NCBI GenBank assembly: GCA_013375475.1
Contig: JABXKD010000019.1
Coordinates: forward strand, 1 to 47,854
Direction: 5' to 3'
From: Promethearchaeota archaeon
GTDB lineage: Archaea; Asgardarchaeota; Lokiarchaeia; Sigyniarchaeales; SOKP01
DNA length: 47,854 nucleotides
Shown: positions 1-47,854 of the stretch, in pieces
How positions within the stretch are numbered: the first letter of the stretch is position 1
How the letters are laid out: each line of letters starts with the position of its first letter
The notes under the pieces: generated by a model
The model's database searches: none
What the model was told of the DNA's origin: nothing
Seen by the model: only the letters and a program-made list of their open reading frames with translations
Program-made: the position numbers and the translations under genes

Positions 1-461
1 AAATAAAGACGCTTTAATTGCAAGAAATACGCTATTATACTAAACGGTAGTGTAATAAATAGTAGTCCTATCAACAGCATAACCATAAACCCTGGCAACT
101 GCAACTGAAACATGCCTATTAATGTGAATATGAATGTTATTAAAGTAAAAACAACCATCAATCCTATAAATAGTCCTAGTAATTTATTTCGCTTTTTGCG
201 TATTTGCCCAAATTTAACAAAACCCATCCTGGGCTGAGTTATGAATTTCTTTCCGAGAAAAAAAACAAGTATAACTCCAGTATCCCAACCAAAAATAGTC
301 ACTAAAACATCCACAGTCTCAGGCAATCCAAAAAATCCCCCTAACCAAGAAAAACCCATCCCCATAATTAACAAGCCAAAATATATGTCCCATAACCCAT
401 CCTGAAGAGTAGATATCCACGCTTTTTTTTCCATAGCTTTTATATCAATGTGTTCAGCCAT
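1..461 (-). CDS. Multi-pass membrane protein, partial (runs off the left edge); tandem paralog of 454..1086
   Basis: Not in the ORF track. Manual translation from ATG at 461 gives MAEHIDIKAMEKKAWISTLQDGLWDIYFGLLIMG, matching MNHEIGLEEIEKKAWRTTFDDGIFDIYFGILI of the upstream gene. The start overlaps the upstream TGA (454-456). Confidence 0.85.
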   Translation of the reverse strand, partial: MAEHIDIKAMEKKAWISTLQDGLWDIYFGLLIMGMGFSWLGGFFGLPETVDVLVTIFGWDTGVILVFFLGKKFITQPRMGFVKFGQIRKKRNKLLGLFIGLMVVFTLITFIFTLIGMFQLQLPGFMVMLLIGLLFITLPFSIIAYFLQLKRLY

Positions 462-1086
462 TATTTTTCGCCTCTTCAGGTAATGGATATTTTTTCATAA
501 ATCGAATCAGATAAGTAATACCTACAAGCATAATTATTCCTCCTAATGAAAGATATGAGAATAAAAAATTAAAAGGGATTGGTATAATAAGTGATGAAAT
601 ATCTGCTAAGAAGAAACCAGACCCTAATATAACAGCATAAACATACAACCGAGTGAACTGTAAAAAGTAAGCCACAAAACAAAGTGGAACAGTTAAAAAT
701 AAGAGCCCTTCTAGAAGATAAGGGAGATTAAAATTTCCTTCATTGTTTGATAGATTAAAAAGAAAAAGGATTAGTAAAAGCACCACACTAACAGATAAAA
801 CAACCATTGTTCTCAATTTTTTAATTTTCCGTTTACGACCAAATTTTACAGCTCCTATACGAGGTTTAATAAGATATTTCTTGCTAAGAATAAAAAAGGC
901 GAGACCAAATCCAAGCATAATTGGCCCTAACAAAACATTTAAAGGAAAGGGTAAAATCTCAGTAAGGGAAATACTAGGAGCAAAACTTGCTATTAAAATT
1001 CCGAAGTATATATCGAAAATTCCGTCATCAAAGGTTGTTCTCCACGCTTTTTTCTCTATTTCTTCAAGTCCAATTTCATGATTCAT
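454..1086 (-). CDS. Multi-pass membrane protein of unknown function (about 6 TM)
   Basis: 210-aa ORF with hydrophobic segments and a basic loop (KPRIGAVKFGRKRK); has an adjacent paralog. Confidence 0.85.
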   Translation of the reverse strand: MNHEIGLEEIEKKAWRTTFDDGIFDIYFGILIASFAPSISLTEILPFPLNVLLGPIMLGFGLAFFILSKKYLIKPRIGAVKFGRKRKIKKLRTMVVLSVSVVLLLILFLFNLSNNEGNFNLPYLLEGLLFLTVPLCFVAYFLQFTRLYVYAVILGSGFFLADISSLIIPIPFNFLFSYLSLGGIIMLVGITYLIRFMKKYPLPEEAKNNG

Positions 1087-1187
1087 GTTAAAATTACCTT
1101 ACATCTTGAATGAGTAATTAAAATACACCTTACCTCATAATTTCATTTATTTGTTTTTATTCTGTAATTGATAATAAAAATTGATAG

Positions 1188-1215
1188 AAAAAAAATTGAG
1201 GTTTGAGTACACCTC
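1188..1215 (-). terminator. Short hairpin followed by a T-tract after the ABC permease gene
   Basis: Minus strand reads GAGGT-GTACTCAA-ACCTC-AA-TTTTTTTT, starting 3 nt after the stop codon. Confidence 0.45.
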
Positions 1216-1218
1216 TTT

Positions 1219-2898
1219 TTACTCTATTTTATTTAACTTTTTCATACCATAAATTAATAGTGGAATACTTGTTGCAAAATTGTAAAGGAATATTATACCA
1301 TGTATAACGAGTACCTTTAAAACCAAAGAATCTATATCAATGAAAATCAATGCCATTATGGGTATAAAAAGTAAGGGTTGTAGGAGAACCATAGAAATCA
1401 TAGCGTTAGTTTTCATGTTTGAATCTTTTTCTCCATAAGCGGGGGAAATACATTCAATTCCCATAGCTTGACACATAACAATCTGTGAAAATATCAGAAA
1501 TTCTATAAAGAATATAACAGTGCTAAAGATATCTAGGTGGGCAAAAATATTGAAAATAATCGAAATGGACGCTGCGATAAAAATATTTAAAATAAACATA
1601 GCGAACAAGTAGGAATAAACCAAACCTTTTATCCCTCGGGGGGATCTCTTATATACCCATATTAGATCTTTTGAATCTACGAAACCAAGGTGTCCAAGCA
1701 TTATACTTCCTACACCTCCTCCTATAGCAATTAGTATTGTGGTTGCAAAAACTCTCCCAAAAGTATCCACCGTCATACTAGAAATAAACCAAGTCATAAA
1801 ACCAACAAGTCCCACAACATAAACAATTCTTGCATAGTTGGCTTTCTTCCTTAAGAATCTTTTAAGTTGCATAACAACCAGACCTGCCCATGTTCGACCT
1901 GTTCCTTTTCTTACAATTTTATAAAATAAATTTTCGTGTTCTATAATCGTGGCACTGCTTTTTTCAATACCGCCTTCTAGGGTGTAAAAAGACAGAGCTT
2001 TTTTGTAAGAGATATATAAAATTATTAGTGGGACGCTTATTGCCAATAATAGATTTATCCAGATGTTTAAAACAAAAGTGTCAAGTAAAACGGGATCAAT
2101 GCTATACAGAATTATATTTGAAAACCATAATGAAGGATAAATTGCTAACCAATTTTTCAACTCCGGGTTTGCCAACAGTTCGTTAAGGAAAAACATTACA
2201 GCGTACATTATCACTATCATTAAAATCGTGAAAATCCATATTAATGCCTTTCCTAAATCCCTTGCTTTTTCACTTTTAGAAATCTTATGCTCAAACCAAC
2301 TAGCAATTACAGTTCCAACAAGATTAGCAAAATAGACAACACCAAAAACACAAGCATATATTACAATGTATTGTACAAGTGTCAAATCTATGAGTGGATT
2401 TATCATTCCAACTATGATTGGGGCTAAAATTAGTACCGCCATAGTATATATAGGAGCTTTTCCTAAGAATTCACCTAGGAAAATATCGTTAGGTTTAACG
2501 GGAGTTGCCAACAACGATTCTTTGAAACCAACTTCCATCTCTCTGTAAACATTGTTTAATGGATACATTACTAATATTAGAAATAATGTCATTAAGAAAG
2601 ATTCTATAAGAATTGCTACAGCAGGCTTAAAAATGTCAGAGAATTGAGCCGCTAAAGTTGGCATAAACATATCGAATAGGAAAGGTGCGAATACAAACGC
2701 CCATAGGAATAATAGAGAATAGAGAATCACAAAAAATACTGCCCGATGGTTTCGAAAACTGCTTGTCCTGACTCTAATTTCGTTCTTTGCGATAACTCTC
2801 CACAAACTCTTCTTTTTATATTTCATTTCTAGTTTGTGCTTTTGAGTTAATTTGTTATTAGATGCTTCCCACTCTTTTTCATTTGTTAATAAAGTCAT
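1219..2898 (-). CDS. ABC exporter permease (about 12 TM, two repeated halves)
   Basis: Highly hydrophobic; contains LLATPVKPNDIFLG and KRSPRG loops typical of exporter permeases; 7 bp downstream of an ABC ATPase. Confidence 0.8.
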   Translation of the reverse strand: MTLLTNEKEWEASNNKLTQKHKLEMKYKKKSLWRVIAKNEIRVRTSSFRNHRAVFFVILYSLLFLWAFVFAPFLFDMFMPTLAAQFSDIFKPAVAILIESFLMTLFLILVMYPLNNVYREMEVGFKESLLATPVKPNDIFLGEFLGKAPIYTMAVLILAPIIVGMINPLIDLTLVQYIVIYACVFGVVYFANLVGTVIASWFEHKISKSEKARDLGKALIWIFTILMIVIMYAVMFFLNELLANPELKNWLAIYPSLWFSNIILYSIDPVLLDTFVLNIWINLLLAISVPLIILYISYKKALSFYTLEGGIEKSSATIIEHENLFYKIVRKGTGRTWAGLVVMQLKRFLRKKANYARIVYVVGLVGFMTWFISSMTVDTFGRVFATTILIAIGGGVGSIMLGHLGFVDSKDLIWVYKRSPRGIKGLVYSYLFAMFILNIFIAASISIIFNIFAHLDIFSTVIFFIEFLIFSQIVMCQAMGIECISPAYGEKDSNMKTNAMISMVLLQPLLFIPIMALIFIDIDSLVLKVLVIHGIIFLYNFATSIPLLIYGMKKLNKIE

Positions 2899-2905
2899 TT
2901 AAAAC

Positions 2906-3757
2906 CTACCTCGTTTTTCTGTATTTTTTCTTCTTATTCTTCTGCTTTTTCTTTTTACTTTCGCGTTCGATAGAATTTTCTTCTCTCCATGCTAATAGAT
3001 CTTCTATGTGAGTCGCTCCGGTGATCTTTAAGTATGCCTCCTCTAGATTTTCAGCTCCTACAGATTCAATTATTTCTTGTGGAGTCCCTTCAATTTCAAG
3101 TTTACCTTCAACAATGATGCCAATAACGTCACATAACTCTTCAGCAGAATCGAGAAGGTGAGTGCATATGAAAATAGTCTTATCTGCTTTTTTAGCGAGT
3201 TCTGAAATAAGATTTTTTACCATTCTGGCAGCAGCAGGATCTAAATTGGATGTTGGTTCGTCTAGAAAAATTATTTCTGGATCTTGGATTAAAGCCGCAC
3301 ATAGACAGACTTTCTGCTTCATACCTCTGGAATAGCCTTCTAAAAGATCGTTTTCTCTACCTAGTAAATCAAAGAGCTCCAGTAATTCATTAATACGTTC
3401 AGAAATTGTATCTTTGGGTAAGTAATACAATTCTCCGATAAACTCTAAGAATTCTTTTGCCGTGAGTTTGGAATATAATCCAGGTGATTCTGGTAAAAAT
3501 CCACAGATTCTTCTGATATCCTCGTTTTGAGTAAGTAAATCATAACCACCAACCGAGGCATTACCTGAAGTTTTTGAAATAATCGCGTTAAGCATCCTGA
3601 CAGTTGTTGTTTTACCCGCTCCGTTTGGACCGAGCAACCCATAAGTTTTACCGAAAGGAATTTTCAAATTAAGGTTACTTACCGCATGGACACTACCGAA
3701 ATTTTTTGTCAGATCGTTAGTAACGATCGCATAACTTTCTGTCATTTTTTTTATCAA
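2906..3757 (-). CDS. ABC transporter ATP-binding protein (export type)
   Basis: Walker A GPNGAGKTT, signature YSRGMKQ, Walker B IIFLDEP, H-loop CTH; very basic C-terminal tail. Confidence 0.95.
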   Translation of the reverse strand: MIKKMTESYAIVTNDLTKNFGSVHAVSNLNLKIPFGKTYGLLGPNGAGKTTTVRMLNAIISKTSGNASVGGYDLLTQNEDIRRICGFLPESPGLYSKLTAKEFLEFIGELYYLPKDTISERINELLELFDLLGRENDLLEGYSRGMKQKVCLCAALIQDPEIIFLDEPTSNLDPAAARMVKNLISELAKKADKTIFICTHLLDSAEELCDVIGIIVEGKLEIEGTPQEIIESVGAENLEEAYLKITGATHIEDLLAWREENSIERESKKKKQKNKKKKYRKTR

Positions 3758-3871
3758 CTCTTTTTTTTATTTAATTTTTATTTTTAATATATGAGTAGTA
3801 CATTTGAAAAATATACTCGTGAGTAAATTTTTAATATTCGCAAGAACATGGTCGTATAAAAAATTCATATT

Positions 3872-4081
3872 TCATTTAACCTTTCTTTCAATTTTTTTAC
3901 TTGGGGTAAATCTGGCTCTTGTCCCTAACAAAAAGAACAAGATAACCGCTATGGCATAACTTGCTATAATGGTAATGATAAGATTTTGTAAAAAACTCAA
4001 TAATATCGCCCCTACAGCTACTACCATTGAGGGTGCTAAAAAATTAGTCAATTTACTCGTCTTTTCATTTATTATAAACAT
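3872..4081 (-). CDS. Small 2-TM membrane protein
   Basis: 69 aa, two hydrophobic helices and a basic tail; 12 bp from its co-oriented neighbour. Confidence 0.65.
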   Translation of the reverse strand: MFIINEKTSKLTNFLAPSMVVAVGAILLSFLQNLIITIIASYAIAVILFFLLGTRARFTPSKKIERKVK

Positions 4082-4093
4082 ATTCTTTGACTC

Positions 4094-4303
4094 CTAATTT
4101 TGCGATTGTTTATCATTCATTCTTCTTTCTTTCCCAAATCTAATTAAAAAGCTTAGATTCATTACTAAAGAAAGTCCTGTGAACAATCCCTCAAGAAAAT
4201 TAGCTAGAGCATTTTGTCCACCGAATCTCCCTAATAGAATAGCTACTAAGAGCGAAGACGTGCCAAGAATAAACATCGATTCGTTTTTTTTATAAATACG
4301 CAT
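4094..4303 (-). CDS. Small 2-TM membrane protein
   Basis: 69 aa; FLEGLFTGLSLVMNL helix; tight operon spacing. Confidence 0.7.
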   Translation of the reverse strand: MRIYKKNESMFILGTSSLLVAILLGRFGGQNALANFLEGLFTGLSLVMNLSFLIRFGKERRMNDKQSQN

Positions 4304-4309
4304 TTTTTT

Positions 4310-4558
4310 TTACTCCTCTAATTGATTCCTTATCTCTTCTTCTTCCAATTTTGCTTCGCGTCTTTGACGGGCTATTATTGGAACAAATATTGCCACCCAG
4401 CTTGGGAAAAAAATATAAAATGGAAAACTGCTATCATCAGAACCAGATCCTCCGGTTACAGATCCATTTAATAAAACGAAAAGATATATCACTGCTAGAG
4501 AAATTATTCCAATCAAAAATCCAAGAATCATTTTTTGGTATTTATCCATATTTTTCAT
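4310..4558 (-). CDS. Small 2-TM membrane protein
   Basis: 82 aa; TM - Gly/Ser linker - TM - charged tail; first gene of the minus-strand cluster. Confidence 0.7.
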   Translation of the reverse strand: MKNMDKYQKMILGFLIGIISLAVIYLFVLLNGSVTGGSGSDDSSFPFYIFFPSWVAIFVPIIARQRREAKLEEEEIRNQLEE

Positions 4559-4641
4559 CTTATTTTGTTTTTTTAGACCTAAATTGAACTTATTAAATTT
4601 TTAATTTATGAATTGAAGCTTTCTTCTCTTACTCTGTTCCC

Positions 4642-4758
4642 ACTTTGCCATACAGAGTAAACAATTAAATATAGATAACATTAATATTTAAACTTTATGC
4701 AACAGAGTTTCCCTAAAAACCCTTCCCTCATTAAGAAAGGGACTTTACTCTACAAAGC
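4642..4758. promoter_or_regulatory. Three imperfect palindromic operator sites (ACTTTR-N5-CARAGY) at 50-bp spacing around a TATA box
   Basis: ACTTTG-CCATA-CAGAGT (4642-4658), ACTTTA-TGCAA-CAGAGT (4692-4708), ACTTTA-CTCTA-CAAAGC (4742-4758); minus-strand TTTAAATA at 4685-4692. Confidence 0.65.
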
Positions 4759-4971
4759 ATCGAGATTATGGTCAAAAACAAGTAATCTCTAAGAAAAGAG
4801 CCAAAAGCAGAATATTGGTCAATCTTATGATATATAATAAAATAAAATTCCCACTAATTGTGGATCCAATGAGATTATTGCTAAATATAGCTTCTTTTAA
4901 GATTGAGGTTTAAAGTTTGAATTAAATATATATTGGAATGAAATAATTTTTCATTTTAAAATTGAATAAAA

Positions 4972-5454
4972 TTACCAAAATGCCTGTTCCATTTTTTTTA
5001 TGGGATCATCTAAAGAATCTTCAATTTCTTTGTCGAAATTTGAAAACATAGATATCTCGTTATCCCAATTGTCTATAGCTTCCTTTGAGTATAGAGTAAA
5101 AAATTTATCCATTACATTTCTTAATTCTTGAAGCACTTTTTTAGGTTTAATTTTTTTGTCAGAATTAGCAATAAAGATAAAATGAGCTCGTTTTAGGATA
5201 GTAAAGCGCATATCACTTAGCTCAAAATTAGATAATCCCCCTGTTGTAATCTCTTCAGCAAAGGAATTTAGTGCAGTCAATAAAGCGCCAAAAAGTTGTT
5301 CATCTAAGATTTTTTCGTAAACTCTACTAAAAACAACTAATCCTCCCTCAGATACAATCCACATATCTCGTAAAATTTTATTTGAAACCAAAGACTTCAC
5401 TTGAAGGTTTTTTGATTTAATTGAAAGCCAACTATATTTATTATCTTCTATCAA
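4972..5454 (-). CDS. Longin/Roadblock-like small domain protein; true start probably near 5391-5400
   Basis: Pattern WIVSEGGLVVFSR...DEQLFGALLTALNSFAEEI...FELSDMRFTIL..FIFIAN fits the beta-beta-alpha-beta-beta-beta-alpha longin-like proteins common in Asgard archaea. Confidence 0.65.
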   Translation of the reverse strand: MIEDNKYSWLSIKSKNLQVKSLVSNKILRDMWIVSEGGLVVFSRVYEKILDEQLFGALLTALNSFAEEITTGGLSNFELSDMRFTILKRAHFIFIANSDKKIKPKKVLQELRNVMDKFFTLYSKEAIDNWDNEISMFSNFDKEIEDSLDDPIKKMEQAFW

Positions 5455-5535
5455 TTAATAATTTTTTTTATAATTATTAAAAGGTTTAAAATTTAAGTCT
5501 AAAGATTTTTAAAAGAATATTTAGATATAATTTGT

Positions 5536-6285
5536 ATGTCTTATACACCATTTAGTGATAATATTTTGCCGATATTCTTCTATTATATTGGTTTAATATT
5601 ATTCAGTCTTGTGATGACAGTTTTAATGATAAAGAAATGGAGACAGAGAAAAGTTAAATCCCCTCTTTATCTTTCGATCGTATTTATATTACTAACGGTC
5701 GCTTTAATGGCTCTAACTATTGGCTTAGCTGAGGCTATCGCAACGGGCTTCTTTAAAGAAATATATAGAATTTCTTTACCTTTGGCTTATTGTATGATAA
5801 TTATAGCAGACATATTTTTATTTATATTTGCTGAGGAAATTACCAGTAAAGGAAAAAAAGCATTTGTTCCTTTAATTATTCTTGGAGTCGTTATTTCTGT
5901 TGTTTTGTTCCTCCCTTGGAACTGGTGGGGTGTCCCTCCTGAAGATTATGTTGGACAACCAAGCATTCGACTTTATTCAACGCTTTCTGTAATCCTTTAT
6001 TCTTATATAGTTTACATCTTTATCTCTGTATTCTGTATAAAAGCAAGGAAGCAAACACAAGATGCTAAAGCAAAAACAGGTTTGACACTTTTATTTCTAT
6101 CTATGATTTCTATGATAGCGTTCTTTCTGATGTTTGTTTTCGATACACTACTCATTACACTTACTGATCATCCTGGTTATTCTGAATTCGTTTATATTGC
6201 TTGGATCTTCGCGATCTTGTTCTTTATTTTTATCTACCTATCATTAGTCATGCCAAAATGGCTCGTGGATAGGATAAAGAAATAA
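5536..6285 (+). CDS. 7-TM membrane protein (sensor-like, no cytoplasmic output domain)
   Basis: Seven hydrophobic segments; basic loops after TM1 (KKWRQRK) and TM5 (KARKQ); ends in MPKWL. Confidence 0.75.
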   Translation: MSYTPFSDNILPIFFYYIGLILFSLVMTVLMIKKWRQRKVKSPLYLSIVFILLTVALMALTIGLAEAIATGFFKEIYRISLPLAYCMIIIADIFLFIFAEEITSKGKKAFVPLIILGVVISVVLFLPWNWWGVPPEDYVGQPSIRLYSTLSVILYSYIVYIFISVFCIKARKQTQDAKAKTGLTLLFLSMISMIAFFLMFVFDTLLITLTDHPGYSEFVYIAWIFAILFFIFIYLSLVMPKWLVDRIKK

Positions 6286-6315
6286 TATAATGAAATAAAA
6301 CTTTTTTTTCTTTTT

Positions 6316-6843
6316 TTATAACAATTTAGTTTGTAAAAGTATTTCCTCTACGATCATCTTAATTGACTTTTCCGTCGTATCAATGATGATCTCTGCGGAA
6401 GAATTGTAATAAATTTCTCTGTATCGCAAAACTTTTTCTATTTCCTTAAAGGGATCTTTCTTGTTGATAACTGGTCTGTTTTCTTTACCTTCCTTCATCG
6501 CTCTGCGGTAAATTACCTTCGGAGTTGCTGTTAATAAGACTATGTGGCAGAACTGCTTCAATATTTCAATATTAGCTTCGTTTAAAACAACTCCTCCTCC
6601 ACAAGATATAATCGATTTTGATAATCGAGCTGTTTTCCTACACGCTTCAATTTCATATTCTCTAAACTTAACCTCACCATCTTCTTCAAAAATTTTAGGG
6701 ATCGACTTTCCAGCGATCTCTATGATAACTTGATCGGTTTCTATGAATTTATAATCAATTCCCAAGCGATCTTTTAATGCTTTTCCTACTGTAGACTTAC
6801 CCGTTGCCATAAACCCTATTAATGCGATGGAATCCTTTTTCAT
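6316..6843 (-). CDS. aroK: Shikimate kinase (AroK/NMP-kinase type)
   Basis: GFMATGKSTVG P-loop, IFEEDGEVKFREYE, SCGGGVV and NRP lid motifs. Confidence 0.92.
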   Translation of the reverse strand: MKKDSIALIGFMATGKSTVGKALKDRLGIDYKFIETDQVIIEIAGKSIPKIFEEDGEVKFREYEIEACRKTARLSKSIISCGGGVVLNEANIEILKQFCHIVLLTATPKVIYRRAMKEGKENRPVINKKDPFKEIEKVLRYREIYYNSSAEIIIDTTEKSIKMIVEEILLQTKLL

Positions 6844-6905
6844 ACTATTTACTCAAAATTTCTATTTCGCTATGGTGTAAATTAGAAAAATTAAAAAAAA
6901 CTGTC

Positions 6906-7460
6906 CTAATCCATTGAAAATCCATGAGTCTCTAAAACGCCCTTTTCCAACCCTATGTAATTTCCATTAATATAGGCAAAGCAATTAAATTTTTCAGGAT
7001 CTAATCTTCCATTTGAAACAAATTGTTCATCAGAGTGTGTTGCAACAACTTCTCCAAGATAACATACGTGAGAACCTAGTTCAATTCGTTGAATAACTTT
7101 GCATTCCATATTCCATGGAAATTCTTTAACCATAGGGACTTGAACTACTTCACTTTGCTCTTTAGTTAGATTTAATTCTTTCCATTTATTAACATCTCTT
7201 CCCGAACGAGTCCCACAATAATCCATTTCTTTCAACTGGTCTTTTGTTGGGTAATTAATTACAAACTCCCTGTGTTTCTCGATTAATTCGTAAGAATGGC
7301 GTTTTGGTTGTATTGAAATTGCTATAATTGGAGGTTTTAAACAAACTTTTCCGACATAAGCGAGAGTAATTAAATTCGCTTCTTCACCAATCCCTACAGA
7401 TATAACCGCAGCAGGCATCGGAAATGTCGAAGTTCCTATACTGAGAGAAATCTTATTCAT
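6906..7460 (-). CDS. Flavin reductase-like FMN-binding protein
   Basis: PMPAAVI, REFVINYP, CGTRSGRDVNK, ECKV and GSH...GEV motifs. Confidence 0.9.
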   Translation of the reverse strand: MNKISLSIGTSTFPMPAAVISVGIGEEANLITLAYVGKVCLKPPIIAISIQPKRHSYELIEKHREFVINYPTKDQLKEMDYCGTRSGRDVNKWKELNLTKEQSEVVQVPMVKEFPWNMECKVIQRIELGSHVCYLGEVVATHSDEQFVSNGRLDPEKFNCFAYINGNYIGLEKGVLETHGFSMD

Positions 7461-7567
7461 ATTTTAATATCATCCTTCATTTGTTTTCTGCTTTAGCTAA
7501 ATAATTATAAATTATTCTTATTATTAATCTAATTAATAGTTTCAAATTTAATAATTATTCTAAAAGC

Positions 7568-8437
7568 ATGCTGAATAACCCGCAAATAAAAGAAGGGACT
7601 AAGGTCTTGTGTGTAATTGGTCATCCAATCGAGCATAGCATGAGCCCCGTAATGCATAATGCTGCTCTTAAAGAATTGGCTCTAGATTACATTTATCTAG
7701 CGTTTGATGTTCCTCCTAGGGCCCTTGAAACAACAGTATTAGGGTTTAAAAAGCATGATATAAAAGGGATAAATATCACCATTCCACATAAAGAAACTAT
7801 TATGCAGTATTTAGATCAAATTGACCCTCTAGCTAAAAACATTGGTGCTGTTAATACTGTTAAAAATATAAATGGAATTTTAATAGGTAGGAACACAGAT
7901 GCATATGGGGCTAAAAAAGCTTTAATTGATGCCGGATGTATAATTAGAGATAAGAAAATATTGATTTTAGGAGCAGGAGGGGCTGCTAGAGCAATTAGTT
8001 TTGCGTTGTCCGAGAATATTGCCGAAATAATAGTGTGTAATAGGACAGAGAGGCGAGCAATTGAGTTAGCTAAAGATTTAAGCGATAAAATGAATATTGC
8101 AGCCACAGGAAAAGATATGAGTAAAGAAACGCTTAAAACCTTGACGAATGATGCAGATATTGTGATTAATACAACACCTATTGGGATGTATCCAGTTGTA
8201 AAAAAATCACCAATTCCCAAGGAATTATTAAATGATCACTTATTTGTCTATGATATTATCTACAATCCTATCAAAACTCAATTTTTAAAAGACGCTACTG
8301 AAATTGGGTGCAAAACATTGAATGGGATTGATATGTTCATTAATCAAGGGGCATTAGCATTCGAATGGTGGACAGATAAAAAACCAAATACAATTTTAAT
8401 GAAAGAGAAAATTATTGAAATTTTGGGAAAAAAATGA
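7568..8437 (+). CDS. aroE: Shikimate dehydrogenase
   Basis: HSMSPVMHN, NITIPHK, GAVNT, NTD, GAGGAARA, DIIYNP, Q-GA motifs. Confidence 0.96.
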   Translation: MLNNPQIKEGTKVLCVIGHPIEHSMSPVMHNAALKELALDYIYLAFDVPPRALETTVLGFKKHDIKGINITIPHKETIMQYLDQIDPLAKNIGAVNTVKNINGILIGRNTDAYGAKKALIDAGCIIRDKKILILGAGGAARAISFALSENIAEIIVCNRTERRAIELAKDLSDKMNIAATGKDMSKETLKTLTNDADIVINTTPIGMYPVVKKSPIPKELLNDHLFVYDIIYNPIKTQFLKDATEIGCKTLNGIDMFINQGALAFEWWTDKKPNTILMKEKIIEILGKK

Positions 8438-9336
8438 CTTTAGGAAAAAGTATTACTATTATAGGTGGTTCTGGTGGTATGGGTAAAGTTTTTGGAAAAT
8501 TTTTTCAAGAACATGAGTTTGTCGTAACTTTTCACGCTCGAGATGAACAAAAGTTAAGAAAAGCTGCAACAGAACTGAATGTTAAGTTCGAAATTTCACT
8601 TGAAAAGAGTGTGAGAAATGCTGATATCGTCATGATATCAATTCCAATAACCTCCACACCTGATATGATTAGAAGAATAGGACCGTTTTTGAAGGAGAAT
8701 GCGCTAGTTTTTGATGTGACATCTTTAAAATTTGCTGTTTTTAATGCTTTAACTGAAATTAAGAATCAATTTCCAGTTAATTGTATTTCGTTACATCCCA
8801 TGTTTGGTCCAGGAATCTCTGTTATGAAAAATTATGTAATGATGGTAGTAAAGGTAGGAGGGACCGATAAATACGAAAAGATTATAGCAGAACTATTAGA
8901 ATTATTTAGATCTGATGGATTAATTGTTACCGAAACATTACCTGATACTCATGATAAAAGAGTAGCTCTTACTCTAGGCGTCCCCCATATGTTTAATATT
9001 CTTTTTTTAAATCTTCTTAAAAGAACTAATGAACCGTTAAATGAATTAACCAGATTTACTGGTACAACATTTCTACTCCAAAAAGTTTTTGCTGAGAGTA
9101 TTGTCCAAAGAGAAATGGAAATGTTTGGTGAGATTCAAATGGAAAATCAAGAGTTCCTTAAAATTTTAGAAATCTTTGAAAATCTACTCCATAAATATAA
9201 AAAAATAATCGAGGAAAAAAATGTCAATGGTTTTAATGAATTATTCACCCAAGGATTAAATTATTCAAAAGAAGATGACCATTTTAAAAATTCTTATAAT
9301 TATTTTTATGAATTTATGAAGGTATTAAAAAGCTAA
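8434..9336 (+). CDS. tyrA: Prephenate/arogenate dehydrogenase
   Basis: GGSGGMG Rossmann motif, DVTSLK, HPMFGP, HD...H; 4-bp overlap with aroE. Confidence 0.9.
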   Translation: MTLGKSITIIGGSGGMGKVFGKFFQEHEFVVTFHARDEQKLRKAATELNVKFEISLEKSVRNADIVMISIPITSTPDMIRRIGPFLKENALVFDVTSLKFAVFNALTEIKNQFPVNCISLHPMFGPGISVMKNYVMMVVKVGGTDKYEKIIAELLELFRSDGLIVTETLPDTHDKRVALTLGVPHMFNILFLNLLKRTNEPLNELTRFTGTTFLLQKVFAESIVQREMEMFGEIQMENQEFLKILEIFENLLHKYKKIIEEKNVNGFNELFTQGLNYSKEDDHFKNSYNYFYEFMKVLKS

Positions 9337-9404
9337 AGCGAAGAATAAATTTTTATCCATTAATTTTCGTGAGCTTATTAATATTTCATTCGGATTATAA
9401 ATAT

Positions 9405-9649
9405 ATGAATCTTAATTAGAGGGTTCAACAACGGAAAATTTAACATCCTTTCAAGTATATAGCACCGGAAATTTTGGAATTCTTAATATCCTGGTTGATA
9501 AGATATGGGTAAAGGATAAAAGAATTTATTTTAGGGTACAGGAGATAATATCTGCTGAAAAAAAATATTTAAGAAAAGAGAAACTCCCCAAAATTTATTC
9601 TATCCACGAGAATGATTTATTTAGCATAAGATGTAGGTTATATTTTTAA
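9405..9649 (+). pseudogene. Small (about 81-aa) gene with an apparent 1-nt deletion right after the start, or a sequencing error
   Basis: 77 stop-free codons at 9416-9646 (LEGSTTENL...RCRLYF, TAA at 9647-9649). An out-of-frame ATG lies at 9405; adding one base gives MNL[K/N]LEGSTT. Confidence 0.55.
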
Positions 9650-9668
9650 ATTTTAAAGATCCAATGAA

Positions 9669-10064
9669 TTATACTTTTGTACCACAATGGGCACAAAACA
9701 TTGCGTCTTTATTTAATAAAGCTTCTCCACAAAATGAACAGAAGTTTTGCTGTGGTGTTTTATTCTCTTCAAAATGATCACCAGCATTGCTATCGCTTTT
9801 ATACATTAATTGCGTGTTATTTTGAATTTGATTTGAAGTTTGGACATTTCTGGTTGAACTTAGAGTAATTTGTGAGCGACAATGAATACAACGACTAGGA
9901 GCTTTTTTAAAATATACGATCCCATATACGATAAGACCAATTCCTCCCGTGAATATTATTAAAATAATTATTAGCGCCCAGTTTACAGCTTCTCTTACTA
10001 ATAATACATTTTGTTTGCAGAACGGACAATATCCTACTGTGTTATTTGTAGACATGTTCATCAT
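9669..10064 (-). CDS. Membrane-associated zinc-ribbon protein (LITAF-like N-terminal domain plus C-terminal zinc ribbon)
   Basis: CPFC - hydrophobic hairpin - CIHC, then a Q/N-rich linker, then CSFC...CAHC. Confidence 0.75.
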   Translation of the reverse strand: MMNMSTNNTVGYCPFCKQNVLLVREAVNWALIIILIIFTGGIGLIVYGIVYFKKAPSRCIHCRSQITLSSTRNVQTSNQIQNNTQLMYKSDSNAGDHFEENKTPQQNFCSFCGEALLNKDAMFCAHCGTKV

Positions 10065-10210
10065 TAATTTATATGATTAACAACTTAGAAATAATTTATC
10101 TCCTTTAAAATATTTATTAAATATTATACAAATGGATACTAACACTTTAATCATAAAATAAGAAAATTACTTATTAATTAAGAATAAATAATAATTAAAG
10201 TGAGAAAATC

Positions 10211-10828
10211 ATGCAACAATCAATTTTTATCGTTCTAGATGGGATCGATGGTTCAGGTACATCAACTCATAGTAAACTACTAGCAGGTTTTTTAAGCTTG
10301 AAAGGTTTAAAAACATATTCAACTCAGGAACCGTCAAATAGCGATATTGGAAAATTATTAAGAACTTACCTTAAGAATGATAAAATTCCTGCTTCTACAG
10401 ATGCTCTATTATTTGCAGCAGATAGAGTTCTTCATTACAATAATGATATAAAAGAAAAATTAGAGAAAGGATATACCGTAATTTCTGATCGGTATTTAGA
10501 GTCCTCAATTGCATACCAATCAAGCCAATCTGAAAATATCAGTGTTGAATGGGTGCTGGATTTAAATAAATTTGCGGGTAAACCCGATCTAACAATAATC
10601 TTAGATATCGATCCTAAAATGTCATTAGCTAGAAAACAACATAAAGTTTTAGATAAGTACGAAGAAACTACATTATTAGATAAAGTAAGACAAGTATATC
10701 TTAATCGAGCTAAAGACGAGGGATATTTTGTAATATATACAGACGATATAATAGAAATAGTCCAATCAAGGATTCAAAATATCGTTATAGAAAAATTAGT
10801 TCAAAAAGGAATTCAATTTAAAAAATAA
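10211..10828 (+). CDS. tmk: Thymidylate kinase
   Basis: DGIDGSGTST, QEP, LLFAADR, SDRY, SSIAYQ, PDLTIILD motifs. Confidence 0.95.
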   Translation: MQQSIFIVLDGIDGSGTSTHSKLLAGFLSLKGLKTYSTQEPSNSDIGKLLRTYLKNDKIPASTDALLFAADRVLHYNNDIKEKLEKGYTVISDRYLESSIAYQSSQSENISVEWVLDLNKFAGKPDLTIILDIDPKMSLARKQHKVLDKYEETTLLDKVRQVYLNRAKDEGYFVIYTDDIIEIVQSRIQNIVIEKLVQKGIQFKK

Positions 10829-10853
10829 ATCATTTAAAACGAGGTAAAACAAA

Positions 10854-12128
10854 ATATCTCGAAATAAGACTTTAAACAACACTCATTTTAACAAGGATAA
10901 ATTATCAAAATATGTTAACACTTTTAGTTTTCCACGATTGGCAGGAAGTGAAGGTGAAAACAAAGCAGTTAACTTAACATATAACATGTTTAAAGAGATT
11001 GGATTCAAGAAAAACCAAATAGTGAAGCAACCTTTTACTTTTTCAGATTTTTATTCTATGACTTTAATGAAATTGCTACTGACATTAAATCTAGTCTTAG
11101 TCTTGAATCTCTTAGTATTCTCATATATTCATGGTGCTATAACTATGGTGTTAGTAATTTTTATAACTATGGTGGTATATTTAATAATTAAGGGTGTAAA
11201 ACATCCAGAAATTTCAGGTTTTTGGGGCGAATATTTTGGGGAAACTCTAAACTCGACTAATGTGTTTACTAAAATTCCCGCTAAAAAGATAACCGAGAAG
11301 GATGCTGGAAATATAATAGTATCTGCTCATTTAGATTCTAAATCGCAATCTTACAATACTTTCTGGAGAGTAGTATTGTATAAAATTACATTTTATAGCG
11401 GAATAATGTTAATAGCGGTTTATATTTTTTATTTTATCATCCTTTTTGGAAATTTGGATGTTTCCTTTTTTATTACAATTTATGGCGGTTGGATATCAAT
11501 CGTTTTAGTCTCGTTTTCAAATATATGTTTACTCTTCCTAAATACCCATAATAAATCTCCTGGAGCATTAGATAACGCTTCAGGAATGGCTATAGTTTTT
11601 GAATTAAGTTCTTTCTTTATTGAAAATCCTTTAAAATATTTGAACATTTGGTTTTGTCAATTTTCTGCGGAAGAATTGGGAACTATGGGCGCACGGGTAT
11701 TTTTAGATGAGTATGAAAATCTATTTGATAAAGGAAAAGTATTTCAAATTAACTTTGATATGGTTTCTTGTAAGTCTCATAAAAATAATCGAATTGAGTA
11801 TATTCAGTCTTATGGAATTGGTATGCACAAAATTTACTCTCCAATTTTAAACAAATATATTTTACTCGCGGCTAAAGGTAAACATATAAATGTCAAAAAG
11901 ATACATGCAAGCACAGGAGCACATTCAGATACGGTTCCTTTTCGTCTAAGAAAATACGATGTCGTCGATATTTTTACTGAAGCGGCATCGTTATATACTC
12001 ATACAGTCAAAGATACTCCTGATAAAGTAGATCCTAAAATTTTGTTAGACACCTGCATTTTGTTTAAAGAAACAATAAAGATGATAGATAATAATTATAA
12101 AATTAAAAGTGAAAATCAAGAGTTTTAA
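10854..12128 (+). CDS. M28-family metallopeptidase with inserted TM hairpins; start extended upstream of the ORF-track TTG (10938)
   Basis: SAHLDSK, GALDNASG, AEELG, NFD, HSD and THT-DT-DK motifs. The in-frame upstream sequence KYVNTFSFPRLAG matches paralog ENLETFSFPRLSG. Start position is uncertain (ATA at 10854 after GAGGT). Confidence 0.85.
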   Translation: MSRNKTLNNTHFNKDKLSKYVNTFSFPRLAGSEGENKAVNLTYNMFKEIGFKKNQIVKQPFTFSDFYSMTLMKLLLTLNLVLVLNLLVFSYIHGAITMVLVIFITMVVYLIIKGVKHPEISGFWGEYFGETLNSTNVFTKIPAKKITEKDAGNIIVSAHLDSKSQSYNTFWRVVLYKITFYSGIMLIAVYIFYFIILFGNLDVSFFITIYGGWISIVLVSFSNICLLFLNTHNKSPGALDNASGMAIVFELSSFFIENPLKYLNIWFCQFSAEELGTMGARVFLDEYENLFDKGKVFQINFDMVSCKSHKNNRIEYIQSYGIGMHKIYSPILNKYILLAAKGKHINVKKIHASTGAHSDTVPFRLRKYDVVDIFTEAASLYTHTVKDTPDKVDPKILLDTCILFKETIKMIDNNYKIKSENQEF

Positions 12129-12139
12129 CGTGATATTGA

Positions 12140-13399
12140 ATGAGTTATACAATTGCAGAAAAAATTCTAAAAGCACATTCTAATGTAAAAGAAATTTCAC
12201 CCGGACAATTTGTTGAGGCAGATATTGATTTAATAATGGTACACGAACAATTAGGTGGAAGAATTCACTTAGAATATGAAAAACTCGGAATAGACTATGT
12301 CTGGGATCCTAATAAAATATTTTTTATTCTAGATCATTGGGTCCCCGCTCCAACTATTAACGCAGCACGAATGCACCAAGATTGCGTCAAATTTGCAAAA
12401 AAATATAATTTTGTTCATAATATGGGGATTAACAAAGGAATTTGTCATCAAGTTCTACCCGAATTGGGATTTTCAAGGCCAGGGATGTTAATAGTTGGTT
12501 CTGACAGTCATACTACAACATATGGCGCTTTTAATTGCTTATCAACAGGTATTGGTGCCACCGATGTTTCTGTCGTGTTTGCAACGGGAAAATTATGGTT
12601 TAAAGTTCCTGAATCTATAAAGGTTGAGTTAACTGGTAGATTGAATAAAGGAGTTATGTCTAAGGATTTCATATTAACTATGATTGGAGATATTTCAACC
12701 AAAGGTGCAATTTATAAAGCATTAGAGTTTCATGGAGCAGGTTCTTCATGGTTATCAATTGATTCTAGGATGACAATAACAAATATGGTTGTAGAAGCAG
12801 GTGCTAAATTTGGGATTTTCCTACCCGATGAAAAACTCAAATTGTGGTTAAAAAATAGAACGAATCAACCATATAAATTTGTAGAACCGGATGAAAAAGC
12901 GGAGTACGAGACAAAGTTAGATTATGACTTGTCAAAAATAACACCGGTGATAGCTAAACCATCAAATCCCGGAAATTTAGCAACAATAGAAGAAGTTCAA
13001 GGTGAAGAAATAGATCAGGCATTTTTAGGTAGTTGCACTAATGGAAGAATGGAAGATTTACGCATCGCAGCTAAAATTTTAAAAGGAAAAAAAATACATC
13101 CGGAAACTAGATTAATCGTTACTCCCGCATCACGAGAAATTTATATGGATGCTTTGACTGAAGGTTTAGTTGAAATATTTTTGAATGCAGGAGCTGTAGT
13201 TACACATTCAACTTGTGGAGCTTGCATAGGTGGTCATTTAGGTGTACTAGGTCCCGATGAAAGATGTATTAGTAGCACGAATCGAAATTTTATCGGAAGG
13301 ATGGGGGATCCAACAGCTGAAATTTTTTTGGCTTCTCCTGCAACCGTTGCTGCTTCAGCCTTAAAGGGAAAAATATCTGATCCTAGGGAGGTGTTATAA
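12140..13399 (+). CDS. leuC: 3-isopropylmalate dehydratase/homoaconitase family large subunit
   Basis: DH, GICHQ, DSHTTT, GSCTNGR, CGACIG and STNRNF motifs; exact substrate not determinable. Confidence 0.9.
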   Translation: MSYTIAEKILKAHSNVKEISPGQFVEADIDLIMVHEQLGGRIHLEYEKLGIDYVWDPNKIFFILDHWVPAPTINAARMHQDCVKFAKKYNFVHNMGINKGICHQVLPELGFSRPGMLIVGSDSHTTTYGAFNCLSTGIGATDVSVVFATGKLWFKVPESIKVELTGRLNKGVMSKDFILTMIGDISTKGAIYKALEFHGAGSSWLSIDSRMTITNMVVEAGAKFGIFLPDEKLKLWLKNRTNQPYKFVEPDEKAEYETKLDYDLSKITPVIAKPSNPGNLATIEEVQGEEIDQAFLGSCTNGRMEDLRIAAKILKGKKIHPETRLIVTPASREIYMDALTEGLVEIFLNAGAVVTHSTCGACIGGHLGVLGPDERCISSTNRNFIGRMGDPTAEIFLASPATVAASALKGKISDPREVL

Positions 13400-13401
13400 T
13401 A

Positions 13402-13902
13402 GTGGAAGATATTGAAGGCGAGATTTATATTTTAGGAGACGATATTAATACTGATGATATTGTACCCAGCCATACTTTAACAATGAGAGATCCTAATGAA
13501 ATGGTTAAACATACTTTGGAATTTATAGACCCTAATTTTGCTCAAAAAGTAGCTAAGAGATCAATAATTGTAGGGGGTCATAATTTTGGGACTGGAAGTT
13601 CCCGGGAAGAAGCTGTAAATGTATTTAAAATTCTCGGGATAAAAGCAATTATTGCAAAATCATTTTCAAGAATCTACTTTCGAAATCTTATTAATAATGG
13701 AGTTGCTGGAATCACATGTGATTGGGACGAGGCAACATTCTCCGATGGAGATCAGGTACAAATCTCTATTGAAAAAGGGATAATTTTCAATAAATCAAAA
13801 AATATTGAACTAAAATATGAAAAATTGCCTCAATTCTTGCAAGATATATTGAAATCTGGAGGAATTTTAAATCAGTTAAAAAAAAAATTGAAATCACATT
13901 AA
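13402..13902 (+). CDS. leuD: 3-isopropylmalate dehydratase/homoaconitase family small subunit
   Basis: GDDINTDDI, NFGTGSSRE, SFSRIYFRN; directly follows the large subunit. Confidence 0.9.
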   Translation: MEDIEGEIYILGDDINTDDIVPSHTLTMRDPNEMVKHTLEFIDPNFAQKVAKRSIIVGGHNFGTGSSREEAVNVFKILGIKAIIAKSFSRIYFRNLINNGVAGITCDWDEATFSDGDQVQISIEKGIIFNKSKNIELKYEKLPQFLQDILKSGGILNQLKKKLKSH

Positions 13903-13907
13903 CGAAG

Positions 13908-14159
13908 CTACCCTTTCTCAAATATTATTTCTGTAGCGCCTGATGGATAACGAAATTTAATGGCACCAGCATCACAAACTTGATAACACGCAGCGCATTC
14001 TAAACATCTCTATTTATAGTCTTCTGAAATAGAAATTTCATTGCCAATCTTACGCCATAAATTAGCTACACAAACCAATATGCATTGCTCGCATCTATTA
14101 CATTTATTTTGATCAATTAATATAAAATCTAAAGTACCAGGTTAATCAAGACAATTAAT
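13908..14159 (-). pseudogene. Disrupted FixX-like 4Fe-4S dicluster ferredoxin
   Basis: Manual translation: INCLD*PGTLDFILIDQNKCNRCEQCILVCVANLW...EDYK*RCLECAACYQVCDAGAIKFRYPSGATEIIFEKG*. In-frame TAA at 14142-14144 and TAG at 14010-14012; no usable start codon. Confidence 0.8.
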
Positions 14160-14167
14160 TCTGTGTT

Positions 14168-14701
14168 TTACCCTAAATCTTCAATTTCTTTCTGGATTTT
14201 TTCAATTCGTTCCTTAGCTTTAGTGAGTATCGGAGTTTTACCGTATTTACTAAACCATTTCTCAAATCTCTGCTCGATTGAGACTTCTTTAGTTCCAGCT
14301 ATATATTTATCCGCAAGACAGATTATTTTTTCTTCAAGGGTCAGGGGTAGAAAATCTCTCTCAGGTAACCCAACCTGCTTAGCATCTTCTTTATCTAACC
14401 CCCCTAAAATATGGGTTTCGCAAATTCTGGCAAGTCGTTCTCCTAAACCTTTTTCTCTGATAATTTTAGCCCCAATTAATGCATGTTTAAATCCGTGAGT
14501 TTTGCATCTGCCAATATCGTGTAGCAATCCACCAATTTCAATTAAATTCATGTCAATCTCTTTCAACTTTATTTTTTCTGCTAAATCTATCGCCTTATCG
14601 GCAACTTTTAGAGAATGACGCCTTACATTATAAGGAACTTTTAATTCTTTCAATAAATCAAAAGCAAAATCGCTACTATGTAGAATTTCTTCTCTTGCCA
14701 T
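14168..14701 (-). CDS. HDIG-domain metal-dependent phosphohydrolase (archaeal type)
   Basis: RRHS, GGLLHDIGR, HA, ETH, LEEKIICLADK motifs. Confidence 0.9.
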   Translation of the reverse strand: MAREEILHSSDFAFDLLKELKVPYNVRRHSLKVADKAIDLAEKIKLKEIDMNLIEIGGLLHDIGRCKTHGFKHALIGAKIIREKGLGERLARICETHILGGLDKEDAKQVGLPERDFLPLTLEEKIICLADKYIAGTKEVSIEQRFEKWFSKYGKTPILTKAKERIEKIQKEIEDLG

Positions 14702-14796
14702 TACGTTTTAGAAATTAATTATTAACTTTAAGGTTTAGTTATTCAGTTCAACAACATTTTTTACCCAAATAATAATTTAATTTATAAATAGGTAAA

Positions 14797-15285
14797 TCAA
14801 TAGACTTCTTCATATGGACCACTGATAATTCCACCGAGTAAACCGCCAATAATAGCTCCGAGGATCGCACTTAAAATTCCTCCGATTGTTCCAGAAAGTT
14901 GAGCTCCTTGGAATAAAGCCATTAGATCTTCGCCAGAAATAACGCTTAGCAACATCCAGATTAAAAAATCAATTATTATTACAAGAGAACTTGCGATAAG
15001 ACCTCTTTTTAGTCCTTTAGAAATAGTGCCACTCAAAAAGCCGATAAATATGCTAGCGAGAAGCTGTGGGGCAAAAAAATCGACTATGTTCGGAGTACCC
15101 GTGAAAAAAGCTAAAAGATCAAATTTAAAATTAGCACCTATTTGTATAATTATGACCTTTAAAAAATCAGTTTGTAGATAAATTTGTAATTGGAAAATAA
15201 TATTCTCCATATTGAAAAAATATACAGTAAAAAAGCTAAAGATAATTCCAACTATAATACCAATTACTAATCGATAGGATACCAT
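14797..15285 (-). CDS. Gly-rich multi-pass membrane protein
   Basis: Hydrophobic segments and repeated GxxxG at the C-terminus. Confidence 0.75.
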   Translation of the reverse strand: MVSYRLVIGIIVGIIFSFFTVYFFNMENIIFQLQIYLQTDFLKVIIIQIGANFKFDLLAFFTGTPNIVDFFAPQLLASIFIGFLSGTISKGLKRGLIASSLVIIIDFLIWMLLSVISGEDLMALFQGAQLSGTIGGILSAILGAIIGGLLGGIISGPYEEVY

Positions 15286-15491
15286 TTTAAACCACTCGCT
15301 TGAAATTAGCTATTTGTATGAAATATCTTATATGAGTTTATAAATATTTAAAATTTAATTGACATATTAAATCTTTAGTTCTACGAGATTTAGAAGAATT
15401 CTTTTAATAAAATATTAAAATTATGTCGTTTTTTATCATTTATCAAGAGTATTATTTTATTTACTAAATCTTTAATTATTGGGTATCTATC

Positions 15492-16319
15492 TTGGCTAAA
15501 AAAAAGAAAAAAACCGAAACTACTAAGGATTCTGAGAAGGAAGAAGAAACTATTTCCGAAGAAGAATTAAGGAGAGATTTTGAGAAAGAATTCGAAGAAG
15601 ATTTTGAAGATGAGTTAGATTTAGAAGAAGAACTTGAGTTACTCGATACCGAAGATATGGACACTGAAGTTGGAGATATCGATAAATTAGTCGACAAAGA
15701 CGAAGAAAAAAAGCAAATGTATCTAAGTTGTGGTATCCATATAGGAACCAAATTGTTATCTGGAGATGCTAGAAGATTTATTTATAGGCAGACAAATTAC
15801 GGATTATATGTTATTGATTTAACTCAAACTGATAAACGACTTATGACTGCTGCAAAATTTCTAAGTAAATACGTAGAAGAAGGGAGCGATAAGGTAATAG
15901 TATCATCAGTTAGAAGATACGGTAAAGAACCAGTAAAACAATTTTGTAAAGTATTAGGATGTAGAGCAATTACCGAACGATTTATTCCAGGGTCTCTTAC
16001 CAATCCTATAATAGATGATTACATTAAAGATGCTTCTGTAGTAGTTATCGTTGATCCTCACGCAGATAAAGTAATTTTAAGAGAAGCAAAATTAGCCCGG
16101 ATTCCCGTAGTGTCTCTATTTGATACTGACGATATCCTGGATGGCATCGACCTCGCGATACCCGCAAACAATAGAGGTAAAAAAGCATTAGGATTAGCTT
16201 TCTGGTTACTCGCAAGACAAATTTTGCTAGAATTAGGTAAAATTTCAAGCGAAGACGATTTTCCATACACATTGGATGAATTTACCTCTAATATCGTTCC
16301 GGTTTATCGTCAAGAGTAA
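15492..16319 (+). CDS. rps2: 30S ribosomal protein S2 (uS2) with a long acidic N-terminal extension
   Basis: GIHIGT, GLYVIDL, RFIPGSLTNP, DP, DTD and IPANNRG motifs of archaeal/eukaryotic uS2. Confidence 0.96.
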   Translation: MAKKKKKTETTKDSEKEEETISEEELRRDFEKEFEEDFEDELDLEEELELLDTEDMDTEVGDIDKLVDKDEEKKQMYLSCGIHIGTKLLSGDARRFIYRQTNYGLYVIDLTQTDKRLMTAAKFLSKYVEEGSDKVIVSSVRRYGKEPVKQFCKVLGCRAITERFIPGSLTNPIIDDYIKDASVVVIVDPHADKVILREAKLARIPVVSLFDTDDILDGIDLAIPANNRGKKALGLAFWLLARQILLELGKISSEDDFPYTLDEFTSNIVPVYRQE

Positions 16320-16489
16320 TTCGTTACACTTTTTTTCTCCTTAATTAATTAAATAAAACTTATTTAGTCCTTTTTCTTCTGTTTTTCAAGAGAAATCATC
16401 ATTTTGTTTTTATCCTATGCATATCACATTTTTAATCAATCTAAGATTTGCATAAATTAGAAACGTATTAAATTAAATGTGAAGGAATA

Positions 16490-17266
16490 ATGAAAAAAAT
16501 AATAGCTTTTGCTGGAAAAGGAGGAGTTGGTAAAACTACAAGCTTAGTTCTTTTTTTAAAATATATCCTTGATAAGAAAAAAGCCCAAGATATCCTTGTT
16601 ATTGATTCAGACCCGGATGCGAACGTTGCTGATGTAATTGGGGAAGAGGTTAAATTTTGTGACACTATAGGGGGAAAAATGAAAGTTTTGAAAGATAAAA
16701 TTCAAAGTCTGAAAATGTCGCCTAACACGCCCAAAAGTCAGTTGATTGAATCGGATGTGTATAATTGCTTAATAGAAATGGACGATTTCGACCTTTTAGA
16801 GATGGGAAGGCAAGAGGGAGAAGGTTGCTATTGTTTTATTAATGATGTCCTCAAGAAAGTAATTGATACTCTTTCTAAGAACTATGACTTAACGTTATTA
16901 GATTCTCCTGCTGGTTTGGAGCATTTTGCTCGTAAAACTGGTCGTGATGTCACTGACCTTGTAATTGTATCCGACGCTTCAAAAATGGGTATTCACACTA
17001 TGAAACGAATTTTAGAAATAATAGACGAGTTAACACTGAAGTTCGAGCGTATCTGGATATTAGGTAATCGTTTTCCCGAGAATTTAAAGGAAATTTTAAA
17101 AAATGAAGTTGAAAATCTGAAAAATGATAGGGTTAAACTACTAGGATTCATTTCTAACAACGAGGAGATAAGCAAGATCAATATAACCGGGGGAAATTTA
17201 ATTGACTTACCTGAAGGAAATTTGTCCTATCAAGAAGCAAAAGAGATTTTTGCAAAAATAATATAA
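16490..17266 (+). CDS. cooC: CooC/AcsF-like nickel-insertion ATPase
   Basis: GKGGVGKTT, DSDPDAN, EGEGCYC (CxC) and AGLEHFAR motifs. Confidence 0.85.
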   Translation: MKKIIAFAGKGGVGKTTSLVLFLKYILDKKKAQDILVIDSDPDANVADVIGEEVKFCDTIGGKMKVLKDKIQSLKMSPNTPKSQLIESDVYNCLIEMDDFDLLEMGRQEGEGCYCFINDVLKKVIDTLSKNYDLTLLDSPAGLEHFARKTGRDVTDLVIVSDASKMGIHTMKRILEIIDELTLKFERIWILGNRFPENLKEILKNEVENLKNDRVKLLGFISNNEEISKINITGGNLIDLPEGNLSYQEAKEIFAKII

Positions 17267-17267
17267 G

Positions 17268-17936
17268 CTAGAAAAAATCATCGATTTTTTTCTTTTGAGA
17301 CGTGTAGCGCTTCTCTACTCCATTTTTCATTCCTGGAAGATCAAAGCATTTATCGGGAATCATACTTTTAAAATAACGAGAGTTTTCTCTTTCTACAATA
17401 TTTTGAGAATTGTAAAGTGACTCGAAAATTTCTTCGCCAGAAAATTGAATGTTGTCGAAATATGGGACAACTGGGCGCTCTTTACTTACTTTTTCAACAG
17501 TTTCCTTAAGAGGAAGCTTAACTTCTCGAATGTTCCCTTTTTCATTGATTATTCCAGTTCTTTGATTATGTTCGTTATAAAGACAAATTATGCACTGTGG
17601 CCATCTCTCATGAAAATATTTCAATACATTATCCATTACATGATGTTTGAGTAAGACTATTCCATATAATACAGCATGTTTATTTATTTCTGTTCGCGTA
17701 AATTGTTTAGCTCGATAAGCCTCAGTATTTACTTCCCTCATCATTTTTATAATTTTCTTTGCCATGGCTGTTCCTGAGTTTCGCAAAGATACTTCTGGTA
17801 TTGTCATGACTTGTTTTAGTAAATCTAGATGGAACTTGGAGTGTCGGGGAAGATTGGCGATCAATTCCTCCCTAGAATAGCCTTTTGCTCGTCCTACTAC
17901 TTTTAGTGAATCTTCACAATTATTTTCATTTTTCAT
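17268..17936 (-). CDS. DUF4130-family probable DNA metabolism protein
   Basis: EV..EAYRAKQFTR, HHV...YFHERWP and LYNSQNIVERENSR motifs; directly downstream of the radical SAM gene, the usual partner. Confidence 0.8.
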   Translation of the reverse strand: MKNENNCEDSLKVVGRAKGYSREELIANLPRHSKFHLDLLKQVMTIPEVSLRNSGTAMAKKIIKMMREVNTEAYRAKQFTRTEINKHAVLYGIVLLKHHVMDNVLKYFHERWPQCIICLYNEHNQRTGIINEKGNIREVKLPLKETVEKVSKERPVVPYFDNIQFSGEEIFESLYNSQNIVERENSRYFKSMIPDKCFDLPGMKNGVEKRYTSQKKKIDDFF

Positions 17937-17948
17937 ACATTAACCTCT

Positions 17949-19241
17949 CTAATTCATAAAATTCTGGATTGTAGTTTGATTATATCCATTTATTTTAAGG
18001 TATGGATCAGCACGTTTCAATATAACGCCAATTGATTTAAGGTCTTGCCGACGGTTAAGAGATATTTTTTGTTTCCTCAGATTAATAATTCTTTTTGCAG
18101 ATATTGGACCTATACCAGGCACTCTGATTAAATCTTGGTACGACGCAGTATTGGGGTCTACAGGGCCGCGATCTTTAAAGTAATCTTTCGCTAGGTGTAT
18201 TTTTGGATCACCCCTCGGTAAATTTCCCTCTTCATTAATAACTTCTTTCAAATCGTTTAATTTGTAGTGATAAATTCTTAATAGCCAATCAGTTTGATAC
18301 AATCGATGTTCTCTTTCTAAAGGAGCTGCTTGTTTTGCTGACAAAGGAGTTCCTTGTATTGGGATAAATGAGGAAAAATATGCGCGTCTTAAATCAATAA
18401 CCTTATAATCGTTATCGATCCTCTTAAGCAAATCCCAATCTGTTTCATGTTCAGCTGCTCCTATAACAAATTGTGTAGTTTGTCCGCTGTTGAGAATTGG
18501 AGCACCATCCCAACGAAATTTCTTATATCCATCTTCTCTGCGATCTTTTATCATCTTTTCTTGGAATTTTATCTCCTTATCCTGTTTTAGATCTTTCATG
18601 ATTTTTAAGGCTTCATCGTTATGTCTAATACGAATCTGCTTTAGCCATCTTTGGCGTAAAATAATATCATTATGAAAATCTTTTTGTTCTGCAATTTCAG
18701 CAAGATGTTCCTTGGTAGAGGCTTCTGAATTTATTGAAATCCGATCAGAGAGGGTTATAGCTTCTTTCAAAAGAGATTGGCTCACCCCAGGTAGCGCTTT
18801 AAAGTGAACATATCCTTGAAACTTATACTTAAACCTTAATAGCCGAATAGCTTCAAGCATATCCTCTGTGGTATCATCAGCGCTCCCACATACTCCTGAT
18901 GAGATAAAAACACCTTCAACTACGTTCATTGAATATAATTTCATGAATGTGCGAGCATATTCTTCGGGAGTAAAACTGAGTCTTTTTTTACAGTTATGAG
19001 AAAAGCAGTATTTACAACTATAAATACATTTATTAGTATAGAGGGTTTTAAATAAACTCATACAACGACCATCGGGCGTATAACTATGACAAATACCTGC
19101 ACTAGCTGTATTACCTATAAAATCCTTGGAATCTCCAAAGAGTTTTGGATATTTATCCGTACGGCTAGATGCCGTGCTAGCACATATATCATATTTAGAA
19201 TTTTCTCCTAAAATCCTGATTTTCTCTAAAGTAGACGGCAA
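17949..19241 (-). CDS. Putative DNA modification/repair radical SAM protein with C-terminal helix-hairpin-helix
   Basis: KYDICAS, GICHSYTPDGRC, CIYSCKYC, GQTTQ, REHRLYQ-DWLLR-Y, VPGIG; GAGGAG precedes the TTG start. Confidence 0.93.
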   Translation of the reverse strand: MPSTLEKIRILGENSKYDICASTASSRTDKYPKLFGDSKDFIGNTASAGICHSYTPDGRCMSLFKTLYTNKCIYSCKYCFSHNCKKRLSFTPEEYARTFMKLYSMNVVEGVFISSGVCGSADDTTEDMLEAIRLLRFKYKFQGYVHFKALPGVSQSLLKEAITLSDRISINSEASTKEHLAEIAEQKDFHNDIILRQRWLKQIRIRHNDEALKIMKDLKQDKEIKFQEKMIKDRREDGYKKFRWDGAPILNSGQTTQFVIGAAEHETDWDLLKRIDNDYKVIDLRRAYFSSFIPIQGTPLSAKQAAPLEREHRLYQTDWLLRIYHYKLNDLKEVINEEGNLPRGDPKIHLAKDYFKDRGPVDPNTASYQDLIRVPGIGPISAKRIINLRKQKISLNRRQDLKSIGVILKRADPYLKINGYNQTTIQNFMN

Positions 19242-19432
19242 TTTACTCCTCGAAATTTACATTATGTTAATATCTGCTATGATATCACTTGAAAATTAAT
19301 TTATAAATAGGGAGTCTAAAATAAATTATAGTTTATGAATATTTTAATAAAAAGAAAAAAATACCTTCTTGAATTAATATTTAAAATTATCGAAGGGAAA
19401 CATTTTTTAGTCTAATTTTTTGTTTTCTAGGT

Positions 19433-19819
19433 ATGAATACCTCCTTTAATAATGATGATGATAGTTTTGATGATGAAGATGGTGATGATGATTTTGATAA
19501 TGAAGATGGTGATTCTGACAATGAATTTGATGGAGTCAAAGATTCAGATGAGGATGGATTCAGTGATGCTTACGAAGAATTCATAGGATCAGATCCTCAG
19601 GATCCAACGGATTTACCTTTTTATCCCTATGAAGATCTCACAGAAACTTATCCAAAAAAAATAAAAACTAAAACAATGCCTACTGCTGGAGAGAAAAATC
19701 AACAACCAATAAGACTTGCGAGAAGTAGTCCAACTAGAAATAAATGCTTGATCTTTCTAATTATATTCATGGTCTTCTTAATTTTGACTCCCTTCCTTTT
19801 TTTTATTATCCTTTCTTAA
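19433..19819 (+). CDS. Acidic protein with a Ca-binding-like DxDxDG repeat and a C-terminal TM anchor
   Basis: Asp-rich N-terminus, DSDEDGFSDAYEEFIGSDPQDP, hydrophobic last ~23 residues. Confidence 0.7.
   Translation: MNTSFNNDDDSFDDEDGDDDFDNEDGDSDNEFDGVKDSDEDGFSDAYEEFIGSDPQDPTDLPFYPYEDLTETYPKKIKTKTMPTAGEKNQQPIRLARSSPTRNKCLIFLIIFMVFLILTPFLFFIILS
19465..19518 (+). repeat. Two-copy 27-bp imperfect tandem repeat (FDxEDGDxD)
   Basis: ttttgatgatgaagatggtgatgatga / ttttgataatgaagatggtgattctga. Confidence 0.8.
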
Positions 19820-19844
19820 GGAAAGGATTATTATATGGCATACT

Positions 19845-21662
19845 ATGCCATATTATACTGGAGGAGAAATAATTACCAAATATTTGATAAAAGAAGGTAT
19901 GAAATATGTTATAGGCATACCTGGTCATGGTAATTTACCACTAGTTGATGCGTTTTATAGGGATAGAGATAAATTGCAATTGATTCAACCTAAGCAGGAG
20001 ATGGCAGGAGTACATCTTGCTATTGGATATTATAGAGTCACAGGTAAACCTTTGTGTGTTTTCACATCGATAGGACCCGGTGCAATTAATACAGCTATTG
20101 GTATCGCTGATGCTTTCGTAGATTCTTTTCCTTGTCTTGTAATCACAGGAGACACCCATGTGCATATGAGAGGAAAGGGAGTTCTTCAAGAAATAGAAAG
20201 ACAAAAAGATTCGAACATGCCAAAAATCCTAGAATCAATCGTAAAACGTAGTTTTGAGGTTGATACAATAGGGCAGCTACCCACTGTAATGCAACGAGCA
20301 TTTAATATCATGTTAACAGGACGGAGAGGGCCAGTGCATATAGATTTACCTATGGATGTACAGGCTAACTGGATTGATACTGATATTCCAGCCCCTTTAG
20401 AGCGAAGATCCTCAGGAAGAATAATGGCTGATCCTAAAAATATTAAAGTAGCAGCAAACTTACTAAAAGAAGCAAAAAGACCAGTAATTCTTTTAGGAGG
20501 CGGTGTTGTTACATCTGTAGCCTTTGATGAAGTTAAAGCATTAGCTGAAAAGATTGGAGCTGGTGTTATATGTACAATGATGGCAAAAGACGCATTTCCA
20601 AACGATCACCCTCTATTTTGTTGGGCTACTGGTAGTAAGGGAACAACAGTCGGTTTAAAAATGACATCTAATTCTGATGTTCTGCTTGCTGTTGGTTGCA
20701 GATTTGCTGATCAAACAGCGAGTTCATACAAGGATGGAATAAGTTTTTCGATTCCTCCAACAAAATTGATTCAAATAGACATTGATCCCCATGAAATTGG
20801 AAAGAACTATCCTGTTTCAGTTGGAGTAGTAGGGGACGCGAAAGCGTGTTTACGACAAATTTTAGGAGACCTCAAAGACTATTCTGTTGACTATAAGACA
20901 ACTGATTACTATAATGAAATGCAAGACGAGAAAATGAAATGGTTTAAATCTCTTGATGAGTTTCGAGATGATTCCAAAGTACCAGTAATGATTTCCACCG
21001 TTTTAAGAGAAATTCGTAAGTTTTTCGATAGAGACGCAATAATTGTGACTAGTTCAGGTAATGTACAAGCTCAGATGATTCAAGAATTAGAATTTTACGA
21101 ACCTAAAACGTGCTTTACTGCTGGAGGGTTCTCTACAATGGGATATAGCGTTCCAGCCGCAATAGGTGCTAAAATTGGGGTTATAGATACAGGAAAATCT
21201 GATCGCCAAGTAGTTGCGCTCGTAGGAGATGGTGATTTCATGATGACAATTTCGGAAATATCTGTAGCAGTTCAATTAGGCTTATCTAACATCTTCTTTA
21301 TAGTATTAAACAATCATGGGTGGATTGCTATTAAAGACTTACAACAAGCTGCTTTTGGTGAGGATCGTAGTTATGGAACAGCTTTTGAAGATATGGATGG
21401 GAACTCTTACACACCCGATTTTGCTAAAATTGGTGAAGCCTTTGGTTGTTACGCTGAAAAAGTCTCAAAAAAAGACGAGATAATTCCTGCATTAGAAAGA
21501 GCTTCCAATTCAGGAAAACCTAATGTCATTGAAATCGAAGTTCAAAGGGAATATCCTTATACTGGTTCTCCTGCTGTTGGCTGGTGGGATGTACCGAGAC
21601 CTGCTTATCTAAAAGGATTGAGAAAACAATACGAAGAAGAATTAAAAGAAGAAAAACTATAG
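19845..21662 (+). CDS. ThDP-dependent enzyme of the acetolactate synthase superfamily with IolD-like signatures
   Basis: GIPGHGN, catalytic Glu (QEMAG), TSIGPGA, GDGDF...LNN ThDP motif, C-terminal WWDVP. Confidence 0.85.
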   Translation: MPYYTGGEIITKYLIKEGMKYVIGIPGHGNLPLVDAFYRDRDKLQLIQPKQEMAGVHLAIGYYRVTGKPLCVFTSIGPGAINTAIGIADAFVDSFPCLVITGDTHVHMRGKGVLQEIERQKDSNMPKILESIVKRSFEVDTIGQLPTVMQRAFNIMLTGRRGPVHIDLPMDVQANWIDTDIPAPLERRSSGRIMADPKNIKVAANLLKEAKRPVILLGGGVVTSVAFDEVKALAEKIGAGVICTMMAKDAFPNDHPLFCWATGSKGTTVGLKMTSNSDVLLAVGCRFADQTASSYKDGISFSIPPTKLIQIDIDPHEIGKNYPVSVGVVGDAKACLRQILGDLKDYSVDYKTTDYYNEMQDEKMKWFKSLDEFRDDSKVPVMISTVLREIRKFFDRDAIIVTSSGNVQAQMIQELEFYEPKTCFTAGGFSTMGYSVPAAIGAKIGVIDTGKSDRQVVALVGDGDFMMTISEISVAVQLGLSNIFFIVLNNHGWIAIKDLQQAAFGEDRSYGTAFEDMDGNSYTPDFAKIGEAFGCYAEKVSKKDEIIPALERASNSGKPNVIEIEVQREYPYTGSPAVGWWDVPRPAYLKGLRKQYEEELKEEKL

Positions 21663-21674
21663 ATGTGATATTAT

Positions 21675-22967
21675 ATGGCTACTAAAGATTATTCGGAAAT
21701 CTTTAAAGAGAAGAGTATTAATTATATACAATTTCAATTTACAACGATTTTCGGAGAGTTTAAAGGAGTTGACTTCCCGGTAGAAATTTGGGACATTATG
21801 AAGGATGGGACTGGTATCGACGGATCAAGTCTTGGGTTTTTAAAAACAGAGCAAAGCGACATGAAAATTGTTCCAGATTTAAACACATTTGCAATAATTC
21901 CATGGAATTCTAAAGTTGGGAGGTTTATCTGTGATGTTACTGACAATAAAGGTAAAGCTTACCCTACCTGCCCACGAGGGATATTAAAAAGAATTCTTGA
22001 AAAATCGGTTTCATTTGGTTATGATTTCTTAACAAGACCAGAATTGGAATGGTATTTCATAACCACCGATCGAAAGCCTGCTGATACAGGAACTTACATG
22101 GATATTCCTCCTAAAGATCAATTTAGTGAATTACGCCTTCAAATTTCAAGTGCAATGATGAAAATGGGTATTGGAATAAAGACTATTCACCACGAGGTAG
22201 GACCAAGTCAACATGAAATTGAATTTTTGCCTAACAATGCTCTAAATCAAGCTGATAATGTTCAAACAGCAAAAGTGATAATTAAAAATGAAGCTAAAAG
22301 TAAGAGTCTAATATCTACATTTATGCCAAAACCTTTTCCATTAGTAGCAGGAAGCGGTTTACATATACATCAATATTTAGAAAAAGATGGAAAGAATATT
22401 TTTGCTAATGCAAACGCAGGTATAAGTGATCTTCTCCGTTATTATATTGGTGGGATTCAAAAGCATGCCGATGCGATCTCGGTCATTTTGAATCCTATTA
22501 CTAATTCGTACAAGAGACTAATTCCTAATCATGAAGCACCAGTTCATATCTCTTGGGGTATAGGTAATAGAACCGCATTAATTCGCGTACCTGGATACGA
22601 AAAATCTGTTAGAATTGAATATAGAGCTGGTGATGCGACAATGAATATTTACTTAGGAACAGCTCTATTACTCGCAGCTGGCTTAGATGGAATAAAAAAG
22701 AAAATCGAACCAAACACGCCCGTTACAGAAAATATTGATAGTTTAACAACGGAAGAGCGTCAAACCTTAGGAATTAAAAAATTGCCCCAAAATCTGTCTG
22801 AAGCTTTAGAATCTTTCGGGAACAGTAAATTCATCCTTAAAAATCTAGGAAAACAATTAGTAAATATATTTATGGATATTAAGAGTAGAGAGATTGAAGA
22901 TTATCAAATGGCGGAAAATGAAGGAAAAGGTTCGGAGTGGGAACTAGAAAATTATTTACTACTTTAA
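21675..22967 (+). CDS. glnA: Glutamine synthetase type I family protein
   Basis: DGSS, PELEW, HHEV...QHEI, FMPKP, GSGLHIH, NSYKRL, EAP, NRTALIRVP, RIEYR; a gamma-glutamyl-amine ligase role cannot be excluded. Confidence 0.88.
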   Translation: MATKDYSEIFKEKSINYIQFQFTTIFGEFKGVDFPVEIWDIMKDGTGIDGSSLGFLKTEQSDMKIVPDLNTFAIIPWNSKVGRFICDVTDNKGKAYPTCPRGILKRILEKSVSFGYDFLTRPELEWYFITTDRKPADTGTYMDIPPKDQFSELRLQISSAMMKMGIGIKTIHHEVGPSQHEIEFLPNNALNQADNVQTAKVIIKNEAKSKSLISTFMPKPFPLVAGSGLHIHQYLEKDGKNIFANANAGISDLLRYYIGGIQKHADAISVILNPITNSYKRLIPNHEAPVHISWGIGNRTALIRVPGYEKSVRIEYRAGDATMNIYLGTALLLAAGLDGIKKKIEPNTPVTENIDSLTTEERQTLGIKKLPQNLSEALESFGNSKFILKNLGKQLVNIFMDIKSREIEDYQMAENEGKGSEWELENYLLL

Positions 22968-22973
22968 AAAAAG

Positions 22974-24500
22974 TTATTTATAGATCGCGTAATTTTCTTC
23001 TAAGTCTTTTCTAAGGTTTTTTGAAAGATTATATTTTTTCGCATAAAGCTCAAAAATAATGATATCTATTGATTTCTGTTCCTCAGTATAATCGTAAGAT
23101 AAATTGTTTTTTTTATTTTCAATTATCTTTTTAACCAATGAACTTACTTCATCGTGGGTACTTCTATCGGGTTTAATAAAAGGTAAAGAGTGTATTCCAG
23201 TTAGTTGAATGCTATTAGTGTTGTTTAAAATGCCTTTTGAAAGATAATTATATAATGAACTATTCAATAATCCCAAAAAATAATCAATTGAGATTGAACT
23301 GTCCTGAACGATAAATCCCATTGCTTTATTAGAATCCCAATAGCAACCCTCAGGCATATAACGTGCAGCTAATCTCGAACTAATCCCGCTTATAACTATC
23401 CCTTCCTCTCCAAAAGGAACAGATTTGGGAATATCGTATATTGAGATTGAGTCTTGTTCCCAATCTAAAGCTTCCATAATAGGTCTATGATATTGTTCCC
23501 CGCCACCTCTTTTTAAATAAGGTTTCCATCTTTTTTTTTCCAGTTCAAGGCGAGTAATTACTTTAAAATTCTCACTTTTTTTTTCCAATTTGCGTTTCTT
23601 TCTAAAAATACCAGAAAGTTCAGTGTTTTCAATCGCAGCTATGAACTTTTTATTATTATGAGTGTGCATACCGATGTAACCCTTTAGAAAAAGCTCTAGT
23701 TTAGGTGCATTTTCGAATAAATCTAAAATTTGTTCTTCAGCGTTTACGAAAAATATGTTAAAAGGAAGTGCCTTATACCTTTTTTGTTTAATCTCAATTA
23801 TTACGGGAGGGTTCCAATACTCTTTCTCACTTTTAATACGAGGGATAATTTTCATCAGATTATTATCTCGGACTTGCTCATTTTCCTCTTTAGAACATTT
23901 AGTAAGAAAAAATATTACAGGGTATGTGCTAACATTTTGTCTATCAAACAAATTAATTGGAGCAAGTAATATTTCATTTATTATACAGTTTTTAAGAATA
24001 AAGCTTCTTAATTTAGAATGAGTGCTCAATGTTAAAAAAGAATCACTTGTAATGAAACCTAATTTCCCGCCCTCTTTCAAACGCCAGATACTATTTACTA
24101 TAAACATTGAATATGTTTCATGAGCATTGATCTTTCCATAAATTTGTTTTAGTTTAGCTCTATTTTTCCTCACATAACTGCTTGCCTTATTTAAATATGG
24201 AGGATTTCCAACGATAAAATCATATTCTCCATAACATTCTGAATTAAACGAGAGCAAAGTATCTATAAACTTGAATTTTACACCTAAATCTTTAATATTA
24301 ACTTTATAGTTCGAGTTTACGTCATGACAGAAGATTTGTGTTTTATCAACACCAGCCTTTAATAAAGACTTAACAAAAACTCCAGGACCTACACACGGAT
24401 CTAATACTTTTTGATTATCTGAAATATTTCCCAATTTGGACACTATGTAATCTGCGGTTATAGGGGGTGTTAAGACCACGCCTAGTTCCTTTACGTTCAA
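22974..24500 (-). CDS. N6-adenine DNA methyltransferase (gamma class, TaqI/Eco57I-like) with C-terminal target-recognition region
   Basis: GVVLTP (motif X), LDPCVGPG (motif I), VGNPPY (motif IV), YFLGLLNS. Confidence 0.88.
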   Translation of the reverse strand: MNVKELGVVLTPPITADYIVSKLGNISDNQKVLDPCVGPGVFVKSLLKAGVDKTQIFCHDVNSNYKVNIKDLGVKFKFIDTLLSFNSECYGEYDFIVGNPPYLNKASSYVRKNRAKLKQIYGKINAHETYSMFIVNSIWRLKEGGKLGFITSDSFLTLSTHSKLRSFILKNCIINEILLAPINLFDRQNVSTYPVIFFLTKCSKEENEQVRDNNLMKIIPRIKSEKEYWNPPVIIEIKQKRYKALPFNIFFVNAEEQILDLFENAPKLELFLKGYIGMHTHNNKKFIAAIENTELSGIFRKKRKLEKKSENFKVITRLELEKKRWKPYLKRGGGEQYHRPIMEALDWEQDSISIYDIPKSVPFGEEGIVISGISSRLAARYMPEGCYWDSNKAMGFIVQDSSISIDYFLGLLNSSLYNYLSKGILNNTNSIQLTGIHSLPFIKPDRSTHDEVSSLVKKIIENKKNNLSYDYTEEQKSIDIIIFELYAKKYNLSKNLRKDLEENYAIYK

Positions 24501-24527
24501 ATCTCCAATCTTTTAATTTTTTAATAT

Positions 24528-25739
24528 TTAATCTTTACTCTTAATTTGGTCATCAAATACTATTAAGTTGTCGATAATAGTTTCACAAAGCCTTCTTAAC
24601 AAAGAAATATCTACTTTATCAACTGTATCATGAACTGAATGAATGTGCTCATAACATTCCAAATCACCAAATCCAATGCCATGAAAGTTCTTTTTTTTTA
24701 GATAATAACCATCAGTATGGGAACCAAACGGAATTTTCTTAGGGTTACTTTTGATTACTAAGCTTTTGTTATTTTTAACAAACATACTAAAAATAGATTG
24801 GACTTGATCCGATGTATTATTATCTGGAAAGAAGTATGAACTTTCGGCGATTGAATCAAAATTAAAAATTATGGATTCTTCTTTATTGAGGTGTTTAATT
24901 TTTTGGTAGAAATTCCTAATTCCCATGGTTCCACATTCTTCTGCTCCTGTAAACACGAACCATAAATTAAAATGTTTTAATCTGGAATCTGGATTTGAAA
25001 AATATGAGAGTAATTCGAATACGCATGCGATACCTGATGCGTTATCAATAGCACCTTTAGAACTATCATTTGTTGTATTTAGTAGAAATAATATTGCAGC
25101 TATAAGGTTTACTGCTAATGGGATGATTCCAATAATGTAAAAAAACAAAGAAAATAGAGTCAAAATATAATTCTTAATTAAAACTACAATTAAGATAATC
25201 ACCCCTGAAAATACCCATGTTCTTATAATTCTAACTCGATAAAGAATAGAAAATCTTTGTCCTTTAGAATCAAGATGACACATAAACAATATATTTTTCT
25301 CTACGGTAGTTGTTTCTTTAAAAGTAGGGTCTAACTGACTTTTTTTTGGATTAGAAACGACTTTAACATAAAGATTACTAGAATTTAGTAGCTTTGGTAA
25401 TCTCATCGATTCAGGTTTAGTCGCAAGAAAAAATAAAATAACTAATATGACGCTACTTATCATTAAAAGAAGGGGTATAATGATTGTAGTAAAATTAAGA
25501 TAAAATAAAAAGAGAATAACGAATCCCAATAAAAAAGCTACTTTTGGGTAAATTCGTCCAAAAAATGTACTAAACATAAAGTCTTGGATCATGGGCTTAA
25601 GATTCAAATCTTCCACTCTTTTGAGAGCCAGCTTTAATGCTTTTCTCTCTCCTTCTGTTCCAGATAATCTAGGAAAAGAAAATGTTTCTAAATTTTCTTT
25701 AATACGATTTTCATCAAGCATTATAATCAGGGTGTGCAT
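24528..25739 (-). CDS. M28-family metallopeptidase with inserted TM hairpins (paralog of 10854..12128)
   Basis: FSFPRLSGTEGE, CHLDSK, GAIDNASG, GAEECG, NFD, HTD, IHSVHDTVDK. Confidence 0.88.
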   Translation of the reverse strand: MHTLIIMLDENRIKENLETFSFPRLSGTEGERKALKLALKRVEDLNLKPMIQDFMFSTFFGRIYPKVAFLLGFVILFLFYLNFTTIIIPLLLMISSVILVILFFLATKPESMRLPKLLNSSNLYVKVVSNPKKSQLDPTFKETTTVEKNILFMCHLDSKGQRFSILYRVRIIRTWVFSGVIILIVVLIKNYILTLFSLFFYIIGIIPLAVNLIAAILFLLNTTNDSSKGAIDNASGIACVFELLSYFSNPDSRLKHFNLWFVFTGAEECGTMGIRNFYQKIKHLNKEESIIFNFDSIAESSYFFPDNNTSDQVQSIFSMFVKNNKSLVIKSNPKKIPFGSHTDGYYLKKKNFHGIGFGDLECYEHIHSVHDTVDKVDISLLRRLCETIIDNLIVFDDQIKSKD

Positions 25740-25741
25740 AT

Positions 25742-27406
25742 TTAATTTAAGTAAGCTCCGATTTTTGCAGAACTTACTAATTTTCGATAAATAGCTAAAT
25801 ATCCTTTCTCAATTTTAAATGTAGGTTTTTTCCAATTTTTTAATCTTTCTTCGATTTCTTCATTAGATATTAGAATGTTAAGTTGACGATTCTCCAAATC
25901 GATTTCAATTTCATCTCCATCTTGGACGATTGAGATTGGTCCTCCTTCATATGCTTCGGGACAAACATGCCCTATACATGGACCTCTCGTGGCACCTGAA
26001 TACCTACCATCAGTTATCATTGCAACAGAATTTCCTAATCCCATACCCGTTAAGATTGCAGCTGGTATTGATAATTCCCTCATTCCAGGACCGCCTTTTG
26101 GCCCCTCATACCTAATAATTAATACATCTCCTTCTTGTATTTTATGGCTCATTAACGCTTCCTTCAAATCTGCTTCCGAATCATATACTTTAGCAAACCC
26201 TTTATGATGCCTCATCTTGATGCCAACAGCACTCTGTTTTACTACGGCTCCTTCTGGTGCTAAATTTCCTTTCAAAACAGCAATCCCTCCTTCTGGAGAG
26301 ATCGGATCGTTTAGTTCTCGAATTATTTGATACTCTAAAGGCTTTATTTTCGTTAGATACTGTTCTAAAGTCTCTCCGAATACATTTAAAGTAGATAAAT
26401 CTAAGCAATTCGACAATTTCTTCATTAAAACTTTAACACCTCCTGCTTCATGGAATTCTGTGAGATTGTATTCGGATGAAGATTTTAATTTAGTTAACAA
26501 GGGAACTACTTTACTAAATTCATCAAAATCAAAATGGTTTAAATTACCTCCAATTTCGTGAGACAACGCACACATATGGAGAATCATATTCGTTGATCCT
26601 CCAAAAGACAAAGCTACTTTACAAGCGTTACTTATTGATTCATGAGTTATTAAATTTAAGGCAGTAATCCGCTTTTCAACCAAACTGACGATTATTTTTC
26701 CTGTTTCAGTGCTCAATTTTTCTTGTTCTTTCCCTAAAGCAGTTGTAGTGGAACTGTTTGGTAAGGAAAGCCCCATTGCTTCAACGATGCATGCCATTGT
26801 GTTAGCAGTTCCCATCATGTTACACGCTCCTGCAGAACAGCAGGTTTCTGATTCAATAAGATGCAGTTCTTCCTTAGTGATTTTATCTGCTTTATATTGG
26901 CCAATTGCTTCTTTTATATCAGAAGTTACATAGGTTTTTCCCTTTAACGGGCTTTTTTCGAAAGTTTTAGGTATCATAATACCTCCCGTGAGAAAAATAG
27001 TTGGTATATTGCACCTTGCACTAGCCAAGAGCATGCCTGGGATTATTTTGTCGCAAGAACATATCATAACCATACCATCAAAGTTATAAGCTTCTATTGT
27101 ACTTTCAATTGATGCTGCTATTATCTCTCGACTGGGTAAAACAAAGTTTGAATTCTTACCTGAATTAGCAATCCCATCACATATGGCAATTGTATTAAAT
27201 TCCATTGGAGTCCCTCCAGCACCTCTTACTCCGTCTTTTACGAGTTCACTCAGAGTGCGTAAATGAATATGGCCTGGATTTATTTCGTTCCATGAATTTA
27301 CAATTGCTATTAGTGGTTTTTCCATATCCTGATAAGAATATCCACATCCTCGCAATAAAGCTCTTCTGTAAGTTAATAAAGTATCTTCCATTTTTTTTTC
27401 TGACAC
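25742..27406 (-). CDS. ilvD: Dihydroxy-acid dehydratase (IlvD/Edd family)
   Basis: PGHIHL, CDG, CDK, C...[29 protein letters not shown]. Confidence 0.92.
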
Positions 27407-27515
27407 GATATCTTATCAAATCCACTAAAATTATACTTATATTAAATTTAAAATTACTTCTAAATATTTTTTTAAGTCTCTCTTTTCTATCTAAATCACA
27501 ATCGGTTAAATACTT

Positions 27516-28277
27516 CTAAAATCTAAGAGATAAGCAGGAAAGTCCTCCGTCCATTTTTTCAAATTCTGACATTTCAAGTTCTAAGATTTTAAAGTTATAG
27601 TTTTGTATTTGTTTCTTCAAGTTTGGATATCCTTTTGGGACAAGGACATATTCATTTATCCTTAAGCTATTTGTTGCGTAAGCTTCACTATATAGTACCT
27701 TAATGAGTTTATACTTCTTAAAATCAAAACGGTCTTTAAATTCCCCTGATACAAGTAAAATTGAATCCCCTAAATATGATATTCCCGTTTTTAAGTGAAG
27801 AACATTTTTAAGAAGCACCTTGGATGAAGAATATCCATAACTCTTCAAAATCTTCGTTAACTGATTAGCTCCTTCATTGTTTGTCCTATCCGAAAGTCCA
27901 ATATAATAATGGTCTTCTACCTTCATTACATCACCTCCCTCTAACGTACCAGGAGCCTTTATGAATTCAATATTTTCGTAGAATCCATTTAGCTTTTCAC
28001 TAATTTCAATTTCTTCCCCTTTTCGACTCTCTACTCCAAGATTAGTTATTACAGCGAATTCTTTATCCACAACTGCAGTATCTTCAACAAAAGTAGAATC
28101 TGGATAGCGATCGTCCTCAATTAATTCAATTACTAAAAGATTACATTTTTGAAGAGCTTCAACATATTTTGAATGCTGATGTAACGCCCTTTGATAGTCT
28201 GGTTTTCCTAAGTTGGAAGTAGAAATCCCAAATTGAAATTTTTTGCATGGTTTTCTAACAATTGCTTGTTTAAACAT
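27516..28277 (-). CDS. ddaH: N(G),N(G)-dimethylarginine dimethylaminohydrolase (amidinotransferase superfamily)
   Basis: PDSTFVEDTA, LEGGDV, LHLKT and DGGLSCLS catalytic motifs. Confidence 0.88.
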   Translation of the reverse strand: MFKQAIVRKPCKKFQFGISTSNLGKPDYQRALHQHSKYVEALQKCNLLVIELIEDDRYPDSTFVEDTAVVDKEFAVITNLGVESRKGEEIEISEKLNGFYENIEFIKAPGTLEGGDVMKVEDHYYIGLSDRTNNEGANQLTKILKSYGYSSSKVLLKNVLHLKTGISYLGDSILLVSGEFKDRFDFKKYKLIKVLYSEAYATNSLRINEYVLVPKGYPNLKKQIQNYNFKILELEMSEFEKMDGGLSCLSLRF

Positions 28278-28417
28278 AATTTTACTTATGAATCTGTAAA
28301 TTTCATTTGAAATTTTATTCGTATAGACTTAATTAGATATAATTCTCCTTAGGTTTAATTTTAATGTATAGATAAACAGAGCGATATAAATTTCATAGAT
28401 TATTTTATTAAATTGAT

Positions 28418-29551
28418 ATGTTAAAGGTTGGAATTATTGGCACTGGAGTTATTTTCGATTTAAACATTCAGGGATATCTGAATAATGAGGATGTTGAAAT
28501 TACATGCTTAAGTGATAAAACTATAGAAAAAGCCACCGAAAAAATTAAAAAATTCAAATTAGGTAAGGATACCAGAGTATATTCTGATTATAAAGAAATG
28601 TTAGATAAAGAAAAGTTAGATATTATTGAAATTCTTCTTCCTCATCATCTTCACGCTGAAGTAGTTGTCTACGCTGCCAAGCAGGGAGTTAAAACAATCT
28701 CGGTCCAAAAACCAATGGCTTTAAGCCTTGAAGAAGCCGATATGATGATTGAAGCATGTGATAATTCCGGATCAACTCTTTCAATATATGAAAATTTCTT
28801 ATTTGATCCACATTTCCTAAAAGCCAAGGAGTTAATCGATTCAGATTATATTGGCGATCCTTCCTCCATTAGGATAAAAACCGCTATGGGGGGTAAAGGA
28901 GGCTGGATGATTCCAAACGACGCTAAAAAATGGAGAGAAGTTCCAGAAATGATGGGAGGTACCGAAGCAGGCTCACCAGTTCTCCTTGACAATGCTTGGC
29001 ATTCTTTTGCTTTAGCTACATGGATATTTGATGAAAAAATCGAAAAAGTTTTTGCATGGGCGGGTAATTTTAAAGGTTTAGATGCGCCTGCATATGTAAT
29101 GTTCAAATATAAACAAAATCAAGAGCACATTATTCCCCAGTATGGCAACATGGAGTTTTCTTTAATGCCAGAAATGGAAATTCCTTCCTACTACTATCCT
29201 ACTGATGAATTTATAGAAATAATCGCAAGTAGAGGAATAATGAAAATAAATCAAGGGACATCTATAGGAAACCCTATGTCAAAGTCAGATGTATTTGCTC
29301 CAATTGTAATCATTCGTGATGGTAAAGTGGAAACTTTTTACGAATTTGAGAAAGACTGGAAACGGAGTTTCATTAATACAACAAAACATTTAATAGAGGT
29401 TGCAAAAGGAAATAAAGAACCAATATTATCTGGCGAACAAGCCAAATACATTTTAAGATTTAACTTAGCAGCCATAAGATCTTCTGAATTGGGGAATGAA
29501 ATCTTGATGAAAGATTTCCCTAAAAAAATTAAAGATCATATTGATACTTAA
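28418..29551 (+). CDS. Gfo/Idh/MocA family NAD(P)-dependent oxidoreductase
   Basis: GIIGTG, PHHLH, QKPMA, LDNAWH. Confidence 0.92.
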   Translation: MLKVGIIGTGVIFDLNIQGYLNNEDVEITCLSDKTIEKATEKIKKFKLGKDTRVYSDYKEMLDKEKLDIIEILLPHHLHAEVVVYAAKQGVKTISVQKPMALSLEEADMMIEACDNSGSTLSIYENFLFDPHFLKAKELIDSDYIGDPSSIRIKTAMGGKGGWMIPNDAKKWREVPEMMGGTEAGSPVLLDNAWHSFALATWIFDEKIEKVFAWAGNFKGLDAPAYVMFKYKQNQEHIIPQYGNMEFSLMPEMEIPSYYYPTDEFIEIIASRGIMKINQGTSIGNPMSKSDVFAPIVIIRDGKVETFYEFEKDWKRSFINTTKHLIEVAKGNKEPILSGEQAKYILRFNLAAIRSSELGNEILMKDFPKKIKDHIDT

Positions 29552-30785
29552 ATTCTTTGTGTTCTAATCCTTCTTGAATGCCTTTTTTTAAATCCTTTCT
29601 AATCCTTTTAAGATATTTGATATATGTTCCTCCATCCACCTTTACAAGCTCTTCTACCTTACAAGAACCATTTTGCTCATTTTCTGAGGTGATTTCATCC
29701 CACCTAACAATTCTTTTCTTTTGGGTCGATATATATGGCAATTTTCCAAAAACGCATAAGTTCTTCCCTTGCTCACCTGTATAAACTGGCTCGCTCTCTT
29801 CTTGAACAACTTTGATAAAATGTTCAGTAGAATTAATAAAAGAATATCTCCAATCTCTTGGTAACTCTTCTCCAAAGTTTTTAACTTCACCACCACTATA
29901 CACAACAATAGGAGGAAATTGAGGTGTTTTAGATATTATATTTCCTCCGCCAGTACATTGATTTAACCACATCATGCCTTTCGTTCCAGAGATTTCAATA
30001 AATTCGTCACAATCATAATAATTACTTGGATAATAAACATTAGGAGCAAGAGTAAACTGCATCGAACCGTATTTAGGGGGATCATCTGGTTCTTTGCTAG
30101 GGTATTTCCAAAAAATAAGATTTGGTGAATCCATTACTGTCGTAAAATAATCGATCCAACTATATAGTTCGTCAACTTTCTCTTGTTCCATTAACCATAA
30201 CGCCATTGATAATTTGTGAATTCCATCATCGTATATCCATGAACCTCCTCCACATTTCTCTAAATTACGACGCCAAAGAAGAGCCTTAATATCTACGTAC
30301 ATACCTGGCCCTCCCATAGCAATGGTATTTATTCTGAAATTTAAAGGTTCACCTATTAATCCTTGTTCTAATAGTTCCTTTGCTCTCAAATAAACTGGAT
30401 AAAACCTAAAGTTTTCAAACAGTTTAAGTTTTACATTTTCTTCCTTACAGACACGAATCATGTTATCGCAATCGGTTATTGTATGAGCCATTGGTTTTTG
30501 GACAGAAATTCCCGGAACACCTGCTTTTGCGCAATATTCCGTCATTGGAGCGTGAAGATGATGAGGTGTAAGAACTTCTACAATATCAAGATCTTCGTGA
30601 TCAATCATTTTTTTATAATCTTCGTATATTGGAACTGTGCGTAAACCCCATCTCTCTAGCTTTTTTCCCGCCATTTTTAAGTCTAAATCGCTTACCGCTA
30701 CGAGTTCGGTTTCTTGGGACTCAAGATAACCTAACACATTTAAATTTGCGATGTCACCACATCCTATTATCCCTACTCTCAACAT
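29529..30785 (-). CDS. Gfo/Idh/MocA family oxidoreductase (convergent paralog)
   Basis: GIIGCG, PHHLH, QKPMA, YDDGIH; shares PQ/KYG and YYPxDE/YYDCDEFIEI regions with its neighbour. Confidence 0.92.
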   Translation of the reverse strand: MLRVGIIGCGDIANLNVLGYLESQETELVAVSDLDLKMAGKKLERWGLRTVPIYEDYKKMIDHEDLDIVEVLTPHHLHAPMTEYCAKAGVPGISVQKPMAHTITDCDNMIRVCKEENVKLKLFENFRFYPVYLRAKELLEQGLIGEPLNFRINTIAMGGPGMYVDIKALLWRRNLEKCGGGSWIYDDGIHKLSMALWLMEQEKVDELYSWIDYFTTVMDSPNLIFWKYPSKEPDDPPKYGSMQFTLAPNVYYPSNYYDCDEFIEISGTKGMMWLNQCTGGGNIISKTPQFPPIVVYSGGEVKNFGEELPRDWRYSFINSTEHFIKVVQEESEPVYTGEQGKNLCVFGKLPYISTQKKRIVRWDEITSENEQNGSCKVEELVKVDGGTYIKYLKRIRKDLKKGIQEGLEHKEFKYQYDL

Positions 30786-30987
30786 AGTATTACCGTAGTC
30801 AAGTATTTTACGTTATTTTATTAAGGTAGCTTATAATTAAAAAGTTTTAGATGTGAATAACTGGTAATAATTATGTACCATTATATTATTTACTGATATT
30901 TCTGGATCAAAAAACGACAAAAAATAAATATTTAAATAAATTAATAATGTAAATTTAACTACAATTTTATCATATACTAATTAAAGG

Positions 30988-31425
30988 TTGAAAAATAAAA
31001 TGGTTGACCAGAAATTAATAGACGATTTGAAAGAAATGAGAGTTAAAGGTACAAGTGCACCTTCAGATGCTCTCAAACTTTTTGAGTTTGTCAAGCAATT
31101 GGCCGAAGAAAACGAAGATTTAAAAGAAGAGTTGGAAGATATGGATGCCACACTTGTTCAAATTGCAGTAACTGACATAAACTATAAGTATTGGGTTAAA
31201 ATGGGGGAAGGAACGGTTGAATATGGCGAGGGAGAAGGTGAAGATCCTAGCGTTACCATGTCCGCAACAGCAGCTACTTGGGCAGGCATGTCTTCTGGCG
31301 AAATAGATTCTACGAGCGCATATATGTCTGGAGATTTAGTTATTGACGGTAATCTTCAAGATGCTATTGCATTTGGAGAAATTCAAGGTATTGCAATGGA
31401 AGAAGGCGCACATTATTTTGAATAA
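30988..31425 (+). CDS. SCP2 sterol/lipid-binding domain protein (ATG start probably at 31000)
   Basis: PSVTMSA...W.GMSSGEIDSTSAYMSGDLVIDGNLQDA matches the SCP2 pattern (GxlxxxxAfmxGkLkixG). Confidence 0.85.
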   Translation: MKNKMVDQKLIDDLKEMRVKGTSAPSDALKLFEFVKQLAEENEDLKEELEDMDATLVQIAVTDINYKYWVKMGEGTVEYGEGEGEDPSVTMSATAATWAGMSSGEIDSTSAYMSGDLVIDGNLQDAIAFGEIQGIAMEEGAHYFE

Positions 31426-31490
31426 TTAATGTCCAACTATTGAATAATTACAATTTTATTCTTTTTTTTTTTAAAAATTATTTATGCTTA

Positions 31491-33527
31491 TTATGAATAC
31501 TCTAATTTCCCTTCAAGTCGAATATCTCTTGAAGAACTACCAATTAATATCTTAAATTTTCCTTTTTCAACTACCCAAGAATTTTCTATCGGATTATAAA
31601 AAGACAAGTCATCCTTATTCAACTCGAATACCACTGTTTCCATCTGACCAGATTTAAGACTGATTTTTTTGAATCCCTTTAATTCTTTTGGTGGTCTCTC
31701 TATGCTAGATTCAACATCTTGAATATATAACTGTACAACTTCCTTCCCCATTATTTTTCCCGTGTTAGTGATGCCAACGGATACTTTAATCGTGTCATCT
31801 TCTCTCATCTTTTCCTTATTTATCGTTAAATTTTCATAAGTAAAATTAGTATATGATAATCCATGGCCAAAAGGGAAGAGGGGGTCAATATTTTTTGTGT
31901 CAAAATGGCGATATCCAACGAATATACCCTCGTCATAGAAAACTTTATCATTTCCCGGATAACTTCTCTTGGAACTATGGGCTGGTGAATCTGACAACTT
32001 TCTTGGAAAAGTCATCGTAAGTTTTCCAGAAGGATTTACATCTCCAAATAGGACATTAGCTATAGCCGTTCCTGCTTCCATACCTCCATACCAAGCTTCA
32101 ACTACAGAAGGGACTAGTTCGATCCAATCTTCCATTTCTATAGGGCTACCACTGATTAGCACTACAATTGTATTAGAATTCTTCTGCGTCGTTTCCTTAA
32201 TTAATTTAACTTGTTCTAAAGGCAGTCCAAATTCTTCTTTATCTTCCCCTTCAGAGTCCATTCCATGATTATGGTTAAGTCCTGCGAAAATAACTGTTAT
32301 GTCTGCTATTGAAGGATCCTCAATTATTTCTACTTTATTCTTACATTTATCCCTTAAACCTTCAAGGGGTGTAATCTCGTAAGGAGGATAATTAACTGAA
32401 CTACCTCCACCGGATAAAATGTCCCCTCCTAATCGAAAATTTTTATTTGGGCCAATAACTGCTATTTTTTTTACATTCTCGATATTTAATGGAAGTAAAC
32501 CTCCCTTATTTTTTAACAAAACAATACCATCTTCGGCTATATTGCGAGCTAACTCTTGATGTTCAGGGGTGTTCCTACTACCTTTAGGTAATGTTTCTTC
32601 ATCGTCGAATAATCCTACTAAAAACATGACTCGTAATAATCTTCTGATGTTCTCATTAATCTCGTCTATGGTGAATTTTTTTTCATTAAATGAGTTTTTC
32701 ATATTCTTTTTACTATATTTCTTTGCTGTAGGCATTTCAAGAGATAATCCTGCCTTAACGCATTCCGCTGTGTTTGTGTAGGCTGTAGCATTCCAATCTG
32801 AGACGGTGAATCCTCTAAAACCCCATTTTTTCATTAATATTTCTCTCAATAGATTATAATTCTCTGAACCATAAATTCCGTTTACTTTATTATAACAGGT
32901 CATAAACGACCAAGCATCAGCTTCTTGTACTGTAGCTTTAAAGGCAGGATAATATATTTCTTGTAATGCTCGCTCGCTAACTTCAGAATTAACCGTAAGC
33001 CGGTTTGTTTCTTGATTATTACATATGTAATGTTTCACACAAGCCGCTACTTTTTGGCTCTGAATTCCCTTTACAGTTGCAACAGCTAAAACTTTGTTTA
33101 GATATGGATCTTCACTTTGATACTCAAAAGTCCTTCCATTCATCGGAGTTCTTTGAATGTTAATCCCCGGGGCTAAAAGCATATGGGCGCCTACTTCACG
33201 GACCTCCTCAGCGACTGATTTTCCAAATTCGTACGAAAGTTTAGAATCCCATGTTGAAGCCCTGCAAATAACGGAAGGGAAATAAGTACTTTTAATTTCC
33301 CCCATAGCGTCCGGCCGAACACCATGAGGGCCATCGTACATCGTAAATGATTTAACACCTAATCTTCTAATTGGTTTCGTGTGCCACATCAATTTGCCTG
33401 AGCTTAATTTAAATTTCTCTGCAAGCGTCAATCTGCTCAACAAATCTTCTACTCTCTCATCCAAATCGAGATTTACATTCATGAAAGGTAAAGATTGGAG
33501 TTTTGAATCTGAATATTTTACGTTCAT
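31491..33527 (-). CDS. Glycoside hydrolase family 3 beta-glucosidase with Fn3-like C-terminus; no signal peptide
   Basis: DGPHGVR, GRTFEYQSEDP, KHY, VSDW nucleophile, PFGHGLSYT, EVVQLY. Confidence 0.95.
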   Translation of the reverse strand: MNVKYSDSKLQSLPFMNVNLDLDERVEDLLSRLTLAEKFKLSSGKLMWHTKPIRRLGVKSFTMYDGPHGVRPDAMGEIKSTYFPSVICRASTWDSKLSYEFGKSVAEEVREVGAHMLLAPGINIQRTPMNGRTFEYQSEDPYLNKVLAVATVKGIQSQKVAACVKHYICNNQETNRLTVNSEVSERALQEIYYPAFKATVQEADAWSFMTCYNKVNGIYGSENYNLLREILMKKWGFRGFTVSDWNATAYTNTAECVKAGLSLEMPTAKKYSKKNMKNSFNEKKFTIDEINENIRRLLRVMFLVGLFDDEETLPKGSRNTPEHQELARNIAEDGIVLLKNKGGLLPLNIENVKKIAVIGPNKNFRLGGDILSGGGSSVNYPPYEITPLEGLRDKCKNKVEIIEDPSIADITVIFAGLNHNHGMDSEGEDKEEFGLPLEQVKLIKETTQKNSNTIVVLISGSPIEMEDWIELVPSVVEAWYGGMEAGTAIANVLFGDVNPSGKLTMTFPRKLSDSPAHSSKRSYPGNDKVFYDEGIFVGYRHFDTKNIDPLFPFGHGLSYTNFTYENLTINKEKMREDDTIKVSVGITNTGKIMGKEVVQLYIQDVESSIERPPKELKGFKKISLKSGQMETVVFELNKDDLSFYNPIENSWVVEKGKFKILIGSSSRDIRLEGKLEYS

Positions 33528-33711
33528 CGTACATTACTCATTATCGTATGTAACTGGTAAAATGCAAAATAAAAAATAACTTTATCTAAATGCAATAATT
33601 CATGTTTCTATCGTTTATCACACTTAATATTAGAATTAATCGGATTTTATTTTAAATACATTAAACTTTATCTGTGTTAATAATAAAACTACAAAAAAGG
33701 AACTGATTTCT

Positions 33712-34452
33712 ATGGATATTTTATTTAATTTATTTATTCTGTTTTTAACTTTTATTTATGTGCTTGCTACTATACTAATACCTGTCCAGTTGAAAAAAAG
33801 AGACAAAATTACTAAATTTCAAGCTCGTAAAGCGGTACATCTTCTTGCTGGGCTAGCGGTTTTGACAACACCTTATTATACCTCGCCATGGTGGGCTGTA
33901 ATATTAGCTGGTTCGATGACGCTCTTAACTCTTCTAAGTTCAAAAAAAAGCAGTGTAAAACAATTAAAAGATTTATACGATTCAATCGGAGAAGAAGAAG
34001 AAGAGAAAGTTGGTTACCTACAAGGACCATTTCATTACTCTCTATCAATTACTATATTAATAACAATTTTCGCAATAATTGCTCCAGATCAGATGTATTT
34101 TCCTATAGCGGGAATAATGTTAATGATTATTTCTGATACTCTAGCTTCAGTAATTGGCAAGAAATATGGAAAGAGAAAAATAAAAATACCATGGGTGAAA
34201 ACTACACGATCCTTAGAAGGCTCTTTAGCTTTCTTTATCAGTGGATTTCTTCTTTGTTTATTAGCATTCACTATTTTGGGCGTCACAAATCCAATTAATC
34301 AAAACCATCTCACACTTGAGATTGCCCTTATATATTCTTTAATTACCAGTGCATTGGCAACTATAGTTGAGTTAATATCTCCATCTACTTGGGACGATTT
34401 AACGGTCCCAATCGCTACTGTGGTTATCGTGTTTTTTCTAACTTTAATCTAA
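33712..34452 (+). CDS. CTP-dependent phytol/dolichol/diacylglycerol kinase family membrane protein
   Basis: RKAVHL, GPFHY, SDTLASVIGKKYG, RSLEGS and DDLTVP motifs. Confidence 0.85.
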   Translation: MDILFNLFILFLTFIYVLATILIPVQLKKRDKITKFQARKAVHLLAGLAVLTTPYYTSPWWAVILAGSMTLLTLLSSKKSSVKQLKDLYDSIGEEEEEKVGYLQGPFHYSLSITILITIFAIIAPDQMYFPIAGIMLMIISDTLASVIGKKYGKRKIKIPWVKTTRSLEGSLAFFISGFLLCLLAFTILGVTNPINQNHLTLEIALIYSLITSALATIVELISPSTWDDLTVPIATVVIVFFLTLI

Positions 34453-34477
34453 ATATTAAAAAAATCTATTTCAATGC

Positions 34478-35881
34478 TTGAGTTCTATGGAAAACCTACA
34501 TAAGACTTTTGATGTTATTGTTGTTGGTGCAGGGACAGGAGGTAGTGTTGCTGCCCGGTTTGCCGCAGAAAAAGGATTAAAAGTTTGCCTTATTGACAGT
34601 AAGGATAAAAAAGAAATAGGTAACAAAATCTGTGGGGATGCGGTTGGTAATGATATTTTTGATTTTCTTAAGATTAAGCATCCGAAAGGCAATGAACTTT
34701 CCTGCAAAATCAAAGGTGCCAAGCTATACACTCCCGATTTAAAAAAATGCATTGATCTCACTGATCCAAAACAAGCTGGTTATATTGTTAATAGGATTGA
34801 ATTTGGTCAAAGATTACTAAACGAAGCATTAGATGCTGGTGTGGATCAATTTATTGATAATACAATGGCTTTAGATTTATTATATAACCAAAATACGGTT
34901 TCTGGAGTAAAAGTAAAGCTATATAATGGTGAAAAAGCGAATTTACGGTCTAAAGTTTTAATTGATGCATCTGGGTTTTATTCTCCCCTAAGAAAGAAAG
35001 TAAAGAGCAATTTAGTAGAGAAAAAGGTATTAAAGGAAGATAGTATTCTTTGCTACAGAGAAATCGTGAAGTTTTCACCTCAGGATTTAAGAATTAATAA
35101 CCCCAATTACATATCAATAATTCTTAATCGAGAAAAAGCACCAGGGGGCTATATATGGTATTTTCCGAAAAATGAATCGTCCCTTAATATTGGTCTTGGA
35201 ACATTTATGAATCTTAAGGGCAAGGTAAAAGACTTATACCATCAATATGTCTTTAATGAATTCATTAAAACCTCGAAATACGAAATTATTTCTTCTGGTG
35301 GAGGTGTTGTGTCTGTTAGACGACCCCTCTGGTCGTGCACTGACAATGGAATCATGTTTGTAGGAGATGCTGCTTGCCAAGTTAATCCACTTCATGGAGG
35401 AGGCATTGATCCTTCGATGAGGGGAGGTTTTTTTGCTGCCAATACAGTTGTAGATGCGATTGAAAAGGGAGATTATTCTGTTAATTCGTTATGGAATTAT
35501 AATTATGATGTCATGACTAGTTTTGGAGCAGAATTTGCTTCACTAGACTTGCTAAGGATGACTCTCCAAATACTTCCTAATGAAGATTTAAATTTTGCGC
35601 TACAACAAGATTTATTGAGTGGTGAGGAAATACTAGAAATCTCCTCAACTGGAGAATTTGAATTACCCGTAATTAGCTTGGTAACTAAAGCGTTAAAAGG
35701 AATTTCTAAGCCAAATCTTTTGTTGGATTTAAATTTCTTGCGAATTCGGATGAACGAAATATCAAAACTATACAAAAATTTTCCAACAAAAATTGAAAAT
35801 TTTGAAGATTGGAAAATGCGGGTTATTCAAGTATATGATAAAATTAAGAAAATGTTAATAAATGCTAAAAAAGTAAAATAA
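34478..35881 (+). CDS. Geranylgeranyl reductase (digeranylgeranylglycerophospholipid reductase family)
   Basis: VGAGTGG, KICGDA, PGGYIWYFP, VGDAA.QVNPLHGGGI. Confidence 0.9.
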   Translation: MSSMENLHKTFDVIVVGAGTGGSVAARFAAEKGLKVCLIDSKDKKEIGNKICGDAVGNDIFDFLKIKHPKGNELSCKIKGAKLYTPDLKKCIDLTDPKQAGYIVNRIEFGQRLLNEALDAGVDQFIDNTMALDLLYNQNTVSGVKVKLYNGEKANLRSKVLIDASGFYSPLRKKVKSNLVEKKVLKEDSILCYREIVKFSPQDLRINNPNYISIILNREKAPGGYIWYFPKNESSLNIGLGTFMNLKGKVKDLYHQYVFNEFIKTSKYEIISSGGGVVSVRRPLWSCTDNGIMFVGDAACQVNPLHGGGIDPSMRGGFFAANTVVDAIEKGDYSVNSLWNYNYDVMTSFGAEFASLDLLRMTLQILPNEDLNFALQQDLLSGEEILEISSTGEFELPVISLVTKALKGISKPNLLLDLNFLRIRMNEISKLYKNFPTKIENFEDWKMRVIQVYDKIKKMLINAKKVK

Positions 35882-35890
35882 TTATATTAA

Positions 35891-36718
35891 GTGAATTTTA
35901 TGGTTGATACATTGATAAGTGACACTTGTAAGGCAACTACCTACGATTTTTTAATTAATAAGATAAATCGTGATGGAACCCTCCATTTTTCCTTGATTGA
36001 TCCAGATCCTACCAAACAAAATCCCTCCAAAGCAGGAAAAATGGCGCTTTATGCAGAGCAAGCAGGAACTGACGCTATTTTAATTGGTGGAAGTACAGTT
36101 TTTGATCAAAATTTCGTCGATGAGACAGTACTCGCAATAAGAGAAAACGTCGATCTCCCAATCATAATTTTTCCCGGAGGCGTGGCTAATGTTTCAAAAC
36201 ACGCAGATGCAATTTTATTCATGTCCATCTTAAATTCGGAAGATCCGTATTTTATTATAGGTCAGCAAGCGATAGCTTCATACACGGTTAAACTATCTAA
36301 CCTTGAAATTATCTCAACGGGATATTTGATAATAGAGCCAGGAGGTACCGCAGGTTGGATAAGTAAAGCGAAACTCCTCCCAAGAAGTAAACCAAAATTA
36401 ACTGCTGCTTACGCTTTAGCTGCGGAGTACTTTGGATTCAAATTTATATATTTAGAAGCTGGTTCCGGTAGTGAAAGGATCCCTGCTAAAATTATTAGTC
36501 TTAGTTCAAATCTTTTGAGTATTCCAATAATTGTGGGTGGAGGAGTGAGTTCTAAAGAAGATGCTCGAAGTTTTGTTGAAGCAGGAGCAGATGTCGTAGT
36601 AATGGGGACATTTTTAGAAAATCAGGTTTTAAAGGACAACGGGAATTCTCTAAAAACGATTATTGACGAAATAAAGGATGCTGGGAAAGAACACAAGAAA
36701 AGTTACTGTTTGAAATAA
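35891..36718 (+). CDS. Geranylgeranylglyceryl phosphate (GGGP) synthase, group II
   Basis: LIDPD, IGGS, FPG, LNS, GYLIIE, YLEAGSG, VGGG motifs. Confidence 0.93.
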   Translation: MNFMVDTLISDTCKATTYDFLINKINRDGTLHFSLIDPDPTKQNPSKAGKMALYAEQAGTDAILIGGSTVFDQNFVDETVLAIRENVDLPIIIFPGGVANVSKHADAILFMSILNSEDPYFIIGQQAIASYTVKLSNLEIISTGYLIIEPGGTAGWISKAKLLPRSKPKLTAAYALAAEYFGFKFIYLEAGSGSERIPAKIISLSSNLLSIPIIVGGGVSSKEDARSFVEAGADVVVMGTFLENQVLKDNGNSLKTIIDEIKDAGKEHKKSYCLK

Positions 36719-36739
36719 AAAAAATTCTAATTTTTAAAT

Positions 36740-37612
36740 ATGAAATTTAAAGACGCTATTGAAATAACACGCCCTATTAATTGCTTAATGGGAGCTATTT
36801 CTGTAATTATAGGATTATTAAACACCCGTTTAGATGTTTCCTGGGAGAGACTCGTCATTAATATTATATTAGGTGTATTAACATATATTTTAATCGCAGC
36901 CTCCGGTATGGTTATTAACGATATTTACGATATAGAAATAGATAAAATTAACAGACCAGAACGCCCTATTCCAAGAGGTTCAATAACTTTAAAGCAAGCA
37001 AAATTACTATATATTCTTTATCTTTGTTGTGGTATATTTCTCTGTATTTTAAACACCATTATCTTTAATCTTAGTCTACTGAATTTTATATTAGCTTCGT
37101 TTTTCGGATTTATTGGATGGGTATATGCTAAATGGGGCAAAAAAAGCGGATTTTTCGGGAATCTTGCTGTGGGCATCTCTTTTTCGATAGGTCTAGTATA
37201 TGGCGCATTATTAAATAGCATACTTATTCCACCATACATTTGGTTTTTCTTTATTACAGCATTTTCCCTTTTAATGGCTCGAGAAATTATTAAAGGTTGC
37301 GAAGATATTGAAGGAGATAAAAAACAAGGAGTTAAGACTTTAGCTATTAAGATTGGAATTAAAAACTCAAGAAATATCGCGTTAATCTTTTCGTTAATAG
37401 CCATTACTTTCTTTGTGTTACCTCTTCTAACTAATATTCTCAATCCATGGCTTTTTGTTATCTTTATGATTTTAGGTCTAATAGAAGTAACTTATACTGT
37501 TGTACTAATGCTCACCTCTAAATTAGAAAGAGGAGATTTAAAAAAAATCAGTTTATATCTAAAAATAGGAATGTTTATTGGTCTAATAGCTTTCTTGTTC
37601 GCAAGTCTGTAG
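36740..37612 (+). CDS. Digeranylgeranylglyceryl phosphate (DGGGP) synthase, UbiA family
   Basis: RP.N, NDIYDIEIDKINRPERPIPRG, REIIKGCEDIEGD; directly follows GGGP synthase. Confidence 0.92.
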   Translation: MKFKDAIEITRPINCLMGAISVIIGLLNTRLDVSWERLVINIILGVLTYILIAASGMVINDIYDIEIDKINRPERPIPRGSITLKQAKLLYILYLCCGIFLCILNTIIFNLSLLNFILASFFGFIGWVYAKWGKKSGFFGNLAVGISFSIGLVYGALLNSILIPPYIWFFFITAFSLLMAREIIKGCEDIEGDKKQGVKTLAIKIGIKNSRNIALIFSLIAITFFVLPLLTNILNPWLFVIFMILGLIEVTYTVVLMLTSKLERGDLKKISLYLKIGMFIGLIAFLFASL

Positions 37613-37632
37613 TTCAATAGACTTGAATAATT

Positions 37633-39060
37633 TTAACTTTTAAACTGTTTGATAAATTTAAAGATTTTTTCAATTTCGTTGGTTTTTATAAAAGATTTTA
37701 ACTTTTCCTTATTTTCTTCCTTAAGTTCATGTGGAAATGTCTCAATTAAGCCCCTTACTTGAGTTAATCCCAAGAATTTTCTCGTATAGTCTGCCTTAGA
37801 GTATTTATATGTAGTTAGAAATTCGCTATCTAATTTCTCTCTAAAATATTCTAAAATTGTATTAAAAAAGTTCCTTAAGAGAAGTTGATCCTCATATGTA
37901 AGCTCAGGTTCAAGAAAAATCTGAATGGGATGAGTTCGATAAGTATTTCCTGAAACATATATTCCATCAACTCCAAAATGTTCCTTAATAATACCTAATC
38001 CGGCTCTTCCATCAATAGAACCAGTATCAACAGTTCGAGCGTAAAGAATATTATTCATTAACTTTCCTTTCAATGCGTCACTTACTCTAATAATCTGAAT
38101 TCGATATTGATTATTCTCGTACTTATTAGCATCAATTACTTTAATCTCAAAGGAACCGAAGTTATTAAGTACTTCCTCTTTTTGCAGGTAATATTTTACT
38201 TTTAGAGGATTACGAGTACTGTTTTCTTCAATAAATTCATCGAATTCAGAACCAGCACGATATTTGTATTTTGGTTTTAAATTATACTCTCTCTTAACAA
38301 ATTTGTTTTTATCCTTAAATTTTAAACCCTCAAAAGTTTGAGGTTCGTCTTTTGAAATTGCTTTTCTTTTAAAAAAACTTATGCATATGTTTGTACCGGT
38401 AAATTTAAACATAGAAGTTTCAAATATGGTAATTTTATTAATTTTATAATGCTTTAAAAAATCTAATCGAAATTTATTGGAAACAGAAGCGCCATATAAG
38501 AAATTGGTTGGAATAACATAGATTAAATTCTCAACATCGTTGCGTAAGTCATTAATCATCGCAATTTGGTATAAATCTTGGTATCCTTCATTTCTACTTT
38601 CAAAATAGCTCAAATACTTTTGAGTTTCATTATGCTTCCTAATATAACCCAAGTAGAGGTAAGGTGGATTAGTAATGTGAAATATGGGGTATTTTTGATG
38701 TTTTAGAATCTGTGGAAAGTTTTCTAGATTATCCCGTATTTTAATATTCCGTTCTGCAGTTTCTTTTGGAATTCCATATTTTCTTGCATTTTTAATACAC
38801 TCTTGAACCATATCTTTTTGGACATCAAATAAATAAATATGATTATGAAAAAAAGATTCTCGCTGATCTACCGGAATTTCATTTAGAATTGGTAGAATTA
38901 AATTACCTTCACCAGCATAGAGATCGACCCATAAATAATTTTCCAAGAAATCCTTAATTTCGGGAAAAATATACCTATAAAACATATCAATAGAAGTAAA
39001 ATGTAGACCAAATTTTCGCCTCTTCGCTTTTTCATTAGGAATTAAAGATTTTTTTTCCAT
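37633..39060 (-). CDS. Probable N6-adenine DNA methyltransferase (divergent, orphan)
   Basis: GLHFT (motif X), VDLYAGEGNL (motif I), ITNPPY (motif IV), DLYQ, YVIP.NF. Confidence 0.78.
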   Translation of the reverse strand: MEKKSLIPNEKAKRRKFGLHFTSIDMFYRYIFPEIKDFLENYLWVDLYAGEGNLILPILNEIPVDQRESFFHNHIYLFDVQKDMVQECIKNARKYGIPKETAERNIKIRDNLENFPQILKHQKYPIFHITNPPYLYLGYIRKHNETQKYLSYFESRNEGYQDLYQIAMINDLRNDVENLIYVIPTNFLYGASVSNKFRLDFLKHYKINKITIFETSMFKFTGTNICISFFKRKAISKDEPQTFEGLKFKDKNKFVKREYNLKPKYKYRAGSEFDEFIEENSTRNPLKVKYYLQKEEVLNNFGSFEIKVIDANKYENNQYRIQIIRVSDALKGKLMNNILYARTVDTGSIDGRAGLGIIKEHFGVDGIYVSGNTYRTHPIQIFLEPELTYEDQLLLRNFFNTILEYFREKLDSEFLTTYKYSKADYTRKFLGLTQVRGLIETFPHELKEENKEKLKSFIKTNEIEKIFKFIKQFKS

Positions 39061-39236
39061 ATTGATATTATCGAACTCCTATCTTAGTATAATCTCTATT
39101 CTATTTAAGATAACTATTGATTTTAATTAGCTTGAAAATTGGTCCCCATTTTTTTTAAAAGAACACGAACATTAGTAATTATAAAAATATTGGATTACTA
39201 TCTAATAAAAATATATTAAAAAAAAAATGAGTTCTC

Positions 39237-40496
39237 ATGAGTGAAACTGAGAATATAATTGTTAAAAATTATATTAATCAAGTGAAACAAAAACTTCCCG
39301 AATGGTTAAAATGGAAGGAAGAAGAACTAAAAAACGTTTTAGAAGACTTAACCGCGCAATTATACGGTGAGGCAAGAGCAATTTCTCAAGGTGAAGAAAT
39401 AACTGATGCAGATATAAAAGAAGCCATTAACCGAATGGGTACTCCTGAAAGTATAGCTAAATTGTACAAAAATAGAGGTACTCCTAAATTCTTTCTAACA
39501 CAAGAGCTTTTTGATTTTTACCTAAGAACTTTGTTCTTCTTTTTCGCAGTAATTATTTTTATCAATATCATTGTTGCTGTTTTCCGGTTCTCGTTTATTT
39601 GGGTGGTTTCGGTTCCCTGGTGGGATATTTTAGGAGGAATGTTATCTGGAATTTGGATTGGGTGTTTAATTGCAGCCATCGTAATTACAATAGTATTCGT
39701 CTACTTTTCTATGGAAGGATTTTTACCTGAAGATTTTGGAGTAATCCCTAAACGTTTAGCTATAATTTTTCCATTCACTTTTACAGAAGAATACATGGCA
39801 GAAACAAGAGAATACACGAAACAACACATCGAAGAAGCCAGAATGCTTGGAAAAGAAAAACTAGCCGCAGCTAAGGCTCGAGTAGAAGAAAGGATAGCTG
39901 AAAGTAAAATTTTAAGGGAAGAAAGACGTACAGAAGCTAAGTTAATTCAAAAACAAAAATTAGAGGAAGCAAAAGCATTAAGAAAACAAAAATTGGAAGA
40001 GGCTAAACAAAAACGGTTAATTAAAAAAACTCAACCAGTTACTGTTGGGGAACTGATCTTTGGAGCTTCCGCGGGTATAATTTTTGGTTTGCTATTAATA
40101 ATCCAACCTTTTCCAGTCACGGGGGCGATGCAACCAGCTTTCCTTGAATGGCTAAAATTATTTGGATTTTTAGTTTTTGTAAGCGGGTTACTTGATTTAA
40201 TTAGGCTTGTAATCGGAGTAAGTAATTACACCGGGCAACAAGCTTTTTTAATAATAGGAGCCATTTACAATATTGCTTATATTCCTGTGTTTTTGTTGCT
40301 TCTTAACCAACCAGAAATATTCCCTATTTCGTTCTTTTCTGGAGGTAACATTACAGAAATATCCGCTGTTCCATCAGATATCACCAATATTATTTATTCC
40401 GTAGTAATTATTATAATTATTATCGGTATCGTTGGTGGAATGATAGGGAATTTCGTTAAAGTAAATAAATATTCTAAATTAAAAAAGGTCTATTAG
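39237..40496 (+). CDS. HAAS-type membrane protein with an 11-residue-repeat helical insert
   Basis: N-terminal YINQVKQKLP...EDL...AINRMGTPESIAKLY; several TMs; paralog of 43565..44590. Confidence 0.8.
   Translation: MSETENIIVKNYINQVKQKLPEWLKWKEEELKNVLEDLTAQLYGEARAISQGEEITDADIKEAINRMGTPESIAKLYKNRGTPKFFLTQELFDFYLRTLFFFFAVIIFINIIVAVFRFSFIWVVSVPWWDILGGMLSGIWIGCLIAAIVITIVFVYFSMEGFLPEDFGVIPKRLAIIFPFTFTEEYMAETREYTKQHIEEARMLGKEKLAAAKARVEERIAESKILREERRTEAKLIQKQKLEEAKALRKQKLEEAKQKRLIKKTQPVTVGELIFGASAGIIFGLLLIIQPFPVTGAMQPAFLEWLKLFGFLVFVSGLLDLIRLVIGVSNYTGQQAFLIIGAIYNIAYIPVFLLLLNQPEIFPISFFSGGNITEISAVPSDITNIIYSVVIIIIIIGIVGGMIGNFVKVNKYSKLKKVY
39792..40022 (+). repeat. Seven 11-aa (33-nt) degenerate repeats
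   Basis: YMAETREYTKQ/HIEEARMLGKE/KLAAAKARVEE/RIAESKILREE/RRTEAKLIQKQ/KLEEAKALRKQ/KLEEAKQKRLI. Confidence 0.7.
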
Positions 40497-40678
40497 AACC
40501 TTACTTTTTTTTTTATTTTTAATTTATACATATGCTATTTGAAATTTTTTTCTACTTTTCATCATAAGAGAAAATTAAGTCCAAAGGTTTTTTTGTTTAT
40601 CATTTTTATCATTCTTATAAGCTTTAGATATAACTTAGCAATAAACTCTTTTTGAAAATTAAAAAAAGGTGTTAAATT

Positions 40679-42067
40679 TTGAGTGATTTAGAAGGTTTGA
40701 CAAGAAGATTGTTAATACAAAATAAAACTGACGAAGAAATTCTTACAAGATTGGTCCAAGAATATATTGATTTTAAAGATATCGATAAAGAGTTAGCATA
40801 TACGTTGGCTAAAGCAATTTTAACTGAATGTAGGAAGAGCGACATATCTAAAGTCTCAGAACCATTTATTAAAGATTTATTAGGAATCAATAAAGCAAAT
40901 GTGACTGTGGGGAAACAGGGTGTAGGGTGTCGAGGCGCTGGGGATTTCTTTGTTCATAAATTAATAGCAAATTTATCACAAACTAAAACACAACCATTTT
41001 TATCTCCAACTTCTTTGGATGATGCTGGGGCGGTTAAATTATCAGGAATGGGTTTTTTAAATGGAACGGACGATATTATAATTGTCTCGAAAATGGAGGG
41101 GATCCATAGCCGACTCAGTGATTTTCCTTTTGTATGTGGATTTCATGTTACTCGAGCATGCTTGCGAGACTTATATGTAAAAGGGGCAGAACCAATTTCC
41201 ATAATGATAGATGTTCATTTAGCTGATGATGCCGATGTAGGAAAATTGTTTGATTTTATGGCGGGTGTTTCTACAATTGCTGAATTATCGGGAGTACCAA
41301 TAACAGCTGGCTCTACATTAAGAATAGGAGGGGACATGGTTATTGGAAATAGATTAGTGGGTGGAATAAGTGCGGTTGGTGTTACCCGAAACAAGTTATT
41401 AGCGAGACGCAACATTCAAGTAGGAGATAAAATATTAATGACTGAAGGTGCGGGGGGTGGAACTATAACCACTACAGCTATATATTCGGGAAACCATAGT
41501 GTTGTAAACGAAACCATGAACATTAAATTCCTAGAAGCTTGTAATATCCTATTAAAAAAAGAATATCTTAAGGACATAAGGGCTATGTGTGATGTCACAA
41601 ACGGAGGTCTTAGAGGAGATTTATACGAAATAAACTATGAAGCTAAAACAGGTGTAACAATTTATGAAGATCGAGTTAGAGAGCTTGTTAATCCCGCGGT
41701 GTTAGATCTATTAGAAAAAGTGAAAGTTGACTATTTAGGAGTATCGCTAGATGCACTCCTAATTTATTGCTCAGAAAATATATCGAAACAAATTATTACT
41801 GATTTGGCAACACAGAATATTAAATGCGCTGAAATCGGTTACGTAGACGGTTCTAATCAAGTAAACATGATTTATAACGGTGAAGAGAAAAAATCACTTC
41901 TTCCTCAATTTCGAGAATCGGCTTATACTAAGATCAAACAAGAAATAGGAGAAGAAACTCCAGAATTGAAGTTAGATATGGAGGAAAAAATTGAAAAAGC
42001 AGCTTCAGAAGCTTTTAAAAAGAGACAAAAAATCATAGATTACATTAAAAACAACATTAATGCTTAA
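40679..42067 (+). CDS. AIR synthase (PurM/HypE/ThiL/SelD) superfamily protein, archaeal uncharacterised type
   Basis: GVGCRGAGDFFVH, DDAG, EGIHSRLS, RD...GA.P, DVTNGG. Confidence 0.85.
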   Translation: MSDLEGLTRRLLIQNKTDEEILTRLVQEYIDFKDIDKELAYTLAKAILTECRKSDISKVSEPFIKDLLGINKANVTVGKQGVGCRGAGDFFVHKLIANLSQTKTQPFLSPTSLDDAGAVKLSGMGFLNGTDDIIIVSKMEGIHSRLSDFPFVCGFHVTRACLRDLYVKGAEPISIMIDVHLADDADVGKLFDFMAGVSTIAELSGVPITAGSTLRIGGDMVIGNRLVGGISAVGVTRNKLLARRNIQVGDKILMTEGAGGGTITTTAIYSGNHSVVNETMNIKFLEACNILLKKEYLKDIRAMCDVTNGGLRGDLYEINYEAKTGVTIYEDRVRELVNPAVLDLLEKVKVDYLGVSLDALLIYCSENISKQIITDLATQNIKCAEIGYVDGSNQVNMIYNGEEKKSLLPQFRESAYTKIKQEIGEETPELKLDMEEKIEKAASEAFKKRQKIIDYIKNNINA

Positions 42068-42068
42068 T

Positions 42069-42902
42069 TTATTCTTCTTCAATTAAAGGAAGGACTTCAT
42101 TTAGTGATCCAGACCTAAATCCTTCTAAATCAACGGTAATGTAGCAAAATCCTAATTTTTTGAACTTATCCTTAATTTTTACAATATTTTCATTGGTCAT
42201 AATTTTCATAATGTCTTCGGGCATCAGTTCTATTCGTGCTAATTTTCCTAAGTGTAGTCTAACTCGTAATTGTTTTAAATTGTATGTGTTACTCAGGAAT
42301 TTTTCTGCCTCCCTAATCATATCTAATTTTTCTATGTTTATATCTTGATCGTAGGGAATACGTGAAGAAAAACAGGCCATTGAAGGTTTCGATTGCACAT
42401 CTAAATTAAAGAATTTGCTTATCTCTCTGATCTCTTGTTTATTAATCTTGAAATTTATATACGGAGTAGAAATATTTAATTCTTTCAGAGCTTGCATTCC
42501 TGGTCTATAATCATTTAGGTCGTCTAAATTTGAGCCGTCTAATATTATATCAAAATTCCTTTCTTCCTTTATTTTTAATATATCCTCGTATAATCCTGTT
42601 TTGCAAATATAACACCGATTTTTAGGATTGCACCTAAATTCTTCATCTTTTAGGGGATCACGCTCAATAATTAAGTGGGCTATACCGTACTTTTTCGCAA
42701 ACTCACTAGTTAATTGAATTTCCTCGTCAGGATAGAGGATTGATTTTTCTGTTACAAGTAATGCTTCTTTAGCGTATTTATTTGAAAGAAACGCTAATAA
42801 ACTGCTGTCAACTCCTCCAGAAAACGCAACTATCACTTTTTTATTTTTTAAAAAGGATACAAGATTCTCTAACTTACCGTTTAGATTCTTAGTTAAATCC
42901 AT
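42069..42902 (-). CDS. larE: ATP-dependent sacrificial sulfur transferase LarE family
   Basis: AFSGGVDS PP-loop, RCYICK, DG.N.DD..DYRPG, ACFSSRIPY, RVRLH, GFRSGS. Confidence 0.93.
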   Translation of the reverse strand: MDLTKNLNGKLENLVSFLKNKKVIVAFSGGVDSSLLAFLSNKYAKEALLVTEKSILYPDEEIQLTSEFAKKYGIAHLIIERDPLKDEEFRCNPKNRCYICKTGLYEDILKIKEERNFDIILDGSNLDDLNDYRPGMQALKELNISTPYINFKINKQEIREISKFFNLDVQSKPSMACFSSRIPYDQDINIEKLDMIREAEKFLSNTYNLKQLRVRLHLGKLARIELMPEDIMKIMTNENIVKIKDKFKKLGFCYITVDLEGFRSGSLNEVLPLIEEE

Positions 42903-42974
42903 CGTTAATCTAATTCCTAAAAAAACATGAAGAGTAATAAATTTTTATTTTAGAAAATATAAAAAATACATAGA

Positions 42975-43028
42975 TTTATATACTGTGGCTGGTATAGTAT
43001 TTGTAAGACACTATAAAATAAATACTAT
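42975..43028 (+). promoter_or_regulatory. TATA box followed by overlapping inverted repeats (candidate PadR operator)
   Basis: TTTATATA at 42975-42982; ATACTGT-N7-ATAGTAT at 42980-43000; ATAGTATTT (42994-43002) / AAATACTAT (43020-43028). Confidence 0.5.
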
Positions 43029-43038
43029 TTTATAAAAG

Positions 43039-43572
43039 GTGCAAAAAAAATTGATTAAAAAAGTAAAAGGAATGGACACTGAATTTCAAGAATACGCTTC
43101 CAAGTTTGAATCCGAAATGAATCGGGGTATCTCAACTCTAAGTATACTATCTATCATCAAACAATATGGAGAAGACGGTGTATACGGATATCAAATCTCA
43201 AAAGATCTTCTAGATCAAACGAACAGAATGTTAATAATCGAAGAGGGCACGCTTTATCCAATCTTAAGAAAACTTGAGGAGGATAGGATAATTGATTCTA
43301 AGAGAGAGAAAGAAGGAAGGAAGCGAAAATTTTACTATATTACTGAACATGGAGAGAAGATATACAATTATTTATCAGGGTTTTTTTCGATACTCACTGA
43401 AGCAATCGCACCATTATTCGATGTTAGTGTTCATTTAAAGCAAAACAAGTATTTTTATTGCCCAGCATGTGCCAATAAAATTGATTTAAAGAATTTTGAA
43501 GCTAAATATTGCGATGTATGCGGGCACTATATTGAAAAAGAATTAGACGAAAGAGGTTTAAAAAATGATTGA
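43039..43572 (+). CDS. PadR-family transcriptional regulator with C-terminal zinc ribbon (ATG start probably at 43072)
   Basis: RG, YGYQI, EGTLYPILRKLE, RKFYYIT..G; CPAC...CDVC. Confidence 0.92.
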   Translation: MQKKLIKKVKGMDTEFQEYASKFESEMNRGISTLSILSIIKQYGEDGVYGYQISKDLLDQTNRMLIIEEGTLYPILRKLEEDRIIDSKREKEGRKRKFYYITEHGEKIYNYLSGFFSILTEAIAPLFDVSVHLKQNKYFYCPACANKIDLKNFEAKYCDVCGHYIEKELDERGLKND

Positions 43573-44590
43573 AAACAGCATGGAATATTCCGTGAGAGAA
43601 TATATAAAAGAAGTTGAGAAGAGACTTCCAGAATGGCTTAAAGACAAGAAAGAGCATAAAGAGATTTTAGCTGATTTGGAAGAACACATATGGAGTAAAG
43701 CAACTGAATTATCAGAAACCGGTCAACCGGACGAAACATCAGTAAAATTGGCAATTAATCACATGGGAACACCTCAGAGTATCGCTAAAGAATACAAGCG
43801 ACGTGGAGAACCTAAATATTATATTACGAAAGAAATGGCGCCGTATTATGGCAAAGCACTCTCTGCTGTATTTGCAGTTATCGTAATATTGGTGATAATT
43901 GGGTTAATAGTAAGTTTTTTCACTGGAAATGCTTCCTTTGATACTTTAGTTGGAGGACTTATTACTGGAATTCAAACAGGGCTTCTACTTTCTTTTACAA
44001 TTGTTACTGTTGTATTCGTGGCTCTATCCATGGAAGGGTATTTTCCCGAGGATTTTAAGTCCAAAAAAGAGCAACAAGTAATGAAACAATTAAGGGAACA
44101 AGAACTTGAGGAAGGAATTACTCCTTCTCAAACCCTAAAGAAACCCTTAAAACCCTTCATTAAGCCAGCAGGAGAGATTGTTGGGGGCGGCATTGGATTG
44201 ATATTTGGTATCGTACTATTATCCCAACCTTTCCCTACATACATGTTTTTCCCAGATTTCTTGATGATTTTAAGAATTTTTGGATTAATTACGATGCTTG
44301 AAGGTTCTTTAGATATTTCTCGAGGAATAATTGGTAATCGGCGACCTAACACTCACCAAATTCTACATGCATTAATAATTCCTCTCAAGCTTTCAGTAAT
44401 CCCACTTATTGTTATATTAATGAATCGTCCTGAAATTTTTCCATGGTTTTCAGAGCCGTGGATACATGTTGGGATTCCAGTAGAGTCTTATGGCGTGTAT
44501 AGAGGAATTTTAAGTGTTATTATAACGATTACATGTCTAACGACAATCGAAAACATCTATAACATCATTAAAATTCAAAAATATAAATAA
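43565..44590 (+). CDS. HAAS-type membrane protein, translationally coupled to PadR
   Basis: YIKEVEKRLP...EILADLEEHI...AINHMGTPQSIAKEY; multiple TMs; start overlaps the PadR 3' end. Confidence 0.85.
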   Translation: MIENSMEYSVREYIKEVEKRLPEWLKDKKEHKEILADLEEHIWSKATELSETGQPDETSVKLAINHMGTPQSIAKEYKRRGEPKYYITKEMAPYYGKALSAVFAVIVILVIIGLIVSFFTGNASFDTLVGGLITGIQTGLLLSFTIVTVVFVALSMEGYFPEDFKSKKEQQVMKQLREQELEEGITPSQTLKKPLKPFIKPAGEIVGGGIGLIFGIVLLSQPFPTYMFFPDFLMILRIFGLITMLEGSLDISRGIIGNRRPNTHQILHALIIPLKLSVIPLIVILMNRPEIFPWFSEPWIHVGIPVESYGVYRGILSVIITITCLTTIENIYNIIKIQKYK

Positions 44591-44884
44591 TAATTTTTTT
44601 TTATCTATTTTTTTTTTTCGTTTTTATAACAACAATTTTTACTTACAATCATGATTCGAAATTCTAAACCAATTACATAATTTCGGTTAAATATAGAACT
44701 CAATAGTTAAAATCTCTTATCAAATATCTAAATTATATAAAAAAGCCATAATTCTTGGAGATTTTAAGATCTACAACCCATCTTTAAGAGAACTTTTTCG
44801 TATAATTAATTATAACTAAAAAATTTAAAAGGCTTTTAATTATAATTTAATTGATACATGTGAATATAATTCGAGTAAAAGAAA

Positions 44885-45181
44885 ATGTCTAAGGAAACAA
44901 TTAATAATAAAGAAAACCAAAAGTTAGGAACATCTCTACCTAAATGCTTAACCGAATGTGAAAAAGGGGAAGAGGTCGTTGTGTTACGAGTAAATGCCGG
45001 TCATAAAGCAAAAACTCGGCTTGCTAATCTAGGTGTTGTACCTGGTGTAAAAATAACAAAGACTAAAAATGCCCCTTTCAAAGGGCCATTAGAAATAATC
45101 GTAAAAGGCTCTTCTTTAGTTATAGGTAGGGGTTTGGCCTCGAAAATTTTTGTAGAATGTAATGAAGTTTGTTTATACTAA
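44885..45181 (+). CDS. feoA: Ferrous iron transport protein A
   Basis: RLANLGVVPG, PFKGP, LVIGRG.A..I.V; upstream of feoB. Confidence 0.92.
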   Translation: MSKETINNKENQKLGTSLPKCLTECEKGEEVVVLRVNAGHKAKTRLANLGVVPGVKITKTKNAPFKGPLEIIVKGSSLVIGRGLASKIFVECNEVCLY

Positions 45182-45256
45182 TCTTTTTTATGTGTAAATA
45201 AGGTGCTTACTTGAAATAGTGAAGAAATTTAAAAAAATATAACAGGAGAGTCAAAG

Positions 45257-47407
45257 TTGAGTTGTCATTCACCAAACAATAACTCTAAAAATGTTAAAGA
45301 CTTCAAAGACACTATAAACATAGCTCTAGCGGGTAACCCGAATGTTGGGAAATCAGTTATATTTAACCAACTTACTGGTCTTAGTCAAACAATTGGAAAT
45401 TGGCCAGGAAAAACTGTTGAAAGAATGGAAGGACAATTAGAGTTTTTAGGTTATCATTTTAATATTGTAGATTTACCCGGAATATATTCTCTTTCAACTT
45501 TTTCTATAGAGGAAATTGTGAGTAGAGAATATGTTATATCCGAAGATGTAGATATTATCATAAATGTTATCGACGCTACTAATTTAGAGAGAAATTTATT
45601 TTTCACCTTTCAGTTGCTAGAATTAAAAGTACCAATGATTCTAGCTATAAATCAGATGGATCTTCTGCGAAAAAGGAATATTGAATTAGATTTTAAAGAA
45701 TTAGAAAGGATTTTTAAATTACCTGTTCTTCCGGTTGTAGCTATCCACGGAACTGGTGTCCACCAACTCTTAGAAGAAGCAATTGAACTTGTAGTGTATC
45801 GTCATCCCCACCACCATTATAAGAGAAGAAGATCAGTAGAATCAAAACATCACGGCCATCATTATTATCGGGTTGAACACATTCACGAAAAAGGTAAACC
45901 TAAGGAAGCACTCAGAGGATTCTTTAAATTTCCAGAACTGAATCAAGTGACATCTTACGGAAAAGAAGTAGAATTAAAGATTTTAAGCCTAATTGAAAAA
46001 ATTAATGGACATCGACAGATTTTATCATCGCGTAATTATCCCCCAAGATTTTTAGCAATTAAATTGCTGGAAAACGATAGGGAAGTTATTAAAATTTTAT
46101 CGGACAGTGAAGAAGGAAATGATACTATTAAATTATCTATGAAATATCGAGTTGAACTTGAAAATCTTCATGGCGAGGATATTCACACAATTATATCATC
46201 AGAAATTTATAACAAGATAAAAAAAATAATAGATTTAGTTCTAATAACAAAATTAAAGAAGTCTGTCAAAAAGAGAACTTTAGCAGATTTTTTCGATCAT
46301 CTCACTACTCATTCAATTCTTGGATATGTTGTTTTGATTGTGATATTATTTGGAATATATTTTTTTACTTTTTCAATAGGAGATCTCCTTGCGGGGTTAA
46401 TTGACAATGTTTTCATAGTTTCGAGCGACCTTATTTACGCAAATTTTAGTGAAGATAATGTATGGGTTAAAATCTTCTGGGATGGAGGTGTAGGGGGTTT
46501 ATTAGGTGCCGTAGGGGGCGTTTTAGTTTATGTAATACCGTTTTTTTTCATAATAGAAATCCTACAAGATTCAGGATATTTGCCAAGAGCGGCGTTTCTT
46601 ATGGATAGAATAATGCATTCCCTTGGGGTTCATGGAAAAACTATAATTCCAATGATTTTAGGATTTGGGTGTAATGTGGCAGCATGTGCGGGATGTAGAA
46701 TAATGGAAACTGAAAGGGAGAAAAAGATTTCAGTAGCTCTAACTTCTCTTGTACCATGTGCGGCGACAATGACCGTCGTGTTAGGTTTAGTGGGAAGATA
46801 TTTAGGGTTTTACTGGATATTAATTTTATTCCTCATTAATTTTTTTGTTATTTTTATAGTTGGTCGAATATTGAATAAAACGCTACCCGGTAAATGTACA
46901 GAATTAATAATGGAGATGCATGAATATCGAGTTCCTAATTACAAAGTAATTTTTAAACAAACATGGGTTCGAAGTAAAGAGTTTATATTTAAAGCTATGC
47001 CTATAATGTTATTACTTGGAATATTATTAGAAATTTTATTAATTTTCAATGTTTTAGAGCCAATAAATGTTATTTTAAGCCCTGTTACTGTCTTATGGTT
47101 AGGGTTACCTGCTATAACTGGCGTGTTTTTAATATATGGAATTCTGAGGAAGGAGTTAACCTTAGTACTTTTATCAATTTTAGCTAATTCCTTAAACATT
47201 AGCCTTTTAGAATTATTAACACCAATTCAGATGATTGTGTTTAGTCTGGTTACAATGCTTTATGTCCCCTGTTTTGCTACTATTATCCTTATTGCAAAAC
47301 AAACGAACTGGAAATATGCGGCTCAAATATCACTTCTAGAGATCGGATTAGCCCTATTGATCGGGGGAACTATAAATCTTGGATTTATAATATTTTCAAG
47401 CTTTTAA
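45257..47407 (+). CDS. feoB: Ferrous iron transport protein B with a His-rich insert
   Basis: GNPNVGKS, GNWPGKTVE, DLPG.YSL, NQMD, DSGYLPR, GFGCNV, LYVPC; AGGAG precedes the TTG start. Confidence 0.96.
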   Translation: MSCHSPNNNSKNVKDFKDTINIALAGNPNVGKSVIFNQLTGLSQTIGNWPGKTVERMEGQLEFLGYHFNIVDLPGIYSLSTFSIEEIVSREYVISEDVDIIINVIDATNLERNLFFTFQLLELKVPMILAINQMDLLRKRNIELDFKELERIFKLPVLPVVAIHGTGVHQLLEEAIELVVYRHPHHHYKRRRSVESKHHGHHYYRVEHIHEKGKPKEALRGFFKFPELNQVTSYGKEVELKILSLIEKINGHRQILSSRNYPPRFLAIKLLENDREVIKILSDSEEGNDTIKLSMKYRVELENLHGEDIHTIISSEIYNKIKKIIDLVLITKLKKSVKKRTLADFFDHLTTHSILGYVVLIVILFGIYFFTFSIGDLLAGLIDNVFIVSSDLIYANFSEDNVWVKIFWDGGVGGLLGAVGGVLVYVIPFFFIIEILQDSGYLPRAAFLMDRIMHSLGVHGKTIIPMILGFGCNVAACAGCRIMETEREKKISVALTSLVPCAATMTVVLGLVGRYLGFYWILILFLINFFVIFIVGRILNKTLPGKCTELIMEMHEYRVPNYKVIFKQTWVRSKEFIFKAMPIMLLLGILLEILLIFNVLEPINVILSPVTVLWLGLPAITGVFLIYGILRKELTLVLLSILANSLNISLLELLTPIQMIVFSLVTMLYVPCFATIILIAKQTNWKYAAQISLLEIGLALLIGGTINLGFIIFSSF

Positions 47408-47500
47408 CGCGATTACTATTAAATTTTTAATTATAACATATTTAAATTATTGTAAAAATTCCTATTCATAGTTCTAAATTTAATATTATTTTAGAGCAAT

Positions 47501-47854
47501 ATGGTAAAAATAAGAGTTACAACCCCTTGTAGAATCCACCTTTCATTAATTGATGAAAATGGATACACCGGTCGAGTTGATGGCGGAATCGGTCTTATGC
47601 TAGATCGACCTAATGTAATATTTGAAGCAACAAATCATGCTGAAAAATTCAAAATTGAAGCTCATAAGTATTATCGCGAATCAATAGAAGTAATTAACGA
47701 GCAAGCATCTAAAATTTTCAAGGCATTCAACATTAACAATAAGAATTTCCATTTTAGCCTAAAAAGATATTTTCCAAGTCATGTAGGACTAGGATCAAAA
47801 ACACAATTATCCTTGGCTATTGCTGTAGCGATTACTAAATTGAAAAACATTAAT
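47501..47854 (+). CDS. Beta-ribofuranosylaminobenzene 5'-phosphate synthase (GHMP fold), partial
   Basis: Not in the ORF track. Manual translation gives MVKIRVTTPCRIHLSLIDENGYTGRVDGGIG...FPSHVGLGSKTQLSLAIA; runs off the right edge. Confidence 0.85.
   Translation, partial: MVKIRVTTPCRIHLSLIDENGYTGRVDGGIGLMLDRPNVIFEATNHAEKFKIEAHKYYRESIEVINEQASKIFKAFNINNKNFHFSLKRYFPSHVGLGSKTQLSLAIAVAITKLKNIN

Follow-up and report, generated by a model that had tools for sequence, protein, structure and literature searches.

PIP-like C-terminal tails suggest recruitment of an Asgard radical SAM and DUF4130 protein pair to the sliding clamp

Introduction

Two adjacent genes of a Promethearchaeota archaeon encode a radical SAM protein with a helix-hairpin-helix (HhH) domain and a DUF4130 protein, both of which end in motifs resembling the PIP box, and they raise the question of whether radical SAM chemistry on DNA could be tethered to PCNA. 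A sequence-only reading of the locus had proposed that both subunits load on the clamp. The pair belongs to the TIGR03916/DUF4130(/UdgX) system found in many bacterial and archaeal phyla, the chemistry of which is described as still unresolved (bioRxiv 10.64898/2026.08.19.745780; PMC3765255). We analyzed the locus within its window, i.e. the whole stretch of 47,854 nucleotides of contig JABXKD010000019.1 (32% G+C), together with homologs from Archaea and Bacteria.

A clamp tether, if true, would define the place and time of action of the enzyme as clamp-loaded DNA at forks, gaps and repair patches, and the list of clamp clients would grow to include radical SAM chemistry. Our literature search, with most subscription journals outside its coverage, yielded no report that links a clamp-binding motif to this family or, more generally, to a radical SAM enzyme of any kind. 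To our knowledge, spore photoproduct lyase (SplB, SPL) is the one characterized radical SAM DNA repair enzyme, and we know of no DUF4130 partner or clamp motif for it.

Results and Discussion

The gene pair and its two proteins

The coordinates, both tails, the 12-bp gap between the upstream radical SAM gene and the DUF4130 gene and the AGAGGT site given in the sequence-only reading were all borne out by re-reading of the sequence (Table 1). The two genes form an operon, and the order is widely kept, with the DUF4130 gene downstream of the radical SAM gene on the same strand in 74/80 related loci, these being the best 80 of more than 600 genome hits. Domain labels for these 80 genome loci and for 12 plasmids were taken from the record titles (MAG), and one label was proven wrong. 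Promethearchaeum syntrophicum MK-D1 (L038) and Lokiarchaeum ossiferum (L032) possess the pair, and Phaeobacter, Azospirillum and Caulobacter are examples of bacteria with the operon. The start MPSTLEKIR is shared by the radical SAM orthologs in a 50-sequence alignment (A2).

Table 1. Positions of the gene pair and its sequence features in the window.
Feature	Position	Strand	Details
Radical SAM-HhH gene	17949..19241	minus	430 aa, TTG start; C-terminus NGYNQTTIQNFMN and stop, i.e. QTTIQNFMN and stop
DUF4130 gene	17268..17936	minus	222 aa; C-terminus TSQKKKIDDFF and stop; short archaeal form
Intergenic spacer, 12 bp	17937..17948	minus	coding strand AGAGGTTAATGT; AGAGGT ribosome-binding site at 17943-17948
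GAGGAG Shine-Dalgarno-like site	19246..19251	minus	4 nt 5' of the radical SAM TTG start; predicted from sequence
CxxxCxxC radical SAM cluster motif, C72/C76/C79	19005..19028	minus	all three columns invariant in A2 (50 sequences)
ComEA-like helix-hairpin-helix DNA-binding domain, residues 360-404	18030..18164	minus	Pfam HHH_3; PDB 2duy (ComEA-related) 8.4e-9
Radical SAM PIP-like motif QTTIQNFM, residues 422-429	17955..17978	minus	followed by N430 and stop; Qxx[ILM]xx[FY] in 118/120 close homologs
DUF4130 PIP-like motif KKKIDDFF, residues 215-222	17271..17294	minus	extreme C-terminus; conserved in 119/120 close homologs

The radical SAM protein is a member of NCBIfam TIGR03916 (347.6 bits against a cut-off of 343.5, covering positions 3-382 of the 415 in the model) and contains the Pfam domain HHH_3 (45.2 bits, cut-off 27; 1e-11), while Pfam Radical_SAM scores 29.0 bits, marginally below its cut-off of 29.5. 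A fold search with the AF2 model (mean pLDDT 88.2, pTM 0.86) returned generic radical SAM barrels, with HydE at the top (E 5.7e-7) and further matches to LIAS, PFL-AE, ThiH, BioB and viperin. Asgard members of the family carry a K/E-rich helical insertion. PDB sequence searches returned no solved structure of the radical SAM or the DUF4130 family.

The family has been termed 'SplB-like' (PMC3765255), and radical SAM chemistry aimed at DNA would be shared with SplB. Membership of the window protein in that group was not supported, given that an NCBIfam scan at E 0.001 matched only TIGR03916 and the ComEA domain and no SPL family model, and that no SPL entry stood among the fold-search matches listed (to rank 50, some ranks omitted).

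The partner protein matches Pfam DUF4130 (PF13566; 43.0 bits, gathering cut-off 27) and is devoid of a UDG domain. NCBIfam TIGR03915 scores 36.8 bits, below its cut-off of 112.25, with model positions 78-235 of 243 matched; since the score remains under the cut-off and the N-terminal ~77 model positions are absent, we consider the protein a short archaeal variant. Its AF2 model (mean pLDDT 84.8) gave only weak DHH/RecJ-type matches in the fold search (best E 0.024, none at or below 0.001), and DUF4130 clusters were the sole return of an ESM Atlas search, with no structural model among them. The archaeal pair shares with the bacterial TIGR03916 plus TIGR03915/DUF4130 operon the radical SAM family, the gene order, the CxxxCxxC motif and the C-terminal HhH domain. 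It differs from its bacterial counterpart in the shortened DUF4130 N-terminus and in a PIP-like C-terminal extension gained by DUF4130.

Two PIP-like tails and their conservation

As read from the sequence, both window tails are degenerate PIP-like motifs, neither of them amounting to a strict QxxPsi-xx-aromatic-aromatic box. Compared with the canonical PIP box Qxx[LIMV]xx[FY][FY], QTTIQNFM has Met at position 8 and so is not a full match, and KKKIDDFF has no Q at position 1, the Q of QKKKIDDFF being one residue out of PIP register. [quoted passage not shown]

The loose tail, exactly [ILM]xx[FY][FYLI] at most two residues from the C-terminus, occurs in 3/44 window ORFs of at least 120 aa (DUF4130, GlnA and IlvD; expected 0.019 per protein), and the Q-anchored form in 1/44, namely the radical SAM protein (expected 0.0007 per protein). 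The loose motif in a single sequence is not beyond chance, and the evidential weight therefore rests on conservation.

In both proteins the extreme C-terminal motif is kept among archaeal orthologs. Within the Asgards, Qxx[ILM]xx[FY] is found in 118 of the 120 closest homologs of the radical SAM protein, the remaining two stopping at position 7, and [ILM]xx[FY][FL..] in 119 of the 120 closest homologs of DUF4130, at the extreme end in 101. Across archaeal phyla, [ILM]xx[FWY] is present within the last 22 aa of 68/71 radical SAM proteins and within the last 14 aa of 59/67 DUF4130 orthologs, as opposed to 0/4 bacterial DUF4130 proteins. The tails thus persist at both depths. The sequence-only reading had named a lack of conservation among archaeal orthologs as an argument against its proposal, and neither protein shows such a lack. 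This conservation also contradicts an explanation by chance or composition, according to which the tails are functionless by-products of the high AT content of a genome whose proteins are rich in K/N/I/F. The low G+C content of the window and the three loose motifs among 44 ORF ends are in line with it, but the motif survives in lineages of other composition, e.g. as NATLEDFL and WRDTTLEMW in Methanothrix, and its register is fixed over sequences of just 17-31% identity. This is the range in which the non-Asgard rows of our DUF4130 alignment (A3) match the window protein, and only two columns of that alignment are invariant. We regard this explanation as highly improbable.

The two tails differ in how far they resemble free linear motifs. 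That of DUF4130 behaves like a short linear motif in the AF2 model, where pLDDT drops to 58-59 after a core of at least 90 and a helical turn is formed at 218-221. KK[ILM][NDE][DE] is found in 99/120 DUF4130 proteins; in the tail logo, position 6 is acidic in 43/54 and position 8 hydrophobic in 46/50, neither of which anchored the logo. The radical SAM motif begins two residues past the last strand and abuts the HhH fold. With an average pLDDT of 71 over the last 10 residues, compared with 92-97 in the preceding part, and a short helix predicted at 425-429, this tail is not clearly disordered in the model. Its position 8 is variable (I 37, T 33 and F 31 of 118 in Asgards; I/S/Q across archaeal rows), position 1 is occupied by D, Y or H in place of Q in 27/29 euryarchaeal-type sequences, and 12-13 residues follow the motif in 82/118 Asgard proteins.

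A comparable arrangement is known from archaeal XPF, a nuclease that likewise carries a short C-terminal motif after an HhH-type DNA-binding module. Sulfolobus XPF binds PCNA by its last six residues, and PCNA is reported to be an essential cofactor of the crenarchaeal enzyme (PMC2836553). The Asgard XPF tail QKK[IL][ND][DE]x[YF] closely resembles the DUF4130 tail NKK[IL][ND][DE][FY][FL]; the ending Q[KR][KR][ILM] was seen in 118/121 nucleases of this Asgard family, and K[KR][ILM][NDE][DEQ] in 105/121. However, XPF is unrelated to the radical SAM enzyme in fold and chemistry, and PCNA binding by Asgard XPF is itself inferred.

A domain-matched exchange of clamp motifs

Bacterial orthologs of the radical SAM protein carry a different motif. 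QL[SAQ]L[FLIW] is present in 12/12 named bacterial orthologs, within the last eight residues in 11/12, and agrees with the beta-clamp consensus given as QL[S/D]LF or QxxLF in PMC12309361, which also describes PolC as ending in a pentapeptide of the QL[S/D]LF type. The bacterial proteins thereby share their motif with clamp clients such as PolC, DnaE, Pol IV/V, Hda and MutS, unlike the archaeal radical SAM protein of the window. The pentapeptide QL[SD]LF is absent from both window proteins, as expected in an archaeon. A search of the bacterial orthologs for beta-clamp motifs, as suggested by the sequence-only reading, was therefore positive for the radical SAM subunit and negative for DUF4130: a comparable clamp tail was seen on the DUF4130 or DUF4130-UDG partners in 0/4 bacterial genome loci and, by eye, on none of six plasmid partners.

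The PIP-like motif of the radical SAM protein stands in a fixed register in 53/56 archaea-labelled rows as opposed to 1/19 bacteria-labelled ones, and the contig of the sole bacteria-labelled exception (L083) carries an archaeal RNAP Rpb5/RpoH gene. Archaeal radical SAM proteins have lost the bacterial linker together with the beta-clamp motif and end in [QD]xxLxx[FWY], a median of two residues past the aromatic position 7, compared with 18 in bacteria. The motif is hence exchanged between the two domains, and judged by sequence the tails appear to be matched to the clamp of each domain.

In trees calculated without the tail columns, all archaeal rows form one clade with the bacteria outside, with a support of 93 in a first tree that omitted six fragment rows and of 95 in a second one built from 68 hand-chosen rows. 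Because the archaeal rows constitute a single clade, the motif swap was essentially one evolutionary event; many independent switches are rejected.

These data bear on the possibility that both subunits carry functional PIP boxes, so that the heterodimer would span two protomers of the PCNA trimer. The conservation of both tails across archaeal phyla is in agreement with this proposal, as are the disappearance of the bacterial linker and beta-clamp motif from an archaeal radical SAM protein that stops close behind position 7, and the frequency with which one aromatic residue is missing from confirmed PIPs (PMC6881253, see above). On the other hand, position 8 of the radical SAM motif varies and the motif abuts the fold. 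Moreover, six bacterial-type representatives have QGx[LIF]xx[LVF] at the same place in addition to a beta-clamp motif downstream, which suggests that the Q and L of the radical SAM motif may be ancestral and structural. Of the earlier claim that both subunits load on PCNA, the conservation of both tails stands, while the features of the radical SAM motif just mentioned and the lack of a clamp motif on bacterial DUF4130 proteins weaken the case for loading of both subunits. Two functional PIP boxes are therefore conceivable to us, but on the doubtful side.

Modelling of the DUF4130 tail with PCNA

A complex of DUF4130 residues 183-222 was modelled with PCNA_PYRFU (Swiss-Prot), a Pyrococcus protein used as a stand-in for the host PCNA. 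The median score was 0.53 (runs 0.53, 0.75 and 0.51), compared with 0.01 for the best control and 0.00 when an unrelated protein replaced PCNA_PYRFU; contact agreement between runs was at least 46% and partner pLDDT at least 41. The pass mark was reached by 116/157 solved complexes and 2/215 mismatched pairs, but passes at or below 0.60 comprised only 18 of the 157 solved complexes and both passing mismatches. Given that PIP-PCNA complexes have already been solved, the pass may mirror likeness and not binding. The model thus lends weak support to a contact of the DUF4130 tail with PCNA.

A competing explanation is that the tails serve for docking within the radical SAM-DUF4130 complex, or onto another partner shared by archaea, and that their likeness to PIP boxes is superficial. 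Loose C-terminal motifs are common enough in the window, the radical SAM tail is moderately ordered, and an AF3 model published for a bacterial pair has a large interface of 3,666 square angstroms (bioRxiv 10.64898/2026.08.19.745780); a single phylogenetic switch would equally fit a co-evolving internal contact. This explanation is less compatible with the occurrence, at the corresponding end of the bacterial orthologs, of a textbook motif for beta-clamp binding, with the flexible, low-confidence DUF4130 tail of the monomer model, with the resemblance of that tail to the one of Asgard XPF, and with the modelled preference for the stand-in PCNA over an unrelated protein. We therefore rate docking inside the complex or onto another partner as unlikely.

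Proposed mode of action

Taken together, we consider it reasonably probable that the enzyme pair is recruited to the sliding clamp via C-terminal motifs matching the clamp of the respective host, and tethering is likely to occur mainly via DUF4130. The analysis shows the families, the operon, the conservation of the motifs and their domain-matched swap; the clamp binding, the subunit responsible for it and the chemistry are what we infer from these features. The operon would encode a two-subunit radical SAM enzyme acting on DNA, in which the radical SAM subunit would contribute [4Fe-4S]/SAM chemistry and, for DNA binding, a ComEA-like HhH domain, and DUF4130 would serve as a non-catalytic nucleic-acid-binding subunit. 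In bacteria, the QLSLF-type motif at the end of the radical SAM protein would recruit the enzyme to the beta-clamp. In archaea, including this Asgard, the corresponding function would be taken over by the PIP-like sequence N-K-[KT]-[IL]-[DN]-[DE]-[FY]-[FLI] on the flexible, archaea-specific extension of DUF4130, with the radical SAM tail [QD]xx[L]xx[FWY] as a possible second and weaker contact. With PCNA holding it at gaps or primer-template junctions, the enzyme might reverse or modify a lesion or base in DNA by means of a 5'-deoxyadenosyl radical.

A further-reaching scenario, which we put forward as speculative and rather unlikely in its entirety, is that this widespread and ancient radical SAM-DUF4130 enzyme represents the first radical SAM client of the sliding clamp in both Bacteria and Archaea. 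Its tether would have been re-invented in each domain, as QLSLF on the radical SAM protein or as PIP-like tails, the archaeal heterodimer, with a PIP on each subunit, would sit across two protomers of PCNA, and radical chemistry on DNA would take place directly at forks or repair gaps.

Genomic neighborhood

In the bacterial operon, DUF4130 is often fused to a UDG of the UdgX family and linked to SOS and mutasome genes. The sequence-only reading had described the gene pair as usually UDG-linked, which is correct for the bacteria sampled, with DUF4130-UDG fusions in 8/12 plasmid loci, but does not apply to archaea, given that UDG is absent from the 150 flanking ORFs (of 197 candidates) of 23 archaeal loci (of 30 picked). 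Its statement that no glycosylase is adjacent in the window holds: a Pfam match to UDG or PCNA was found in none of 43/45 window ORFs of at least 120 aa, the other two lying antisense inside longer ORFs. Among the same flanking ORFs, neither replication or PCNA genes linked to the pair nor any conserved neighbor besides the pair itself were detected. Synteny of the pair with genes for a ParA/MinD-like ATPase and rpS2 is limited to close Asgards. Repair genes occur sporadically nearby, namely XPF at one locus (L037), HhH-GPD and DNA_alkylation at a second (L048) and an XPD-like gene at a third (L041).

Conserved C-terminal motifs of the gene pair

The radical SAM-HhH protein (rSAM, TIGR03916 family) and the DUF4130 protein are encoded by a conserved two-gene operon, and the type of the conserved C-terminal motif tracks the clamp of the host. 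The CxxxCxxC motif of rSAM (C72/C76/C79) is invariant in a 50-sequence rSAM alignment (A2), and Pfam and PDB sequence searches assign residues 360-404 to a ComEA-like HhH domain. The second protein matches Pfam DUF4130 with 43 bits (cut-off 27) and the full-length bacterial model TIGR03915 with 36.8 bits, below the cut-off of 112.25, with approximately 77 N-terminal model positions missing. Genes for GGGP synthase, a UbiA-family prenyltransferase and geranylgeranyl reductase indicate that the window is archaeal, and the names of its best homologs point to an Asgard genome of the Promethearchaeota/Lokiarchaeia type. No uracil-DNA glycosylase (UDG) or PCNA gene was found by Pfam in 43 of the 45 window ORFs of at least 120 aa, which agrees with the sequence-only reading that no glycosylase is adjacent.

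Positions of the gene pair and of further features in the window
Feature	Position	Strand	Remarks
rSAM ORF	17949-19241	minus	430 aa, TTG start
GAGGAG	4 nt upstream of rSAM TTG start	minus	sequence reading
Intergenic spacer AGAGGTTAATGT	rSAM ORF to DUF4130 ORF	minus	12 bp
DUF4130 ORF	17268-17936	minus	222 aa
TATA-like A/T-rich element TATTTATAAA	19300-19309	coding strand	~60 nt upstream of rSAM start; possible archaeal promoter
rSAM residues 24-47	19100-19172
rSAM K/E-rich insertion	18492-18629		residues ~205-250
D/E-rich protein	19433-19819	plus	128 aa
ParA/MinD-like ATPase	16490-17266	plus	convergent with DUF4130, 1 nt between stop codons
Ribosomal protein S2	15492-16319	plus
Longin-like protein	4972-5454	minus
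C1-like zinc finger protein	9669-10064	minus
Eco57I/TaqI-like N6 DNA methyltransferase	22974-24500	minus
Weak N6_Mtase-like protein	37633-39060	minus
GGGP synthase, UbiA-family prenyltransferase and geranylgeranyl reductase genes	34478-37612

rSAM ends in ..NGYNQTTIQNFMN and DUF4130 in ..TSQKKKIDDFF. The sequence-only reading had given both tails correctly, compared them to PCNA-binding motifs (PIP, consensus Qxx[ILM]xx[FY][FY]) and proposed that both subunits load on the sliding clamp. The Q of QKKKIDDFF lies one residue outside the PIP register. A single-sequence match exceeds chance only partly: of the 44 window ORFs, 3 have a loose [ILM]xx[FY][FYLI] at the C-terminus and 1 has its Q-anchored form. 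The case for the tails is their conservation. The suggested alignment of archaeal C-termini bore this out. Among the best 120 DUF4130 homologs (63-92% identity), 119 end in [ILM]xx[FY][FLI..], the sole exception being a fragment on an 820-bp contig, and in 101 of these 119 the motif is the very end of the protein. Qxx[ILM]xx[FY]x is present in 118 of the best 120 rSAM homologs (79-95% identity), and the remaining two stop exactly at position 7. Position 8 is variable in these 118 proteins (I 37, T 33, F 31), 82 of which carry 12-13 further residues beyond the motif.

A genome scan with the rSAM alignment yielded more than 600 matches, the best 80 of which were analysed. By record title, they comprise 28 Asgard, 7 unclassified archaeal, 9 DPANN or Altiarchaeales, 29 euryarchaeal-type (Methanothrix and other Methanosarcinales, Thermoplasmata and Methanomassiliicoccales, Methanofastidiosa, one Halobacteria MAG) and 7 bacteria-labelled loci; a same-strand DUF4130 gene follows rSAM in 74 of the 80. 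Although non-Asgard DUF4130 proteins share only 17-31% identity and two invariant columns with that of the window, [ILM]xx[FWY] lies within the last 14 residues in 59 of 67 complete archaeal DUF4130 proteins (e.g. Methanothrix ..NATLEDFLGEG, Methanofastidiosa ..TKTLDEYL, Woesearchaeota ..CCKLSEFF) and in none of four bacterial ones. Several of the eight archaeal misses carry the motif further from the C-terminus. The logo of 54 non-identical tails reads N-K-[TK]-[LI]-[DN]-[DE]-[FY]-[LIF], with an acidic position 6 in 43/54 and a hydrophobic position 8 in 46/50, neither of which was used for anchoring. In rSAM, [ILM]xx[FWY] was present within the last 22 residues of 68 of 71 complete archaeal proteins.

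Beta-clamp motifs in bacteria and origin of the switch

A tblastn search of rSAM against plasmids returned 164 bacterial records (33-40% identity), 12 of which, from 12 genera and 4 phyla, were examined. As the sequence-only reading had proposed to check, beta-clamp motifs do occur in bacterial orthologs: QL[SAQ]L[FLIW] is present in every one of the 12 rSAM proteins, with the ends QLSLF (four), QLSLFDSA, QLALF, QLSLI, QLSLL and QLALL (one each) and QLQLL (two), and an internal QLSLW in Gemmatirosa. In 11 of 12 the motif falls within the final eight residues, after a linker of variable length. It agrees with the motif described for beta-clamp binding, QL[S/D]LF or QxxLF, which is likewise C-terminal in PolC (PMC12309361). 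The partner is a standalone DUF4130 protein in three loci and a DUF4130-UDG fusion ("UdgX family") in eight, and is not adjacent in Gemmatirosa; none of the partners in the 12 plasmid loci has a clamp-like C-terminus. Both tail classes recur among 150 cluster representatives of rSAM, in which the regular expression misses many degenerate QLxL[FWL] or QLxLxL ends. Judged by these sequences, the clamp-type motif of bacteria is located on the rSAM subunit, and in archaea rSAM has lost the linker and beta-clamp motif and DUF4130 has gained a PIP-like extension. Long C-terminal extensions were seen in two groups of bacterial-type rSAM homologs (P0289, P0296, P0320, P0332; and P0293, P0326, P0333, P0358, P0362), one Cys-rich (CxxC-type) and another sharing a conserved ..YPGQ[KQ]GK.. 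block that terminates in CR.

With the conserved ..NG that closes the HhH domain as the reference point, the fixed register xx-[QDYH]-xx-L-xx-[FWY] is found in 53/56 archaea-labelled rSAM rows versus 1/19 bacteria-labelled ones. The latter row is a "Sulfurovum" MAG contig (L083), which is probably misbinned, given its archaeal-type rSAM tail and an archaeal/eukaryotic-type RNA polymerase Rpb5/RpoH gene (91.5 bits); a DUF4130 ORF was not found downstream of its rSAM gene. In trees built without the tail columns (FastTree, 194 rows; IQ-TREE quick search, 68 hand-picked rows), all archaeal rows fall in one clade together with some cluster representatives (support 93 and 95*, respectively). Bacteria lie outside, the nearest being Calditrichales and Negativicutes with beta-clamp-like tails. 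The swap is thus essentially a single event, maintained since, and the archaeal tails provide little independence. Six bacterial-type representatives (P0252, P0264, P0271, P0310, P0313, P0315) combine QGx[LIF]xx[LVF] straight after ..NG with a downstream beta-clamp motif, so Q and L in the rSAM motif of archaea may be inherited structural residues. The archaea-specific features of rSAM are the aromatic position 7 and the truncation directly behind it (a median of 2 residues after position 7 in archaea versus 18 in bacteria).

Structure models and comparison with PCNA clients

The rSAM model reached a mean pLDDT of 88.2 and a pTM of 0.86, with 71 for the last 10 residues and a short helix at 425-429. 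Its fold search returned generic radical SAM barrels (HydE, 5.7e-7, then LIAS, PFL-AE, ThiH, BioB and viperin), with no SPL entry among the matches listed. Residues 24-47 are the sole segment with pLDDT below 50; they separate the barrel from the conserved N-terminal K[YF]D.C helix and vary in length in A2. Asgard rSAM proteins carry a K/E-rich helical insertion (helices 189-218 and 222-232, pLDDT 68-77), which is absent from most non-Asgard homologs, so that the query aligns with many representatives in two separate segments.

The DUF4130 model (mean pLDDT 84.8, core at least 90) drops to 58-59 over the last 12 residues, with a helical turn at 218-221, a predicted profile that flexible linear motifs would be expected to show. 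Only weak DHH/RecJ-type matches were found for its fold (best E 0.024), in agreement with the weak DHH-like similarity mentioned in bioRxiv 10.64898/2026.08.19.745780. DUF4130 residues 183-222 (alignment input) were modelled with Swiss-Prot PCNA_PYRFU as a stand-in for the host's PCNA and scored 0.53, 0.75 and 0.51 (median 0.53; controls 0.00, 0.01, 0.00), the runs sharing at least 46% of contacts with a partner pLDDT of at least 41. The mark for this score is reached by 116/157 solved complexes and 2/215 mismatched pairs; 18 of the 157 solved complexes and both passing mismatches reach it with at most 0.60. The model thus lends weak support to PCNA binding by the DUF4130 tail, and because PIP-PCNA complexes have already been solved, the score may reflect likeness only.

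The DUF4130 tail also resembles the tails of Asgard XPF, a family with proven archaeal PCNA clients: Sulfolobus XPF is reported to require PCNA and to bind it via its last six residues (PMC2836553). The last 12 residues of Asgard XPF contain Q[KR][KR][ILM] in 118/121 and K[KR][ILM][NDE][DEQ] in 105/121 proteins (set including P0392-P0511; typical ends ..SPQKKINDEY and ..VQKKIDDI), and KK[ILM][NDE][DE] is present in 99/120 DUF4130 proteins. The Asgard XPF tail may serve as a lineage-specific PIP consensus. As described in PMC6881253, 34% of 77 confirmed PCNA motifs lack the Q and 43% lack one aromatic residue, the archaeal examples are all extreme C-terminal, and basic flanks raise affinity; on these statistics, degenerate tails of the DUF4130 type are readable as PIPs. 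In one Asgard genome (L037), a short-form ERCC4/XPF nuclease gene (4735-5481, minus strand) ending in ..IQKKLDDILNE adjoins the pair.

Proposed function and genomic surroundings

We hypothesize that rSAM and DUF4130 form a heterodimer, as a published AF3 model supports for a bacterial pair (bioRxiv 10.64898/2026.08.19.745780). The complex would be recruited to PCNA mainly by the DUF4130 tail, possibly also by the rSAM tail, and at clamp-loaded sites it would act on DNA through 5'-deoxyadenosyl-radical chemistry. For bacteria, lesion processing at stalled forks is suggested by the reported links of the operon to UdgX-type UDGs and to SOS and mutasome genes (PMC3765255). Both families are already known and annotated. 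The archaeal form, with no UDG partner in the 150 neighbouring ORFs scanned at 23 loci, is a variant with a short DUF4130 and PIP-like tails. The literature searched yielded no paper on clamp motifs in the rSAM-DUF4130 family matched to each domain of life.

A ParA/MinD-like ATPase gene adjoins DUF4130 here and in five scanned loci (L007, L016, L024, L028, L040), and its synteny with the pair, together with ribosomal protein S2, is confined to close Asgard relatives. The S2 protein has a highly acidic N-terminal extension of approximately 75 aa. The D/E-rich protein, which has a hydrophobic C-terminus and contains a TSP3-like repeat, is encoded immediately upstream of the promoter region of rSAM. 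Synteny of the Eco57I/TaqI-like N6 DNA methyltransferase gene with the pair extends to L007, L028 and L040, and no restriction endonuclease was found in the window beside the N6 methyltransferase-like genes. The longin-like protein (Fuz_longin_1, E 1.8e-5, 25.4 bits, cut-off 26.1) and the C1-like zinc finger protein (26.3 bits, cut-off 26.5) score just under their cut-offs; both are candidates for eukaryote-like signature proteins, which fits an Asgard origin.
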